Source: Candidatus Multivoradales bacterium
GTDB lineage: Bacteria; Acidobacteriota; Thermoanaerobaculia; Multivoradales; Multivoraceae
Direction of reading: 5' to 3'
Length of the DNA: 64,000 nucleotides
Assembly: GCA_965223325.1 (NCBI GenBank)
Contig: CBDCWI010000002.1
Span: 1,760,001-1,824,000, forward strand
Both the position numbers and the translations under genes were made by a program. The first letter of the stretch is position 1, and each line of letters begins with the position of its first letter. Shown one piece after another: positions 1-64,000 of this stretch. The notes beneath the pieces are model-generated. The model was not told the origin of the DNA. It did not search any database and was given only the letters and a program-made list of their open reading frames with translations.

Positions 1-690
1 CAACCAGGCTGGCAAGAAGCAACCGCCCTGCGCATCTACCTCGAAGGCGACGGGCTACCTTTCATCACGCCGGTTCAGCCGGCAAGAGATCCACACCCAC
101 ACCGCGCCCTCGCTCTCGAGCTCGCGATCGCCGACCCTCAGCCGGCAGTGTGGATCGGTCGACCCTGCTACCACCGCGACCTCAAGAAGGGTGAGGCCTG
201 CCCTCAGGGCTTGTGGACTGAAGGCCGCTACTCGGACGATGTCGTTTCTGCGCTGGTTCTGGCGATCGAGGACTTGCTGGGGCGGGCCCAGGAGTCGACA
301 GGCGAAAGGCCGGTGGAGCTCTTTGGCTACTCGGGCGGCGGAGTGCTCGCCGTCCTCCTGGCACACCGCCTGCCTGAGGTCGAGCGCATCGTCACCGTCG
401 CTGCCAACATCGATCTGGTCGCCTGGACCGACCTGCACGCCTACAGCCCGCTCACCAGTTCACTCGATCCGGCGACTCTCGGTGCGCCGCCCCACGAGCC
501 CCGTCAGGAGCACATCGCCGGGGCCCTGGACCGCAACGTTCCCGGCGCCCTCATCGAAGCGGTGGTCGGGGAATGGCCAAACACCCGCTTCCTCGAAATC
601 GAGGCAGCCGACCACGCCTGCTGCTGGCTAGAAGGATGGCCCCAACTGCTCAGCCGTCTCGACGAAGAATTCGACTCGGGCTCTGGTTAG
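1..690 (+). CDS. Alpha/beta hydrolase (IYLEGDG...RPCY family), 5' end outside window
   Basis: The frame of ORF 148..690 is open back to position 1 (QPGWQEATALRIYLEGDGLPF...). It has a GYSGG nucleophile elbow, an Asp in 'GALDRNV' and a His in 'ADHACCW'. Confidence 0.8.
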   Translation, partial: QPGWQEATALRIYLEGDGLPFITPVQPARDPHPHRALALELAIADPQPAVWIGRPCYHRDLKKGEACPQGLWTEGRYSDDVVSALVLAIEDLLGRAQESTGERPVELFGYSGGGVLAVLLAHRLPEVERIVTVAANIDLVAWTDLHAYSPLTSSLDPATLGAPPHEPRQEHIAGALDRNVPGALIEAVVGEWPNTRFLEIEAADHACCWLEGWPQLLSRLDEEFDSGSG

Positions 691-699
691 GAGAGGGCC

Positions 700-865
700 C
701 TAGTACCCCGTACCATTGAAACGGATAGTGGCTGAGCGGATGATCGTGCTCGAGATCAAGGCGTCACGACGCAGGCATATTGGTGATCTGTCGAGGAGTG
801 ACAACACAGAGATCGAGCGCGAGAACCGCGCTGACGCTGTGCGTTTCAATGGCACGGGGTACTAG
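700..865. mobile_element. ERIC/IRU-like MITE (non-autonomous element with terminal inverted repeats)
   Basis: 24-nt inverted ends CTAGTACCCCGTACCATTGAAACG (700-723) and CGTTTCAATGGCACGGGGTACTAG (842-865) with 1 mismatch. CTAG occurs at both ends. The interior folds into nested stems and carries AAGGCG...CAACACAG motifs like those of ERIC. Confidence 0.75.
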
Positions 866-2424
866 CGCCGGACGAAGAAGAACTCGGAGACTCCGCCGCG
901 TGCCCAACGCATGCTGGCGAACTCCGGCACGGAATTGCTGGTCGCCTCGAGACTCTCGCTCATCTGACGGTGGAGCCGCGAAGCTTCGAGCACTCCCTCA
1001 TTGTTCTCGAGCACCTCGAGAAAGGCCTCGGTGAACGAAGCGCCACCGTTCTCGCCCGACGGCGCGAGCACCAGGCGGGCTCGACGATCGAGGAGCTGCC
1101 GAATCCAGAAGGCGCGCTTTTCTTCACTCTGGCCAACCGGCAGACGGGCCACCGAAGAACGACTGCGAAGACCAGTGAACTCTGAGTCGGCCACCACCAT
1201 GACGTGACGGGCCGGCATCAGATCGAGATGGTCGGCCAACAGTCCGTTGGGAATCCAGTTCGCCTTGTTCTCGGCATCGGCGTCGACCGGTTGCCAATAC
1301 GCCATGCTGCGATCCACGTCGCGAGTGCCGTGGCCGGCGTAGTAGATCAGCAGGTTGTCCTTCTCGGTCAGCGACTCCCGGAGGCGATTGAGAGCCCGCA
1401 ACACATCAGCTCGGGTCGCGTCCGTGAGCAGCTCGACGTCGAAGTCGTAGCGCTCCTCGAGCGTCTTGGCGACCTTCCTGGCATCGCTCGCTGCATTGGC
1501 AACCGTTGGCAGGTGCTGGTAGGCCGAGTTGCCGATCACCAGTGCGTGATAGCTGCCGAAGCGCAGCGCAGACGGGTCGAACACCGAGCCGGCCTCGACC
1601 TGCTCGACCGAAACCGTGGCGCGCTTCTCGAGTTCGGCAACCTCGCGGGCCTTCTTCTGGAGCTCTTTCTGGTTGCTGTCGAGCTCCGAGCGAAGGCGGC
1701 TCACCAGACCCTCCAGGGTCTCTGCCCGCGAGCTCTCGGAATCGGCCGCGGCCCGGATCTGGCCGAGCTGGTTCTCGAGCTCGGCCACTTCGCGCTCGAG
1801 GGTCTGTACGGTTTGCTCGCGCTTGGCGATCTCACCGCGTAGACCTTCCAGGGCGCGCAACTCGCTAGCTTCGAGAACGACGAGGTTCTCAGCCGAACCG
1901 GCGGCGCTGCGGTAGAGGTTGAAGGCCTGTTCGACATCTCGCGCGACACCGAGACCCTCTTCGTGGAGCCAGGCCAGGGCGATCTTGGCCGGGGCATAGC
2001 CCTGTTCGGCGGCCATGCCGTACCAACGGGCGGCGGCCGCATAGTCCGGCACCACACCGAGGCCCTTCTCTTCGATCTGGCCGACGTAGTACTGAGCTTC
2101 CGGATCGCCCGCCTCGGCCGCCGGCTTCCAGGCGTCCAACGAGGTGGCGTAGTTGGCCTGATCGGGCTCGGTGTACTCGCCCCCACGAATGCGGCAATCG
2201 GCAGCGGTGGTGCGAATTGGTTGACGGGCCGTCAGGTAGAGGTTGCGCGACCCGAGGCGGCGCACGCGCGACGGCAGCAGACAGTCGACGATCACCAGAT
2301 CGTCGGGGTCAACGGTCTTCTGGCGAGACTTCTTTCCAACTGCATGAGAAGCAGGTGGGACAAGCGACGAAAGCAGGAAGAGAAACGAACTACCGAGAAC
2401 GAGGAGGGATCGTCTGGGGTTCAT
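862..2424 (-). CDS. Secreted Sel1-repeat / coiled-coil / caspase-like (peptidase C14) protein, probably inactive
   Basis: Signal peptide, Sel1 repeats (GDPEAQYYVG, AAARWYGMAAEQG) and a coiled coil. The C14 domain has HALVIGN and YYAGHG, but the catalytic Cys motif reads DSEFTG. Confidence 0.85.
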   Translation of the reverse strand: MNPRRSLLVLGSSFLFLLSSLVPPASHAVGKKSRQKTVDPDDLVIVDCLLPSRVRRLGSRNLYLTARQPIRTTAADCRIRGGEYTEPDQANYATSLDAWKPAAEAGDPEAQYYVGQIEEKGLGVVPDYAAAARWYGMAAEQGYAPAKIALAWLHEEGLGVARDVEQAFNLYRSAAGSAENLVVLEASELRALEGLRGEIAKREQTVQTLEREVAELENQLGQIRAAADSESSRAETLEGLVSRLRSELDSNQKELQKKAREVAELEKRATVSVEQVEAGSVFDPSALRFGSYHALVIGNSAYQHLPTVANAASDARKVAKTLEERYDFDVELLTDATRADVLRALNRLRESLTEKDNLLIYYAGHGTRDVDRSMAYWQPVDADAENKANWIPNGLLADHLDLMPARHVMVVADSEFTGLRSRSSVARLPVGQSEEKRAFWIRQLLDRRARLVLAPSGENGGASFTEAFLEVLENNEGVLEASRLHRQMSESLEATSNSVPEFASMRWARGGVSEFFFVRR

Positions 2425-2509
2425 GATGTGGGCTCCTTTGGGGGGACGGGCGATAGGCGAAAAGCAGAATCGAATGCAGGAAAACGGAAACGAGAAAAGT
2501 TGAAGGGTC

Positions 2510-5500
2510 TTAGAAGGTCTTGCGGTAGCCGACGGTCAACGTGGTGGTATCGAGATCGTCGCGCTCGAGATCGGTGTCGCCAAGGAAGAAGAAGGAATGA
2601 CCCCGCGGCAGGGTCAGATTCAGTCCCACACCAACGTTCAGGTAGTCGCGGTCTGGGTCCTCGGTGAGAATGAAGAACTGCTCACCCGTCGGATCGAGCG
2701 CCAGGCGGCCGGCAACCGAACGCACATCGTCCTCGAACTCATGCAGCCAGGTGGCACGCATGATCGGCTGGATAACACCCCAGTCGCGAGAGTAAGAAAA
2801 GGTCATATCGAAGCCGGCTTCGGTGACCAGCGACTCTGCCGACTGGTCAGAGATCGTCAGGCCGAGCGCACCGCCACCGGTTTCGGTGTAGCCGTCGACA
2901 TTGACGTCAGTCCAGTTAACTCGGGCAATCCCGCCCAGAATTCCACGGTTTCCGAGCCGGAAATCGTGGCCCAGGCCGAGGTGGAAGGCCAGCGCGTCGG
3001 TCGAGGTCGAACCAAGCGCAGTCAGGGTTCCGAGGTTGCCCGGCTGGCGGATCTGGCGCTCGAGGTCGAAATCGATCTGCGCGAAGGTCGCCGCTACGTC
3101 GACGTGGAAGGCTCGCTTCTGCCAACCGGTGTAGAGCGTCAGGCTGTAGCCCTCGGCATCGGCAGTGCCATTGTCGTGCGAGAACTCGGTGTCACCCTGC
3201 GTGTAGCCGATCGCGCCACCCATCCACATGTTGTTGGTGACCTGGTAGTCGACACCAGTGGTCAGGCCCTGGGTTTCGAAGTCGTAGCCGCCTTCGCGAC
3301 CGCTGTCCGGGCGATCACCAAAGGCGAGGCGCCCAGTCACGAACCAGCCGAGGCGATGCTGATCGATTGACGAGTCGGTGCGGCCCGGCCCGTCCGGCTC
3401 ATCGGCGCTTGCACCACCACCGCGTAGCCGGTCGAGTGCCCGATCGACCCCTCGGTCGAGGGCTTCCGGGTCGACGGACTGATCGTAGGGCGAACGCCCG
3501 GCCTGGGCCAGCGCTGCGACCGGAACGTTCTCGCCGCGCACGCTCATGCCGAGGCCCGCGATACCGTTGGTGGCCGCTCCCGAGCGCAGCGCGCGCAGGC
3601 GAGCCGCGACGTTGCCGGTCTGAATCAAAGCGCCACCCATTCCGATGCGAGCCGGCACGGTGATCTCTTCGGGCGTGGCCTCTTCGATCAAAGCGCGCTG
3701 CTCTTCAGGGGGCAAGCTGAAAATCTGCTGACAGCTGACGGCAAGATCTCCCTCGGCCGTCGCACAGGCCGAGTCGATCGCACCCGCAAACGAAGACTCG
3801 TTGGGGGACTCGTCTTCGTCAAAAAGATCGGCCGTGTTGCCGGAGACGGTGATCACGAAGGTGATGCGTTGGCCGGTAGCCGCCGAGGTCGCAACAACGG
3901 TGTAATCGCCGGGAATCGGCCCGAGCGCAACCCGCTGGCTGGCGGTGCCGGAAGCATCGGCTGCAGTGGTGGCTCCGTCCTGGAGAGTCACGCCCGTCGC
4001 CGACCAGGTCACCGCGGTGCCCACCAGGAGGTTGCCGTTTCCGTCTCTGATCTCGGTGCTCAGGACGATCGTCGTGTCGACCTTGCCAGCCACTTCGATG
4101 GTCACGTCGGGCGGCGCTGGAATGGTGGGAGTGCCACCGCCACCGCCACCATTACCGCCACCGCCGCCGTTGCCACCGCCGCCGTTGCCGCCACCACCGC
4201 CGCCGTTGCCACCACCACCACCGCCGTTGCCACCACCGCCACCGCCACCGGTGGAGTCGTCGTCGTTGACGATCGTCACGGTGCCGCTGGTCATCTCCTG
4301 GTCGAGACCGGTGAGGCCTTCGACAATGACTTCGAACGTCTCGTTTGCTTCGGGCTCGAGGTCGCCACGGATGCTGACCTCGAAAGAGGCGCTGTTCGAA
4401 CCCGCTGGAATCGTGACCTGGCCGCTTCCGGCAACGTAGTCGGTGTCGTCGGTCGCCGTGCCGTTCTGGGTCCGCCAGTTGCCAGTGAGGTCTACGGCCA
4501 GCGGCTCGCTGACGGCAAACGTCATGGTCACGGCGCTCAGGCCCGAGTCGCCTTCGGGTACCGAGACATCCTGGAGCGACGGAGTAGGCAAACCGCCGCC
4601 ACCACCACCGGCCGCGTCGTCGTTCTGGATAGTGACCGTACCGGCTGCCTTGATCACGCTGACGGTGGCGTTGGCCGAGATTTCGACGGTGAAGGCCTCA
4701 TCCTCTTCGACCGCCGTGTCGCCGAGCACGAAGACCTCAATGTCGCCACGCGTCTCACCGGCAGCGAGCTGCAAGGTGCCTGAAGCCATGACGAAATCCT
4801 CCCCAGCGGTGGCTGTTCCCGCAACCGCCTGCCACGCGACATCGAGAACCGCGGGCAGGGCTTCGCTCACAGTCACCGGTAGGAGAACCGAGAACTGACC
4901 GCCGTTGCCCTCTGCAAGACTGACGTCGCCGATCTCGAGAGTGGGCAGCGCGGGACCATCATCGTCGGCGATTTCGATCGTCACCCGGGTGCGGTCCAGG
5001 GTTGCGTTCTCAACACCCGAAAGGTCGACGAAGAAGCGCTCCAACACCTCCTGCACATCATCGTCGATGATCTGCAGAGGAATCGTCGCCTGTGACTGGC
5101 CAACGCCGATGGTGACCGTCCCGGTTGCCGCGACAAAGTCACTCCCAGCTGCAGCCGAGTCATCGCTGGTCGCATAGGTGAAACGAATCGGGCCCTGGCG
5201 GTCGCCATTGACGTTGACAGCAAGCTCGAGGCTACCGCCGTTGGCACTCTCGGTCACGCGCACGTCGCCAACCGACACCACCGGCGGCGCCGTGCCCCCG
5301 CCCTGACCATCGTCATCATCATCGGTGATCTCAACAACGACGCGCGGACTCGCAAGCGTCGCGTTGACGACATCGGTGAGATCGACGAAGAACTGCTCGG
5401 GGTCTTCCACCTCGAGGTCGTCGAGGATCGTAAGGCGAATCGTGGCACCCTGTTGACCGACGCCGATGGTGACCTGCCCGGTTTCCTGGACGTAGTCCGA

Positions 5501-7177
5501 GCCGGCAATCGCCGTGTCGTCGGCGGTGGCGTAGGTAAAGGTGATCGGCCCCTGCCGGGCTCCCGAAACGCTCACCGCCAAGTCGTAGATCCCACCGGCA
5601 TTGGCGCCCTCGACGACCGGCTGCGCATCGACAGAAACCACCGGCAGACCCGCACCACCGGGCTGGTCGTTGTCGTTGTCGTTGATGGTGACGGCAACTC
5701 GCGTGTTGGCAAGCGTCGCGTTACTCACCGCACTCAGATCGACGAAGAACTGCTCCGCGTCTTCTTGCTCAGCATCGTCGAGGATGCGGAGTCGAATGGT
5801 CGCGCTCTGCTGGATAGCACCGATCGTGACCTGGCCCGTCTCGGCCTCGTAGTCACTTCCGGCGATAGCAGTGCCGTCGGCGGTCGCGTAGGAGAAGGAA
5901 ATCGGGCCCTGACGGGTACCAACCACACTCACCGTCAGGTCGTAGTTACCGCCCGGATCGGCGCCCTCAGTGACCGGCTCTGCCTCGACTGTCACCACGG
6001 GAAGCGCACCGCCACCCCCACCACCATCGTCATCATTGATGGTGACCGCGACGCGGGTACTGGCGAGAGTCGCGTTGTTCACGCCACTCAGGTCGACGAA
6101 GAACTGCTCCTGGCCCTCGGCCTCGTCATCGTCGAGAATCCGCACTCGAATCGTCGCACTCTGTTGGCCGACGCCCAGAAAGACACCGCCATTTCCGGAC
6201 ACGTAGTCGGAACCCGCAACCGCGGTTCCATCTGCGGTTTCGAAGTTGAACGAAATCGGCCCCTGCCGGTCCCCGGCTACGGTGACGTCGAGATCGTAGT
6301 TGCCGCCCTGGTTGGCTCCCTCGGTCACCGGCGCAGCAGACACGGTGACCACCGGAAGCGCGGTGATGTCATCGTTGAGTACCAGGACAGTGGCCGATGA
6401 AGTCACGCCCATTTGCCCACCGTCAACCGACACGATCTGAATCGAGAAGTCCTCGTCGTTCTCGACTTCGACGTCACCAAGCACCGGGACCGAGATCGAC
6501 TTGGTGTCTTCGCCGGCCGAAAACGTCGTTTGGCCGAAGACCGCCCGATAGTCGCTGCCCGCTATCGCCGACCCATCGACCGTCTGGTAGGTCACGGTCA
6601 CCGGGTTGGCGGCGGCTGCGCTGAGCGTCAGCTTGGCGGACGCATCGGACTCACCGGCATTGCCTTCTAGAACCGAACTCGCTTCGATCGAAACCACTGG
6701 CAAGGCGACCCCGACGGCCGTATCGTCGTCGAGAACCGTCGCCGTGGCGATGCCCGCCGAAGCCGGCTGGATCGCTGCGCCCTCGGGATCGGAAAGCACG
6801 ACCTGGAAGGTCTCGACGTTCTCGGACAGGTCGTCACCAACGAGGGTGACGCGAATCGATCCAGAAAGCAGTGGTCCCTCGAGCTCCAGGCGACCGCTGG
6901 CCTCGACAAAGTCGGAACCCGGCTGCGCCGTGCCCGGCACCGTTTCCCAATTGACCGACACCCGATCGACGACGCGCTGCTGGCGCAGGAGCTGGACGGT
7001 AACCGGAAAGACGGCCTGCGAAAGGCCATCGGTCTCGGTGACCGTAATGTCGCCCACCGAAACCAGAGCCTCGGGGTCCTGCGCCGCAACGGCTGTCGAC
7101 AGGAACGCACCGACGAGCAGCGCACAGAGCAGAGCCGTGGCGTTGCGGGGCAGCGCGCAGAAGGTTGAAGCCAGCAT
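2510..7177 (-). CDS. Autotransporter adhesin with 8 Calx-beta repeats, Gly-rich linker, Ig-like domain and C-terminal beta-barrel
   Basis: Eight repeats of the form 'DGTAxAGSDY...I.DD...E..E.F.V.LS...VTI.DDD'. The autotransporter barrel ends in YRKTF. Start placed at ATG 7177, before the signal peptide, because the longer ORF start overlaps the divergent gene. Confidence 0.88.
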   Translation of the reverse strand: MLASTFCALPRNATALLCALLVGAFLSTAVAAQDPEALVSVGDITVTETDGLSQAVFPVTVQLLRQQRVVDRVSVNWETVPGTAQPGSDFVEASGRLELEGPLLSGSIRVTLVGDDLSENVETFQVVLSDPEGAAIQPASAGIATATVLDDDTAVGVALPVVSIEASSVLEGNAGESDASAKLTLSAAAANPVTVTYQTVDGSAIAGSDYRAVFGQTTFSAGEDTKSISVPVLGDVEVENDEDFSIQIVSVDGGQMGVTSSATVLVLNDDITALPVVTVSAAPVTEGANQGGNYDLDVTVAGDRQGPISFNFETADGTAVAGSDYVSGNGGVFLGVGQQSATIRVRILDDDEAEGQEQFFVDLSGVNNATLASTRVAVTINDDDGGGGGGALPVVTVEAEPVTEGADPGGNYDLTVSVVGTRQGPISFSYATADGTAIAGSDYEAETGQVTIGAIQQSATIRLRILDDAEQEDAEQFFVDLSAVSNATLANTRVAVTINDNDNDQPGGAGLPVVSVDAQPVVEGANAGGIYDLAVSVSGARQGPITFTYATADDTAIAGSDYVQETGQVTIGVGQQGATIRLTILDDLEVEDPEQFFVDLTDVVNATLASPRVVVEITDDDDDGQGGGTAPPVVSVGDVRVTESANGGSLELAVNVNGDRQGPIRFTYATSDDSAAAGSDFVAATGTVTIGVGQSQATIPLQIIDDDVQEVLERFFVDLSGVENATLDRTRVTIEIADDDGPALPTLEIGDVSLAEGNGGQFSVLLPVTVSEALPAVLDVAWQAVAGTATAGEDFVMASGTLQLAAGETRGDIEVFVLGDTAVEEDEAFTVEISANATVSVIKAAGTVTIQNDDAAGGGGGGLPTPSLQDVSVPEGDSGLSAVTMTFAVSEPLAVDLTGNWRTQNGTATDDTDYVAGSGQVTIPAGSNSASFEVSIRGDLEPEANETFEVIVEGLTGLDQEMTSGTVTIVNDDDSTGGGGGGGNGGGGGGNGGGGGGNGGGGNGGGGGNGGGGGGTPTIPAPPDVTIEVAGKVDTTIVLSTEIRDGNGNLLVGTAVTWSATGVTLQDGATTAADASGTASQRVALGPIPGDYTVVATSAATGQRITFVITVSGNTADLFDEDESPNESSFAGAIDSACATAEGDLAVSCQQIFSLPPEEQRALIEEATPEEITVPARIGMGGALIQTGNVAARLRALRSGAATNGIAGLGMSVRGENVPVAALAQAGRSPYDQSVDPEALDRGVDRALDRLRGGGASADEPDGPGRTDSSIDQHRLGWFVTGRLAFGDRPDSGREGGYDFETQGLTTGVDYQVTNNMWMGGAIGYTQGDTEFSHDNGTADAEGYSLTLYTGWQKRAFHVDVAATFAQIDFDLERQIRQPGNLGTLTALGSTSTDALAFHLGLGHDFRLGNRGILGGIARVNWTDVNVDGYTETGGGALGLTISDQSAESLVTEAGFDMTFSYSRDWGVIQPIMRATWLHEFEDDVRSVAGRLALDPTGEQFFILTEDPDRDYLNVGVGLNLTLPRGHSFFFLGDTDLERDDLDTTTLTVGYRKTF
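4133..4250 (-). repeat. Low-complexity GGN repeat encoding a G(n)N linker in the autotransporter
   Basis: CCACCG/CCGCCGTTG iterations encode GGGGGGGNGGGGGGNGGG... Confidence 0.9.
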
Positions 7178-7501
7178 GGTATTCCAGAGTCCCGGCCAGA
7201 GCCCTACCGATGGCAGCGCACAGCCTCCAGGAGAGAGTCGGTTGGGCACGTCGATTTCTCGATGGGGCCTTAGAAAAAGCGACACATAGACGTCCCGGCC
7301 ACGCCAATGGGCGTACCCGAACAGGTCAAGAAGAACACCCCTTATTTTGTCATAGGCAGCTATGTATGAATAGAGCGGCCCCTCTCCGAAGCCACGACTT
7401 CTGGTATATCTTGCTGAACGTCGCACACCGAAACTCGGAAACCTATTGGCACATCCGGCTGTCACCTCCCAGCCGTACTCACCAGCGGAGACAAGCGAGC
7501 G

Positions 7502-8638
7502 ATGAGGGAATGGCGCCTTCAGGGTGCGCTCGAGCCAGAGGGGCCGATCTGGCAAACGCGCATCCGCCCACTGCCCTTTCAGATCGGGCGGCTTCCCCGT
7601 GCCGGTCTGACGCTGGTGTCGTCGAACGTTTCCCTCGAGCATGCCGAGCTCTTCGAGCGCGACGGTGAGCTCTGGCTGCGCGATCTCGGCAGCACCAACG
7701 GAACCTTCGTCAATGGCGAACCGGTGCGCTCGGAACGCTGCCTACGCGAGGGCGACCTCCTCCACTTCGCCGATCTCGATTTCAAACTCATCGAACACGT
7801 CGAGAACGAGCGCACCACTGCCTCGGAGGGCACGCTGCAAATGCAGCGCACGGTGCCGGGCATGCCCCCGCGGATGATCCGCGGCGTCAAGGAGCTTCTC
7901 GACTCGGTTGAGGGCGCCGTCACCGTCGCCTATCAGGAGATCGTCACCCCGACGACCGGCAGGGTCGTCGGCTATGAGGCTCTCGGCCGCGCGACCGCCG
8001 ATGACCTGCCCCAGAACCCCAACGAGCTGCTCGACCTGGCGGACCGCCTCGACCTCTTGCCGGAGACCATCGGAGCGCTCCGCCGTAAGGCGCTCCTGGA
8101 TGCCCCGCGTTTCCCACTCACTCCTGACGGTGGCCAGCCGGCGCTCTTCCTGAATTCGCATCCGCGCGAGGTCGAGTCACCCGTCGCCCTGTATGAAGAC
8201 CTACGGAAGTTTCGAGAAGACCAGCCGACCATTCCACTGGTGGTCGAAATCCACGAGACGGCGATCGGGCGGGGTGCGGCGTTCGACCACTTCCGCCAGC
8301 AGCTCGACGATCTCGGTGCTCAACAGGCTTTCGACGACTTCGGAAGCGGGGTCGACCGGCTGCGCGAGCTGTGCGAACGATCCCCGCACATCGTCAAGTT
8401 CGATCAGCACTTTGCACGCGACCTCGCGCACGGTTCGAAGCAACGCTCGCTGCTCACCGCGCTTCTCGACACCATGGCCGCCTTCGGGATCAAGACCCTC
8501 TTGGAGGGCATTGAAACCCAGGACGAGGCACTCGAGTGCGGCAGCCTCGGCTTCGACTTTGCACAGGGCTACTTCTGGGGTCGGCCACGAAGCCTCGAAG
8601 ACATGATTCGAGAGGCGAGGGCACCTCGGACGGATTGA
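7502..8638 (+). CDS. FHA + EAL domain protein (putative c-di-GMP phosphodiesterase)
   Basis: FHA motifs IGR, VSLEHA and DLGSTNGTFVNG. EAL motifs YEALGR, FLNS, VEIHE, DDFG, VKFD, EGIET and QGY are all present. Confidence 0.9.
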   Translation: MREWRLQGALEPEGPIWQTRIRPLPFQIGRLPRAGLTLVSSNVSLEHAELFERDGELWLRDLGSTNGTFVNGEPVRSERCLREGDLLHFADLDFKLIEHVENERTTASEGTLQMQRTVPGMPPRMIRGVKELLDSVEGAVTVAYQEIVTPTTGRVVGYEALGRATADDLPQNPNELLDLADRLDLLPETIGALRRKALLDAPRFPLTPDGGQPALFLNSHPREVESPVALYEDLRKFREDQPTIPLVVEIHETAIGRGAAFDHFRQQLDDLGAQQAFDDFGSGVDRLRELCERSPHIVKFDQHFARDLAHGSKQRSLLTALLDTMAAFGIKTLLEGIETQDEALECGSLGFDFAQGYFWGRPRSLEDMIREARAPRTD

Positions 8639-8657
8639 GGTTCCGGTCGCTTTCGGC

Positions 8658-9563
8658 CTACGGCACGACGCTCTGTTCGATCTCGCGGGGGCGAATCAGG
8701 CACTCCTGGGCGGCTGAGCACACCAGGTTGCCGTCGCGATCGAAGAAGCGACCGCGCACGAAACCGCGGGCACCACAGGCAGTCGGGCTTTCCTTCGAAA
8801 ACAGCAACCAATCGTCGGCTCGAAACGGCCTGTGAAACCACATGGCGTGGTCGAGGCTGGCGCCCTGAATGGTGAAGCCGCCGAGCGATTCGCGATGCGG
8901 CAGCATCGAGGTACTCATGAAGTCCATATCGGACATGTAGGCCAACAACGAAAGATGTACCGAGCGATCGTCTGGCAGCTCCCCCTTGATGCGCATCCAG
9001 GTGTTCTTCGAAGGCTGCTCGGCTTTGCCGTGGCGAGGAATCATGTAGATGCCTTCGCACTGACGGCTGTCGATGGCCGCAAAGCGAAAGGCAAAGCGCT
9101 CGATCGTCGGGTCTTTCTTGGCCAGCCGCTGGTAGTAGTCCCAGTCGCTCTCGAGGTCTTCTGGCGCGGGGACGTCAGGCATTGGATCCTGGTGCTCGAG
9201 GCCACCTTCGTCGATCTGAAAAGAGCCCGCCATATTGAAAATGGCGCGACCGTGCTGAACGCCAACCACGCGCCGCGTGGTGAAGCTTCGCCCGTCGCGA
9301 ATGCGGTCGACCTCGAAGAGAATCGGGCGCGCGTGGTCCCCCCGGCGTAGGAAATAGCCGTGAATCGAATGCAGCGAGCGGTCAGGCGGGGTGGTCCGGC
9401 TGGCGGCAACGATCGCCTGCCCCAGAACCTGGCCACCGAAGACGTGAGTACCAGGACCGTTCTGAGCCCGAAAGAGGTTCTCTTCGATGGACTCCATCTG
9501 CAACAAGTCGACCATCGACTTGACGGTCTGGTCTGCCGCCGCCGACTGCGGAGAATCGCTCAA
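8658..9563 (-). CDS. tesB: Acyl-CoA thioesterase II
   Basis: VFGGQVLGQA, HSIHGYFLR, RDGRSFTTR, YMSD, ASLDHAMWFHRPF and QE motifs. The TTG start at 9563 overlaps the upstream stop codon (TTGA). Confidence 0.9.
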   Translation of the reverse strand: MSDSPQSAAADQTVKSMVDLLQMESIEENLFRAQNGPGTHVFGGQVLGQAIVAASRTTPPDRSLHSIHGYFLRRGDHARPILFEVDRIRDGRSFTTRRVVGVQHGRAIFNMAGSFQIDEGGLEHQDPMPDVPAPEDLESDWDYYQRLAKKDPTIERFAFRFAAIDSRQCEGIYMIPRHGKAEQPSKNTWMRIKGELPDDRSVHLSLLAYMSDMDFMSTSMLPHRESLGGFTIQGASLDHAMWFHRPFRADDWLLFSKESPTACGARGFVRGRFFDRDGNLVCSAAQECLIRPREIEQSVVP

Positions 9564-10012
9564 GCCAAACCCTCCTCGCCCGCGCCCTCTTCGGGAACAA
9601 GCGGAGCGAGCGACCCGATGTTGGCTTCCCAGTTGCGACCGTCGAAGGGCTCGATCGACATCTGCTCGACCGTTTCCGGATCGAGACATCGGGCGTTGAC
9701 GCTGATGCGATCGGGGTGCGAGCGCGGTACGTAGTAGGACTTGACGCCGCAGGTGCTGCAGAAGAGGTGCTTCGCCGCCCTGGTATTGAAGCGGTACTCC
9801 GTCAGGTCTCGCTCTCCCGAAAGCAGACGGAAACGGGAACGCTCGACGATCAGATGCAGGTACCCAACGCGACAACAAACCGAGCAGTTGCACTCTTTGA
9901 TGTCGAGAACTGCCGGCGCATCGACCTCGAACCGTACGCGACCACAGTGACAGCCGCCGCTGTGGGTGACGTGCTGCGGTTTGCTCTCCACCGCTGTCGC
10001 TTTTCCGACCAT
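9560..10012 (-). CDS. GFA / CENP-V family Zn-binding protein
   Basis: GGCHCGRVRF, CNCSVC, HLFCSTCGV and SVNARCL motifs. Confidence 0.9.
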   Translation of the reverse strand: MVGKATAVESKPQHVTHSGGCHCGRVRFEVDAPAVLDIKECNCSVCCRVGYLHLIVERSRFRLLSGERDLTEYRFNTRAAKHLFCSTCGVKSYYVPRSHPDRISVNARCLDPETVEQMSIEPFDGRNWEANIGSLAPLVPEEGAGEEGLA

Positions 10013-10033
10013 GGCTCTACCCTACTGCCATCC

Positions 10034-11206
10034 TCACTGGCCCTGACCGAAAGCGATTTCGAGCCCCACCACCAGAATCGGCACGACGTCGCGTGGGTCA
10101 TGGAGCTCGCGTCGACGCCAGACCACCCCCGGCTCGATGTCCAGGAACAACCAGTCGCGCAGGAAACGTTCGCGATAGATCACCTGTAACGCCAGGTCGC
10201 GCACGCCGACGTTCAAGTCGGTTTCACCGCGGGCGCTGGCTCGATACCCGAACGCACGTTCGTCGCCGAAGCCCTGGTAGAAGGTGAGCTCCGAATACCA
10301 ATCGACGCCGCGCGTCGCCTCGGAGAGAACACCGACGTTGCGAAATCGCACCAACAGGTTGGGCCTGAGCAGGTGCTCGAAATCAAGCCGGGTGGTGGTG
10401 CCGACTCCGTCCTCGTTCTCCCAGAAGACCGTCTGGCGAAATCGCCACAGGGTGTACTCACCGCGCGGGAAGACGTGCCGGTAGCGAAGCTTCAGGTAGG
10501 GGTTCATCGGGAACTGGAAGTCCATCCCGAGGTCGACGTCGAAGCGACTGCGTGCCGATCGCAACGGGCTGTAGCCAAGACCCACCAGCCACTCCTCGTC
10601 CTCGTCGAAAGAAAGAAAGTCCGACACCCGGGTCGTGCGCTGTTCACGATCGGTCACCACGTCCTTACGGTCTTCGCGGCCGATGAAAGCCCGAAGCCGC
10701 CGCTCGGCCTGCGGCAACTCGTATTCGGCATGGAAACGGATCTCGTCGCTCAGACCCTCGTGGTCGTCCCAGTTGACGCCAACCATCAACCGCCCGTGGG
10801 TGCGGTTGTACTCCTCGTCGAAGCGGGTATCGCCAAACAGTCCGTCGAACCAGCGCGAGCTCGCACAGACCGCGCGGTAGAGACCGCGCTGAACCCGATC
10901 GACCCAGGCACGAGAATCGCCGGGACGCGGCGTACAGGGTTTCTCCTCCGCTTCTAGCGCTGCCTCCTCCGGCGCGTTTTCCGGCACGTGGTCTTCGGCG
11001 TTCTTCGGAGTCTCATCCCCATCGAGCCGCGGCTGCTCCCTGATCGGAGCCTGGGGCGATGGAGACGGTGCCGGCGGTACCTGCGCGCGGGCGGTCGCCG
11101 CCGTCACGATGAAAACCAGACCGACCCAGACACCGAAGGAAGTGCCGGTTCCGAACGGCGTACGTCTCGAGGCCGAAGGGATGGGGAGTTTGGATCTGAA
11201 CAGCAT
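10034..11206 (-). CDS. Hypothetical outer-membrane beta-barrel-like protein
   Basis: Signal peptide, 'WFDGLFGD' motif, amphipathic beta strands and an aromatic residue near the C-terminus (LEIAFG). Start uncertain. Confidence 0.65.
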   Translation of the reverse strand: MLFRSKLPIPSASRRTPFGTGTSFGVWVGLVFIVTAATARAQVPPAPSPSPQAPIREQPRLDGDETPKNAEDHVPENAPEEAALEAEEKPCTPRPGDSRAWVDRVQRGLYRAVCASSRWFDGLFGDTRFDEEYNRTHGRLMVGVNWDDHEGLSDEIRFHAEYELPQAERRLRAFIGREDRKDVVTDREQRTTRVSDFLSFDEDEEWLVGLGYSPLRSARSRFDVDLGMDFQFPMNPYLKLRYRHVFPRGEYTLWRFRQTVFWENEDGVGTTTRLDFEHLLRPNLLVRFRNVGVLSEATRGVDWYSELTFYQGFGDERAFGYRASARGETDLNVGVRDLALQVIYRERFLRDWLFLDIEPGVVWRRRELHDPRDVVPILVVGLEIAFGQGQ

Positions 11207-11466
11207 TCTCGAGAACTGGTGCGACGGAGACCTCATTCTACGACGCAACCCATGACGCCTCGAGCATCTTGCCGCTGCCCGATCTCTTGACCCGAACCTC
11301 CGAAAGCATGGCACTGGTCTCCAGGCGCAGCCCCGGGACGACTGAACCGGGCTCGCGGGGCACCCAAGCGGCCTGGCGGGAAAAATCCGTCCCAGAGTGC
11401 TAACGCATGCCGGCAGAGTTCGTCCTCTTCTCTAGCACTGCCAATCGAGACCTCGAGGACCTTCGC

Positions 11467-13923
11467 ATGGAAAACGTACTCAGGGAGCTGCGACTCACCG
11501 CCAGGTCGCTCGCCCGTCGCCCCGTCTTTCTGATCGTCGCCGTTTTGTCCCTGGCGCTCGGCATTGGCGCCAACAGCGCCATCTTCAGCCTCGTCAACGG
11601 CATTCTTTTGCAGCCTCTGCCGGGAATCGACAACCCTTCTGATCTCGTGCGCATTGTTGCCTACCGCGAGGGATTCGACTGGCCGCTGGGTACGTCCGCG
11701 CCGGCCATGGGCGATATCGCCGCCGCGACAGAAGAAGACATCGCGGGCCTGGCGGGCTTCACCAACACGACCTTCGGCTTGTCTCTCGACGGTGAACCGC
11801 CGGAGATTCGCTGGGGCCTCTTGACCCTCGGCGACTATTGGAGCGTCCTCGGCGTGACACCCGAACTCGGCCGCTTCTTCGGACCAAACGAAGAAGCGAG
11901 CCGAGAACCGGTGGCCGTCATCTCCCACAGCCTCTGGCAGGAACGTTTCGCGGGCGGAAGCGACGTCATCGGGCGCGAGATCTCGCTCGATGGCCAGAGC
12001 CACACCATCATCGGCGTTGCGCCTGAGGGTTTCATTGGCACCGAAACCCTCTTCGCCAACGAGGTCTTCGTGCCGATGGTTGCCTGGAGCGGCGACATCG
12101 ACAGCCTGCTCGAGGATCGTTCGAACTTCTACCTCAAGCTCACGGGTCGCCTGCGGCCGGAATCGAGTCTGGCTGACATCGATGGGCCTTTGGCAGTCTT
12201 GAGCGAGACCCTGGCGAGAGATTTCCCCGAGGATCACCGCCAAACCACCTTTGGCGCGATGCCTGAACATGAAGCGCGCGTCGAGGCAGGCCTCGGTCCC
12301 GCGATGAGACAAATCACGGTCCTGCTGCTCGGCCTGGTGGGACTCGTGCTCCTGATTGCGTGCGGCAACGTCGCCAACCTGATGTTGGCACGTGGCATGG
12401 GCCGGGCACGCGAAATGAGCGTGCGCATGGCGATCGGTGCTGAGCGTCGCAGTCTGATTTCTCAGATGCTGGCCGAGAGCCTGATGCTCTCCCTTCTCGG
12501 CGGCGTATGCGGCCTCGGCATCGCCGTCGTCTTCGCACGACTGGCTGAAACCTCGCTGGCACCTTCGGGAATACCGTTGCGAATCGAGGCAACGCCAGAC
12601 CTGCGCGTGCTGCTGTTTACCCTCGGTGTCTCGGTGCTAGCGGGCCTGATCTTCGGCATCATTCCGGCGCTGCGCGCTTCGAGACAAGATCCGGCGCGCG
12701 GCTTGCGCGCTGCACCGGTCGGTGGCAACGCACGCACTCTGCGCCTCGGCAACGCATTCGTCGTCGTTCAGATCTCCCTCTCGCTGCTTCTCCTGGTCGC
12801 CGCCGGCCTCTTCCTGCGCAGCCTTTCGAAAACGCAACTCATCGACCTCGGCATCGACCCCTCCGGCGTTGCCGCCATCAGTTTCGATCTCGACATGCTG
12901 AGCAAGTCCCCGGAGGAAGGCCTGGTTTTTCATCGGCAGCTCGCTGAGCGGCTGCGTGAGATCCCTGGCGTCGAGCGTGTGACCCCGGCATCCTGGGTAC
13001 CCCTCGACTGGTCTTCCGGCGGCTTCACGGTCAACATGGATCGTGACATCGGAGGCCCGAGCGCAGACGCATCGGGCAACGAACTGACCCTGCTCGGAAG
13101 TCGCGTCGGCGCGGGTTACTTTGACATCGTCAACACACCCCTTATTGCTGGACGCGGATTTCGCGAGTCAGACGATGCCGACAGCGAGCCCGTCGTGGTC
13201 GTTAATGAACACTTAGCCGAGATCGCCTGGCCCAGCGAGAGTGCGCTCGGAAAGTCGATGCGCATCAACGGACGGGATCAACGCTTTACTGTCGTAGGCG
13301 TCGCCAAAGACGGCAAGTACCGCCTCGCCGGCGAGGCGCAGCGACCGTACATCTACGTGCCGTTCGAGCAGATGTATCGCGGTGCGGTCACCGTCCTGCT
13401 CGAGACCCGTGGCGACCCGGCGAAGCTGCTCCTGCCGGCACAGCAGGCAGTGGCCACGCTCGAGCCCGACCTGGCGATCTGGAAGGCCGAGGCGCTCTCC
13501 CAGACCGTCACCGAACGTGTCATGAGCCCGGTGCGCATCATGGCGGCTCTCGCCAGCTCGTTCGGCTTCCTCGGCCTGGTACTCGCCGCCGTCGGGCTCT
13601 ACGGCATCATGGCGCATGTGGTCGGGCAGCGCACGCGGGAAATCGGCGTGCGCATCGCGCTCGGTGCGAGCACTGGCGAGATCCTCACCCGTATCCTTCG
13701 CCAGGGTCTGCGACTCGCGATCCTCGGCTCGGTATTCGGCGGCCTGGTCGCCTTCGCGGGAACGCGCCTCATCCAGACGTTCCTGGTTGGTGTTGACGCC
13801 ACCGATCCACTGGTGTTCGGCACCGTGACTGCCTGCCTGATTGCCGTCGCCCTCCTCGCCAGTCTCGCACCGGCGCTGCGCGCCGCTCGCATCGACCCGG
13901 TGCGTACGCTGCGCGCCGAGTGA
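11467..13923 (+). CDS. ADOP-type duplicated MacB/FtsX ABC permease
   Basis: LALGIGANSAIFSLVN, LLIACGNVANLML, REMSVRMAIGA, RTREIGVRIALGA and RAARIDPVRTLRAE motifs. Start at ATG 11467. Confidence 0.92.
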   Translation: MENVLRELRLTARSLARRPVFLIVAVLSLALGIGANSAIFSLVNGILLQPLPGIDNPSDLVRIVAYREGFDWPLGTSAPAMGDIAAATEEDIAGLAGFTNTTFGLSLDGEPPEIRWGLLTLGDYWSVLGVTPELGRFFGPNEEASREPVAVISHSLWQERFAGGSDVIGREISLDGQSHTIIGVAPEGFIGTETLFANEVFVPMVAWSGDIDSLLEDRSNFYLKLTGRLRPESSLADIDGPLAVLSETLARDFPEDHRQTTFGAMPEHEARVEAGLGPAMRQITVLLLGLVGLVLLIACGNVANLMLARGMGRAREMSVRMAIGAERRSLISQMLAESLMLSLLGGVCGLGIAVVFARLAETSLAPSGIPLRIEATPDLRVLLFTLGVSVLAGLIFGIIPALRASRQDPARGLRAAPVGGNARTLRLGNAFVVVQISLSLLLLVAAGLFLRSLSKTQLIDLGIDPSGVAAISFDLDMLSKSPEEGLVFHRQLAERLREIPGVERVTPASWVPLDWSSGGFTVNMDRDIGGPSADASGNELTLLGSRVGAGYFDIVNTPLIAGRGFRESDDADSEPVVVVNEHLAEIAWPSESALGKSMRINGRDQRFTVVGVAKDGKYRLAGEAQRPYIYVPFEQMYRGAVTVLLETRGDPAKLLLPAQQAVATLEPDLAIWKAEALSQTVTERVMSPVRIMAALASSFGFLGLVLAAVGLYGIMAHVVGQRTREIGVRIALGASTGEILTRILRQGLRLAILGSVFGGLVAFAGTRLIQTFLVGVDATDPLVFGTVTACLIAVALLASLAPALRAARIDPVRTLRAE

Positions 13924-14037
13924 TAGGAGTTGCGGCCGCGGCAGGCACCTCGCTCTACTGCAGTGGGCTGCTGTAGGGTGCAGGAACTCCCTCTGATGTG
14001 GTGATCAGCTTCGAGGCCCCTGCCCGGGGACGACGCC

Positions 14038-15573
14038 ATGACCAGACCACACTGCCGGTTCCAACGCCTGATCTTCGGCGTCGCGATGGCATGCACTCTG
14101 TGGCTATCCCCTCTGGCCACCGTCCTGGCGCAGGGTCGCGGCCCGGCTGTGCTCGTGCGCGGCACGATCATCGACCGAACGGGCACTGTCGAAGGCGCGC
14201 ATGTCGAGTTCGCCCCTAACGGTGACAACAATCCGACCTTCGGAAGAAGCGATGAAGACGGCCGGTTTCGCCTGCGCCTGGCGAGCGGTTCCTACCAGGT
14301 GATCGTGACGGCCGACGGCTATCTGCCCTCGGAGGGGCGGATCGACGTCACCAACCTCACCGCCGCGCTCGAAATCGAACTCCGCCGCGTCGACGAGCAG
14401 ACCCCGGCCTTCCCCGAGGGCAACGTCGAACGCACGGTCAGAAAGTGGCTCGAACGCGGCAACCAGCTTCTCGAAGCTGGAGCGGCCGAAGCCGCACAAG
14501 CGGAGTTCGAAAAGGCCCTGCCGCTCGTACAGGGTGCGACGGCGGCCGAGATCTACCGCGGCGTCGCGCGGGCCGCGTGGCTTCTCGAACGACCGGAAGA
14601 GACCAGGGCGGCCCTCGAGAACGCTCTGCGTGCCGACCCCGGCGACCAACGAACCCGCGCTCTCTACAACGAGACGATGAAGCTCCTCGAGCGCGAGGCC
14701 GATGCCGAGCGCTTTCTCGAGCACGGCATCCACGAAGTCCTCCCGGAAGCGGCAACCAACGACCCACCGGAAACCGCCAGGCGACCCAAGCGCCGACCAC
14801 CCACAAGAGCGCTCGCCCATCGGACCGGAGATGCCACCGTCGTCTTCGAGACCCCTCATTCGCTCTCGCTGGCCGAGATCGCTGAGAAAACCGGTCACTC
14901 CTTCGAGGCCCAGAAACGCGCCGCATCCCTCGATCCGGCTGCGGAAAGCTGGGAGATCGTCGTTCCCGAAAGCTACGACCCGGCAACTCCGCATGGGCTC
15001 CTGGTATGGATCAGCCCGACTCCTCGCGGCGTTCTTCCCAACCCGGGGCTTTTGCCCGTGCTCGAAGAACGTCGCCTGATCTGGGTGGGGGCCAATTCCT
15101 CCGGTAACCGGCGCGCCGTCGTCGATCGCATCGCGCTGGCCTTTACTGGCCTCGAGAACACGAGGAGCCTCTATTCGATTGATTCCGAACGTCTCTTCAT
15201 CGCTGGCTACTCGGGCGGCGGGCGAGTGGCTTCCGTCGTGGGTGCGCACTGGCCCGAGTCCTGGGCCGGGGTGATCTCCTGGATGGGCATCGACTTCTTC
15301 GCTTCGGTGCCAGTGCCCTACCGACCCGGTGCCTCCTGGCCGGGGTCCTACAAGCGGCCTTCCCGGGCGACCCTCAAACGCGCGCGCCGGATCCGCTGGG
15401 CGGTCGTCACAGGGGATCTCGACTTCAATCGCAGCCAGAGTCGCGCCATCGCCAAGACGATGCGCGGTGCCGGCTTCGAGCACGTCGCGTTTCTTCAGAT
15501 CCCCGATGCCGACCACTACCGGGGCTTCCCAGCCGAATGGGTAGAACGTGCGCTGGAAGCCGTAGACCGATAG
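14038..15573 (+). CDS. Secreted carboxypeptidase-regulatory-like + TPR + alpha/beta hydrolase (esterase-like) protein
   Basis: Signal peptide, 'SDEDGRF...LASGSYQVIVTADGY' domain and TPR helices. The C-terminal domain has 'IDSERLFIAGYSGGG', Asp in GDLDFN and His in DADH. Confidence 0.75.
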   Translation: MTRPHCRFQRLIFGVAMACTLWLSPLATVLAQGRGPAVLVRGTIIDRTGTVEGAHVEFAPNGDNNPTFGRSDEDGRFRLRLASGSYQVIVTADGYLPSEGRIDVTNLTAALEIELRRVDEQTPAFPEGNVERTVRKWLERGNQLLEAGAAEAAQAEFEKALPLVQGATAAEIYRGVARAAWLLERPEETRAALENALRADPGDQRTRALYNETMKLLEREADAERFLEHGIHEVLPEAATNDPPETARRPKRRPPTRALAHRTGDATVVFETPHSLSLAEIAEKTGHSFEAQKRAASLDPAAESWEIVVPESYDPATPHGLLVWISPTPRGVLPNPGLLPVLEERRLIWVGANSSGNRRAVVDRIALAFTGLENTRSLYSIDSERLFIAGYSGGGRVASVVGAHWPESWAGVISWMGIDFFASVPVPYRPGASWPGSYKRPSRATLKRARRIRWAVVTGDLDFNRSQSRAIAKTMRGAGFEHVAFLQIPDADHYRGFPAEWVERALEAVDR

Positions 15574-15709
15574 AGAGGTCGGGGACACCAGGAGCTTGAC
15601 AAGAGGGCCCCAAACGGCGGACGCTTGGGGTTCCGATTCCCCACGACGTCGGCCGGGGCCCCATTGCCCGGCATTCCTACGACTCTCCCTTCTTCGAGAG
15701 GCCTTGGTC

Positions 15710-16930
15710 ATGCGCTACGCCACCGCGATTCTTCTCTGTCTCATCACCCTCCTGGCCGCCTCGGCCTGTACTCCGGCCGAGCCGGTCGACATGACGAAAC
15801 AGATCCAGACCTGGTTGATCGAAGCGACACCCGGATCGGTCGTCGAGATCCCTGCCGGGGTGTTCGAGTTCGAACGCAGCCTCTCTTTGACGGTCGACGG
15901 CGTCACCATTCGCGGCGCCGGCATGGACGAGACCGTGCTCTCGTTCAAGAACCAGATCCAGGGCGCCGAGGGTCTCCTGGTGACCGCCAGTGACTTCACC
16001 ATCGAAGACCTGGCAATCGAAGACAGTAAGGGCGACGCGCTCAAGGTCAACGAAGGCGAAAACATCGTCATCCGTCGTGTACGCACCGAGTGGACCGGCG
16101 GCCCGGCCACCGACAACGGCGCCTATGGCATCTACCCCGTCCAAACGAAGAACGTGCTGATCGAGGAGAGCGTCGCGATCGCTGCCTCCGATGCCGGCAT
16201 CTATGTCGGCCAGTCCGACAACGTCGTCGTGCGCAACAATCGCGCCGAGTACAACGTCGCGGGCATCGAGATCGAGAACACCATCGGTGCCGACGTCTAC
16301 GACAACGTGGCGGTCAACAACACCGGCGGCATTCTGGTCTTCAACATGCCCGACCTACCCCGCCCCGGGCATTCGACTCGGGTCTACAACAACCTGATCG
16401 AGAACAACAACACCGCCAACTTCGCGCGCGAAGGAACGGCAGTGGCCAGCGTCCCCAAGGGTTCTGGGGTGGTGATCAACTCCAACGACAAGGTCGAGAT
16501 CTTCGAGAACAAGATTCTCAACAACGAGACCGCTAACATCGTCATCGCCAGCTACTTCTCGACTGGCTACTACGGTGAGCGCGAACCTGCCGCCGCCTAC
16601 GACCCGTACCCCGAGGAAATCTACATCTACGACAACGAGTTCGCCGGCGGTGGCCAGGCCCCCGGCCTGGAAGATCTCGAGACGCTCCGGGTCGCCATGT
16701 TCGGCGAAGACGGCGCCTTCCCCGATGTCATCTGGGACGGCTTCATCAATCCCGAGAAGGCCGAAAACGGCCGACTGCCGGCCGAGTACGCCATATGCAT
16801 CGAGAACGGCGACATCCAGGTCCTCAACGTCGACACCGAGAACGGCTTCAGCAACCCGCGCATCGGAACCGACGGCCACAACTGCTCGCACGAAAAGCTG
16901 GCGCCGATCTCGCTCGCGCTCACCAGCTGA
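15710..16930 (+). CDS. Parallel beta-helix repeat lipoprotein (TIGR03805-like)
   Basis: Lipobox LAASAC and motifs GAYGIYPV, ASDAGIYVGQS, NVAGIEIENT and NNTGGILVF. Confidence 0.85.
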   Translation: MRYATAILLCLITLLAASACTPAEPVDMTKQIQTWLIEATPGSVVEIPAGVFEFERSLSLTVDGVTIRGAGMDETVLSFKNQIQGAEGLLVTASDFTIEDLAIEDSKGDALKVNEGENIVIRRVRTEWTGGPATDNGAYGIYPVQTKNVLIEESVAIAASDAGIYVGQSDNVVVRNNRAEYNVAGIEIENTIGADVYDNVAVNNTGGILVFNMPDLPRPGHSTRVYNNLIENNNTANFAREGTAVASVPKGSGVVINSNDKVEIFENKILNNETANIVIASYFSTGYYGEREPAAAYDPYPEEIYIYDNEFAGGGQAPGLEDLETLRVAMFGEDGAFPDVIWDGFINPEKAENGRLPAEYAICIENGDIQVLNVDTENGFSNPRIGTDGHNCSHEKLAPISLALTS

Positions 16931-16941
16931 GGCCGCCCGAC

Positions 16942-18111
16942 ATGCTTCGGCAGGAGAGGCGAACTGGGCGACGGGCAGCCTCGCTGCCCTGGGTCTACGT
17001 TCTGCTGGCCTTCGGCATCGCCACAACAGGCGCCTGCGGCGGCGCGCCGGAGCACATCGTCTTTCATGCGACCGAGAACCCGGAGTTGCTTTCGGCCTGG
17101 GGAGTTCTGGCCGTCGACGATGGCCAGTTGCTTCTCAACGATGGCGTTCTCCCTTTCGACCTCAACACGGCCCTGTTCACCGACTACGCACATAAGCTGC
17201 GCACGGTGTGGATGCCCGAAGGCACCAGCGCGCGCTGGGACGGCTCGGAGCATCTCGAATACCCGGTCGGCACAATCCTTACCAAGACCTTCTACTACCC
17301 GGTCGAGGGTGGCGCGAGTTCCTCCATTCGGGTCTTGCGCACCGGAACCGACACGCAGCCAGAGTTCGCCAACGGCCTCGACCTCGAGAAGGTCAAGGTG
17401 CTCGAAACGCGACTCCTGGCGCATCGAGTCGACGGCTGGGTTGCACTACCCTACGTGTGGAACGAAGAAGAGACCGACGCACGGCTCGAGATCGCGGGAG
17501 ACGCCCTTCGCCTCGAGTTCGCCTCGGAAGACGGCGGGAGCGAACCGTTCCCCTACATCGTCCCGGACATGAACCAGTGCGCCGGCTGTCACGCCAGTGA
17601 CCACACAGCCGGCGCTGTTCTGCCGCTCGGTCCCAAGCTGCGCCACCTCAACAAGTCGTACCAGTACGTCGACCATGAAGCCAACCAGCTCGAGCGTTGG
17701 ACCGACGTCGGGTATCTGAGCGATGCCCCCTCGCCAGCACCAAGAGCTGCCGCCTGGGATGACCCCGCGACCGGAACGCTCGAGGAGAGAGCACGCGCGT
17801 ACCTCGATATCAACTGCGGCCACTGCCACAACCCAGAGGGCCCGGCCGACACCTCAGGGCTGTTCCTCGACTACGCAACCACCGAGCTCCGCCGCCTCGG
17901 CATGTGCAAGCCCCCGGTCGCCGCCGGCCGCGGAAGTGGTGACTTGAACCACTCCATCGAACCAGGCCTGCCCGAGGAGTCGATCATGATCTACCGCCTC
18001 GCCTCCACTGATCCTGGCGAAGCCATGCCCGAGCTCGGCCGCAGCACCACACACCTCGAAGGCATCGAACTGCTCTCGGAGTGGATTCGCGAGTTCGCGC
18101 CCGGCTGCTGA
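16942..18111 (+). CDS. Diheme c-type cytochrome lipoprotein (SO2930 / TIGR03806-like)
   Basis: Two CxxCH motifs (CAGCH, CGHCH), plus LFTDYAHKLR, YPVGTILTKTFYY, RARAYLDINC and MPELGR. This is the usual partner of the upstream beta-helix gene. Confidence 0.85.
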   Translation: MLRQERRTGRRAASLPWVYVLLAFGIATTGACGGAPEHIVFHATENPELLSAWGVLAVDDGQLLLNDGVLPFDLNTALFTDYAHKLRTVWMPEGTSARWDGSEHLEYPVGTILTKTFYYPVEGGASSSIRVLRTGTDTQPEFANGLDLEKVKVLETRLLAHRVDGWVALPYVWNEEETDARLEIAGDALRLEFASEDGGSEPFPYIVPDMNQCAGCHASDHTAGAVLPLGPKLRHLNKSYQYVDHEANQLERWTDVGYLSDAPSPAPRAAAWDDPATGTLEERARAYLDINCGHCHNPEGPADTSGLFLDYATTELRRLGMCKPPVAAGRGSGDLNHSIEPGLPEESIMIYRLASTDPGEAMPELGRSTTHLEGIELLSEWIREFAPGC

Positions 18112-18118
18112 CGCGCAG

Positions 18119-18523
18119 CTATACGAAGACGTCCGCTGCAATCACCAAGAGGGAAACGAAGGCCGCCTGCCAGCACGCCGGGCGGAGCCACGGAATGTCA
18201 CTGATGTAGGCAGGGATGTAGGCAACGCGAGCGAAGAAAAACGCCCACGCTCCCCATACGGTGAGTGACGAGACAGACTCGGCCATGTGGACCGCAAGCA
18301 ACACCGCGACGAACTGTGGCAAGACCTCGAGCAGGTTGCGGTGCGCTCGCACCAGGCGGCCACCCACCCCGGGCACCTCGTGCGGTTTGTCGCGAGCACT
18401 CAGCACCCACTCCGGCCCTGCACTGCGCAGCATCGAAACACTCGCCAGGCCGACCTGGACGGCCGAGAGAACCACCACCGCCAAGAGTGCAACGACCTCC
18501 GAGGGAACGCCGGCCAACGTCAC
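18119..18523 (-). CDS. MAPEG family membrane protein
   Basis: RLVRAHRNLLE and FFFARVAYIPAY motifs, with 4 hydrophobic segments. Confidence 0.85.
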   Translation of the reverse strand: MTLAGVPSEVVALLAVVVLSAVQVGLASVSMLRSAGPEWVLSARDKPHEVPGVGGRLVRAHRNLLEVLPQFVAVLLAVHMAESVSSLTVWGAWAFFFARVAYIPAYISDIPWLRPACWQAAFVSLLVIAADVFV

Positions 18524-19062
18524 TGCTCGCCCCCGGCGGCATTCCCGAGAACCTGCTGGCGCAGCAGCGTGTAGTCGACGAAGTCGGTCTGGCGCGTAAT
18601 CAAGCCTTTTTCGACCTCGAGCCAGGTGACGAAGGGGACGTCGTACTCCTTCCCCAGCGCAGCTCCGCGCAGGCGCCCCCGCACGACGTGACGGACGGTC
18701 GCGGCACCGTCACCGCCGGAGCCGCCGTCTGTTACATGCTCCTCGATGTCGAAGCGGACCGATTCGTAGGTCCCCTTCGACTGCTCGTAGATCTCGCGTA
18801 GCGCCTCGCGGCCGGCGAGCCCGCGGGCGGCGGTTACGTCAACGAAGTCGACCGCGGGGTGGTAGTACGCCAGGTGACTGCCGTCAAAGGTGTTGTAGGC
18901 GGTGAAGAACTGCTGCAACCAGCTGTCTCTGGTCGAGACGCTCTCCTCTGCCGGGGCAGCCGCGCTCCACACCAGCGCCAGGGCTGCAACCGCAATCAAG
19001 ACTCCCAGGCCGCGCCGGGCGTCGTATCGCCGGTTGGAGTTGGCCGAGATGATTCCTGCCAC
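18520..19062 (-). CDS. Secreted SnoaL/NTF2-like protein
   Basis: YHPAVDFVD, GREALRE and GLITRQTDFVDY pattern, with a signal peptide. Confidence 0.75.
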   Translation of the reverse strand: MAGIISANSNRRYDARRGLGVLIAVAALALVWSAAAPAEESVSTRDSWLQQFFTAYNTFDGSHLAYYHPAVDFVDVTAARGLAGREALREIYEQSKGTYESVRFDIEEHVTDGGSGGDGAATVRHVVRGRLRGAALGKEYDVPFVTWLEVEKGLITRQTDFVDYTLLRQQVLGNAAGGEQ

Positions 19063-19074
19063 AAGGATCTCCTC

Positions 19075-19119
19075 TTGAAACTGAATGTCTGCTCAGTATA
19101 ATGAATCCATGTTCAGTTT
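19075..19119 (+). promoter_or_regulatory. Sigma70-like promoter overlapped by palindromic TetR operator(s)
   Basis: TTGAAA (19075-19080), 16 nt spacer, TATAAT (19097-19102). Palindrome ACTGA-N8-TCAGT and outer inverted repeat AAACTGAA (19078) / TTCAGTTT (19112-19119), between the divergent tetR and snoaL genes. Confidence 0.7.
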
Positions 19120-19136
19120 GGAAGCCAGAGTTCACG

Positions 19137-19733
19137 ATGCCTAGGCTCTCGACCGCCCAGCTCGCGGCGCGCCGCGAGGAGATTCTGCTAGCCGGCTTCC
19201 AGTGCCTCGCCGCAGTGGGATTCGAGGCGACCACGCTCCAGAAGGTGGCAGCCCGCGCTGGCCTGGCGGTCGGCACGATCTATCTCTACTTCGACGACAA
19301 GGACGCGCTCTTCGAGGCCATTGCCGAGCTCAACCAACAGCGCACCGAGGAAAGGCTCGACCAGCTGGCGAGCGCTTCAGATCCGCTAGCCGCAATCGAA
19401 GAACTCATCGGTGAGGCCTTCGCCGGACGGAACGGTCGCCTCGAGCTCGAGCTCTTTGCGCGCGCAACCAAGGACGAGGAGATCGGCAAGTGGGTCAAGG
19501 CTCTCGTCTCCCAGTGGGAAGAGGCTCTAGCGACGGTCATCAGGCGGGCGCGACGCGCGGGTCAAATCGACAAGGGACCACACGCTAAGGCCCTGGCGCG
19601 TGACGTCTTCGCACTCCTCAACGGCGCCATCATGCTCGAGATGCTCAACCCTTCAAGCGATCACTCGCGGACCACTCCCGCCCGAAGGGCACGTGCCGCC
19701 GCTCACCGACTCCTCGGCGCGCAAAGACCCTGA
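19137..19733 (+). CDS. TetR/AcrR family transcriptional regulator
   Basis: HTH 'TTLQKVAARAGLAVGTIYLYFDDKDALF'. Confidence 0.92.
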   Translation: MPRLSTAQLAARREEILLAGFQCLAAVGFEATTLQKVAARAGLAVGTIYLYFDDKDALFEAIAELNQQRTEERLDQLASASDPLAAIEELIGEAFAGRNGRLELELFARATKDEEIGKWVKALVSQWEEALATVIRRARRAGQIDKGPHAKALARDVFALLNGAIMLEMLNPSSDHSRTTPARRARAAAHRLLGAQRP

Positions 19734-19748
19734 CTTGACCAAAGGAGA

Positions 19749-22324
19749 TCACACCAGGCGCCGCCAGGCGATGACACCGAGGAGCAGGAAGAGCGCCAGA
19801 GCCCCGGCATCTCCAAGCGCCGGGATTCCTGCGGCACCACCGCCACCGATGCCCTCATTGGGGTCGAAGCCTGTCGGCGGTGGCGGTGGCGGTGCTGACG
19901 GTGGCGGAACACCCGAGGGGCCGCCGACATAGGGCGCGCGTTCGAAGATCCTCACAACGTCGGGCCGCTGCGCCAGCTCGCGGAGGACGCCAGGCCAGTT
20001 GGCCTCATCCACGGTGCCACTAGCCACGCGAACCGTCGTCGACGAGTTGCGATCGCTGATCGCCAATGAGCTGGGGACGAACAGACGCTCGAGCACCCGC
20101 TGCGTTTCGGCATTGAACTCCTCGTCGTCGACAAACTGAACCAGCAGCGCACGCTCAGGCAACGCCACCTCGGCTTCAGTCCAGGCCACCGGAAGCTTCA
20201 GGTAAGGAGGCAGTACGAAGGCGTTGAGCAGAACTGACCCATGAGGCGAACTCGGCTCCTCCCAAAGCGGCGGCGGCAACGCCATCTGGAGGGCTGAAAA
20301 GGCATCGGGCGACACACGGGCAGCGACAGCGCTCCCGCCGTAGCCGGCGAACAGCACTTCGAGGTCGAATTCACGCTCGAGGTCTTCCCAGGAATAGTCG
20401 AGGTTCATCCACTGTAGAACGACCACGCGATGGCCACCGACGTCGGGCGGCGTTTCCCATCCCGGCGGCGGGGCCAACGCCTCATTGACGGGGTCCCACC
20501 GATAGCTTCCGAAGTGAATGTGGATCGGGAGCGACGAGATCGCGTCGCTGAGCGCGCTGAGCTCGTCGAGCCGCCGATCTGGCACCCGCGCAAAGTCATG
20601 CGTCTCGCCACCGGTCGTCGCCGACAACAGAACCTGGACCTCGGGATCTGCCGGATCGAGGATACCCGGCGCCGCTTTGACGATGACGTGATCGGTGAGG
20701 ATCGTTGCCGCCTGGCTCTCGCCCAGGGTCGCCATCAGCGCGTAGACGTCGGGCCGTCTCGCCAACTTCAGGATTGCGTCCCGTTCGAGCCAGGCTGTCA
20801 GGTGCCGGTCGCCTCCGGCGGATGAGGTGTGGACGGGCCCGCTGGCCAGGTTCGCGAGAAGCGCCTCGGTGACCGGACCCTCCACAGCACCGCGAGCGCG
20901 GGAGATGCGTACCTTGCGGTAGCGCTCGTTCCCTGCCAGCAGAAGCGGATCGATCTTGAGCGGCGCGGCGAGCGGCCGGGCATAGCCGAGGAATCGCGGT
21001 GGATCGCTCGCATTGGCTTGGCGGAACAAGCCAGCCGTCGTTCGAGATCCGAGGGCGTCGTCCGAACACGCCACTGCCCATAGGCGATTCGCTGGGCTCG
21101 CGCACCTTCCTGGACGACCGTATTGAACCACTCTTCCCGGCCGTTCGGCGTGAGGGTCGAAACGACGGCGAAGTCCAACCCATCGCGCGAGATGTCGGAC
21201 AGGGGTCGCGGGGTGGCGCTTGCGGGGTGGGCCAAGGGCGGGCTACAGAGTCGCGTGAGCGGTAGCCGCACCGACTCGTCGAGGAACCCGACCCGCGCCA
21301 GATCACGTGGCGGGATCTCTCGCAGCCGGTCGGCCAGGACTCGGTGCCAGATCTCGTTCTCTCCTCCATACAGCACCTCGACCGCTGGATCGTCGACGTC
21401 GATGACGCTCGCCAACCGGCGCACCCGCAGTACCTCCCGCAGCCGCGGCCAGTGACAGGTTCGGCCTGCGTCGTGCCGCCGAATCGAGATGACGTCGGGG
21501 CGCCGGGCGAGCGTCGCCAGGTCGATTCCCGCAAGCACCACCTGGTGCGCGAGGAGAGCCCCTCTCTGATGGGTCTGCGGCGGACTGGCCGAGTGCTCCT
21601 CGAGCCAGGCAATCGTGGTGGGCGTGTCGCGCCCCCAAACGCTCACCACCGAGAGACTCTCGGAGCTCGCATCGTTCAGGTCCAGTTCCGCATCGAGCTT
21701 GAAGAAGGGATGGAACGGTTCAGCCCACTGCAGCGCCCGAGGCGGAGCACTCGCTCGCGGACGGGCAAACAAGTCCTCGCGAAACTGCCGCGAAGTGAAG
21801 TCTTCGCGTTCTTCCGGGGTCGGCCAGAACACGCGTAGGCCCGGATCGACGTAAGGCTCGTCCGACGATGTCAAGACATGCTTGGAAGCATCGGAAAACG
21901 CGTTTCGATCCGGGTCGTTGTAGAACCAATCAAAAGGCTGTACCAACCACAAACCGTCGTCTGTTGGATCAGCACGAAGAGCTGGCGGGATCTCTGGCAT
22001 CCCGGCATAGGTATCGAAGTCGCCCGCGGGGAGTCTGATCAGGTCGCTGATCTGATGCGGCCTGTCCGACGGATCGAGAGCCTCGTAGCTTCGGCGGGGA
22101 ATCCGGAAGATTGTCCGTCGCGACCAGGACTCGTGCACAGCCAGCTCGTGAAGGGGACCCTCCTGGAGCAGCGGCGTAAACGACTCGTACGGTCGATCTC
22201 CCGCCACCAACACCTTGACGGTTGCGCTCGTTCCGTCGTCGGTGGGCTGACCAACAACCGGAGCAGCGACTACCGCGACCAGGTAGAGCACCGCGAGCCA
22301 ACGGCCGGATCTCCACCGGGTCAT
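19749..22324 (-). pseudogene. Frameshifted secreted protein with three subtilase-propeptide-like modules and an IPTL-CTERM-like anchor (or intact gene with a sequencing error)
   Basis: ORF 20798..22336 supplies the signal peptide and first modules. ORF 19749..21131 supplies the rest and the 'IPALGDAGALALFLLLGVIAWRRL' tail. The frames join with a 1-nt shift near 21030. LA(R/Q)RPDV occurs three times. Confidence 0.65.
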
Positions 22325-22502
22325 CGAGACTTCCATGATCTTCTATGCTTTTTTAACATTTTTCTTATGCTACTCAAGCGTCACTTGGTTGGCAAGTCGC
22401 TGCCCGCCGTGAGAAAGCGCGGCCGGGGTGTAACAAGAGAACCGAGCTCCGGAAGGAAGGTCACAGCAAACGATTCACTGACCCATTCCCTGGAGATCCA
22501 CC

Positions 22503-23027
22503 ATGAAAAACCTGACCGCCCTGCTTCTCGCAGCAGCCTTTGTCATCGCCCATCCCGCCGAAGCCAAGAAGCCGAAGTTCGAGTTCGAGTCGACTCCCGG
22601 CGTCAACGTCCTCAAGACCATGGGCTACGAAGTGTTCCTCTTTCTCCAGCGCAGCCCCGAAGGCGAGCACTGGGTGCGCGCCGTCGTCTCCGACCCGCTG
22701 CGCTTCGGCAAGAAAGCCAAGGTAATCGAAGACTTCCTGCTCGAAATCGACGGCGAGGAGCAGCATCTCGTCTGCTACAACTCGGACAACCGTCGCACGG
22801 TAGCGGGACCGCCGGGTCTTCTGTCTCTGGCCCACAAGATCGAGGGCAACGCCTGCCCCATCTCTGCCGAAGACTTCGAGCGCCTGATGAGCGCCACCTC
22901 GATCAGCACACAGCTGACGATCAACGGCAAGGTTCGCAAGCGCAACGAATGGAGCAAGCGGATGAAGCGGCGCTGGAGCCGACTCGAAACGCTCCGCAGT
23001 CGCGAGCGGCCAGGCCTCGGTTCCTGA
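22503..23027 (+). CDS. Hypothetical secreted protein
   Basis: GGAG RBS, a clear signal peptide (MKNLTALLLAAAFVIAHPAEA) and typical codon usage. Confidence 0.75.
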   Translation: MKNLTALLLAAAFVIAHPAEAKKPKFEFESTPGVNVLKTMGYEVFLFLQRSPEGEHWVRAVVSDPLRFGKKAKVIEDFLLEIDGEEQHLVCYNSDNRRTVAGPPGLLSLAHKIEGNACPISAEDFERLMSATSISTQLTINGKVRKRNEWSKRMKRRWSRLETLRSRERPGLGS

Positions 23028-23148
23028 AGCTCGAGCGATCGACAGGCCCCAACGACCCGGGGTGCTCTCCATCAGGAGGCGCCGGTGCCGACCGGGGCCA
23101 CCGTTAGCCAGTCACCGCGGCCGACAACGGTCGCGGTGACCGCTTCTG

Positions 23149-23478
23149 GTGTTCCAGCCCTCTGCGACGGGGCCCCCAAGCGGGCGCATCGTTCGTGTAT
23201 CAGGCCGTCGCATCATGATCGCCTACGCGGCGCTGCCGCCACTGCTCGATCTCGCCGGCCCCAGCCTGCCGCGCAATGAGGTCATCGCTCTCGATGGTCG
23301 CGTCGTCGGAGTGAGCGTCGCCGTCACCCTGGCCGCCGTTCTAGCCGCCAGCCTCGGCCCACTCCTGATCGTCGCGGGCCCGTCCAGGAGCGGCCGTGCC
23401 TTGACCAGGGCTCTTGCCGTGATTCCCACACTTTCTTCGACCCACATCGACCCAGCCGAAGTGCAGCGAAGCGTGTAG
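23149..23478 (+). pseudogene. Probable remnant of an ADOP/FtsX permease
   Basis: 'LPRNEVIALDGRVVGVSVAVTLAAVLAASLGP' resembles the 'LPR..EI.LD.RVL.F...SL..G..FG..P' segment of ADOP permeases (compare 12570-12670). The rest of such a protein is absent. Confidence 0.4.
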
Positions 23479-23532
23479 TTGCCGGGCGGCAGGTCGCAGA
23501 GGGTGTTGACCACAGGACGGTAGGCTGCTGGC

Positions 23533-25902
23533 ATGCAGACGCCTGAAGCGACCAGCATCAAAGGCGAGAACCCGCCCGCCACCGAGCGCGGCTTCATCCT
23601 GCAACCGACCTATCGGGTGCGCGCTGGGCACCCTGTGGTCGTCATGTTCGGCGTCCTCGAAAGTGGTGCGAGCTTCGCGCTTCGCGACGACCGTCAAACT
23701 CCACACTTCTGGATCGAAGCAGAGGACGCCGAGGCGGCGCGCGCGCTGAGTGCTCCGACACCCCAGCCGAGCGAGCACAAGACGATGACCGGCAAGGCTG
23801 TCAACCGCATCGACGTGCGCACTCCCCGCGACGCGCCCCTGCTGCGCGACCGCCTGCACGAAAGCGGCATCTCGACCTACGAAGCCGACGTACGCTTTGC
23901 GATGCGCTACCTGATCGACCGTGGCATTCGCGGTTCGATCAACATCACCGGCCGGTGGACCCCCGGCGAGCGCACCAGCCAGGTGTTTCGCGATCCCGAA
24001 GTCTCCCCCGGCGATTTCGTGCCTCGCCTGCGAGTGCTGTCGATTGACATCGAAACCGACCCGAAGATTCGCAACGTACTCTCGATCGGGCTCTACGGCA
24101 GCGGGGCGCACGAGGTGTTGCTCGTCGATCGCCCGGGCTCACCCAGTCCCGCCGACGCGACCGTCGCCACCGGCGAGGCCGATCTACTCACCACGTTTGC
24201 CGAGCGGGTTCGCACCTACGATCCCGACGTGATCGTCGGCTGGAACGTCGCCGATTTCGACTTCGACGTGTTGCTGCGCCGCGCTGCTGAGCTGGGTGTG
24301 CGACTCGACCTCGGGCGCGCGCCGGGCAACACGACGCTTCGACGGGGCGACGGCTGGCGGCAGGCGACTCAGGTTTCGATTCCCGGGCGCGTGGTCCTCG
24401 ACGGTCCGCTTTCGCTGCGCAGCTCGTTCATCAGCATGGAGCGCATGAGTCTCGATTTCGTCGCTCGCGAGGTGCTGGGTGAAGGCAAGAGTCATTCCGG
24501 CGACGATCGCGCCGAAGCAATTCTCGACTGGTTCGAGAACGACCGCCAACGCCTGGTCGAGTACAACCTTCGCGACGCGCGCCTCGCGCTCGAGATCTTC
24601 GAGCAGCTCGAGCTGGTCGAACTAGCAGTCGAGCGCAGCAGGATTACCGGTATGCCGATCGATCGGGTCTCGGCGTCGGTTGCTTCTTTTGACTCGCTTT
24701 ATCTCTCCGAGCTCCACCGTCGCAAGACGGTCGCCCCGAGCGTTGGCGACCCGGCCGGGCCGAACCGCGAACATTTCACGCCGATGACCGGTGGCCATCT
24801 GTTGGTACCGGTGCCAGGGCTGCACGAGAACGTGCTGGTACTCGACTTCAAGAGCCTCTACCCGAGCCTCATGCGCACCTTCCAGATCGACCCGCTCGGC
24901 TACGCCCGTGGCCGCACCGCAACCGACGCGCTCGAAGCGCCCAACGGGGCGCGCTTCGAGCGCCGTCCGGGAATCCTGACCGACATTCTCAACGACCTCT
25001 TCCCGCGGCGCGAACAGGCAAAGAAAACCGGCAACGAGAGCGCCAGCCAGGCGATCAAAATCTTGATGAACTCGTTCTACGGCATCTTCGGCACTCCCGC
25101 CTGTCGCTTCTTCGAACCGGGCATCGCCAACGCGATCACCGGCTTCGGCAAGGAGATACTGCTCTACACACGCGACCTGTTCGAGAAGCGCGGCTACCCC
25201 GTCCTCTACGGCGACACCGACAGCCTGTTCGTGCTTTCGGGCGAAGACCGTCTCGCCGCCCTCGCTCTCGCACCCCGCCTGGCCGCGGAGCTCAACCGCG
25301 AGATCGCCGCGCACTTGCGCCGGACCTATCGGGTCGAAAGTCGCTTGGAGCTCGAGTTCGAACACCTCTTCGTGCGTCTCTTCCTGCCAACGACTCGCGG
25401 AGGCAGCGAGGGCGCACTCAAACGCTACGCCGGCCTGATCGCCACCGACGACGGCGACCGTGTTTCCTTCACAGGCCTCGAAGCGGTACGCCGCGACTGG
25501 ACCGACTTCGCGCGCCGCGCCCAGCGCTTGCTCTACGAGCGGCTCTTCCGTGACCAGCCGATCGAAGAAGAACTGCAGCAGCTGGTCGAAAGGCTACGCG
25601 CCGGCGAACTCAACGACCTCCTGGTCTACCGCAAGGCGATGCGCAAGGACGAGAGCGAGTACACCCGCACGACCCCCCCGCACGTCGCCGCCGCCCGCAA
25701 GATGAAAGCACCCCCGGGCCGCCTCATCGAGTACGTCATGACCCGCGGCGGCCCCGAACCAGCCGAGGAAAGAACGAACGCCTTCGACTACGCCCACTAC
25801 GTCACCAAACAACTCCGCCCAATCGCCGAACCGGTCCTCGAGGTCTTGGGGCTCGACTTCGAAAAGGTGATCGGCGACGACGTGCAACTGGACCTCTTCT
25901 GA
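23533..25902 (+). CDS. polB: DNA polymerase II (family B)
   Basis: Exonuclease motifs SIDIET, GWNVADFD and YNLRD. Polymerase motifs DFKSLYPS, KILMNSFYG, YGDTDS and KRYAG. C-terminal QLDLF clamp-binding-like motif. Confidence 0.95.
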   Translation: MQTPEATSIKGENPPATERGFILQPTYRVRAGHPVVVMFGVLESGASFALRDDRQTPHFWIEAEDAEAARALSAPTPQPSEHKTMTGKAVNRIDVRTPRDAPLLRDRLHESGISTYEADVRFAMRYLIDRGIRGSINITGRWTPGERTSQVFRDPEVSPGDFVPRLRVLSIDIETDPKIRNVLSIGLYGSGAHEVLLVDRPGSPSPADATVATGEADLLTTFAERVRTYDPDVIVGWNVADFDFDVLLRRAAELGVRLDLGRAPGNTTLRRGDGWRQATQVSIPGRVVLDGPLSLRSSFISMERMSLDFVAREVLGEGKSHSGDDRAEAILDWFENDRQRLVEYNLRDARLALEIFEQLELVELAVERSRITGMPIDRVSASVASFDSLYLSELHRRKTVAPSVGDPAGPNREHFTPMTGGHLLVPVPGLHENVLVLDFKSLYPSLMRTFQIDPLGYARGRTATDALEAPNGARFERRPGILTDILNDLFPRREQAKKTGNESASQAIKILMNSFYGIFGTPACRFFEPGIANAITGFGKEILLYTRDLFEKRGYPVLYGDTDSLFVLSGEDRLAALALAPRLAAELNREIAAHLRRTYRVESRLELEFEHLFVRLFLPTTRGGSEGALKRYAGLIATDDGDRVSFTGLEAVRRDWTDFARRAQRLLYERLFRDQPIEEELQQLVERLRAGELNDLLVYRKAMRKDESEYTRTTPPHVAAARKMKAPPGRLIEYVMTRGGPEPAEERTNAFDYAHYVTKQLRPIAEPVLEVLGLDFEKVIGDDVQLDLF

Positions 25903-25905
25903 GCC

Positions 25906-27022
25906 CCGGCGGATCACCAGCTCAACATCGAAACCCAGTACTCGCCAGACTAGAACGGCTCGATTTCTGTCCTTGCCGCTTCCTTTTGTGGTTGTTGTTT
26001 CGTTTGTTGTTGTTGTTGGTTCGTGGTTGTCGGAGGGTTTGGGGTGGAAATCGGCCGTGGTGGCAGGCGATGGGCGACGCTCCTGGGCACGGCGACGCTT
26101 CTTCGCACTGCGGTGGGCAGCGCCGCCTGCGCTCGACGGCCGCGAATCGTCTATCGCCTGCGGTGGCGGTACAAGCTCGGCCGCCGAGAGCACCCTGGAC
26201 CGTCGCCCATGCGCCCGCCCCCACTCTCGCGCTACAGACAAGGTAGGGACGAACGTTTGAACGGGAGTCGACGCGGCATCTAGGGGGGCAGGGATCTCGC
26301 TTAGGGCGGGGGGGCGGTGGTGGTTGAGAGGACCGGGCGTTGGTGCCGGGCTCGTGGTAGCAGGACCGCTGGAGGGAAGTCTGAAAGGAGCACAGCAGGC
26401 GAGGAACGAGCTCGGCCGAGCTCTTCCGAGCTGGCTGGTGCCAGCATCCACGATCTTTTTCAGTCTGGGGGAGTGAGTCGGTCCACGCGAAGCGCAAACA
26501 AGGCTTGCCGACGGGACCGAAGGCGCCGACAAGCCAGCTCTTTCTCATTGGCGTCACCGGCTCAACGAAGGGCTCCGCAATGGTGTAGGTCCTCCCAACC
26601 ACCACCGCCCCCCCGCCCTAAGCGAGATCCCTGCCCGCCTAGATGCCGCGTCGACTCCGGAACGCGTTGCCTGGCCGTTGGTAGCAGCGCGAGAGTGGGG
26701 GCGGGCGCATGGGCGACGGTCCAGGGTGCTCTCGGCGGCCGAGCTTGTACCGCCACCGCAGGCGATAGACGATTCGCGGCCGTCGAGCGCAGGCGGCGCT
26801 GCCCACCGCAGTGCGAAGAAGCGTCGCCGTGCCCAGGAGCGTCGCCCATGTGTTCGCCCCCACGGCCGATCCATCCCAAACCCTCCGACAACCACGAACC
26901 AACAACAACAAACGAAACAACAAACGAAACAACAACCACAAAAGAAAGCGGCAAGGACAGAAATCGAGCCGTCCTACTTCTGGCGTGTAGTGCGCTGCGA
27001 CCCGGCAGGATCGATCCGCCGG
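25906..27022. repeat. Giant inverted repeat: two ~430-bp arms (25906-26334, 26588-27022) around a ~250-bp spacer
   Basis: The arms are reverse complements over long identical stretches (e.g. ~26070-26233 vs ~26687-26849), with colinear diverged patches at the outer ends. Confidence 0.92.
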
Positions 27023-27026
27023 CTTC

Positions 27027-28451
27027 CTAGCCCGTTTCGGCTAGCTCCTTTTGAACCACCCCGTCGTCCTCGAAACCCTCGATGCCCCAGCCCAGGGTGC
27101 GCGGTTCGCCGTCGACCGTTGTTTCGAGCAGGACCTTGCGGCCCCACAGAGTATGGAGGTGCTCGAGGGCGTGGCGGGCGTACTCGATTTCGAGGTCGCG
27201 ACCGTCGTGGGCATGGCGCAGGAAAAGCGTGCGGGTGCCGCCCGCATCTGCGTCTTCGATGCGAATCACTGGGAACGAACCGAGCCCCACTTGAGAGAGC
27301 AAGGCCGTCTTGACGCTCTGCCAGCCGCCATCGTCGGCGACATTCTCAATCACCAGGTCGTCGCCCTTGGCGCCGTACTCGAACATGTCGAGGTCACGCA
27401 TCAGCTCCGGGCCCAGGAAGCGGCGCAGGAACGAGACGTCGCGGTCGACCTCGCGTACCTTGAAGATCTCGGCCATGGCATCCGGCGAATCGAGACCGCC
27501 GTTCTTCTCGACAATGTCGTGCCACACCTTGAACCCGAGGTAGTACGGGTTGATCTGACCCGGGATCGGCCGCAGCACCTGCGCGTGGTGCACCGAGAAC
27601 TCCAGGTGGAGATCGGCCGAGAGCTCGAGGCGGTTCATGATCCAGTGGTGCCAGAAACTCGCCCAGCCCTCGTTCATGATCTTGGTTTCGATCTGAGGCA
27701 GGAAGTACTCCGTGCGCTCGTGAACGATCGTCAGGATGTCGCGCTGCCAGTCCTCGAGGAAACGGTTGTTGTCGCGAATGAACAGCAGCACGTCCTCCTC
27801 CGGCTCGAGCGGTAGTCGCGTGTGGTCGTTCCCGGTCGGTTCGGGCTTCGGATGAATGCTGGCCCACTCGTCGTGCGGCACGTCGGCCTCTTCGGCGCGC
27901 GCAATCTGCTCCTCGGGATCGAGCTTGCGGAGTGCGAAGTTTCGCCGGCACTGGTAGGCGAGTGCCTGTGCCGCGTCGAGAATCTCCTCCACCCGATGGA
28001 TACCGATCGATGGATCTTCGATGTAGGAGCGCACCCGGTCGGCAGCGCTCTTGAAACGCGTCAACGTCAGCTCTGGCCGGGTGTGGTGGAAGGTGAAGTT
28101 GTTCTTGAAGAAGTCGTTGTGACCGTAGACGTGCGCGATGATGAGAACCTGTAGACACAGGGTGTTGTCCTTCATCAGGTAGGCGAGCGACGGGTTCGAG
28201 TTGATCACCAGCTCATACGGCAGCCCGCTGACGCCGAGCTCATAAAGCGTCTTCTGACGCTCGTAAGACTTGCCGTACGACCAGTGCGGGTAATGTGCCG
28301 GCATTCCCGAGTAGGCCATGTAGGCCAGCATCTGGTTGTGATCGCAGACCTCGAACTCCTGCGGAAAGCAGTCGAGCCCCGCTTCATCAACCAGCTGCAG
28401 AATGCGCTCGTCCCAACTCTCGAGATCGTCGAGGGTCCAGGCGGTGGTCAT
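27027..28451 (-). CDS. spoVR: SpoVR/YcgB family protein
   Basis: YPHWSYGKSY, YELVINSNP, AHVYGHNDFFKNN, PQIETKIMNEGWASFWH and NPYYLG motifs. ATGA overlap with the upstream gene. Confidence 0.93.
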   Translation of the reverse strand: MTTAWTLDDLESWDERILQLVDEAGLDCFPQEFEVCDHNQMLAYMAYSGMPAHYPHWSYGKSYERQKTLYELGVSGLPYELVINSNPSLAYLMKDNTLCLQVLIIAHVYGHNDFFKNNFTFHHTRPELTLTRFKSAADRVRSYIEDPSIGIHRVEEILDAAQALAYQCRRNFALRKLDPEEQIARAEEADVPHDEWASIHPKPEPTGNDHTRLPLEPEEDVLLFIRDNNRFLEDWQRDILTIVHERTEYFLPQIETKIMNEGWASFWHHWIMNRLELSADLHLEFSVHHAQVLRPIPGQINPYYLGFKVWHDIVEKNGGLDSPDAMAEIFKVREVDRDVSFLRRFLGPELMRDLDMFEYGAKGDDLVIENVADDGGWQSVKTALLSQVGLGSFPVIRIEDADAGGTRTLFLRHAHDGRDLEIEYARHALEHLHTLWGRKVLLETTVDGEPRTLGWGIEGFEDDGVVQKELAETG

Positions 28452-29683
28452 GCGGCCTCCTTCTCTGCCCCCAACAGGCGCTTGAGCGCCGGCCAGATGT
28501 CGTCTTTGCCGTTGATCTCGAGGGCGCGGAAGTTCGATGCGTCGAGCTTCTCCCACACCGAGAGCATCGAGCTAGCGTAGAACGAGGTAAAGGGGTGAGC
28601 GATCTTGCCTTTGATCTCGCCGTAGCCGAACAGGTTGCAGACCTCGCAGAGTTCCTTGGCCGCCGCTAGAGCTTTGTCGTTGTCGTGCCCGAAGTTGTCG
28701 CCGTCAGAGCAATGAAAGGCGTAGACGTTCCACATCGCCGGGTGGTAGCGATCGCGAATGATCTCGAGCGCCTTCTCGTAGCCCGACGAAATGCAGGTGC
28801 CACCCGACTCGCCCTTCGAGAAGAACTCCTCTTCGGTGACTTCGCGAGCGGTCGAATGGTGGGCAACGAACACCACCTCGACGTTCTGATAGCGCGAACG
28901 CACGAACTGGTAGAGCAGAAAGAAGAAGCTGCGCGCCAGGTACTTCTTCATCGTGTCCATCGACCCCGAGGTGTCCATAACGCAGATCACCACCGCGTTC
29001 GAGTGCGGGCGCTCCTCGGGTTGCAGGCGCTTGTAAGTCATGTCGTCCTTGTGGAACGGAAAGCGCTCTTCTTCTTCGGGCTCCGTGTCGGCGGGGGCCG
29101 GCAGCACACCTTCTTCGGCCATGCGGAACTTCCTGCGCTCTGCTGCCATCTTGCGGCGCAGCCGGTTCTTGACCGTGCGGCGCTTGTCGAGATGCACCCG
29201 GATGCCGGCACGTCGGAAGCCTTTGCGCTTGCGCTTTGCCTCGACGACGACATTGCGCAGGTTCTTGCGCTCGAGCTCGGGCAGTTCCAGGTCCTCGAAC
29301 ATCATCTCGATGAGCTCGGCGAGCGAGACCTCGGTCTCATAGTAGTCCTGGCCCGGATCGTTTCCAGCCGGTCCGATCCCCGGCTGAGGCTGTTGACCGT
29401 CACCCGCCTTACCGACCACCTGACCCTTCTGAGAATCACCGTTGCCGGTCGCGACCTTGTTGCCCTGGTTATTGCCGTAGACGAAGCGATACTCGCGGAT
29501 TCCGCGAATCGGCACCTTGACCATGCGATCAGCGCTCTTGCCGATGATCGACTCCTCAGAGAGAACATCGACCAGGTTGTCGCGAATCGCCTCGCGCACC
29601 TTCTCGCGATGACGCAGCCGATCCGAGGCGCTGCGATCAGAACGCAGGCCTTCGGATGAGCGGAAGGGCCGGAAGGTCGTCAC
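28448..29683 (-). CDS. yeaH: YeaH/YhbH (DUF444) vWA-like protein
   Basis: DRLRHREKV, IREYRFVY, MDTSGSM, ESGGTCISS and HCSDGDN motifs. Start at GTG 29683. Confidence 0.9.
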   Translation of the reverse strand: MTTFRPFRSSEGLRSDRSASDRLRHREKVREAIRDNLVDVLSEESIIGKSADRMVKVPIRGIREYRFVYGNNQGNKVATGNGDSQKGQVVGKAGDGQQPQPGIGPAGNDPGQDYYETEVSLAELIEMMFEDLELPELERKNLRNVVVEAKRKRKGFRRAGIRVHLDKRRTVKNRLRRKMAAERRKFRMAEEGVLPAPADTEPEEEERFPFHKDDMTYKRLQPEERPHSNAVVICVMDTSGSMDTMKKYLARSFFFLLYQFVRSRYQNVEVVFVAHHSTAREVTEEEFFSKGESGGTCISSGYEKALEIIRDRYHPAMWNVYAFHCSDGDNFGHDNDKALAAAKELCEVCNLFGYGEIKGKIAHPFTSFYASSMLSVWEKLDASNFRALEINGKDDIWPALKRLLGAEKEAA

Positions 29684-29719
29684 GAGAGCCCCCCAGGAAG
29701 GAGCCAGGGGTGAAGCCCC

Positions 29720-30754
29720 ACGGGACGACCTTCCCTCTTCGAGAAAGCGAGAGGGCGACCGTAGGCCCAAACCTGACCAACGCCCCTCTCCGAAAACGCA
29801 CCTGCCGAACAACGAGAGCGAAACGCCACGAGGTGCTGTCGTGGTGACGGCGAAACAAGGACGCTTTGCCGAAGCACTCGCTGAACAGCATCGATCAACG
29901 CCGAAAGCCTCCCAGGAACCGCACACCACGACGGCAAGTCAAACCGTCCCCCTTGGGGGACCGAGGGGGGAGAAGACGAGGACTGAAGTCGTGGTAACGA
30001 CCTCACCCAACCGCTAGACCGAATCTCCATGGGACAACCTTCCCCCATCGAGAAAGCACCTGCCGAACAACGAGAGCGAAACGCCACGAGGTGCTGTCGT
30101 GGTGACGGCGAAACAAGGACGCTTTGCCGAAGCACTCGCTGAACAGCATCGATCAACGCCGAAAGCCTCCCAGGAGCCGCACACCACGACGGCAAGTCAA
30201 ACCGTCCCCCTTGGGGGACCGAGGGGGGAGAATACGGGGCTTGGAGTCGTGGTAACAACAAGCCGAGCAAGCGAGAAGGAAGCTTCACGGCAAAACCCTT
30301 CCCTGCCCTGAGCGCGAAGCGGCCGCCGAACAACCACGGCTGCAAGCCCCCCGTCCCCCTTGGGGGACCGAGGGGGGAGAAGACGAGGACTGAAGTCGTG
30401 GTAACGACCTCACCCAACCGCTAGACCGAATCTCCATGGGACAACCTTCCCCCATCGAGAAAGCACCTGCCGAACAACGAGAGCGAAACGCCACGAGGTG
30501 CTGTCGTGGTGACGGCGAAACAAGGACGCATTGCCGAAGCACTCGCTGAACAGCATCGATCAACGCCGAAAGCCTCCCAGGAGCCGCACACCACGACGGC
30601 AAGTCAAACCGTCCCCCTTGGGGGACCGAGGGGGGAGAAGACGAGGACTGAAGTCGTGGTAACGACCTCACCCAACCGCTAGACCGAATCTCCATGGGAC
30701 AACCTTCCCCCATCGAGAAAGCGAAACGGTGGCCGCAAACCACGACTTCAGTCC
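29720..30754. repeat. Array of stem-loop units separated by a conserved 31-nt hairpin repeat (REP/BIME-like mosaic); includes 258-bp duplications
   Basis: CCGTCCCCCTTGGGGGACCGAGGGGGGAGAA occurs four times (~29944, 30202, 30351, 30609). Near-identical blocks start at 29798, 30056 and 30463. GTCGTGGT...ACCACGAC stems recur. Confidence 0.9.
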
Positions 30755-32691
30755 TTCCAGAGGTTGTTCGCCGCGTAGCGTAGAACCGTCTCCGCCGCGT
30801 CTTCGGCGTAGCCACGCTCCATCATCGCGGCGATCAGGTCGTCGTAGCGCTGACGCTGCTCGGCGTCGCGAGTGCGCGACTTGGTAACGATCCGGCTCAT
30901 GTCACGCACAGAGCTCATCAGTCGCTTCTCGATCGCGTCGCGCAAGGGCTCGTAAGACCTGAACGACACCGACTCGCCGCGACGCGCCGAGGCCCACAGG
31001 AAGGCCATGACCTCCTGGCGGAAGCCGTCGCACGCCGAACCGACGATCGCCAGCTGCTCTTCGATCGACTTGAGGAACTTCTCGTCGGGCTCGAGCTCTT
31101 CGCCGGTCGAGCCGTCCTTGACCAAGGTCTTGTTGACGTAGGCCTCGGTGTGGTCGAGGTAGCTCTGGAACAGGGCTTCTGCCTGTTCCTCGAACGAGTA
31201 GACGAAGGCGCGAGTGATCTCTTTCTCGAGGACCTCGAGGTAGACCTTGTGGATCGTGTCCTGGAGAAGCTCGAGGTAGTGCTTGCGGGTGTCGTCGGGC
31301 AGGTCGACTCGTTTCACCATGTTGATCAGCGCCTCGCGCACATTGATCGGGTGAATGCCGTTGGGCGAGTCTGAAAGGGCGTTGTCGACCGCCTTCATGA
31401 TGAAGCGCGTCGAAATCCCGTCCATGCCTTCGCGACGTGCATCTTCGCGCAGCTCGAGGGCCGAGAGCTTCGAGGTCTTGCCCTTCTCGATCACCTCTTC
31501 GCCGTTGTAGAGGCGCAGCTTGGTGAGCGGATCGCACTTGTTGGTGGGCTCGAGGCGAGTGAGAATCGCAAACATCGCCGCCAATTCGAGGGTGTGCGGC
31601 GCGATCGGCGCTCGGAAGTCGGACTTCTTGAGCAGCTTCTCGTAGATCTTCACCTCTTCGGTGAGGCGCAGGTTGTAGGGAACCTTCACCACTACGATGC
31701 GATCGAGAATCGCTTCGTTGGTGTGGTCACCCTTGAACTTCTGCCACTCCGACTCGTTCGAGTGCGCGATGATCACCGAATCAACGTACACCGTGCCGTG
31801 ACGTCCAGGAGCGGGAATGAACTTTTCCTGCGTCGCGGTGATCATGGTGTGGAGGTACTCGACCTCGTTCTTGAACACCTCGATGAACTCGACCATGCCG
31901 CGGTTGCCGACGTTGAAGGCACCGTTCAAGTCGAGCACTCGGGGGTCGTTCTCGGAGTAGGTGTCGAGCTTGGCGATGTCCTCTGAACCGATGAGCACCG
32001 AGGTGTCCTGGTTGTTCGGGTCGACCGGCGGAACAACACCGATTCCGCGGCGGCGATGGCTCGAGAACTCGACCGTCAGCACCGGCACCTCTTCGTAGCG
32101 TCCCTCGAACTCCTCGTCGAGGCGATGGCGACAGATCGGGCAGAGTTCACCCTCGATGCGCACGTCGAGCATTTCCTCGAACTGGGGCCGCAGGTGGGTG
32201 GGGATGAGATGGAGCGGTTCTTCAGCCATCGGGCAGCCTTCGATGGCATACACCGGCGGACATCCTTCGAGGCCCTTCTTGAGCTTGTCGACCAGCGAGC
32301 TCTTGCCCGCACCGACAGGGCCCATCATGTAGAGCACCTGGCGCGACTCCTCGCCCTGCAGCGAAGCCGAGTGCAGGTAGCGCACCAGCTGATCGAGAGT
32401 CTCTTCGATGCCGAAGAACTCCTTCGAAAAGAAGTCGTAGGAACGCAACGACCGGTCACCAACCACACGCCGAACGACGGGAGAGTCACTTTCTGTCAGG
32501 TCAGTGACGCCCTCCGACACCACCCGTTCATAGAGACGCGCATGAGCCAGCTTGGCGATCTTGGGGTCCGCGCGTACCTCATCGAGATACTCGAGGAAGG
32601 TTCCCCTCCAACTCTGCGACGCTCGCTCTTCCCGATCTTGTTCGATGATCTCGGCAAAGCTGTTCGCTTCTGGCGCCTCTGCTATGGACAT
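30748..32691 (-). CDS. yeaG: PrkA/YeaG family AAA+ serine protein kinase
   Basis: Walker A GPVGAGKS, plus CPMAEEPLHL, NNQDTSVLIG, GNRGMVEFIE, NEAILDR and EGMDGISTRF motifs. Confidence 0.95.
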   Translation of the reverse strand: MSIAEAPEANSFAEIIEQDREERASQSWRGTFLEYLDEVRADPKIAKLAHARLYERVVSEGVTDLTESDSPVVRRVVGDRSLRSYDFFSKEFFGIEETLDQLVRYLHSASLQGEESRQVLYMMGPVGAGKSSLVDKLKKGLEGCPPVYAIEGCPMAEEPLHLIPTHLRPQFEEMLDVRIEGELCPICRHRLDEEFEGRYEEVPVLTVEFSSHRRRGIGVVPPVDPNNQDTSVLIGSEDIAKLDTYSENDPRVLDLNGAFNVGNRGMVEFIEVFKNEVEYLHTMITATQEKFIPAPGRHGTVYVDSVIIAHSNESEWQKFKGDHTNEAILDRIVVVKVPYNLRLTEEVKIYEKLLKKSDFRAPIAPHTLELAAMFAILTRLEPTNKCDPLTKLRLYNGEEVIEKGKTSKLSALELREDARREGMDGISTRFIMKAVDNALSDSPNGIHPINVREALINMVKRVDLPDDTRKHYLELLQDTIHKVYLEVLEKEITRAFVYSFEEQAEALFQSYLDHTEAYVNKTLVKDGSTGEELEPDEKFLKSIEEQLAIVGSACDGFRQEVMAFLWASARRGESVSFRSYEPLRDAIEKRLMSSVRDMSRIVTKSRTRDAEQRQRYDDLIAAMMERGYAEDAAETVLRYAANNLWKD

Positions 32692-32827
32692 GGCGGTCTC
32701 CTGGTCTGGCTGTCTCCATGGGCGCTTCGGACGCCTGTGGGTCGTGTGGTTCTGGGATCTACTGCTCGGATTCCCCTCCCGGGATCAACCTCCAGAACAA
32801 TCTGGAGATATTCTTGAATTTCTAGTT

Positions 32828-32844
32828 ATGCATGCTTGGTGCCA
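32828..32844 (-). promoter_or_regulatory. Sigma54 (-24/-12) promoter of the yeaG operon
   Basis: Minus strand reads TGGCACCAAGCATGCAT (GG-N10-GC) ~140 nt upstream of yeaG, followed by an AT-rich tract. E. coli yeaGH is known to be sigma54-dependent. Confidence 0.7.
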
Positions 32845-33062
32845 TCCGCGTTTCATCGCCAACACCCGAAAGAACACGGAGCAGAGCCCAACGTAATCCG
32901 AACATCAACACATGCACACAAGTTCGACCGACCGCTCGGTCGGTTACAGCAGGGGTGTCCCGCTCGCACCGCAACGGAGCACGCATTGGTACAAGAGACT
33001 CTCCGTCGCGAGACGGCGCTCCACGGAGACAGCTGCTACCCCGTGGCGTGGCTGGTGGAGGT

Positions 33063-33281
33063 CTAGCCCAGGCGGCGTGCGATCGCGGCGAGACCAGACA
33101 ACACGATCGAAATCAAGATCATCGAGGTGATCGGGAAGAACATCGAGAAGCCCTCGCGCTTGACCTTGATGTCACCCGGCAGGTTGCCAAACCAACCGAG
33201 CAGGCCGAACTTGGCAAGGATCCCGGCCATGACGACCAGGATGCCCAGACCGATCAGTAGGTTTCCGGCTGAAGCTTGCAT
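33063..33281 (-). CDS. DUF2905 family small membrane protein
   Basis: GWFGNLPGDIKVKREGFSMFFPITSMILISIVLS signature. Confidence 0.85.
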   Translation of the reverse strand: MQASAGNLLIGLGILVVMAGILAKFGLLGWFGNLPGDIKVKREGFSMFFPITSMILISIVLSGLAAIARRLG

Positions 33282-33313
33282 TGCGGCAACCTACCAAAGC
33301 GGCGTTGCGCTTC

Positions 33314-34303
33314 TTAGCTCCAAAGCCAGGTTCGCATTTGTTGCGCGGTCAGGTTGCCGCCACAGATAACCGTCGCCAGCGTCTGACCGGCAAACTGCTG
33401 GCGGTTCGAAAGAAGCGCCGCAACACCTACCGCCCCCGAAGGCTCGACCACCAGGCCGGCGTGACGATGCAGAAGGCGCATGGCGTCGACAATCGACTCT
33501 TCGCTGACCAGCAGCGCACCATCGACCAGCCCCTGCATGTCGTCGAGTGCTTCTTGAACGGGGACGCGCACGGCAATGCCGTCGGCAATCGTCGTGGCGT
33601 TCTCGGTAACCACCCGCCTGTTCTCTCGCCACGACTCGACCATCGCCGGTGCCCCTTCGGCCTGTACGACCCAGTTGTGTGTCGCGGGGCGAACGGCACG
33701 CAAGACGGTCATGATTCCGTTCGCCAGGGCGCCGTTGCCGAGCGCAATGAGGACTCCATCGAACGGCTCCTCCCAGCGATTCAACTCGAGGGCAATGGTG
33801 CCCGCACCCTCGACGGTCTCCACATCAAAGCTGTCTTCGACGAAACGACCGCCGCGCTGGCGAGCGAAGTCACGCGCCGCGTCCTTGGCAGCGTCGAAGT
33901 CCCGCCCGGCCAGGCGCACGTCGGCACCCAGCGCCCGCATGCGCTCGACCTTCAGTGGGTTGGCGTTCTCGGCGGCGAAAATCGTCGCGGCGATTCCTCG
34001 CTTTCGACTCGACCAGGCGACCGCCTGGCCGAAGTTGCCGGCGCTCGCACAAACCACGGGGGCTGTCCCGGTGTGACCAGCGAGAAGTACCTCCGACCCG
34101 CGGCCTTTGAAGGAACGCAAGGGGTTTGTGGTCTCGACCTTGAGCACCAGGCGCACGCCGAGCTCGTCGTCGAGCGCCTCAGAGCGGTACTGGGGAGTGT
34201 TCAGGAACACCGGCGCGATCAACGACGGTGCCGCTTGGATGCGTTCGAGCGCGATTCGGCTCGCAGCTTTCCAGGCCGCCATGCCCGACACCCTACTCGA
34301 CAT
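33314..34303 (-). CDS. PLP-dependent threonine/serine dehydratase-like enzyme (no ACT domains)
   Basis: RSFKGRG (PLP Lys), SAGNFGQ, LGNGAL, TIADGI, EPSGA and CGGN motifs. Confidence 0.88.
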   Translation of the reverse strand: MSSRVSGMAAWKAASRIALERIQAAPSLIAPVFLNTPQYRSEALDDELGVRLVLKVETTNPLRSFKGRGSEVLLAGHTGTAPVVCASAGNFGQAVAWSSRKRGIAATIFAAENANPLKVERMRALGADVRLAGRDFDAAKDAARDFARQRGGRFVEDSFDVETVEGAGTIALELNRWEEPFDGVLIALGNGALANGIMTVLRAVRPATHNWVVQAEGAPAMVESWRENRRVVTENATTIADGIAVRVPVQEALDDMQGLVDGALLVSEESIVDAMRLLHRHAGLVVEPSGAVGVAALLSNRQQFAGQTLATVICGGNLTAQQMRTWLWS

Positions 34304-34349
34304 CGAAGGAACCCACGGGCAACAACATAGAAGGCGCTATCCTGCCCCC

Positions 34350-34856
34350 ATGCAAACCACAAGTTTCCGGCTCCGGAGCCTCCTGGTGCTCGCTTTCGCA
34401 GCGGCCCTGGCCGCCCCCTCTCCCACTCTGCCAGCAGAAGATCTCGCGCAACGGGTCGAGCGCGAAGCGATCGAGCTGCACGACTTTCTCGAAGACTGGT
34501 TCTCCGGCCGGCTCCCCGAGACCGACGCGGCCTTCAAACGCTTCGCCGACGCCATCGGCGAGAGCTTCGTCATCGTCTCGCCCGACGGCTCCCTGCTCCA
34601 TCGCCAGCAGATCGTCGAGGCGGTGCGCCGAGACCATGGCCGCTGGAAGAACGACAGCAAGGCTAGGATCGAAGTGCGAAACGCCAAGCTCCACCATCAC
34701 GAGGACGGCATCGCAGTCGCCACCTACGAGGAGTGGCAGACGACCTCCAACGGCACGGTAACGCGCTTGAGCTCGGTCGTCTTCAGTGAAGACCCCGAAG
34801 CGCCGGCCGGTCTTGTGTGGGTCCACCTGTCTGAGGTCTGGATGAACGCACCGTGA
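34350..34856 (+). CDS. Secreted DUF4440/SnoaL-like protein
   Basis: Signal peptide, 'ELHDFLEDWFSG', 'ATYEEWQ', 'RLSSVVF' and 'WVHLSEVW'. Confidence 0.7.
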   Translation: MQTTSFRLRSLLVLAFAAALAAPSPTLPAEDLAQRVEREAIELHDFLEDWFSGRLPETDAAFKRFADAIGESFVIVSPDGSLLHRQQIVEAVRRDHGRWKNDSKARIEVRNAKLHHHEDGIAVATYEEWQTTSNGTVTRLSSVVFSEDPEAPAGLVWVHLSEVWMNAP

Positions 34857-36589
34857 CAAGGGCAGGAAGAATCCTCGCCCCGGCCATCGCCGGTCCACTG
34901 CTGCTTCTCGCGACCGGCACGCTTCCGGCGCAAGAGGCCGATGGGATCTGGACGAGCGGTCAGATCGTCACCATGGCTCTCGACATCGACCGCACCCCGG
35001 AAGCCCTGGAGGCGGTCGCAGCCCGCAATGGCCGCATCGTCGCCGTTGGCACGACCGACGCCATCGAAGAGCTGGCCGGTCCAAACACCGAGCGGTTCGA
35101 TCTCGACGGCAAGACGCTCTTGCCCGGCTTCATCGACGCCCACGGCCACCTCTTCTACCAGGCCTTCGTACTCAACTCCGCCGACCTTCAGCCACCGCCG
35201 GCCGGCGGGGTCAGTGACATTCCAGCGCTCCTCGACGCCCTGGTGGCGCATCGCGACGCGTTCGACCTCGGCCCCGGCGACACAATCACTGGCTTCGGCT
35301 ACGACGACTCCCTCCTCGCCGAAGGCCGCCACCCCACCCGTGACGACCTCGATCGTGCGTTCCCGGACAATCCCGTCGTGTTGACGCATGTGTCGGGCCA
35401 TCTCGCCACCACCAACACCGCCGCCCTTCAGAGACTCGGCTACAACGCAGCCACTGAAGACCCACCCGGCGGCCACATTCGTCGGCGCCCGGGCTCGACT
35501 GAACCAAACGGAGTGCTCGAAGAAACTGCCGTGGCCGCGGCGCGCGACCTGGCGCCGGCTCCCGATCCCGCCCTGTTCGCCGGCCTGGTAGCACGAGCAC
35601 AGGAGCTCTACGCCAAGAACGGCATCACGACAGCGCAAGACGGCCGCTCCAATCTTGCAATCCTCGAAGCGATGCGCGGCCTGGCGGCGGCCTCGCAGAT
35701 CTACCTCGACGTCGCCGTCTATCCAGCCTACGAAGCGCTCGAGAGTGCGGGCCTGGGTGACTTCGACCGCAACGATTTCCCTCGCACCTACGACAACCAC
35801 GTGCGCGTTGCAGGGGTGAAGCTGATGCTCGACGGGTCACCGCAGGGAAAGACGGCCTACCTCAGCCGCCCTTTCGAGGTGCCTCCGCCCGGCCAGAGCG
35901 CGGACTACCGCGGCTATCCGATCCAACCACAAGAAGTCGTTGACACCCAGGTTGCCAACCTGATCGAGGCGGGCATTCCGATTCTCGCCCACGCCAACGG
36001 CGACGCAGCGGCCGACCAGCTCGTCCTGGCGGTCGAGCGCGCACTTCGTGGGGCCCCGACGAGTGATCACCGTACGGTCATGATTCACTCCCAGATCGTG
36101 CGCGAAGACCAGCTCGATCGACTCGCGGCGTTGGGAATGATCCCGTCGTTCTTCGTCGCCCATACCTTCTATTGGGGCGACTGGCATAGGGATTCGGTTC
36201 TCGGGGAAGAGCGCGCGAACCGCATCAGTCCCCTGGTCTCTGCTGGCCGCCGCGGGCTTCGTTACACGATTCACAACGACGCCCCGGTGGTACCGCCCGA
36301 CATGCTGCGTCTCTTGTGGACGGCGACCAACCGCCGCACGCGATCGCACGACATCCTGGGAGCCCGGCAACGCGCTTCCATCGAAAGCGCGCTCAGCGCG
36401 GTCACCCTCGACGCAGCCCGGCAGTTGTTCGAAGAAGATTCCAAGGGCTCGATCGAGGTCGGAAAGCTGGCCGATTTCGTCGTGCTTTCGGCCAACCCGC
36501 TCGAAGTACCGGTCGAAAACCTGATGGAGATCGAAGTGGAGTCGACCTGGAAGGAGGGCCAGCAGATCTGGCCCCGCCCGTCGCACTAG
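34853..36589 (+). CDS. Amidohydrolase (YtcJ-like, Amidohydro_3)
   Basis: PGFIDAHGH, GVKLMLDGS, HANGDAA, IHSQ, HNDAPV and GSIEVGKLADFVVL motifs. Confidence 0.9.
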   Translation: MTRAGRILAPAIAGPLLLLATGTLPAQEADGIWTSGQIVTMALDIDRTPEALEAVAARNGRIVAVGTTDAIEELAGPNTERFDLDGKTLLPGFIDAHGHLFYQAFVLNSADLQPPPAGGVSDIPALLDALVAHRDAFDLGPGDTITGFGYDDSLLAEGRHPTRDDLDRAFPDNPVVLTHVSGHLATTNTAALQRLGYNAATEDPPGGHIRRRPGSTEPNGVLEETAVAAARDLAPAPDPALFAGLVARAQELYAKNGITTAQDGRSNLAILEAMRGLAAASQIYLDVAVYPAYEALESAGLGDFDRNDFPRTYDNHVRVAGVKLMLDGSPQGKTAYLSRPFEVPPPGQSADYRGYPIQPQEVVDTQVANLIEAGIPILAHANGDAAADQLVLAVERALRGAPTSDHRTVMIHSQIVREDQLDRLAALGMIPSFFVAHTFYWGDWHRDSVLGEERANRISPLVSAGRRGLRYTIHNDAPVVPPDMLRLLWTATNRRTRSHDILGARQRASIESALSAVTLDAARQLFEEDSKGSIEVGKLADFVVLSANPLEVPVENLMEIEVESTWKEGQQIWPRPSH

Positions 36590-36601
36590 AGGAGTCTCGA
36601 A

Positions 36602-37372
36602 ATGAGCCAATTTGAAGTCGAAATCGTTCCCGTCCTCTCCGACAACTACGTCTACATCCTCAACGAGCCCGATAGCGGCACCACCGCCGTCGTCGATCCG
36701 CCGGTGACCGGTCCTATCAACGAGCTCCTGGCCAATCGCGGCTGGGCACCTTCGATCATCCTGGTCACCCATCACCATCCCGATCATGTAGCGGGAGTGC
36801 AGGAACTCAAGGCCAAGTACGGCGCCCGGGTCTACGGCCCGGCGGCGGAGAGAGAAGCCATCCCGGGTATCGACGTGGCGCTCGAAGAAGGCGACGAGGT
36901 CACCGTCGGAGACCAGACCGGAACGGTGCTCGAGACTCCCGGCCACACCCGCGGCCACATCTCCTATTGGTTCGAAGAGTCGCGCGCCCTCCTTTGTGCC
37001 GACACCCTCTTCGCCCTCGGCTGCGGCCGGCTCTTCGAGGGCACCGCAGAGCAGATGCAGCAGTCGATGGACAAGTACGGTGCGTTGCCCGACGACGCCC
37101 TGGTCTACTGCGGCCACGAGTACACCCAGTCGAACGCTCGCTTCGCCCTCACCGTCGACCCAAACAACGAAGCGCTGGTGAAGCGAGCCCAGGAGATCGA
37201 CCGCCTGCGCGCCGAGGGCCGACCGACGGTTCCGAGCACTCTCGGCGAGGAGCGCGCGACGAACCCGTTCCTGCGCACCAGCGACCCTCAGATCAAGCGA
37301 CTCCTGAAGATGGAGAACGCCACGCCGGCCGAAGTGTTCGGCGAGATCCGCCAGCGCAAAGACAACTCCTGA
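36602..37372 (+). CDS. gloB: Hydroxyacylglutathione hydrolase (glyoxalase II)
   Basis: DNYVY, THHHPDHVAG, TPGHTRGH, DTLFALGCGRLFEG, CGHEYT and ERATNPFLR motifs. Confidence 0.95.
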   Translation: MSQFEVEIVPVLSDNYVYILNEPDSGTTAVVDPPVTGPINELLANRGWAPSIILVTHHHPDHVAGVQELKAKYGARVYGPAAEREAIPGIDVALEEGDEVTVGDQTGTVLETPGHTRGHISYWFEESRALLCADTLFALGCGRLFEGTAEQMQQSMDKYGALPDDALVYCGHEYTQSNARFALTVDPNNEALVKRAQEIDRLRAEGRPTVPSTLGEERATNPFLRTSDPQIKRLLKMENATPAEVFGEIRQRKDNS

Positions 37373-37536
37373 GGGCCAGGCCGCTTTTGACGGCGAACCC
37401 CGGCGGCGAAGCGACCCCGCCTCCGAGGGCACGGGCGATGGACCGGTCGGCAACCGACTGATCCCTCCGAGGCTCGCGGCGTGGGCCGGGTCAGGTCCCA
37501 AGAAGGCACGAGGGGTGCTTCAGCTTTCTTGCGAGC

Positions 37537-37553
37537 TGGCACACAAACTGCTT
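37537..37553 (+). promoter_or_regulatory. Sigma54-like promoter upstream of the large surface protein
   Basis: TGGCACACAAACTGCTT (GG-N10-GC) followed by an AT-rich region, ~125 nt before the ORF. Confidence 0.55.
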
Positions 37554-37676
37554 ATTCATTTCTAAGAAGCTAGGTATTTCTAGCATCAAATCGCAGTTTT
37601 TCCCGCCGAACAATTTCTTTATTGTTGCAGCCGTTCCGTTCTGGGTCTCGCGCCGCGACTCCTCCCCCCAAAGGTC

Positions 37677-40600
37677 GTGATGATTCACTTCAGGTTGCCT
37701 TCGCGTCTCTTTCCGCTCGTTGTTCTCCTCGCCTCTGTTTCAACCGCCACCCCCCAGCCAGCCAGAGCCTGGCTCCCCGCCCCCGCACAGGAGTTCGTCG
37801 TCCCCGGCGCCGACGGCGACCTGGCGGCGTTCATCGACCGGCTCCTGGAGAGCCGCGCGGCAGAGCTTCGGTGCGCTGTCGAAAGCGACATCTCGTTGGT
37901 GGTCTCCGCCTCCGGAACGGTCTTGACCTGGGACCACCACGAAGACGGTTTCGAACCCGATCAGCGCACGCCGAGACAAACGACGACCGTGGTCTGGGGT
38001 GACGGCGACCCCAGCAACGGCCAGGCACCAGGCCATCACCTCGATCGCTTCGAAAGCGGAGCCCTGGTCCGGCTCGATAGCGCGAGCGCCAGTGGCCGAA
38101 CCGGCGCTTTTGCGTTCGGCGACGGCGACCGGCTGAGCGCCTCGCGGCCGGTCGCTTTGTCGCGGAGCTTCAGCGCACAGTCACCGCCCGCATGCGGCGA
38201 CAGCGTTCGAGCGACCCTCGGAGTCCTCGACAGCCGGCACTTCGGTCACAACTTCACTGTCCCGGTTGGTGAGCCGGCAAGGAAGGAGCGCTCAGGGCGG
38301 TCGCCCTTCGAGCTGGTGAGTGTTGCACTGACCGCCGGAAGCGAGGAAGCTACCGTGCGCCGTTCCGACACTGGCGAGACACGCGACCTCGAGCCGGGAT
38401 CGAGCACCCTGCTACAGGATGTGGCAGCAGGCACAAAGATCACGGCCTCTTCTCCGGTTCACGCTTCGCTCCTCACCGGAGAGGCAGAAGGCGAGGGCAC
38501 CGCCAATACGCACTGGATCACGCTCCACGACGACTCCGCACTCGCTTCCTCCTATCTTCTTCCAGCGCGAAGCGATGCCAGCCGCGGCGAACAGTGGAGC
38601 GTTTGGCTGCACAACCCCGGCCGGAGGCCACTCGAGGTCGAGGTGACGGTGGGCGGCGAGCCAGAACACAGCCCCCGGCAACTCAGAGTGCACGGCGGAC
38701 ACACGATCGAGGTCTCGCTGCCCAGCGGCGGCGCAGCCCGCCTCGCCAGTCGCGACGGGCGCGGGTTCGTCGCCCTGGCCACCAGCGCATCAACCGCCCG
38801 CTCGAGCCAAAGCAGGGCCGCCGCCCTTGCCCTGGTGCCCGAACATCTCCTGACCGAACAGGTCCTCGTCGCCCCACCGAGCAGAGAGGAGAGCGCCGCA
38901 CTGTGGGTCACGGCTTCGCGCCCCACCACTGTCTACGTGAACTTCGACGGACGAGGAGCCAACCAACCGCCCTACGACGCCGAGTTCACGCTCGCCGGCG
39001 CTCTCTCGACCCTTCAACTCGACGACCGCGACCGCGATCTCGCCGCGACGCGCATCTTTACCGTCGACGGCACGCCTCTGGCCGCGGTCTGGACAACAGG
39101 CCCTCGGTCGTCCAACGTCTGGGATGGAGCCGCCGTGCTGCCGGTCCCTGAGCTTCTGGTCCACAAGACCTCCGCGATCAAGACCGGAGAGGCCCTCCTG
39201 CCCGGTGGCCGCCTGCTCTACGAGCTCACAATTCGCAATGAGGGCACGAGTACCATCGCCGGCTTGAGCCTCTTCGATCAGGCACCGATCTGGACGACCT
39301 ACCTCACCGGTACCACCCGCATCGACCGGCGCACGATCGGGGCACAAGCTCCCGTTGCACCTCTGAGAATCGACGATCAGGCAGGCGAGACCGCCCTGAC
39401 CAGCGGCATCGAGCTGGGTGGCTTGCCTCCCGGCCAGGAGATCGTGGTCAGTTTCGAGGTCGAGCTCGAGCACCAGCTGCCACTCGGGGTCCAAAGCGTG
39501 GGCAGTACCGCCATCGTGCGCGCAGTCGGTCGCCCCACCCAGACGGCTTCTGCCATCGACCGCCCCATCCAACCCAGTCTCGGCCTCTCAAAGCATGTCT
39601 ATCCCGGCCACGACAACGGACAACGGTGCCCCGCGGGAGGCCCGCACAACGTAGAGGCACCACCCAACGCGCCGATCACCTACTGCTTCACACTGATCAA
39701 CGACGGCAACGTCACGCTCGAGGTCGCTCTCGAAGACGAGATGCTCGGCGGCGGCATCGAGGCAGAAGACATGATCCACGTCGCGGGACCCACCGATGGC
39801 CGCCTGCCAGCCGGCGAGAGCCTGGTGCTCGCCTACCCGTCAGACGCCAGGGGAACGCGCATCAACCGCGCGCGAGCCACCGGAACTCCGCTCGGAAGCG
39901 ACGGCCAACTCCTCATCGATGCAGCGGTCGAGGCAATTGACACCGCCGTGATCTCCGTGACGACCGGAAGTCTCGAGATCGACCTGCTCATCGACGGTCA
40001 CGATGCCGACACCCGGGAGCAAGCGGTGCGTGCCGAAACCGGGACACGACTCGAGTTTGTCTACCGCCTCTCCAATTGGAGCGCCGAAGACCTGTTCGAG
40101 CTCCACGTGCAAGACGATCAGAACGGCACACTCGACTGCCCCCAGACAACCCTCGCGGCGGGAGAGTCCGTCGAGTGTAGGCGTTCGGTGGCGGTCGACT
40201 TCGGAACCTTCGCCACCCGCGCCACCGCCAGCGGGCGCCTGGCCTCCGGTGGCACGGTCAAGACCGACGACCTCGGTCATCATGAAGGCTTCTGCGCCCA
40301 GGCGTTACTGGAAAACATTCAGGGCGGCGAGGCACTTGCCACCTTGCGCGCCACGCGCTCGTCCTCGGGATCGACGGTGGCGTCGTTTGCCGCTCCTCTA
40401 GAAACGCTCGTGGAAGTGCGCGCCGCGGTCGCCTGCAGCCAGGCTGAGCTGCCGCGCCCGGGCCAGTGGTCGAGGACCACCTCGGCGCCTTTCGAGCTCA
40501 CCCTCGGGCCTCCTGACTGCGGTGACAGGACCCCTGTCTACGGAGCACAGGCGCGCACTCAGAACGGCGAGTCGGCAACCGGAGTGTTCCAGTGTTCGAG

Positions 40601-41978
40601 CTGCATGGCCGACCGCCGCTTCGATGAACTCAACACCCGACTTCGAGGCGACGGCGGCGGCGAACAGACCGTCGCACTCGGAGTCGACCGCCTCGGCGAC
40701 GCCTACTTCGCTGCGAGGGTGTCGAGCTCCGAAGACCACGACGGCGACGGCCAGGGTGACCTCGACGGCACAACGACCGGTTGGTGCGCCGATCCCGACA
40801 CTCAGATCGCCTTCGATCAGATCCTGGTCGCGCAGGTCGTGCCGGTTCACAGAGACGATGGCTCGATCGACGCGAGTCGCCTCGCAGGAGCAGTCGCTCG
40901 ACCCGAGAACCTGCCGGCGATCTCCTGGATCCTGTCGCAGGACTGGGTCGACCGGCCGGCACCGGTCGGCGCGTACACCTTCGGTGACGTCCAACAGGCG
41001 ATCTGGCTGCTGGCCGACCACCGCCGTGACGTCGCGAGCATTCGACCGTTCCAAGACGCCAACGCCGCCGACATCGCCCGTCGTGCACTGGTGGCGGGCC
41101 ATGACTTCGCCCCGAGCTGCGAGGTCGACCTGCCGGTCCTGCTCGAACCGCGAACGATCAACGGCATCCCCCAGCAACCGGTCTTCGCCGCCACCAGTTT
41201 CGCCCGACTCGTTACCGAATGCGTAGACAGCTGTCCAACGATCAACCAGCCCAGGCTGTTGCTGCGCAAGCTCACCAACGGCGTTGACTCAGACTCACCC
41301 GAAGCGCTCGACCTGCTCCAGGTTCGGCCCGGCGATTCACTCTTGTGGACCTACATCGCCGAGAACGTCGGCAACGAGGTGCTCTTTGACGTCGCGCTCA
41401 GCGACGCCGACCTTGACCTCGAGATCGCCTGCCCGGCGGACACCACGCTACGGCCCGGCGAGCAGTTGATCTGCCAGGCCAGCGGCATCGCAGCGCCCGG
41501 GCTCCGGGGCAGCGAAGCAACGGCGCGCGCCCGTTCCCGTCACCGCGTCCGCACAGCGCATTCAAACGCCAGCTTCTACTCCGCCGAGAACCGGGCAAGC
41601 GTCGCGTTCGATAAGCAGGTGCGACTCTGCGACAGCCAGGGCTGCCGCTGGGCAGACGCGGACTCTCCGAGCGAAGTGATCTTCGAGCCAGGCGACACCA
41701 TCGAGTTCCGCTTTCTGATTGTCAACGACGGCGATGTGGCACTCGATGATCTGGTCGTTCGCGACGACACGCTCGAGGACTGCACCGCGAGCAGCGGCTT
41801 TACTCTCGAACCCGGTGGCGTTGCGACGTGTCGCCGCGTGACCGTCGCCGGCAGCGATCCGGGCCAGTTCGTCAACGAGGCAACACTCGAAGCGACTCCC
41901 GCAGGCGCCAGCGAACCGATCGTCGCCCGCGACCTTGCGTACTGGCGCATCGTCCTCCTGAGAAGTCTGAGATTCTAG
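37677..41978 (+). CDS. Large secreted protein with DUF11/Ig-like repeats and a thioester (TED)-like domain
   Basis: Signal peptide and repeated 'PG..I.Y.F...N.G...L..+.+.D' modules. It also contains GWCAD ... VQQAIW ... PQQPV. Confidence 0.75.
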   Translation: MMIHFRLPSRLFPLVVLLASVSTATPQPARAWLPAPAQEFVVPGADGDLAAFIDRLLESRAAELRCAVESDISLVVSASGTVLTWDHHEDGFEPDQRTPRQTTTVVWGDGDPSNGQAPGHHLDRFESGALVRLDSASASGRTGAFAFGDGDRLSASRPVALSRSFSAQSPPACGDSVRATLGVLDSRHFGHNFTVPVGEPARKERSGRSPFELVSVALTAGSEEATVRRSDTGETRDLEPGSSTLLQDVAAGTKITASSPVHASLLTGEAEGEGTANTHWITLHDDSALASSYLLPARSDASRGEQWSVWLHNPGRRPLEVEVTVGGEPEHSPRQLRVHGGHTIEVSLPSGGAARLASRDGRGFVALATSASTARSSQSRAAALALVPEHLLTEQVLVAPPSREESAALWVTASRPTTVYVNFDGRGANQPPYDAEFTLAGALSTLQLDDRDRDLAATRIFTVDGTPLAAVWTTGPRSSNVWDGAAVLPVPELLVHKTSAIKTGEALLPGGRLLYELTIRNEGTSTIAGLSLFDQAPIWTTYLTGTTRIDRRTIGAQAPVAPLRIDDQAGETALTSGIELGGLPPGQEIVVSFEVELEHQLPLGVQSVGSTAIVRAVGRPTQTASAIDRPIQPSLGLSKHVYPGHDNGQRCPAGGPHNVEAPPNAPITYCFTLINDGNVTLEVALEDEMLGGGIEAEDMIHVAGPTDGRLPAGESLVLAYPSDARGTRINRARATGTPLGSDGQLLIDAAVEAIDTAVISVTTGSLEIDLLIDGHDADTREQAVRAETGTRLEFVYRLSNWSAEDLFELHVQDDQNGTLDCPQTTLAAGESVECRRSVAVDFGTFATRATASGRLASGGTVKTDDLGHHEGFCAQALLENIQGGEALATLRATRSSSGSTVASFAAPLETLVEVRAAVACSQAELPRPGQWSRTTSAPFELTLGPPDCGDRTPVYGAQARTQNGESATGVFQCSSCMADRRFDELNTRLRGDGGGEQTVALGVDRLGDAYFAARVSSSEDHDGDGQGDLDGTTTGWCADPDTQIAFDQILVAQVVPVHRDDGSIDASRLAGAVARPENLPAISWILSQDWVDRPAPVGAYTFGDVQQAIWLLADHRRDVASIRPFQDANAADIARRALVAGHDFAPSCEVDLPVLLEPRTINGIPQQPVFAATSFARLVTECVDSCPTINQPRLLLRKLTNGVDSDSPEALDLLQVRPGDSLLWTYIAENVGNEVLFDVALSDADLDLEIACPADTTLRPGEQLICQASGIAAPGLRGSEATARARSRHRVRTAHSNASFYSAENRASVAFDKQVRLCDSQGCRWADADSPSEVIFEPGDTIEFRFLIVNDGDVALDDLVVRDDTLEDCTASSGFTLEPGGVATCRRVTVAGSDPGQFVNEATLEATPAGASEPIVARDLAYWRIVLLRSLRF

Positions 41979-42556
41979 AGTGGCGCGCGGAAGATTTCTC
42001 GGAGCTCGGTGAAATAGCCGCTCACCTCGATGGTGATGGTCGCTGGCTGGTCGCTGTCGTTGCGCCAGTACCAGCCGTGCATCCCTGAGTACGGCGCACG
42101 AATGGAACCGTGACCCTCGGTCACCGTCTCTTCCTCGACGTACCTCAGGTTGGTGTCGTTGAGGTCGTTGTAGGGCTCGGCGTGAAAGTCGGTGTAGAGG
42201 GCCGGGCCGTCGCTCTTCCACGAGAAAAGTGCGGTATGGCCTGTGACCATGCCGATCTTGACTTCGATCTGCTCGCGCGGTGCCAACGGCACGGTCATCG
42301 TCTCGGTGCGGTGGGGAGCGTCGCGCCTGGTGGTGATGGCTGCGTCGGCGGCGGCAATGTCGTCGGCCTGGCTCGGCCCGGAACCGAGACCATCCAGACC
42401 CAGGAGTCGTCCGGCACCGGTTGGGTCGAGTTGATACTCCGCCGGCAACACCACGGTCACCAGCAACACGGCCGCCACGATCAGAGTGGCCAACAGCGTC
42501 CACAAGATTTTGCGGCGCGAAGGCGGCGGCGGTACGTCACGTTCTGGTTCGATCAC
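41975..42556 (-). CDS. Hypothetical transmembrane-anchored protein (partner of the HupE/UreJ-like gene)
   Basis: 'VLPAEYQLDPTGAGRLLGL' and 'GMHGWYWRN' motifs. Overlaps the upstream stop codon. Confidence 0.8.
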   Translation of the reverse strand: MIEPERDVPPPPSRRKILWTLLATLIVAAVLLVTVVLPAEYQLDPTGAGRLLGLDGLGSGPSQADDIAAADAAITTRRDAPHRTETMTVPLAPREQIEVKIGMVTGHTALFSWKSDGPALYTDFHAEPYNDLNDTNLRYVEEETVTEGHGSIRAPYSGMHGWYWRNDSDQPATITIEVSGYFTELREIFRAPL

Positions 42557-43341
42557 GCTGAGCCACCGTTCATGAAGTAGCCCGTCAGTTGGTAGCCCAC
42601 GAGAACGAAGCCGGCAACCATGAGGAGGGCATTGGTGCGATAGCCATGGCGCTCGAAGCGACCACTGGCACGCCAGGCGTTGAAAAGCACCAGAATCACC
42701 GACAGGGCGAGGACCTGACCGATCTCGACACCAGCGTTGAAGGCCAGCATGTTGCCAACCAGCCCCTCGCGCGAGAGGGCGACTCCTTGAAGCTTGGTGG
42801 CCAATCCGAAACCGTGAAAGAGACCGAATATCAGCACCGCTCCACGGGTATCGAACGGCAGACCGAGTGCCCGAAAGCCCCCAATGTTCTCGAACCCCTT
42901 GTAGGCCACCGACAGGCCCACCACCGCATCGACCAGAAACGGATTGGCGTGAACACCGCCGAGAACTCCGATCAAGAGAGTCAAACTGTGACCGATGGTG
43001 AACAAGGTGACGTAGAGCGCAACGTCCTTCAACCGATACAGGAAGAAGATCACGCCGGCTAGAAACAAGAGATGATCGAAGCCAGTCACCATGTGCTTGG
43101 CGCCCAGGTAGGCGTAGGGCCCGATCGCCAGGCCAGCGTTTCGCAGCATGAACTGCTCGTCACGACCGGCAACGTTGTGGGCGGCTGCCAGATCAGCGAA
43201 GAGGAACACGGCAGATGCGGCGACAAGCAACAGCCACCATCGCCGCGAAACTCTCGCCGGTGGGTTCGCGATATGGTTCCCACCCCTTCTGCGCGGGCCG
43301 ACCGGGCATGACGGGATGACCCCGCGCAGCCCTTCGAACAA
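42553..43341 (-). CDS. HupE/UreJ family membrane protein (putative metal transporter); start uncertain
   Basis: LGAKHMVTGFDHLLFL, FTIGHSLTL, FGLFHGFGLA and FNAGVEIGQ motifs. Mature N-terminus AH-NV. Confidence 0.82.
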   Translation of the reverse strand: MFEGLRGVIPSCPVGPRRRGGNHIANPPARVSRRWWLLLVAASAVFLFADLAAAHNVAGRDEQFMLRNAGLAIGPYAYLGAKHMVTGFDHLLFLAGVIFFLYRLKDVALYVTLFTIGHSLTLLIGVLGGVHANPFLVDAVVGLSVAYKGFENIGGFRALGLPFDTRGAVLIFGLFHGFGLATKLQGVALSREGLVGNMLAFNAGVEIGQVLALSVILVLFNAWRASGRFERHGYRTNALLMVAGFVLVGYQLTGYFMNGGSA

Positions 43342-43365
43342 GCCAATCTTCAAGATCTCTCCCTG

Positions 43366-44928
43366 GTGACCAAAGGCAGTATAGCCACACCCGATCCGGC
43401 CTACTTGCTGCGCATCCTGGCAGCCAGGGTCTACGACGTCGCGGTCGAAACGCCGCTCACCGAAGCGACCGGAATCTCGCGCCGCCTCGGCTGTCGCGTG
43501 CTGCTCAAGCGTGAAGACCTGCAGTCGGTGTTCTCGTTCAAGCTGCGCGGGGCCTACAACAAGATCGCCCACCTCGCGGCCGATGAGCAGAAGCGTGGCG
43601 TCATCTGCGCCTCGGCCGGCAACCACGCCCAGGGCGTCGCCCTGGCAGCCAAGCGCCTGGGAACGCGAGCTGTCGTCGTCATGCCCGAGACCACGCCGAA
43701 GATCAAAGTCGAAGCGGTACACGCGCTCGATGGCGAAGTTGTCCTCTGCGGCGAGACTTACGACGATGCCTATCTCGAGGCCAGGGGGCGGGCCGACCGC
43801 GAGGGGCTGGTCTTCGTTCATCCATTCGACGACCCCGAGGTCATTGCCGGCCAGGCAACCATCGGTCAGGAAATCCTGCGGCAGCACGAGGCGCCGCTCG
43901 AAGCCGTCTTCGTGCCGGTTGGCGGCGGCGGTCTGGCGGCTGGAGTGGCGTTCTGGATCAAGACTCTGCGGCCCGAGATCGAGGTCTGGGGTGTCGAACC
44001 CGAAGATGCAGCGGCGATGCACGCCGCCTTCGAAGCCGGCGAGCCAACGACTCTCGACGAGGTCGGAACATTCGTCGACGGTGTCGCTGTGCGACGTGTT
44101 GGTGCGGAGACCTACCGCTTGTGCCGTCAATACCTCGACGGCATTATCCTGGTCACGACCGACGAGGTCTGCGCGGCCATTCGCTCGGTCTTCGAAGACA
44201 CCCGCGCGATCATGGAACCAGCCGGGGCCCTGGCCGTCGCCGGATTGATTCGCCACATGAGCGAGCGCTCGGTGGGTGGCGATCCCGAAGACGACCAGGC
44301 GACGCACGTCGCGATCACCGGCGGCGCGAACATGAACTTCGACCGTCTACGTCACATCGCCGAGCGCACCGATCTCGGCGCCGGTCGCGAAGCTCTTCTG
44401 GCCGTCGAGATCCCCGAGCGCAAGGGAAGCTTCGAGAGGTTCTGCAGCGTCATCGGTGAACGCCACGTCACCGAGTTCAACTATCGCTTTGGCGATCCCG
44501 AGCGCGCCGCGATCTTCGTGGGGGTCGAACTGCGTCACCACGACGAGCGCCGGGTCCTGATCGAGGAACTGGAAGCGGCCGGCTACCCTGTCGTCGACCT
44601 CTCTGAGAATGAGGCCGCCAAGATGCACGTGCGCTACATGGTCGGCGGCTATGGTCACGGAGTCGAGAACGAGCGCCTCCTGCGCTTCCGGTTTCCCGAG
44701 CGGCGGGGCGCCCTGCGCGATTTTCTCCGCGCGATTGGCAGCCACTACAACATCTCGCTCTTCCACTACCGCAACCACGGCGACGACTCCGGCCGCGTCC
44801 TGGCGGGCCTGCAGGTCCCCGAAGCCCAGTACGACGCTTTCGAAGCTCACCTCGACGACCTGGGTTTCCCCTGGCAAGACGAGTCCGCCAACCCCGCCTT
44901 CCGGCTGTTCCTGGCAACGCGTTCCTGA
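43366..44928 (+). CDS. ilvA: Threonine ammonia-lyase, biosynthetic
   Basis: KREDLQSVFSFKLRGAYNK, SAGNHAQG, VGGGGL and GANMNFDRLR motifs, plus two C-terminal ACT domains (IPERKGSF, FPERRGAL, NISLFHYRNHG). Confidence 0.95.
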   Translation: MTKGSIATPDPAYLLRILAARVYDVAVETPLTEATGISRRLGCRVLLKREDLQSVFSFKLRGAYNKIAHLAADEQKRGVICASAGNHAQGVALAAKRLGTRAVVVMPETTPKIKVEAVHALDGEVVLCGETYDDAYLEARGRADREGLVFVHPFDDPEVIAGQATIGQEILRQHEAPLEAVFVPVGGGGLAAGVAFWIKTLRPEIEVWGVEPEDAAAMHAAFEAGEPTTLDEVGTFVDGVAVRRVGAETYRLCRQYLDGIILVTTDEVCAAIRSVFEDTRAIMEPAGALAVAGLIRHMSERSVGGDPEDDQATHVAITGGANMNFDRLRHIAERTDLGAGREALLAVEIPERKGSFERFCSVIGERHVTEFNYRFGDPERAAIFVGVELRHHDERRVLIEELEAAGYPVVDLSENEAAKMHVRYMVGGYGHGVENERLLRFRFPERRGALRDFLRAIGSHYNISLFHYRNHGDDSGRVLAGLQVPEAQYDAFEAHLDDLGFPWQDESANPAFRLFLATRS

Positions 44929-44960
44929 CCGCGCTCCTTTCGGACGCCCTCGAGGCGCCG

Positions 44961-46511
44961 TTACGAGGACGCGACTTCCCGGTCGAGGACTGCGACGGTG
45001 TCGTCGTAGCGACGGCGGGCACCGGCAATGTCTTCAGCAATGGCGAGCACGCCCAGCTTCCCGAACTCAGAAAGCGCACCGATGAGGTGAAAGACCACGC
45101 CTTCTTGTGCCGCACCATGAAAGTGAAGCTGATGACGGGCCGCGATATCGATCAGGTCGTCTGGCACGAGCCCCTGGTACTCGGTGCGTAGCAGGCTGTC
45201 GGTCGCATAGTAGGAACATTGGCGGCCACCGGCGGTCAGGAAGAGACCGGTCTCCTCGTCATAGGAACCGTCGGTCAGAAACTGCAGCATCAGAAACGGA
45301 TGCGTTGTGCCGCCCTTGCGCACGTTGATTTCAATGGCGTAGTGCTGCCAGCCGGTCGCGGTACGTACAGAAACGAAGTCGACTCCGTAGCGCCCCAGGA
45401 CCTTCTGATGTGCCAGTTCGCCGCCGACCTCGAGGCCCATGCGCTGGACGTCGAGTCGATAATCCTCATGGGCTGGGAAGGTCGAGCCCAGGAACATCTG
45501 CCCGGTGGTTCCGCCGAGCTCCTGGTCGTGCGTCGAAACCGGATGCACCTTGCCCAGAGGGTCGATACGCCCCTGCATCGACGGCGACTCTTTGTGGTCG
45601 CCCGCAACGAAACACTCGACGATGCCACCCATCTCGTCGAACATCTCGCTGAAGCGCGGCCACTCGAGTCCCTTCGCTTCACAGCGCACCCGCGCCGGCA
45701 CCTCACGCCTGATCACCGAAGCCAGGTCGGACCCGACTTCGATATCACCGACATCACAGAGGGCATTGCCTTCACCAGAAGCCCCCTGCTCGAGCTTGAT
45801 GACCAGCTTCTCCTGCCCGGGGTTGCGTTGCTTGAGCGCTGCGACCGCGGCCAACAGATCCTCGGTGTCGCGCAGGTCTTCGAAACCGTCCGGGGTGGGT
45901 ACTCCGACCCGTTTGAAGATCTCGCGGGCACCACTCTTGGTTCCCGAGCGCTCGACCGCGGGGTCGCAACCGTAGATCGGCAGCCCAAGACGCACCGCCA
46001 GGGTGCGCTCGAGGGCGGTGACCACGAAGCAGCTCATGTGTGAGTCCGAGCCAACCTCGATCTCTTGACGGATTCTCTCGACCAACCGCGGTCGCGCCAG
46101 GACCTTCTCAGTCAACGGAATCGGTGACGCGTCGTGACAGGCAATGAAGCGCAGCCGCTGATGCGCGTGGGTGCTCGGAATGCCCGGCAACAGGTGCAGG
46201 TAGTACTCGATGATCGACGGATGGATGGGCAGACTGCTCAGGAAGACGAGGCGGGTTCTCGGCATCCGCAACAGGAGCAAGAGGCACAGCATGCGTTCCT
46301 CGTAGTGCTGCACGCCGTCGATGCGTGCCAGGACCTCGGGCTCCATGCTCAAGCTCGGGTTGACGATGATCGTCCGCGGGGCATTGCGATCGGCGAAGAT
46401 CCGCTGGTACTGCTCGATGAACGACGCCTGCAAAGAGTCGAAGGCGTTGAGCTCGAGCTCGCTTCCCGGCACACCAGGGTCAGGACGAGAGTCGCTCTTG
46501 CCCGGAATCAT
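44961..46511 (-). CDS. PGM1-related ATP-grasp peptide ligase
   Basis: HYEERML, GTKSGAREIF, KLEQGASGEGNA, SPSMQ, STHDQ and AIEINVRKGGTTHP motifs. Confidence 0.82.
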   Translation of the reverse strand: MIPGKSDSRPDPGVPGSELELNAFDSLQASFIEQYQRIFADRNAPRTIIVNPSLSMEPEVLARIDGVQHYEERMLCLLLLLRMPRTRLVFLSSLPIHPSIIEYYLHLLPGIPSTHAHQRLRFIACHDASPIPLTEKVLARPRLVERIRQEIEVGSDSHMSCFVVTALERTLAVRLGLPIYGCDPAVERSGTKSGAREIFKRVGVPTPDGFEDLRDTEDLLAAVAALKQRNPGQEKLVIKLEQGASGEGNALCDVGDIEVGSDLASVIRREVPARVRCEAKGLEWPRFSEMFDEMGGIVECFVAGDHKESPSMQGRIDPLGKVHPVSTHDQELGGTTGQMFLGSTFPAHEDYRLDVQRMGLEVGGELAHQKVLGRYGVDFVSVRTATGWQHYAIEINVRKGGTTHPFLMLQFLTDGSYDEETGLFLTAGGRQCSYYATDSLLRTEYQGLVPDDLIDIAARHQLHFHGAAQEGVVFHLIGALSEFGKLGVLAIAEDIAGARRRYDDTVAVLDREVASS

Positions 46512-46571
46512 CGCCTTCTCCTTCCAGCCAACGCAGGTTCACTTGTCACCATGACGGCTCTTTGAAAGTTA

Positions 46572-47864
46572 CTACCCATTCGACGCGGCGGCACCCGCCC
46601 TGCGGGAAATCGCAAGCAGGCGCCCTACCAACCCGAGCTGCAGGACGACGAAAAACACGACGACAACCAGCACGTGCCCGGGCGTCTCGACGCTGCCAAC
46701 CCACACAGGATCCCACAACGCCGCCAGCAAGAGCCCAACGACGGCCGCGTTGACTCCATCGAGCGCAGCGCGCAGGCGCTTCTTCGACCGCACGCTCTCC
46801 CAGGCCGGCAACAAACCGCCGACCAGCAGAAACGACGGCAGGTAGAGCGCACAAAGAGCCAGCAAGCCACCCAACACACCGCCGGGGCCAACGTTCGCCG
46901 CTGCGCCAACGAACGCACCGAACGCAAACAGTGGGCCCGGCAGTCCCTGGGCGGCGCCGTAGCCAGCCAGGAAGACCTGTTCGTCGACCAGATCGGTGCG
47001 CACAACCTCGTCCTCGAGCAACGGCAACACCACGTGGCCGCCGCCGAACACCATCGCACCCGAGCGGTAAAGACGCGGCATCAGCTCGGCGTTGCCGGCC
47101 GAGCTGACCAGCGACAAGCTGGCCACCAGCAAGATGGCAAAACCAACGACCGCAACGCGGCCGCCCACTCCTCCACCGCCGCGCACCCAGAGCGTCGCCT
47201 CCTCCTGCGAGCCAGCGCTTTCCAGCTCAACGGTGCGTCCCCATTGCAGGAGGCCGGCTGCCCCCACCAGCGCCGCAACCACGAGCAGTACCAACTGCCA
47301 TCGCGCACCATCGAACGGCGGCGGCAGCGGCACCAACAGCAGTACGAGCACCACCAGGGCCATCAACCGGCGGGGCCAGTCGGGGCAGAGGCGCCTGCCC
47401 ATCTGCCAGCACGCGCGGGCGACGACGGCGACGGCCGCGAGCTCGAGGGCCCTGACCCATCCGGTATTCAAGTCCTCGACGTACGCCAACGACAGCGCAA
47501 ACATGATCATCAGGATCGCCGATGGCAACGTAAAGCCCGTCCAGGCCGCGAAGAGCCCCCGCCAGCCCGCCTGCCGAAAACCGATCCCCATTCCCACCTG
47601 AGAGGAAGCCGGCCCCGGCAGGAATTGGCAGAACGCCACCAGGTCGGCGTACTCGCGGTCGCCGAGCCAGCGATCGCGCTCGACGAAACGTTCGCGAAAG
47701 TAGCCGAGGTGGGCGACCGGGCCGCCGAACGACAAACACCCCAGGCCGAGGAACCGCCAGAACACCTCGAGCGTTCCAACGGCGCCTGGTTCCTGCAGGG
47801 TTGCCGCGTCCCCCCCTTGCCAACCACTCTCTGCCGCTTCCCTGGACTCCCCGCTCTTCGTCAT
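46572..47864 (-). CDS. chrA: Chromate efflux transporter
   Basis: SFGGPVAHLGYF, CQFLPGPASSQVG, VFGGGHVVLPLL and GYGAAQGLPGPLF motifs. Confidence 0.93.
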   Translation of the reverse strand: MTKSGESREAAESGWQGGDAATLQEPGAVGTLEVFWRFLGLGCLSFGGPVAHLGYFRERFVERDRWLGDREYADLVAFCQFLPGPASSQVGMGIGFRQAGWRGLFAAWTGFTLPSAILMIMFALSLAYVEDLNTGWVRALELAAVAVVARACWQMGRRLCPDWPRRLMALVVLVLLLVPLPPPFDGARWQLVLLVVAALVGAAGLLQWGRTVELESAGSQEEATLWVRGGGGVGGRVAVVGFAILLVASLSLVSSAGNAELMPRLYRSGAMVFGGGHVVLPLLEDEVVRTDLVDEQVFLAGYGAAQGLPGPLFAFGAFVGAAANVGPGGVLGGLLALCALYLPSFLLVGGLLPAWESVRSKKRLRAALDGVNAAVVGLLLAALWDPVWVGSVETPGHVLVVVVFFVVLQLGLVGRLLAISRRAGAAASNG

Positions 47865-47903
47865 CTAGGCCCCGTCGGCCGATGGATGCGTTGGGGCCAA
47901 GCC

Positions 47904-49568
47904 CTATCTGTCGGCCGCACGGGCGCGGTCGAGGAAGTCCAACTCGGCACGACGCACTCCCTTCTTGACCACCGTCGCGTCGCCAAACACCATCGTCTCG
48001 TCGTCTGCCGAGGTGTAGGTCGGCCACACCGGCAGACCGTCTTCGTTGGGATCGCCATCGCGCGCGAAGCTCACCCAGTAGGCGGCCATTTGATCGCTGA
48101 GCTGGCGATCGCGTTCCTGCCAGGGCCGCTCCTGGCTGTCGAGGGTCCCGAAGACGTAGGCGATCTCAGCCGCGTGGTAGGCGCCGTAGCGCTCGGCCTG
48201 ATTCCCAGGAGGTACGCGCTCGAAGTAGTACGACCAGGCCGGGGACTGAACGCGCTCCATGGCGCGCACCCAACGACGTGCACCCTGGCCGAAGGCACTC
48301 ACGCCGAACGAGTCGAGAAACGACTCGCGCGCCTGCTCGTCGGTGTTGGCGGGATAGAGCGCCAGCAGGTCGTCGGCCAGCTCACCGTAGAGGCCAGAGA
48401 TCATGCTGCGATACTCGGCCGCCGTGTGCACTCCCCCGTCGCCCACCAGAGAAGGACCTTCGTCGGCGTTCCAACCCGTGATCACGGGCACGTCGTTCTG
48501 CTCTCCGGCGGCGAAGATCTCGGCCACCGAACTCGGCAGAAACCAGCCATCGACGTTGCCCGTCGAAGGGAAGTTGACGCCCGGCTCCTTCCAGACTTCG
48601 AGAATCTTCTGCGCCGAAGCGGCGCGCATCGCCTCGAGATTCGGCTCGCCGCCGTCATCTTCGAGCAGCGCATCCACGAAGCGTTGGCCGGCGACCTCGG
48701 CCGCCTCAACCGGGGCGCCACCTCGGGGCCCGACAGAACTCTCTTCGCTCGTGGCTTGACGCAGCGGCCGGGTGTTCCAGGCGGTGCCCGACTCCCCGAT
48801 GACCCCGTGGAAGAGCCCGGCAGCGAGCGGCGAAGCCTGCAGGAAGTGCACGCTCCACGAGCCCGCCGACTCGCCGAAGATGGTGACCCGGTCAGGATCG
48901 CCGCCGAAGGAGCCGATGTTGTTCTGCACCCAGCGTAGCGCCGCGATCTGATCGTGCAGGCCCTGATTCCCAGACGCATCGGGTCCGCCCAGAGAAACGG
49001 ATTCCGCCGACAAGAGCGGGTGGGCGAGGAAGCCGAAAGGCCCGAGCCGATAGTTGATCGTTACCAGTACGACGCCGCGTCGCGCCAGCGCTTCGCCGTC
49101 ATAGGTCGCGCGCCCACCGTGGCCGTTGCGCAGCCCACCGCCGTGAATCCAGACCATCACCGGTTGCTTCTCTGCCGGCGAAGCAGCCGCCGTCCACACA
49201 TTCAAGAACAAACAGTCCTCGCTTACGTCTTCGGCACCCGGGCCGTAGAACGAGTCGGGCGCGCGTGGGTTCTGCATACAAGCCGGCGAGAACTCGGTTG
49301 TATCGCGCACCGAGTCCCAGGCAACGACCGCTTGCGGCGGCCTGAACCGTAGATCCCCAACCGGCGAAGCGGCATAGGGGATTCCTTCATAGATGTGCAC
49401 CGCACCGTCGTCGGTGACCGACCCGCGAATGATCCCGCCCTCGATCACGACATTTCGACCGAGCGTTGCCTGACTCTGGTCGGCGCCGGTCAGGTTGCAA
49501 CCAGTAAGAAGCGCCACCAACACAGCGCAAACGAACACCCCGATCCATCGCTTCTGAATCATCACCAT
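47904..49568 (-). CDS. Carboxylesterase type B lipoprotein
   Basis: EDCLFLNVW, WIHGGG, NYRLG, FGESAG and YHAAEI motifs, with lipobox LTGC. Confidence 0.93.
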   Translation of the reverse strand: MVMIQKRWIGVFVCAVLVALLTGCNLTGADQSQATLGRNVVIEGGIIRGSVTDDGAVHIYEGIPYAASPVGDLRFRPPQAVVAWDSVRDTTEFSPACMQNPRAPDSFYGPGAEDVSEDCLFLNVWTAAASPAEKQPVMVWIHGGGLRNGHGGRATYDGEALARRGVVLVTINYRLGPFGFLAHPLLSAESVSLGGPDASGNQGLHDQIAALRWVQNNIGSFGGDPDRVTIFGESAGSWSVHFLQASPLAAGLFHGVIGESGTAWNTRPLRQATSEESSVGPRGGAPVEAAEVAGQRFVDALLEDDGGEPNLEAMRAASAQKILEVWKEPGVNFPSTGNVDGWFLPSSVAEIFAAGEQNDVPVITGWNADEGPSLVGDGGVHTAAEYRSMISGLYGELADDLLALYPANTDEQARESFLDSFGVSAFGQGARRWVRAMERVQSPAWSYYFERVPPGNQAERYGAYHAAEIAYVFGTLDSQERPWQERDRQLSDQMAAYWVSFARDGDPNEDGLPVWPTYTSADDETMVFGDATVVKKGVRRAELDFLDRARAADR

Positions 49569-49652
49569 CTCCGCTCCTACCCTTCTCTGTCTATCGATAC
49601 CCGCGCTCGGTGTCTTTCCGAAGGTCTTTCCGAAGGTCTCCTCGAAGGAAGG

Positions 49653-50699
49653 TCAACCGCCGCTCGATGACGCACCGCCGGCAGCTGTGGCCTTGCCCTT
49701 GAGATGCTTGTCGAAGAACGCGATCTCGAGCGCCATCACCTGGTCGAGGTCCTTGCCGCGGTAGACGTCGTAGTGACCGCGCCCCTCGAGCACTACGTAT
49801 TCCACCGGCACGCGCCCGAGGAGCTTCTCGTAGACCAACTGGCCGTGCTCACGAATGTCGAAGTAGTGCTCGTTCTCGGCATCGATGATCAAGACCGGCA
49901 CTTCGATCCTCTCGGCATGTTCGACCGGCACGAAGTCGACGAAGCGATCGTAGTAGGGCGAACCTGTCAGTCCCTCGGGCTTGTCGTCTCCCACCGGCAC
50001 CGGCGCGACCTCACCGCGCGCTCGCGCGATGCGGCTCTTTCGCACCGCCTCTTCGCCGCGCGACCGCAGAGTCCCAGTGCGCTGGTCCATCGCCCCGACC
50101 TGCGCGGCGACCGCAGCCACCCGCTCGTCGTGAGCCGCTCGCCAGATGACGTGGCCGCCGCCAAAGCTCGAGCCCCAGATCGCTATGCGCGACGCGTCTA
50201 CGTGTGGCTCGCCCTCCATGAAGGTGATCGCAGCGTCGATATCTTCTTGTTGGTCTAGTGGGTCGACGAGCTCGCGAATCGCCTGGGCTTTGACCGTGAC
50301 ATAGCCAGAGTCATCGGTTTCGGGCATCTCACCGCGCACCACCAGCCGGGCGTCCGACTCTCCCCAACCGCGGTAGTCAAAAGCCAGAACGACGTAGCCC
50401 GCCGCCGCAAACCGCGGGCCGATCGCCTGGTTGAGGTGGGCCTTGGTGCCTCCCCAGCCATGACAAAGAACGATGGCTGGCAACTCGTCGCCCGGGCCGA
50501 GGCCCTTGGGGCGCAAAACATCACCGGCCAGGCGGGTTCCGTCGCTCCAGATCTCGACGGCAACGCGCTCGACGCCGGGGTATCCCTCGACGTTTTCGGC
50601 CTCGGCCGCCGCCACCGGCGCCCAGGCCACTGCCGCCGACAACACCAACAGGGTGACGAAGACGCAAACGAACGGAAGGTTCTTCGGTCGCATACTCAT
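49653..50699 (-). CDS. Secreted alpha/beta hydrolase (S9/S15-like)
   Basis: CHGWGG, FDYRGWGES, WGSSFGGG and GHYDVY motifs. Confidence 0.88.
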   Translation of the reverse strand: MSMRPKNLPFVCVFVTLLVLSAAVAWAPVAAAEAENVEGYPGVERVAVEIWSDGTRLAGDVLRPKGLGPGDELPAIVLCHGWGGTKAHLNQAIGPRFAAAGYVVLAFDYRGWGESDARLVVRGEMPETDDSGYVTVKAQAIRELVDPLDQQEDIDAAITFMEGEPHVDASRIAIWGSSFGGGHVIWRAAHDERVAAVAAQVGAMDQRTGTLRSRGEEAVRKSRIARARGEVAPVPVGDDKPEGLTGSPYYDRFVDFVPVEHAERIEVPVLIIDAENEHYFDIREHGQLVYEKLLGRVPVEYVVLEGRGHYDVYRGKDLDQVMALEIAFFDKHLKGKATAAGGASSSGG

Positions 50700-51007
50700 C
50701 GTGCAGTGCTCCTTCTCGGGTCAAGAGGCAGGTCGACTCGCCGGCCACTCTGCCTCTAGCGTTGCCTCACGTTCATGGTCGGCCAGCGCCCTGGCCGGGT
50801 CGATCGAGGCCCCGGCGAGCGCCGACAGAAGACCGGCGACCGCTTTCAGGCCTCGACGAACTCCGACAGATCGATCCGCCAACAAGTCCTAGCGCTCGTC
50901 GCGCCGTGGGTCCAGGGAGGTAGGTGTAGCGTAGCACCGGGTCAGGGAGGCACCGGCAGAACCGCCCGGCCCGTTTCCTCGTTCTCAATCCAGGAAGACA
51001 CTTCGTC

Positions 51008-52195
51008 GTGCAAAGAGTCATTCCCCGCGTACAAAGCACCGCGCCCTCGCCCATCTCAGAGGCTCTCGGCTGGCTCACAGAGCGTCCCTCCGCTGCCCCG
51101 CCGCTCCTCGATGTCTCGCAAGCGGCTCCAGGCTATCCACCCGCGGAGGCGCTCACCTCGCATCTACGCGACTTCGTATCGCAGCCAGAAAGCGCGCGCT
51201 ACAGCGAACAACTCGGCCTGCCCGCCCTACGCCAAGCCCTGGCCGACGATCTCGAAGAAGTCTACGGTGCAACCGTCGGTGCCTCGCAAGTGGCGATCAC
51301 GGCGGGCTGCAACCAGGCATTCACTCTCACGATCGATGCTCTCGCCGAACCGGGCGACGCGGTCATGCTGCCGCTACCCTGGTACTTCAACCACAACATG
51401 TGGCTCGACATGCGCGGCATCGAAACGGTTTCGATCCCGACCGACTCAGAGGGCCTGCCGGATCCAGAAGCCACGGGCCGTGCCCTCACGGATCGGGTGC
51501 GCGCTCTGGTCCTGGTTTCGCCCGGCAATCCAAGCGGCGCCGTGCTCGAACCCGAGCGCGTGTTCGCCTTCGCCCGCCTTGCTCGCGATCGCAACGTCAC
51601 GCTGATCCTCGACGAGACCTACCGTGACTTCCGCGGCGACCCCGCCACCGTCGGCCGCCCTCACGAGCTCTTCAGAGAGGCTCACTGGGATCGCCACCTG
51701 GTGCATCTCTACAGCTTCTCCAAGGTCTACGCGATACCCGGGCATCGTGTCGGCGCGCTGGTCGGCTCTCCCGGGCTCCTCGAGCACATCGAGAAGCTCA
51801 TGGATTGCGTTGCCATCTGCCCGCCGGTCCTCGGACAAGAAGCCGCGCGTTTCGGTCTTCTCAACCTGGGCAACTGGCGCGACGACAAGAGCCGCCTACT
51901 CGCCGAACGCCTCGCACAGTTCGCAGTCGCACTGAGAGACTCCGACGGCGGCTTCCGCCTGCGAGCCGCCGGCGCGTTCTTTGCCTGGCTGGAGCACCCG
52001 TTCAACCGACCATCGCGCGAGGTTGCCCGCTACCTGGCCCAACGTCGGGGCGTTCTAGCACTGGCTGGTTCGATGTTCGGACCGCCCGGCGAGACAACCC
52101 TCGACCGCCACCTGCGGCTCTCTTTTGCGAACCTCGACGCATCGCACTATCCAGAGCTGGTCAGCCGCCTGAAAGACATCGGCACTCTCGCCTGA
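51008..52195 (+). CDS. Aminotransferase class I/II
   Basis: ITAGCNQAF, SPGNPSG, DETYRDF and SFSKVYAIPGHRVG motifs. Confidence 0.9.
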   Translation: MQRVIPRVQSTAPSPISEALGWLTERPSAAPPLLDVSQAAPGYPPAEALTSHLRDFVSQPESARYSEQLGLPALRQALADDLEEVYGATVGASQVAITAGCNQAFTLTIDALAEPGDAVMLPLPWYFNHNMWLDMRGIETVSIPTDSEGLPDPEATGRALTDRVRALVLVSPGNPSGAVLEPERVFAFARLARDRNVTLILDETYRDFRGDPATVGRPHELFREAHWDRHLVHLYSFSKVYAIPGHRVGALVGSPGLLEHIEKLMDCVAICPPVLGQEAARFGLLNLGNWRDDKSRLLAERLAQFAVALRDSDGGFRLRAAGAFFAWLEHPFNRPSREVARYLAQRRGVLALAGSMFGPPGETTLDRHLRLSFANLDASHYPELVSRLKDIGTLA

Positions 52196-52355
52196 GTCGG
52201 CGGGGCAAGAAAAGGCTCGGCCAGCTGGTGCAAGTCGCCGAGGGTTGACGCTGGAAAGCACGGGGGCGACAACCGTGTAGAGTGTTGGCTATAGGCGTTT
52301 TTCATTTCTTTTCGCGGACTCTCGTTTTCGAGAGGCCACAACCATTGAGGTTTCT

Positions 52356-52859
52356 ATGCAAAGAAGAGCCACACCTCTCAAGGTAGCGCTGCTGGTGGCA
52401 GCGACTCTCGGAACTGCTTCGACCGTCCTCGCGCAGGACGACGACACCGCAGCGACCGAGACCAACAAGAAGATGAGCGAAACCGCATCCGAGCCCGCCG
52501 ACACCCAGGTCACCCTCGGCGGAATGCGAGTGAGTATCGATCCCGTCACTGGCGATCTCCGGCCGTTGACGCCGGCGGAGGCCAACCGCATGGCGCGCGA
52601 AATGCGTCAGATGTTCGCGCCCCGCACGCTCGGTGAACCCATCGAAAGGCGTGATGGAACGAGGTCGCTGGTGGTAGCACCCAATGTTCTACGTTTCTCC
52701 GTAGCGCGCATCGGAGAGGACGGCCGCGCCGAGATCGACTGTGTCGACGGGGAAGAGAGCGCCACCGAGTTCCTGGGAACTCCCGCGACACCTTCTCTGG
52801 ACACCCTCGAGCCGCACCACCACGGCCAACGTTCCGACTCCGAAACCCAGGAGCAATGA
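52356..52859 (+). CDS. Small secreted protein (post-PEP-CTERM-1-like domain)
   Basis: Signal peptide and 'IDPVTGDLRP....E...DG.....FSVARIGEDG....C' pattern. Overlaps the start of the downstream peptidase (ATGA). Confidence 0.7.
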   Translation: MQRRATPLKVALLVAATLGTASTVLAQDDDTAATETNKKMSETASEPADTQVTLGGMRVSIDPVTGDLRPLTPAEANRMAREMRQMFAPRTLGEPIERRDGTRSLVVAPNVLRFSVARIGEDGRAEIDCVDGEESATEFLGTPATPSLDTLEPHHHGQRSDSETQEQ

Positions 52860-54604
52860 CAATGAAGGTAAACCGTCAAAAGGCGAGCTTCTTCTTGGCA
52901 GCCATCGCGATCTTCTGCCTCACCGCCGTACCAGCCACGGCGGCCGACATCGTGCTCAACATCGTCGACCCACCGGGCGTGGGCTTCAATGATCCAACCG
53001 CGGTCGCTCCCATCGGCGGCAACCCCGGCACCACCCTCGGCGAGCAGCGCCGCATTGTCTTCGAGGCTGCGGCAGCCATCTGGGAGGCGACTCTCAGTCC
53101 GAAGGTCGACATCGTCATCCAGTCGAGCTTCGCGCCGCTCTCTTGTAGCGCAACCTCTGGCGTCCTCGGAGCCGCCGGCACGATTCAGATCTTCGCCAAC
53201 TACCCCGACGCAGAGTGGCCCAACACCTGGTACCACTCGGCCCTCGCCAACCACATCACCGGCGCGGATCTGACTCCCGGTGCACCCGACCCGGGCCTGC
53301 TCGTACCGCCCTTCAATGACGACATCGTGGCGTTCTTCAACGGCGACATCACCGGCAACAACCCCGACTGTCTGGCCGGCCTTTCCTGGTACAACGGTCT
53401 CGACAACAACGCCGCTGCGAACGAGTTTGATCTGCTCAACGTCGTGCTGCACGAGTTCGGTCATGGCCTCGGCTTTGCGAACTTCACCGACGACGCCAAG
53501 GGCACGGTGATCGCCGGCTTCTCCGACATCTACTCCGTCTTCAGCTACGACAACACTCAGGGGCTGTACTGGAATCAGATGGACAAGCGGCAGCGCGCTG
53601 CCTCGGCCGTCAACGGTCCGGAGCTCGTCTGGCGCGGTCCGAACGTCTACGCCGACGCACCGACCGAGCTCGCCGGGCTGCCGGTGGTCCGGGTCAACGC
53701 GCCGGGCGGTATTGCCGGAGACTTCACCGCTCAGGCGGCAAGCTATGGCGTGCCGCTACCCGATCCGCCGGGGGTCACCGCAGATGTCGCGCTCTACGAC
53801 GATGGAACGGGCCCTGACCCCAACGACGCCTGTGACCTCTTCCTCGACCCCGGTGTGACGGGCAAGATCGCGCTCATCAACCGCGGCAGCTGCAACTTCG
53901 CCTTGAAGTCGGCTCTGGCGCAGCTGAGCGGTGCGGTCGGGGTAATCATCACCAACAACCAGCCGACCGGCCTGCCACCGATGGGAGGCGTAGACCTCGT
54001 TCCGCCGACCATCTCGTCGGTTGGCATCTCGATGGCCGACGGCGACACCCTGAAGGCCAACCTTCCAGGTGCCAACGTCTCGCTGCTTGCCGACCGCGGC
54101 CTCGGGCTCTCAGGAGCCGATGCCTTCGGCTTCCCGAAGCTCTACGCACCCAACCCGGTGCAGCCCGGCTCGTCGGTGTCCCATTGGGACACCTCACTGA
54201 CACCGAACGCTCTCATGGAGCCGTTCATCAGCGCCGATCTCGAGGGAGCAACGACGCTCGACCTGACACCGGCTCTGATGACCGATATCGGCTGGTCCGG
54301 TGGTCCCCACTGCCCGGTCGGTTCAGACGACCGGGCAAGCGTCGAGGTCGCCGGCTGCAGTACCGGCGTCGCCAACACCTTCGGGCCGTTCGGCTACTCA
54401 GGCGGGGACAACAAGGTCAACGGCAACGCCAACGGCGTCGATTCGAACGGCGGCTGCTATATCCAGGACCTGGTCAACGCCTGCCTCGGGCAAGGCAACT
54501 CGGGTGCGATCGCCAGCTGCCTGGCCGGTGTCGCCAACCACCTCGAAGCGGAGGGTACCTTGACGCATGCCGAGGGCTCGGCGATCAAGTCCTGCTCGCC
54601 CTGA
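52856..54604 (+). CDS. Secreted zinc metallopeptidase with PA domain
   Basis: HEFGHGLGF zincin motif, PA domain (GKIALINRGSCNFALK), and GGNPGTTLGEQR and GSSVSHWD...LMEP motifs. Confidence 0.88.
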   Translation: MTMKVNRQKASFFLAAIAIFCLTAVPATAADIVLNIVDPPGVGFNDPTAVAPIGGNPGTTLGEQRRIVFEAAAAIWEATLSPKVDIVIQSSFAPLSCSATSGVLGAAGTIQIFANYPDAEWPNTWYHSALANHITGADLTPGAPDPGLLVPPFNDDIVAFFNGDITGNNPDCLAGLSWYNGLDNNAAANEFDLLNVVLHEFGHGLGFANFTDDAKGTVIAGFSDIYSVFSYDNTQGLYWNQMDKRQRAASAVNGPELVWRGPNVYADAPTELAGLPVVRVNAPGGIAGDFTAQAASYGVPLPDPPGVTADVALYDDGTGPDPNDACDLFLDPGVTGKIALINRGSCNFALKSALAQLSGAVGVIITNNQPTGLPPMGGVDLVPPTISSVGISMADGDTLKANLPGANVSLLADRGLGLSGADAFGFPKLYAPNPVQPGSSVSHWDTSLTPNALMEPFISADLEGATTLDLTPALMTDIGWSGGPHCPVGSDDRASVEVAGCSTGVANTFGPFGYSGGDNKVNGNANGVDSNGGCYIQDLVNACLGQGNSGAIASCLAGVANHLEAEGTLTHAEGSAIKSCSP

Positions 54605-54632
54605 GCGGGCCTCGGCCTGACGGCAGACACCA

Positions 54633-54664
54633 GGGGGGCGGCACCACCGGTGCCGCCCTCTTTC
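54633..54664 (+). terminator. Putative intrinsic terminator
   Basis: GGGCGGCACC-ACC-GGTGCCGCCC stem followed by TCTTTC, between convergent genes. The U-tract is short. Confidence 0.55.
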
Positions 54665-54709
54665 ATGTCCCGATGAATGAACGGCCGCGGCCCCTTCGAA
54701 CAGCGCGGA

Positions 54710-56359
54710 TCAACCCTCGGAGGGGTCTGCCCAGAAGGTGAGCTGGTTCTCGAAGCCTGAGCTGAAGATCGGTCGACGCTCGTCGAGATGTTGCAGGAGT
54801 GGCACCGCGTCCCAGAAGTCGATCTGGTCGGCGTCGCGGGTGTAGGCAACGATCAGTGAGAGCGGGCGACCGTCCAGGAGCTCCTCCGGGATCTCGAAGA
54901 CCGGAACCGAAGTCTTCGACCCGAAGTCGAGAGCCGCGATCAGACGCTCATAGCCGTTGTCGGTCTCGTCGGCATCGAGGCCGTAGATCTCCTCGCCGGC
55001 CGCAAGGTAGACATCGAGGACCGAAATCCCAGCGACCGCCGGGCGGGTGTAGACCTTGACCTCGACAACCGGGTTGCCACTGACGGAGCGCAGCGAGCGG
55101 CGGCGGAGACGACAGGGAATGCAGGGGCCACTGCCAGGAGTCGGCTGATTGGTGTCGTGCGTTACCCGCGGTCGCGAGGTTGGCAACGTCAAGTCGAGCG
55201 GCTCGGCGGTCATCTCGAGCGGATAGTCGTACGGGATGCCCCCAGTGGCGTTGACTGTTTCGGGGTCGAGCCCGACGGCGCGGTAGAAGAGGTCGTCGAT
55301 CTCGTCGAAACGAGAGTTCAGATACGGCACGCCGTCCGCGGTGAGGTAGAAGCCATCGGGACCGATCGACATCGACACAAGGAGAGGATCGTCGGCGATC
55401 AGTTGGTCGATCGAGCCGGGATGGGCGTCGTCCCACTTCGACAGCCAGGCCGTGAGCACCGAGTTCGCAAACGAGCTGCCGGCGGGCAACGACCAGTAGG
55501 TCTGTCCCCACGACGCCTGAATAGGGATGATCAGCCCTGCCCCTGGCAGGAGTGCGTCGTAGCCGCTCGGGGTTTCGGCCGAGGGTTCGACAGTACCGGT
55601 CGGCCAGTGCAGGTTGAGATCAAGCCCGCCGACCGCCAGGGTCGAAGGATCGGAGGCCGGGAAAAGGAGCTCGTCGTGATTTCCCGCCGCGGCCAGCACC
55701 AGGACGCCAAGGTCACTTCTCAGATACTCGAGGACGCGGTGGATCTCGCAGCGAATGCTGTCACCGCCCGAGCATGGCTCGGTCTCGAGGAGCCTCCCGA
55801 AGCTCAAGTTCAAGAGCTTGTGCGGTACTTCGGCTTCAACGACTCTGCACAGCTGCTCGAGTACATGCAGGTCGGTGGCGCCCGGAAGCGCCTGGGTCGT
55901 GGTCAAGCCAGGATCGTCGAGGTAGTAGAACTTGGGTGCCGGGGCCCCCATCATCACGAACGACTTGCGCACCCACTCGCCATGGTTACCCTGGCCCCAG
56001 TCGATGGCCGCCACCTTCTTGTGGAAGATCCGGCCCTCGGCGTCACAGTCGAGGCATGCGTCGCGATCGGCATCACTGGCGTCGCGCTCGCTATCGACGA
56101 CCAACAAAGGGTCGTCCTCGGCCGATGCCAGGGTCTCACACCCCTCGGGGCCACCGATGAGCTCGCGAGTGCTGCCAAAGGTGTAGGTGCCCATGCCGCC
56201 GCACGACAACGTCTCGGTGCTTCCCCGCAGGTTGCACTCTGGACCGCGACGCGCCCAGGAAACCTCCTGGGCCATGCCAGCACTGACTGCGAGCCAGAAA
56301 CTGAGTAAAAGCGCCGGAGAGATGCGCGCTGGAAGTTTGCGATGGGGGTTCGGGAGCAT
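54710..56359 (-). CDS. Divergent secreted subtilase (S8)-like protein with C-terminal IFxxGFE motif
   Basis: AAIDWG (Asp), NHGEWV (His), LNLSFG, AAAGN (oxyanion Asn), AGSSFA (Ser), and the tail 'PIFSSGFE'. Confidence 0.65.
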   Translation of the reverse strand: MLPNPHRKLPARISPALLLSFWLAVSAGMAQEVSWARRGPECNLRGSTETLSCGGMGTYTFGSTRELIGGPEGCETLASAEDDPLLVVDSERDASDADRDACLDCDAEGRIFHKKVAAIDWGQGNHGEWVRKSFVMMGAPAPKFYYLDDPGLTTTQALPGATDLHVLEQLCRVVEAEVPHKLLNLSFGRLLETEPCSGGDSIRCEIHRVLEYLRSDLGVLVLAAAGNHDELLFPASDPSTLAVGGLDLNLHWPTGTVEPSAETPSGYDALLPGAGLIIPIQASWGQTYWSLPAGSSFANSVLTAWLSKWDDAHPGSIDQLIADDPLLVSMSIGPDGFYLTADGVPYLNSRFDEIDDLFYRAVGLDPETVNATGGIPYDYPLEMTAEPLDLTLPTSRPRVTHDTNQPTPGSGPCIPCRLRRRSLRSVSGNPVVEVKVYTRPAVAGISVLDVYLAAGEEIYGLDADETDNGYERLIAALDFGSKTSVPVFEIPEELLDGRPLSLIVAYTRDADQIDFWDAVPLLQHLDERRPIFSSGFENQLTFWADPSEG

Positions 56360-56478
56360 GAGCAAAGGGATACAAGATAAAATAGCTAAATCGAAACATT
56401 GCTATATTACCACGCCCTCCGCGTATCGCCGCCCTGCAGCGGCGACGCGACCCAAGGAATCCTAGAATCACCCCAGTC

Positions 56479-56522
56479 AATCGCCCGGGAATCGCCCGGG
56501 AATCGCCCGGGAATTGCCCGGG
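56479..56522. repeat. 11-bp tandem repeat x4
   Basis: AATCGCCCGGG three times, then AATTGCCCGGG, just downstream of proA. Confidence 0.85.
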
Positions 56523-56533
56523 GTGGGCGCGGG

Positions 56534-57829
56534 TTAGCGCGTCTGGCCGGTGCCGCGGACTTTGTACTTGTACGAGGTGAGTTCTTCGAGCCCCATGGGG
56601 CCGCGGGCGTGGAGGCGATCGGTGCTGATGCCGATCTCGGCACCGAAACCGAACTCGCCGCCGTCGTTGAAGCGTGTCGAGGCGTTGCACAGGACGACGG
56701 CGGAGTCGACGTCGCGCATGAACTGCTGGGCGGTGTCTTCGTCGTCGGTGACGATGACGTCGGTGTGGTGTGAACCGTAGCGCTCGATGTGGTCGATGGC
56801 GGACTCGAGACCGTCGACGACGCGAACGGCGAGGACCAGGTCGAGGTACTCCGCGGTCCAGTCCTCCTCGCTGGCGACCAACGCCTCGGGCACGAGCTCC
56901 CGCACCCGCTCGTCACCGCGCAACTCGACGCCCGCCTCCTGCACGACCTGGGCGTGAACGGGCAGAAACAGAGCCGCCACGTCGCGGTGCACCAGCAGGG
57001 TCTCGAGGGCGTTGCACACGCCCGGCCGCTGGACCTTGGAGTTCAGTACCAGCTCGCCTGCCATCTCGAGATTGGCCGCCTTGTCGACGTAGAGGTGGCA
57101 GACGCCGTCGTAGTGTTTGATGACCGGCATGCGGGCGTGTGCGACCACGGTTTCGATGAGTTGATGGCCGCCGCGCGGAATGATGAGGTCGAGTGCGTCG
57201 TCGAGCTCGCACATGGCCCGCACAGCAAAGCGATCGGTGCGCGGCACGAGCTGGATACTGCCCACCGGCAGGCCGGCGGGTTCACCGCCCTCCTGGAGGG
57301 CTTCGGCAAGCGCCAGGTTGGTGTGAATCGCCTCGGACCCACCGCGCAGGAGCGTCGCGTTGCCCGACTTGAAGCACAGCGCCGCCGCGTCGCAAGTGAC
57401 GTTGGGGCGCGACTCGTAGATCATCCCGATCACCCCGATCGGCACGCGCACCTTTTCGAACTCGAGCCCATTGGGTCGCGTCCAGGTGCGCAAGACGTCG
57501 CCGACCGGGTCGGGCAGGTCAGCAACCGAGCGCACCGCGCCCGCGACCTCGGCCAGGCGACCCTCGTCGAGGCGCAGTCGATCGAGCATCGCCGCCGACA
57601 GCCCCTTCTTCCGGCCCGCGTCGAGGTCGCGCTCGTTGGCGGTGACGATGACGGGAGTTCTCGCGAGCAGTTCGTCGGCCATCGCCTGCAGAACCCGGTC
57701 TTTGACGGCACGGTCGAGTTGGCGAAGGGTGCGGGCCGCGGTCTTGGCTCGCTTCCCCATGCCAACAAGGAGCGCACGCAGTTCGGCCGAGCCCGACGGC
57801 GTCTCGAGTGAGGCCTCGCGAGCACTCAT
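56534..57829 (-). CDS. proA: Gamma-glutamyl phosphate reductase
   Basis: IYESRPNVT, LRGGSEA, IIPRGG, RPGVCNALETLL and NASTRFNDGGEFGFGAEIGIST motifs. Confidence 0.97.
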   Translation of the reverse strand: MSAREASLETPSGSAELRALLVGMGKRAKTAARTLRQLDRAVKDRVLQAMADELLARTPVIVTANERDLDAGRKKGLSAAMLDRLRLDEGRLAEVAGAVRSVADLPDPVGDVLRTWTRPNGLEFEKVRVPIGVIGMIYESRPNVTCDAAALCFKSGNATLLRGGSEAIHTNLALAEALQEGGEPAGLPVGSIQLVPRTDRFAVRAMCELDDALDLIIPRGGHQLIETVVAHARMPVIKHYDGVCHLYVDKAANLEMAGELVLNSKVQRPGVCNALETLLVHRDVAALFLPVHAQVVQEAGVELRGDERVRELVPEALVASEEDWTAEYLDLVLAVRVVDGLESAIDHIERYGSHHTDVIVTDDEDTAQQFMRDVDSAVVLCNASTRFNDGGEFGFGAEIGISTDRLHARGPMGLEELTSYKYKVRGTGQTR

Positions 57830-58662
57830 GGTGCTTTGGATCCTGAGGTGGTCAGGTTGGCCTGCCGGGTCTCTTTCGGCCGCTGGGCAGGGAACCGGGT
57901 ACCCATCTGGTCACCGCGAATCGCCGCCGCCAGGACTCCCGGGGTACGACCGTTGCCAATCACTGCCTCGATGCCTGATGTGACCGCGCGCTCGACGGCC
58001 TGGAGCTTGGTCGCCATACCTCCCACCGAACGCGCGCCGTGGTTGTCACCCGCATAGGCACGTACCGCGTCGATGTTTTCGACCACGGTCAAAACCTCGC
58101 CGTTGCCATCGGGTGACCTGGTCAGGCCATCGACGCTGGTGAGCATGACCAAAAGGTCGGCGTCCGAGAGCACCGCGACCTCAGCCGACAGGTGATCGTT
58201 GTCGCCAAAGCGCAGCTCCTCGACCGCCACCGAGTCGTTCTCGTTGATGATCGGCACGACGCCGAGATCGAGCAGGCGCGCCACCGTATGACGAGCGTTG
58301 TTGTAGCGAATCCGCGAGTCGAGATCTGAGTGGGTCAAGAGAAGCTGGGCGACCTTGACGCCGCGCGCGCGAAAAGCGCGATCCCAGGACTTCATGAGGA
58401 GCGACTGCCCGATCGCCGAACAGGCCTGCAGCGTGGCCAGCTCGCCCGGTCGTTCGCCGAGCCCGAGCTCCATGGCACCGGCGGCGACCGCCCCACTCGA
58501 GACCAACACGCAGCGATGGCCGGCCTCTACCTCGGCGACGACCTCCAGGGCCAGAGCATCGATCTGCTGGTCGTCGAGTGCCAGGCCATCGAGGCGTGCG
58601 AGCACGCCACTTCCGAACTTGATGACAAGGGTCAGCGGCTCAGTGCCAGGGGGTAGGGACAT
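57826..58662 (-). CDS. proB: Glutamate 5-kinase (short form lacking the PUA domain)
   Basis: VIKFGS, VSSGAVAAG, PIINENDSV, FGDNDHLSA and GGMATKL motifs; 278 aa. Confidence 0.95.
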   Translation of the reverse strand: MSLPPGTEPLTLVIKFGSGVLARLDGLALDDQQIDALALEVVAEVEAGHRCVLVSSGAVAAGAMELGLGERPGELATLQACSAIGQSLLMKSWDRAFRARGVKVAQLLLTHSDLDSRIRYNNARHTVARLLDLGVVPIINENDSVAVEELRFGDNDHLSAEVAVLSDADLLVMLTSVDGLTRSPDGNGEVLTVVENIDAVRAYAGDNHGARSVGGMATKLQAVERAVTSGIEAVIGNGRTPGVLAAAIRGDQMGTRFPAQRPKETRQANLTTSGSKAP

Positions 58663-58769
58663 GGGGCCGAATTGTATCCAGCCGCCGCCGATTCAGCAGT
58701 TGTAGAAGCGCTCAACCAAAGGCCCAGCGCGCTCAACCAGAGCGACCTCGAACAACGCCGCGTGGGCCC

Positions 58770-59447
58770 CTAGCGGCCCGCCGCCTCGAGGCGCCCGATC
58801 CAGCGGCGATACCCGGCCACTGGTTGCGCTCCCATCACCACCCCGACTCCTCCCGCCTGGCGAACCGCCGGCACCCCGCCCGCACCATGCTCAATGGCTT
58901 CGCGGTGGTCGGCGACGATCTCTGCGGCGATCTCTTCACCGAGGGCGGTATGAAAGGGCTCTTCGAAGCGCTCGGCCGGGAAACCCGCCTCGCCCCACAA
59001 GGCGCGGAGTGTCGGCTCACTGGTGATGTCTCGATTGTGTTGGAAGTAGGCCTCGAGCAGGCTCCAGTGGAGGGACTTCCAGGCAACGGGATCGATGCGC
59101 CACGCGGCCTTGGACAGCAGGTGCGGCGGAACACTGTGCGAAGGCGGCCCCTCGTCGCTCGCCCAGACCCTGAAGCCGGCGGATGGCTCCTCCTCGGCGG
59201 GACGCTCCCACGACTGCGTATAGCGCTTGAACTTCTCGAGCGAGCGACCGGCGTCAGGCTGCGGACGCAGGAGAAAGCTCTTCCACTCGAGCCTCAGCCG
59301 TTCAGGCCCCATCTCATCTTCGATCTCTCGCAGGCGGACCGCCGCGACCAGGCACCACGGTCACAGATAGTCGGAGTAGACCACCAGATGAACTGGCTTC
59401 GAACTCCTCACCTCTTCGTTCACGGATTCGTTCGTCGATTCGTTCAC
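58770..59447 (-). CDS. DsbA/FrnE-like thioredoxin-fold selenoprotein (UPWC)
   Basis: The frame of ORF 58770..59312 extends upstream as VVYSDYL-TGA-PWC, with the TGA at 59361-59363. RBS GGAGG and GTG start at 59447. Cis-Pro motif GVPA near the C-terminus. Confidence 0.8.
59328..59347 (-). promoter_or_regulatory. Candidate bacterial SECIS hairpin
   Basis: UCGC-GGCG-[GUC]-CGCC-U-GCGA hairpin. The apical loop begins with G, 21 nt after the UGA. Confidence 0.6.
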
Positions 59448-59569
59448 GGAAACCCCCCTTCCTCCCGGCTGACCTCTCACAGAGGGACGAACGATCAAGG
59501 TATCAGGTAGTGCGTTGCATGGCCTATGTTTGTGGCACGATGACGAGCGGGCAAAGGAGGTCCGGAGGC

Positions 59570-59953
59570 ATGAAGCGGATCAACATAGAGGGCGCGCCGG
59601 CTGCGATCGGCCCCTACTCGCACGCCGTACGGAGCGGCAATCTGCTCTTTCTCTCCGGGCAGACGCCGGTCGATCCCGAGACCGGCAGCCTCGTCGGCGA
59701 AGACATCAGTGCTCAGACCCATCGCGTGTTCGACAACCTCGCAATCGTCCTCGCAGGCTCGGGGCTGACACTCTTCGACGTCGTCAAGACGAATGTCTAT
59801 CTCCGCAGCATGGACGACTTCGCCGAAATGAACGCTGTCTACGCCAAGCGCTTCGGAGATCATCGACCGGCTCGCACGACCGTGGCGGTCAAGCAGAATC
59901 CGCTCGACGCACGGGTCGAGATCGAGTGCGTCGCTGAGCTCGAAGGCTCTTGA
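59570..59953 (+). CDS. RidA (YjgF/YER057c) family deaminase
   Basis: APAAIGPYSHA, LSGQ, DFAEMNAVY, PARTTV and VEIECVA motifs. Confidence 0.92.
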   Translation: MKRINIEGAPAAIGPYSHAVRSGNLLFLSGQTPVDPETGSLVGEDISAQTHRVFDNLAIVLAGSGLTLFDVVKTNVYLRSMDDFAEMNAVYAKRFGDHRPARTTVAVKQNPLDARVEIECVAELEGS

Positions 59954-59974
59954 CCTGATCGAGGCGGCTACCGT

Positions 59975-60883
59975 TTGACCACCAATGACAACCAGAACCC
60001 GGCGGGCACCCCCGAGGCCGAAGTCGAGATCAATTGTTCGCTGGTGCGAGACCTGCTCACCGAGCAGCATCCCGATCTGGCCGACGAAGCCATCCTCCCG
60101 GCCGCGAACGGCTGGGACAACAAGATGTTTCGCCTCGGTGAAGAGCTGGCGGTGCGCCTCCCGCGGCGACGCGTCGCCGCTCGCTTGATCGAGCACGAGC
60201 AGCGCTGGCTGCCCGAGATCGCAAGGCGCGTCCCAGTCGCCGTCCCCACACCAGTGCGTGTGGGCCGACCAGGGTCGGGTTTCCCGTGGAAGTGGAGCGT
60301 CATTCCGTGGGTCCAGGGAACGTCGACCGACCAACAACCCCTCGGCGAGGACCAGGCCGCCGCCTTCGGCTCGTTTCTGCGCCAGCTCCACCTACCCGCA
60401 CCACCCACAGCACCAGCGAACCCCTACCGCGGCGTTGCGCTCGCCGAACGCGACGCGACCTTGCAAGGGCGCCTCCAACGCCTCGCGCAACGCCACCTCG
60501 GGGTCGACTGGGATGCCGTTGGGCGCGCCTGGAAGGAGGGCCTCGAGGCCTCGAAGTCATCGCGCACGGTGTGGATTCACGGCGACCTTCATCCGCGCAA
60601 CGTGATCGGTCGAGGGGGAGCACTGGCTGCCGTGATCGATTGGGGCGACCTCACCTCGGGTGACAGAACCACCGATCTCGCCGCCGCGTGGATGCACTTC
60701 CCGAACCAGGCGCACCTCGCATTCTGGTCAGCCTACGGCGAACCGTCGCCCAACCTCGTCGTTCGAGCGCGCGCCTGGGCAGTCTTCTTTGGCGTCGTGC
60801 TCCTCGAAACCGGCCTCATAGACGACGAGATCTTCGCGCGGGTGGGAAAGCAAACCCTCGAACGAGCCACCGCCTACCGGTAG
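59975..60883 (+). CDS. Aminoglycoside phosphotransferase (APH/choline kinase-like) family protein
   Basis: GWDNKMFRLG, VRLPR, HGDLHPRN and VIDWGD motifs. Confidence 0.88.
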   Translation: MTTNDNQNPAGTPEAEVEINCSLVRDLLTEQHPDLADEAILPAANGWDNKMFRLGEELAVRLPRRRVAARLIEHEQRWLPEIARRVPVAVPTPVRVGRPGSGFPWKWSVIPWVQGTSTDQQPLGEDQAAAFGSFLRQLHLPAPPTAPANPYRGVALAERDATLQGRLQRLAQRHLGVDWDAVGRAWKEGLEASKSSRTVWIHGDLHPRNVIGRGGALAAVIDWGDLTSGDRTTDLAAAWMHFPNQAHLAFWSAYGEPSPNLVVRARAWAVFFGVVLLETGLIDDEIFARVGKQTLERATAYR

Positions 60884-61028
60884 CGGAACCGGGGCAGCGA
60901 AGCGACCGGCTAGACTGGGACGACTCCCCCACAACCCGCTGCGGTTCCATCGGTGATGCCAGGCTTCTCCCGACCGCCGAGGGCCATTGAACCTTCTTCG
61001 ACCCACCGACCGCATTCGGAGTGCCGCC

Positions 61029-62714
61029 ATGACTCGACAACCCCATCCTTGCACCACACTCGTTCGCTACCTCGGCCTGCTGGCTCTCGCTCTCGTTCTT
61101 CTGGGAGCCCCGGCAGGAATCCTCGCCCAGAGCGAGTCGGCCGAAGGGTCCACCACCGCTTCCGAGGAGAACGACGAGGAAAAACTGGTCCTGCCGGCGC
61201 CCGACCGACCGGCCGACGAAGGCGAAGGCCCCTTCGAGCGGTTGATTCTGCGCAACGGCATCATGGTCGACGGCACCGGTTCGCCGCCGCTGGGTCCAGT
61301 CGACATCGTCATCGAGGGCAACCACATCGCCGAGATCAAGAGCATTGGTGCGCCGAAGACCGAGATCGACGAAGAGAAGCGCCCCAAGGATGCAACCCGC
61401 GAGATCGATCTCGAAGGCGCCTGGGTTCTGCCGGGAATCGTCGACCTGCACGTGCATACCGGTGGTGTGCCAAAGGCGCCAGAGGCCGAGTACGTCTACA
61501 AGCTGTGGCTCGCCCACGGCATCACGACGGTGCGGGGCGTTCCCACCGGCAGCCTGGAGTGGGATATCTCCGAGAAGAAGCGCAGCGCTGCCAACGAGAT
61601 CACCGCGCCACGCATCGTTTCGTACCAGCGTGCCGGCGCCGGCAAGGAGTGGAAGGACCGCAACGTGAGAACGGCTGAAGACGCACGCGAGTGGGTGCGC
61701 TACGCCCATGAGAAAGGTGTCGACGGTCTGAAGCTCGGAGCCCATCGCCCCGAAGTCATGGAAGCGCTCCTCGACGAAGCTGCCAAGCACGGCATGGGAT
61801 CGACAGCTCATCTCGCCCAGATGGGCGTCGCGCAGATGAACGCGCTCGACGCCGCGCGCCTGGGTCTTGGCAGCATGACTCACTTCTACGGCCTGTTCGA
61901 GTCGATGTACGAGAACCACGACGTCCAGCCCTGGCCGGTCGACATGAACTACATGGACGAACAGAACCGCTTCGGCCAGGTCGCCCGTCAATGGAGCCTG
62001 GTGGAACCGCGCGGCGAAAAGTGGAACGCGCTCCTGGCGGAGTTCCTCGAGCTCGATTTCTACCTCAACCCGACAATGACGATCTACTCTGCGGGCCGCG
62101 ACGTCATGCGCGCCCGCAACGCCGACTGGCACGCCGACTACACCCTGCCGTCACTGGCTGAGTTCTACGCCCCGAGTCGCATCGATCACGGGTCGTACTG
62201 GTACGACTGGACTCTCCACGACGAAATCGCCTGGAAGAACTTCTACCGGGTCTGGGGCATGTTCCTCAACGACTACAAGAACATGGGCGGAAAGGTCACC
62301 GTCGGCTCCGACTCGGGCTTCATCTACCAGACCTACGGGTTCGGCACCATCCTCGAGCTCGAGCTCCTGCAAGAAGCCGGCTTTCACCCGCTCGAGGTCA
62401 TTCGCTCGGCCACCATGCACGGCGCGATGGAAATCAACAAGGTGAGCGGCGAACCCATCGAGACCGGCGTCCTCCGAGAAGGCCTGCTCGCCGACATGAT
62501 GATTGTCGACCAGAACCCGCTCGCCAATCTGAAGGTGCTCTACGGCACCGGCGCCGTGCGCCTCAACGACGACACCGGTCGCCCCGAGCGTGTCGGCGGC
62601 GTGCGCTACACCATCAAGGACGGGATCGTCTTCGACGCCAAGGAACTCCTCGCCGATGTCGCGGCGATGGTGCGCGCCGCAGAGCCTGGCGAGGCCGCAA
62701 CCACAACCCCCTGA
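61029..62714 (+). CDS. Secreted amidohydrolase family protein
   Basis: LPGIVDLHVH, LAHGITTVR, VGSDSG, PLEVIRSATM and ADMMIV..NPL motifs. Confidence 0.88.
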   Translation: MTRQPHPCTTLVRYLGLLALALVLLGAPAGILAQSESAEGSTTASEENDEEKLVLPAPDRPADEGEGPFERLILRNGIMVDGTGSPPLGPVDIVIEGNHIAEIKSIGAPKTEIDEEKRPKDATREIDLEGAWVLPGIVDLHVHTGGVPKAPEAEYVYKLWLAHGITTVRGVPTGSLEWDISEKKRSAANEITAPRIVSYQRAGAGKEWKDRNVRTAEDAREWVRYAHEKGVDGLKLGAHRPEVMEALLDEAAKHGMGSTAHLAQMGVAQMNALDAARLGLGSMTHFYGLFESMYENHDVQPWPVDMNYMDEQNRFGQVARQWSLVEPRGEKWNALLAEFLELDFYLNPTMTIYSAGRDVMRARNADWHADYTLPSLAEFYAPSRIDHGSYWYDWTLHDEIAWKNFYRVWGMFLNDYKNMGGKVTVGSDSGFIYQTYGFGTILELELLQEAGFHPLEVIRSATMHGAMEINKVSGEPIETGVLREGLLADMMIVDQNPLANLKVLYGTGAVRLNDDTGRPERVGGVRYTIKDGIVFDAKELLADVAAMVRAAEPGEAATTTP

Positions 62715-62772
62715 CCGCCATTCGAGCGGGTCAGTTCGAGCGGGCCAGGGCGAGCGGATCAGTTCGAGGCGG

Positions 62773-63225
62773 TCAGAGCGGCGGCCCGAGGATCTCCATG
62801 CCGTGTGCTTCGGCGATCTCCGCGATCCGTGGCATGTCGCCCGGTGGCTCCAGAGCTTCGGCCTCGATGGTTTCGAAGAAGCCTTCCACGCCGCCGGGGG
62901 TACACGAGATGAGAAGCCTGGCGTTCGCAGACCCCTCGTTCTTGAACGCGTGCGGCGAGCCGGGCGGGATGACGATCACGCCGCCCTCGCCGAGAACCGT
63001 CTCCTCGTCGTCACAGCGAAAGCGGACCGTGCCCTCCAGCACCACGAACGTTTCATGTTCTCGGCGATGGACATGGAGCGGCGGACCAGCGCCAGGAGGA
63101 ACCTCCTCTTCGAACACCGTGAGAGCTCCGCCGGTGTCTTGGGTGCGCACCAGGAAGCGCCTTGGGAGGCCGAAGGCCCGGTTGATGCTGCCCTCGCCAG
63201 GGCGACGAATGATGGCTGGAGCCAT
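62773..63225 (-). CDS. Cupin domain protein
   Basis: PPLHVHRREHETFVVLEG...IPPGSPHAFKN cupin motifs. RBS GAGGAG before ATG 63225. Confidence 0.88.
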   Translation of the reverse strand: MAPAIIRRPGEGSINRAFGLPRRFLVRTQDTGGALTVFEEEVPPGAGPPLHVHRREHETFVVLEGTVRFRCDDEETVLGEGGVIVIPPGSPHAFKNEGSANARLLISCTPGGVEGFFETIEAEALEPPGDMPRIAEIAEAHGMEILGPPL

Positions 63226-63341
63226 GACCGCTCTCTCCTCTGCTGTGAATCCCTCTGGAAACCAGACGACTCGCTGCACCCCATCAAAGCCCAGGAGGCC
63301 TGTCAACATCACCGGAGCCTAGCGCCGGCCCGGTCCCTATT

Positions 63342-63710
63342 TCACCGCGACTTCAACCACGCCCCCAGCACGTTCCCCGGCAAGAGGCAGATCAAGAACG
63401 CCAGGTGATACCAGAGGGGCATCTGATCCCAGACCTGCATTTGGACGAAGATGCCCACCGCCGTTTGGATGACACCGAGCGCTATGCCATGCGGCACTCC
63501 GTTCTTTCGGGCGACCGAGGCGGTCACCCACCCGGCAATGACCGAGAACACCACCGACAAGAGAAACACCAGGCCGAGGACCATCGGGTCGCGGGTCGTC
63601 ATGTCTTCGGCGAACCGGTCGGCAAAGACACGAACGAGGATCTGGTTGCTAGTCAGCCAAAGGACTGTCCAGGACGCGAAGCCAGCGAGGACAGCGAGAA
63701 CGCTGCGCAT
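63342..63710 (-). CDS. Small hypothetical membrane protein (4 TM)
   Basis: MRSVLAVLAGF..., GWVTA and PLWYH pattern, with hydrophobic segments. Confidence 0.75.
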   Translation of the reverse strand: MRSVLAVLAGFASWTVLWLTSNQILVRVFADRFAEDMTTRDPMVLGLVFLLSVVFSVIAGWVTASVARKNGVPHGIALGVIQTAVGIFVQMQVWDQMPLWYHLAFLICLLPGNVLGAWLKSR

Positions 63711-63714
63711 GGCC

Positions 63715-64000
63715 TCAGGCGCTCCTCGGCACATCGATCGGCCAGCGTTCGGACAACGTCTCTTTCGGACTGAACGGCGCAAGGACCTTGAAGAGCACGA
63801 ACAGCATGCGTGCTCCGAAAGTGGGCTTGCCGGTTTCGACGATCGCCTTCAGGTTGTTGACTATGAAGGAGCCACCCTGCGCCATTTGTTTGGCTGTCTT
63901 GGTGCCGGCAGGAACCTTGCGCGTGGTGAGCTTGAGTTCGACGCCGTCATCGGTTTGTTTCATGTCGTAGATGACCTCACACTCCGGGTCCTCATAGTTG
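63715..64000 (-). CDS. SRPBCC/AHSA1-like protein, C-terminal part (5' end outside window)
   Basis: Frame is open to the window edge and reads 'CEVIYDMKQTDDGVELKLT...GGSFIVNNLKAIVETG'. Confidence 0.65.
   Translation of the reverse strand, partial: NYEDPECEVIYDMKQTDDGVELKLTTRKVPAGTKTAKQMAQGGSFIVNNLKAIVETGKPTFGARMLFVLFKVLAPFSPKETLSERWPIDVPRSA

What the first reader, a model, noticed from the sequence alone, without database searches (positions are those of the whole stretch)
29720..30754. Array inside the yeaG-yeaH operon: constant 31-nt hairpin repeat alternating with stem-loop units of fixed loop length and variable sequence
Seen: the repeat CCGTCCCCCTTGGGGGACCGAGGGGGGAGAA (hairpin GTCCCCC-TT-GGGGGAC) occurs four times. 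Between copies lie three unit types closed by GTCGTGGT...ACCACG(A/G)C. Their loops are 79 nt (29846-29924), 79 nt (30254-30332) and 78 nt (30661-30738), colinear but heavily substituted. The outer stems differ yet still pair (GCTGTCGTGGTG/CACCACGACGGC; GGGGCTTGGAGTCGTGGT/ACCACGGCTGCAAGCCCC; GGACTGAAGTCGTGGT/ACCACGACTTCAGTCC), which looks like compensatory change. Recent 258-bp duplications are superimposed. Known: yeaG and yeaH are normally close together, and REP doublets (REPINs) show fixed spacing. Inference: a repeat/variable-cassette array under selection for structure and length, either a new REPIN-like mobile family or a processed ncRNA array. It is not a CRISPR and no cas or RAYT gene lies in this window.
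Basis: partly seen in the sequence, partly recalled or inferred. Interest (0 to 1): 0.8.

Follow-up and report, generated by a model that had tools for sequence, protein, structure and literature searches.

The report
Stop-codon-anchored palindromic repeat array
The 1-kb filler between the prkA (yeaG) and yeaH genes is a locally duplicated cluster of a hairpin-forming repeat that this acidobacterium carries behind the stop codons of some fifty unrelated genes: an undescribed family of a known kind of small repeat, not a special RNA array.

Summary
The 31-mer occurs four times, three stem-loop unit types are present with loops of 79, 79 and 78 nt, and 258-bp duplications overlie them.

The array is not a locus-specific device. 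Its stem-loop units belong to a genome-wide family: a covariance model finds 139 units, and 130 full-length ones fall into 54 loci. All are oriented with the upstream gene.

- **Anatomy:** each locus starts at a stop codon (TAG in 36 of 45; exactly 7 nt before CGTGG in 34 of 45). A perfect helix of about 18 bp follows. Its inner CGTGGT/ACCACG is conserved and its outer 11-12 bp vary but stay complementary. The helix encloses a G/T-rich, A-poor interior of 73-82 nt.
- **Arrays:** only the gene-proximal unit keeps an intact helix.
- **The 31-mer:** it is a local form of a poly-C hairpin linker seen at about 10 loci.
- **Distribution:** the same-genus relative has a 150-nt prkA-yeaH spacer without the element. 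Shorter versions occur in five other genera of the family.
- **Mobilising enzyme:** none found. No Y1 transposase link appeared.

Closest known are GTAG-REP/BIME and REPIN elements. The scan has noted similar stop-anchored repeats in other Acidobacteria.

The parts
30748..32691 (-). prkA/yeaG gene (647 aa). Its TGA stop (30748-30750) lies inside the 5' arm of the first hairpin.
   Evidence: Pfam AAA_PrkA 3.3e-147 and PrkA 4.8e-77. C-terminus ...NNLWKD-TGA is shared with the same-genus ortholog.
30630..30757 (-). Unit C, the gene-proximal complete unit. The 17-bp perfect helix AGGACTGAAGTCGTGGT/ACCACGACTTCAGTCCT encloses 78 nt. The 5' arm contains the last 5 coding bases and the stop codon of prkA.
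   Evidence: CM R1 90.3 bits; inverted repeat I3, 100% over 17 nt; MFE -66 kcal/mol.
30609..30639 (-). 31-mer linker, copy 1 (on the RNA strand TTCTCCCCCCTCGGTCCCCCAAGGGGGACGG, small hairpin GTCCCCC-AA-GGGGGAC).
30499..30601 (-). Unit B, copy 1 (GCCGTCGTGGTG...CACCACGACAGC on the RNA strand), a divergent family member.
   Evidence: CM R1 37.1 bits, model positions 8-110.
30372..30482 (-). Unit C', a truncated copy of C without a 5' arm. It keeps the 3' arm complementary to the prkA end.
   Evidence: CM R1 27.3 bits; I2.
30351..30381 (-). 31-mer linker, copy 2.
30223..30351 (-). Unit D (GGGGCTTGCAGCCGTGGTT...ACCACGACTCCAAGCCCC), a complete unit with its own complementary arms.
   Evidence: CM R1 57.1 bits.
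30202..30232 (-). 31-mer linker, copy 3.
30092..30194 (-). Unit B, copy 2.
   Evidence: CM R1 36.7 bits.
29965..30075 (-). Unit C', second truncated copy.
   Evidence: CM R1 27.3 bits; I1.
29944..29974 (-). 31-mer linker, copy 4.
29834..29936 (-). Unit B, copy 3.
   Evidence: CM R1 34 bits.
29683..29833 (-). Degenerate remnant, 77% like the C'/B repeat, running up to the yeaH start.
   Evidence: D1 family copy 29686-29985 at 77%.
28448..29682 (-). yeaH (DUF444) gene, with probable GTG start at 29682-29680. The mechanical ORF runs 83 codons further into the array.
   Evidence: Pfam DUF444 6.7e-120 from residue 97 of the long ORF; translation; G001 ortholog starts MGTIFRPYSSS.
27027..28556 (-). 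spoVR-like gene, third gene of the operon.
   Evidence: Pfam SpoVR 4.6e-134.

Best explanation
The prkA-yeaH spacer holds an insertion of a dispersed, lineage-specific palindromic repeat element of the REP/REPIN kind, later enlarged on the spot by tandem duplication. This part is shown. The family's unit has four parts: a stop codon; a perfect closing helix of about 18 bp with a variable outer 11-12 bp and a conserved CGTGGT/ACCACG top; a G/T-rich, A-poor interior of about 80 nt; and a linker and tail. It always sits in the sense orientation directly behind a gene.

How it works is inferred. The element spreads or is copied as DNA, arms included. It survives only where it does no harm, which is flush against a stop codon, and it often supplies that stop codon. 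The two arms are kept perfectly complementary at the DNA level, either by copying between arms or by a need for a hairpin in single-stranded DNA. On the mRNA the gene-proximal unit forms a very stable 3' or intercistronic hairpin (-66 kcal/mol here). That hairpin probably protects the upstream prkA message and lowers or uncouples read-through into yeaH-spoVR, as REP/BIME hairpins do in E. coli operons (recalled, not tested here).
For: Family membership:
- CM R1 finds 139 units of 150 candidates scored, and 130 full-length ones fall into 54 loci. All window hits are on the minus strand.

Gene-end anchoring:
- 61 of 67 regex-defined copies have a same-strand upstream gene. In 45 of 67 the stop lies within 20 nt, and in 34 of those 45 it lies exactly 7 nt before CGTGG.
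- Stops are TAG 36, TGA 7 and TAA 2 of 45, against TAG at 41% of 5808 crude ORFs genome-wide.
- Host genes are unrelated (BamA, IMPDH, ArgG, RibBA, AsnRS, TonB receptors and others; 40 of the 45 scanned).

Helix:
- 97.9% of 679 cells are paired against 68.3% in shuffles. 191 cells changed on both sides against 46, with 0 of 500 shuffles as high. Slid controls pair at 30-49%.
- Without conditioning on flanks, 32 of 73 CGTGGTT-N-ACCACG pairs have at most 1 mismatch in 11-nt flanks, against 0 of 73 when slid.
- The outer stem is 11-12 nt in 34 of 45 copies.

DNA-level signature:
- The helix holds only 3 G-U cells against about 8 A-C/C-A cells.
- Arms travel with the element: three unrelated genes carry identical arms TAGCGAGGGG with similar short loops.

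Insertion and local amplification:
- The same-genus G001 has the same prkA end and a 150-nt spacer without the element.
- The CM gave 0 hits in 100 other prkA loci.
- Spacers elsewhere have a median of 43 nt.
- Within-array identity is 98-100%, against 61% mean column identity between loci.

Published parallels:
- REPINs show conserved length, common compensatory changes and tandem clusters that include flanks (PMC3116915, passages read).
Against: - No mobilising enzyme was identified. The genome has 28 Y1_Tnp matches, but only 1 lies within 9 kb of a unit. The flanks (1.5 kb each side) of 14 representative loci share no meaningful similarity with the elements, giving 3 short hits.
- No transposition intermediates, empty sites in close strains or target duplications could be shown.
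- The conserved part is inside the helix and the termini vary. This is the reverse of REPs, REPINs and MITEs.
- The window copy's 3' arm complements native prkA codons (AGGAC-TGA), so that arm was not simply carried in.
- In arrays only the first unit keeps a perfect helix: 48 of 54 first units have at most 1 mismatch, against 5 of 76 internal units. This could mean selection for a function at the stop codon.
- The sense strand folds better than the antisense in 64 of 67 copies, which is compatible with an RNA role.
- The seed set was chosen for flank pairing over 8 nt, so part of the pairing statistic is built in. One search is the unconditioned check.
- Nothing here measures transcription, termination or RNA stability.
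Confidence: 0.62

Rival explanations
1. A dedicated cis-acting RNA device coupled to translation termination. The stop codon sits in the foot of an 18-bp helix, so a terminating ribosome must melt the variable lower stem and is left facing the conserved 7-bp top. The hairpin would then set ribosome release or stalling, mRNA decay, RNase III-type cleavage or read-through into the next gene. On this reading the element is kept by selection for that role, not as selfish DNA.
For: - Fixed register of stop codon and helix: 34 of 45 at exactly 7 nt.
- Only the gene-proximal unit keeps a perfect helix, 48 of 54 against 5 of 76.
- The window copy's 3' arm matches native coding bases, so the helix was rebuilt at this site.
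- Always in sense orientation.
- The sense-strand interior has lower folding energy, -27.6 against -15.8 kcal/mol.
- The interior is A-poor, so it has few stops.
- Recalled, not read here: REPs within about 15 nt of a stop codon stall ribosomes in E. coli (Liang, Rudd and Deutscher 2015).
Against: - Wobble pairs are almost absent from the helix, 3 G-U of 679 cells against about 8 A-C. RNA-level selection would tolerate G-U.
- The interior is no more structured than dinucleotide shuffles, mean z -0.49 on both strands.
- Host genes share no function.
- The same-genus relative lacks the family, 0 hits, and orthologous genes do without it.
- There is no U-tract, and terminator-like sites are not above shuffles, 4 against 3.0 ± 2.2.
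Confidence: 0.2
2. A true REPIN or TIR-repeat system mobilised by one of the genome's HUH-Y1 (RAYT/TIRYT-type) transposases, which would recognise the conserved CGTGGT/ACCACG hairpin top in single-stranded DNA.
For: - 28 PF01797 matches in the genome.
- Acidobacterial TIRYT genes and TIR repeat families are described, with the motif GGGGWSAS near such genes (PMC3733652, section 16). The linkers here contain GGGGGGAGAA or GGGTGAC-like strings on the antisense strand.
- Some Y1 genes have an upstream small hairpin GTCGTGGCG...CGCCACCGAC with a similar stem sequence.
- The hairpin is kept with Watson-Crick pairs, as expected for ssDNA recognition.
Against: - No Y1 gene is flanked by the units. 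27 of 28 lie more than 9 kb from any unit.
- BLAST of 45 element heads against 14 Y1 loci gives 3 short scattered hits.
- The Y1 genes are multicopy IS-like units with their own identical flanks, unlike single-copy RAYTs.
- The similarity of the small hairpin is a 10-nt string and was not tested statistically.
Confidence: 0.1
3. A processed non-coding RNA array or CRISPR-like repeat-spacer locus, or a translated repeat.
For: - A constant 31-mer alternates with longer segments.
- Long open frames cross the array on the sense strand, for example 29680-30417 at 245 aa.
Against: - The segments between 31-mers are themselves repeats of a dispersed family.
- No Rfam family matches at E up to 1 on the array or on two other arrays.
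- Array periods are not multiples of three across loci: 258 here, and 260 and about 231 elsewhere. Interiors vary in length from 73 to 82 nt.
- The open frames follow from 8.7% A on the sense strand.
Confidence: 0.03

Closest known systems
GTAG-tagged REP / BIME elements (Di Nocera, De Gregorio and Rocco 2013, PMC3733652; passages and section 16 read)
   Same: Extragenic palindromes in high copy just behind genes. Their TAG end often supplies the stop codon of the flanking ORF. They occur as inverted dimers 20-100 bp apart and as clusters repeated in tandem together with flanking DNA. Acidobacteria carry related Y1 transposase genes.
   Different: Here TAG is base-paired inside the helix, not an unpaired tag: CTAG 24, GTAG 10 and TTAG 2 of 36. 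The single arms are not palindromes themselves. The conserved sequence is internal and the termini vary. The units are 110-130 nt plus a tail of about 140 nt. No Y1 gene is flanked by them.
REPINs (Bertels and Rainey 2011, PMC3116915; abstract and passages read)
   Same: A long hairpin made of two inverted ends and a spacer whose length and pairing, not its sequence, are kept. Compensatory changes are common. Ordered tandem clusters include flanks and reach over 700 bp.
   Different: REPIN ends are invariant 16-mers and the middle varies, whereas here the outer 11-12 bp vary and the inner 6-7 bp are fixed. The interior is not a hairpin beyond what its composition gives. The fixed register to stop codons is not a REPIN feature. 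No cognate RAYT was found.
MITEs with TA or CTAG targets (Correia elements; IS630/Tc1-derived MITEs) - recalled, not read here
   Same: Terminal inverted repeats, small size, intergenic position, co-transcription with neighbours, and possible preference for the rare palindrome CTAG (observed/expected 0.22 in this genome).
   Different: MITE terminal repeats are conserved because a transposase reads them, and their two ends need not stay complementary. No direct target duplication could be defined. The type-2 copies, the window's included, have no TA at their ends. No parent IS was identified.
Integron attC sites - recalled
   Same: An imperfect palindrome directly behind an ORF, conserved in structure more than in sequence, and acting as folded single-stranded DNA.
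   Different: There are no R''/R' core sites (RYYYAAC/GTTRRRY) and no cassette arrays or integrase context. The loci are scattered behind core genes.
Earlier notes of this scan on stop-anchored repeats in Acidobacteria (e1-779963 in this genome; e1-2170692, e1-2258712 and e1-1501245 in others) - AI notes, leads only
   Same: Hairpin repeats flush with TAG or TGA stop codons, in sense orientation, dozens per genome.
   Different: Whether these are the same sequence family was not tested, apart from e1-779963. Its gyrB-gyrA hairpin is a minimal, loop-less member with the same poly-C linker.

Membership tests
REP / BIME (GTAG- or CGTC-tagged) | Short (20-40 bp) imperfect palindrome in many extragenic copies | tested here: inconclusive
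   Many extragenic copies: yes, 54 loci. Only 2 copies have the short form, C1:1559021 and C2:3512412. The rest carry an interior of 45-90 nt.
REP / BIME (GTAG- or CGTC-tagged) | Unpaired GTAG or CGTC tetranucleotide at one end | tested here: not met
   TAG is present in 36 of 45 copies but is paired with CTA on the other arm. The preceding base is G in 10 of 36.
REP / BIME and REPIN | A RAYT (Y1 transposase) gene flanked by the same repeats | tested here: not met
   There are 28 PF01797 matches. 27 lie more than 9 kb from any unit. 14 representative loci of the 28 share no real similarity with the elements.
REPIN | Two inverted conserved ends separated by a spacer, together forming a hairpin, with compensatory changes | tested here: inconclusive
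   Hairpin and compensatory changes are met. The conserved part is the inner 6-7 bp and the outer ends vary, and the interior does not pair beyond chance.
REPIN / REP clusters | Tandem clusters of near-identical units including flanks | tested here: met
   27 of 54 loci are arrays of 2-7 units. The window array has spacings of 258 and 407 nt at 98-100% identity.
MITE | Conserved terminal inverted repeats, a direct target-site duplication and a related autonomous IS | tested here: inconclusive
   Inverted arms are present, but their outer 11-12 bp differ between loci. The ends NTAG...CTAN' are palindromic, so a TA or CTAG duplication cannot be told from pairing. A parent IS was not searched for systematically.
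CRISPR array | Short direct repeats separated by unique spacers of similar length, with cas genes | tested here: not met
   The stretches between 31-mers are themselves repeated here and across the genome. Spacing alternates between 149 and 258 nt. cas genes were not searched for.
Intrinsic (Rho-independent) terminator | GC-rich hairpin followed at once by a U-tract | tested here: not met
   No T-run follows the large hairpin. The small 31-mer hairpin is followed by GGTTTGACTT. The scan gave 4 sites against 3.0 ± 2.2 in shuffles.
Any Rfam 15 family | Covariance-model match | tested here: not met
   No relevant match at E up to 1 on window 29000-31500 or on two other arrays. The only hits were a weak snoRNA-like chance match and group II introns.

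The most novel reading that the evidence does not exclude
The closing helix is not merely inherited but actively rebuilt to a set length of about 18 bp from whatever lies at the gene end. In the window copy the 3' arm is the exact reverse complement of the native last five coding bases and TGA of prkA. The AsnRS copy likewise pairs with the native CG-TGA. Yet other copies carry identical arms to unrelated genes. Taken with the near absence of G-U pairs and the intact helix only in the stop-proximal unit, this would point to one of two things. One is an undescribed hairpin-templated, palindrome-making insertion or repair mechanism. The other is a translation-termination-coupled RNA device in which the ribosome at the stop codon opens the variable stem and meets the conserved 7-bp top.
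Probability: 0.12. Interest if true: 0.75.

Novelty: new member of a known kind. Interest (0 to 1): 0.4.

Why it matters
For the operon, it explains an odd 1-kb gap in the otherwise compact prkA-yeaH-spoVR stress operon as repeat-element filler, not as a regulatory invention. It also predicts that prkA and yeaH expression may be uncoupled in this organism.

More widely, the family adds to repeated sightings in this scan of stop-codon-anchored palindromic repeats in Acidobacteria. It has unusually clean features: a fixed register to the stop codon, a variable but perfectly paired lower stem, a conserved top, and a tail used as a homing site by a group II intron. These make it a good system for asking how such repeats choose gene ends and keep their arms matched. 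That question is still open for REP-like elements outside Proteobacteria.

Tried and rejected
- **Rfam:** searches of the array and of two other arrays gave nothing relevant.
- **Other species:** a composite pattern (3' arm plus linker plus tail) scanned over 185,579 species' genomes gave 4 single, chance-like hits. The own genome may be left out of that collection.
- **Close empty sites:** PrkA relatives in named genomes and in metagenomes reach only 76-78% identity, so no closely related empty site was available.
- **Expression:** no RNA holder was listed for the stretch. Contigs of four DNA runs break at the array edges (29827 and 30693) and show no alternative joints, so they say nothing on copy-number variation.
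- **G001 orthologs as empty sites:** IMPDH, RibBA, ArgG and AsnRS were compared. The stop codon and following bases differ for IMPDH (TAG kept, next 7 nt different), RibBA (TGA against TAG) and ArgG (8 codons longer, TGA). The genomes are too far apart (70-80% protein identity) to align non-coding DNA.
- **Interior structure:** interiors are not more stable than dinucleotide shuffles, mean z -0.49. The first script for this failed on a regex and was rewritten.
- **Y1 transposase link:** tested and not found.
- **Rho-loading idea:** a C-rich antisense strand fits type-1 units (antisense C 40.5%, G 21.7%). The window array shows little GC skew and mainly an A/T skew, so the idea was dropped as a general account.
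- **Coding reading:** rejected, because periods are not multiples of 3, lengths vary, and the open frames follow from the low A content.
- **CTAG-targeting idea:** CTAG is rare (observed/expected 0.22) and 896 of 4857 sites overlap called stops. It could explain the 24 CTAG copies, but not the GTAG, TTAG, TGA or window copies.
Full report
**What is in the window**

The region 29683-30747 is the spacer between two minus-strand genes. The ORF 30748-32691 is PrkA/YeaG (AAA_PrkA 3.3e-147, PrkA 4.8e-77). The ORF ending at 28448 is DUF444/YeaH, and SpoVR follows. The mechanical yeaH ORF runs into the array. The Pfam match starts at its residue 97, and the same-genus ortholog starts MGTIFRPYSS. The real start is therefore most likely the GTG at 29682.

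The spacer is thus about 1065 nt. In 62 other genomes with adjacent prkA and yeaH the projected spacer has a median of about 43 nt, and 59 of 62 are under 200 nt.

**Check of the observation**

- The 31-mer occurs at 29944, 30202, 30351 and 30609 and nowhere else in the 6.69-Mb genome at up to 3 mismatches.
- The arms pair over 13-17 nt at 92-100%.
- Duplications of 258 and 407 nt at 98-100% identity overlie everything.

Read in the direction of transcription (minus strand), the order is:

prkA stop | unit C | 31-mer | unit B | truncated C' | 31-mer | unit D | 31-mer | B | C' | 31-mer | B | degenerate remnant | yeaH.

Only one 5' arm of type C exists, at the prkA stop codon. Three copies of its 3' arm lie downstream (I1-I3).

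**The units belong to a genome-wide family**

The core motif occurs at many other places. A regex census that required complementary 8-nt flanks gave 86 hits, which reduced to 67 oriented copies.

I aligned 40 gene-proximal copies (A1) and built covariance model R1. It finds 139 units among the 150 candidates scored in the own genome, so the count is a lower bound. I dropped 8 partial hits and one 54-nt hit. The remaining 130 fall into 54 loci: 27 single units and 27 arrays of 2-7 units.

All seven window hits lie on the minus strand: C at 90.3 bits, D at 57.1, three B units at 34-37, and two C' at 27.3.

**Anatomy of the family (sense strand)**

*Position.* The element starts at the end of a gene.
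- 61 of 67 copies have their upstream neighbour on the same strand.
- In 45 of 67 that gene's stop lies within 20 nt of the core. In 34 of those 45 it lies exactly 7 nt before CGTGG. The other 22 are mostly internal array copies (gene calls are my own crude GC3-filtered ORFs).

*Stop codon.* It is TAG in 36, TGA in 7 and TAA in 2 of 45. TAG makes up 41% of 5808 crude ORFs genome-wide.

*Closing helix.* There are 17 predicted pairs, and 14 show changes on both sides.
- 97.9% of 679 cells are paired, against 68.3% in shuffles.
- 191 doubly changed cells are seen against 46, with 0 of 500 shuffles as high.
- Slid controls pair at 30-49%.
- The inner CGTGGT/ACCACG is nearly invariant, while the outer part varies.
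- The outer part is 11-12 nt long in 34 of 45 copies and usually pairs 1-2 nt beyond the stop codon.
- The seeds were picked for flank pairing, so I repeated the count without that condition. Of 73 CGTGGTT-N(53-103)-ACCACG occurrences, 32 have at most 1 mismatch in their 11-nt flanks, against 0 of 73 when the 3' flank is slid by 3.

*Interior.*
- It is 73-82 nt long in all 40 aligned copies.
- Sense-strand composition is G 40.5%, T 29.1%, C 21.7% and A 8.7%.
- The interior is no more stable than dinucleotide shuffles (mean z -0.49 on either strand). The sense strand simply folds more strongly because of its composition, -27.6 against -15.8 kcal/mol. Whole units show the same, -55.3 against -44.1, with the sense strand better in 64 of 67.

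*Linker and tail.*
- Most loci have GTCACYYTTGCGGCGCAAGCGGTCCG... continuing for about 140 nt. BLAST finds this tail 122 times in 44 loci.
- About 10 loci, the window among them, instead have GTCTTCTCCCCCC followed by a small C/G hairpin.

**Who carries it**

The 40 host genes scanned of the 45 are unrelated. They include BamA, an autotransporter, Asn/Asp-tRNA synthetase, IMPDH, argininosuccinate synthase, RibBA, TonB-dependent receptors, PilY1 and arginase.

Distribution by the CM:
- Among relatives, 7 of 24 other genomes of the same family match at E up to 1e-3, and 0 of 16 genomes of other families of the order.
- In a wider family sample, 5 of 56 match at E up to 1e-4. That covers five of the twelve other genera, with 0 of 42 in the largest genus and 0 in the one same-genus genome. 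Only 60-84 candidates per genome were scored, so this means 'not found', not 'absent'.

The relatives' copies are shorter (about 94 nt, or 54-nt plain palindromes) but have the same plan. An example is ...TAG-CGGGCT-CGTGGT...ACCACG-AGCCCG-CTAG-CCGATCAC..., again with the upstream ORF's stop at the foot.

Two such minimal palindromes also exist in this genome. The interior of about 80 nt therefore looks like an addition at the apex of a simpler palindrome, or the short forms are deletions.

**The array is an insertion, not part of the operon**

- The same-genus genome (PrkA 78% identical) has the same C-terminus ...NNLWKD-TGA, followed by about 150 nt and yeaH, with no unit.
- R1 finds nothing at E up to 0.1 in 100 prkA loci from other genomes and metagenomes.

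**DNA or RNA?**

Two observations point to pairing kept at the DNA level, or on both strands:
- The closing helix has 3 G-U cells against about 8 A-C/C-A cells among 679. MFE folds put 29% G-U pairs in the interior but 2.7% in the first 19 nt.
- Arms can travel with the element. Three unrelated genes carry the identical arms TAGCGAGGGG with related short loops. Close pairs of copies differ by one compensated change, TTATCCC/GGGATAA against TGATCCC/GGGATCA.

Three observations leave room for a function at the stop codon:
- In arrays only the first unit has a good helix. It has at most 1 mismatch of 17 in 48 of 54 first units, against 5 of 76 internal units.
- The window copy's 3' arm complements AGGAC-TGA, which are native prkA bases shared with the relative.
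- The AsnRS copy's arm complements the native CG-TGA.

The arms are therefore sometimes carried in and sometimes re-made at the site. I could not resolve how. Copying between arms (quasi-palindrome correction, recalled from the E. coli literature) or hairpin-templated synthesis would fit, but this is inference.

**Mobilising enzyme**

The genome has 28 matches to the Y1 transposase family PF01797. They form several multicopy groups with their own conserved flanks.
- 27 of 28 lie more than 9 kb from any unit.
- BLAST of 45 element heads against 14 representative Y1 loci with 1.5-kb flanks gave only 3 short hits.

So the defining REPIN/REPtron arrangement is not met.

**What is known**

- Di Nocera et al. 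(PMC3733652; passages and section 16 read) report that GTAG REP termini often provide the TAG stop of flanking ORFs. They also report that REPs form inverted dimers 20-100 bp apart and clusters repeated in tandem with flanks, and that Acidobacteria have a distinct group of TIR-associated Y1 transposases.
- Bertels and Rainey (PMC3116915; passages read) describe for REPINs a conserved length, frequent compensatory changes, and tandem clusters that include flanks.

Several things differ here:
- The conserved part is internal and the ends vary.
- TAG is paired.
- The register to the stop codon is fixed.
- The interior is long and compositionally skewed.
- There is a long tail.
- No Y1 gene is associated.

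I searched the paper library three times and found no description of this family. Supplements were not seen, and subscription journals are not covered. The scan's own notes list similar stop-anchored repeats in other Acidobacteria. These are unchecked leads.

**Likely working**

*Shown.* This is a dispersed repeat, inserted behind prkA and amplified on the spot. It is always in the sense orientation, and its first unit forms a 17-bp perfect helix that includes the stop codon.

*Inferred.*
- It persists because a position flush with a stop codon is harmless.
- On the mRNA the -66 kcal/mol hairpin would block 3' exonucleases. It may reduce read-through to yeaH-spoVR, as REP hairpins do in E. coli operons (recalled).
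- The low A content keeps the sense strand rich in G-U pairing potential and poor in stop codons.

No expression data exist. No RNA holder was listed, and the DNA contigs were uninformative.

**Verdict**

The main open point is how the arms stay matched and why the stop-proximal helix alone is kept intact.

Noticed in passing
L198:227-2020 (G000:C2:698906-700699); also L197:560-778 and L006:89-307: A 1.9-kb group II intron (Rfam RF02005 at 180.6 bits; 521-aa ORF with RVT_1 at 9e-39) has 14 copies in the genome. 12 lie within 2.3 kb of a repeat unit, inserted in the unit's tail after TTGCGGCG. In 11 of those 12 the intron is on the strand opposite to the unit. The twelfth lies between two converging arrays. 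The repeat's tail thus serves as the intron's homing site.
   Followed up: partly
G000:C1:2126128-2143849 and G000:C2:4455510-4486968 (outside the window): There are 28 matches to the Y1 transposase family PF01797 in open frames of about 300-410 aa. Many are clustered near one end of each contig, in groups with identical flanks. Upstream motifs include CAGTCGGGGGGACTTTCCC and a small hairpin GTCGTGGCG...CGCCACCGAC. No link to the repeat family was found.
   Followed up: partly
G000:C1:1559021-1559035 and G000:C2:3512412-3512426 (outside the window): Two minimal, nearly loop-less members of the family have 12-bp perfect outer stems around CGTGGT-TTT-ACCACG or TGTGGT-GAA-ACCACA. They have the same linkers as the long units.
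   Followed up: partly
window 29680-30815, minus strand: The sense strand of the array is very poor in A (AT skew +0.36 to +0.45 on the plus strand). As a result, long open frames cross non-coding repeat DNA: 245 aa at 29680-30417, 176 aa at 30285-30815, and 83 extra codons on yeaH. Gene callers may over-extend yeaH or call false genes here.
   Followed up: partly
whole genome G000: CTAG is strongly depleted (4857 sites, observed/expected 0.22) and TTAA even more so (346 sites, 0.05). GATC is enriched at 2.26. 896 CTAG sites overlap a called stop codon.
   Followed up: no
G000:C1:819929-824175 (L005, L006): Two converging genes (a 125-aa protein and an amidase) each carry an array of 4-5 related units, facing each other with a group II intron between. 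Their arms differ by one compensated change, GTAGCGATGGT against GTTGCGATGGT.
   Followed up: no
L196:2040-2130 (G001) versus G000:C2:595128-595140: Argininosuccinate synthase is 8 residues shorter in this genome than in the same-genus relative (...RVITER-TAG against ...RVIVREHERREGE-TGA). This suggests the repeat element truncated the gene end and supplied the stop codon.
   Followed up: partly
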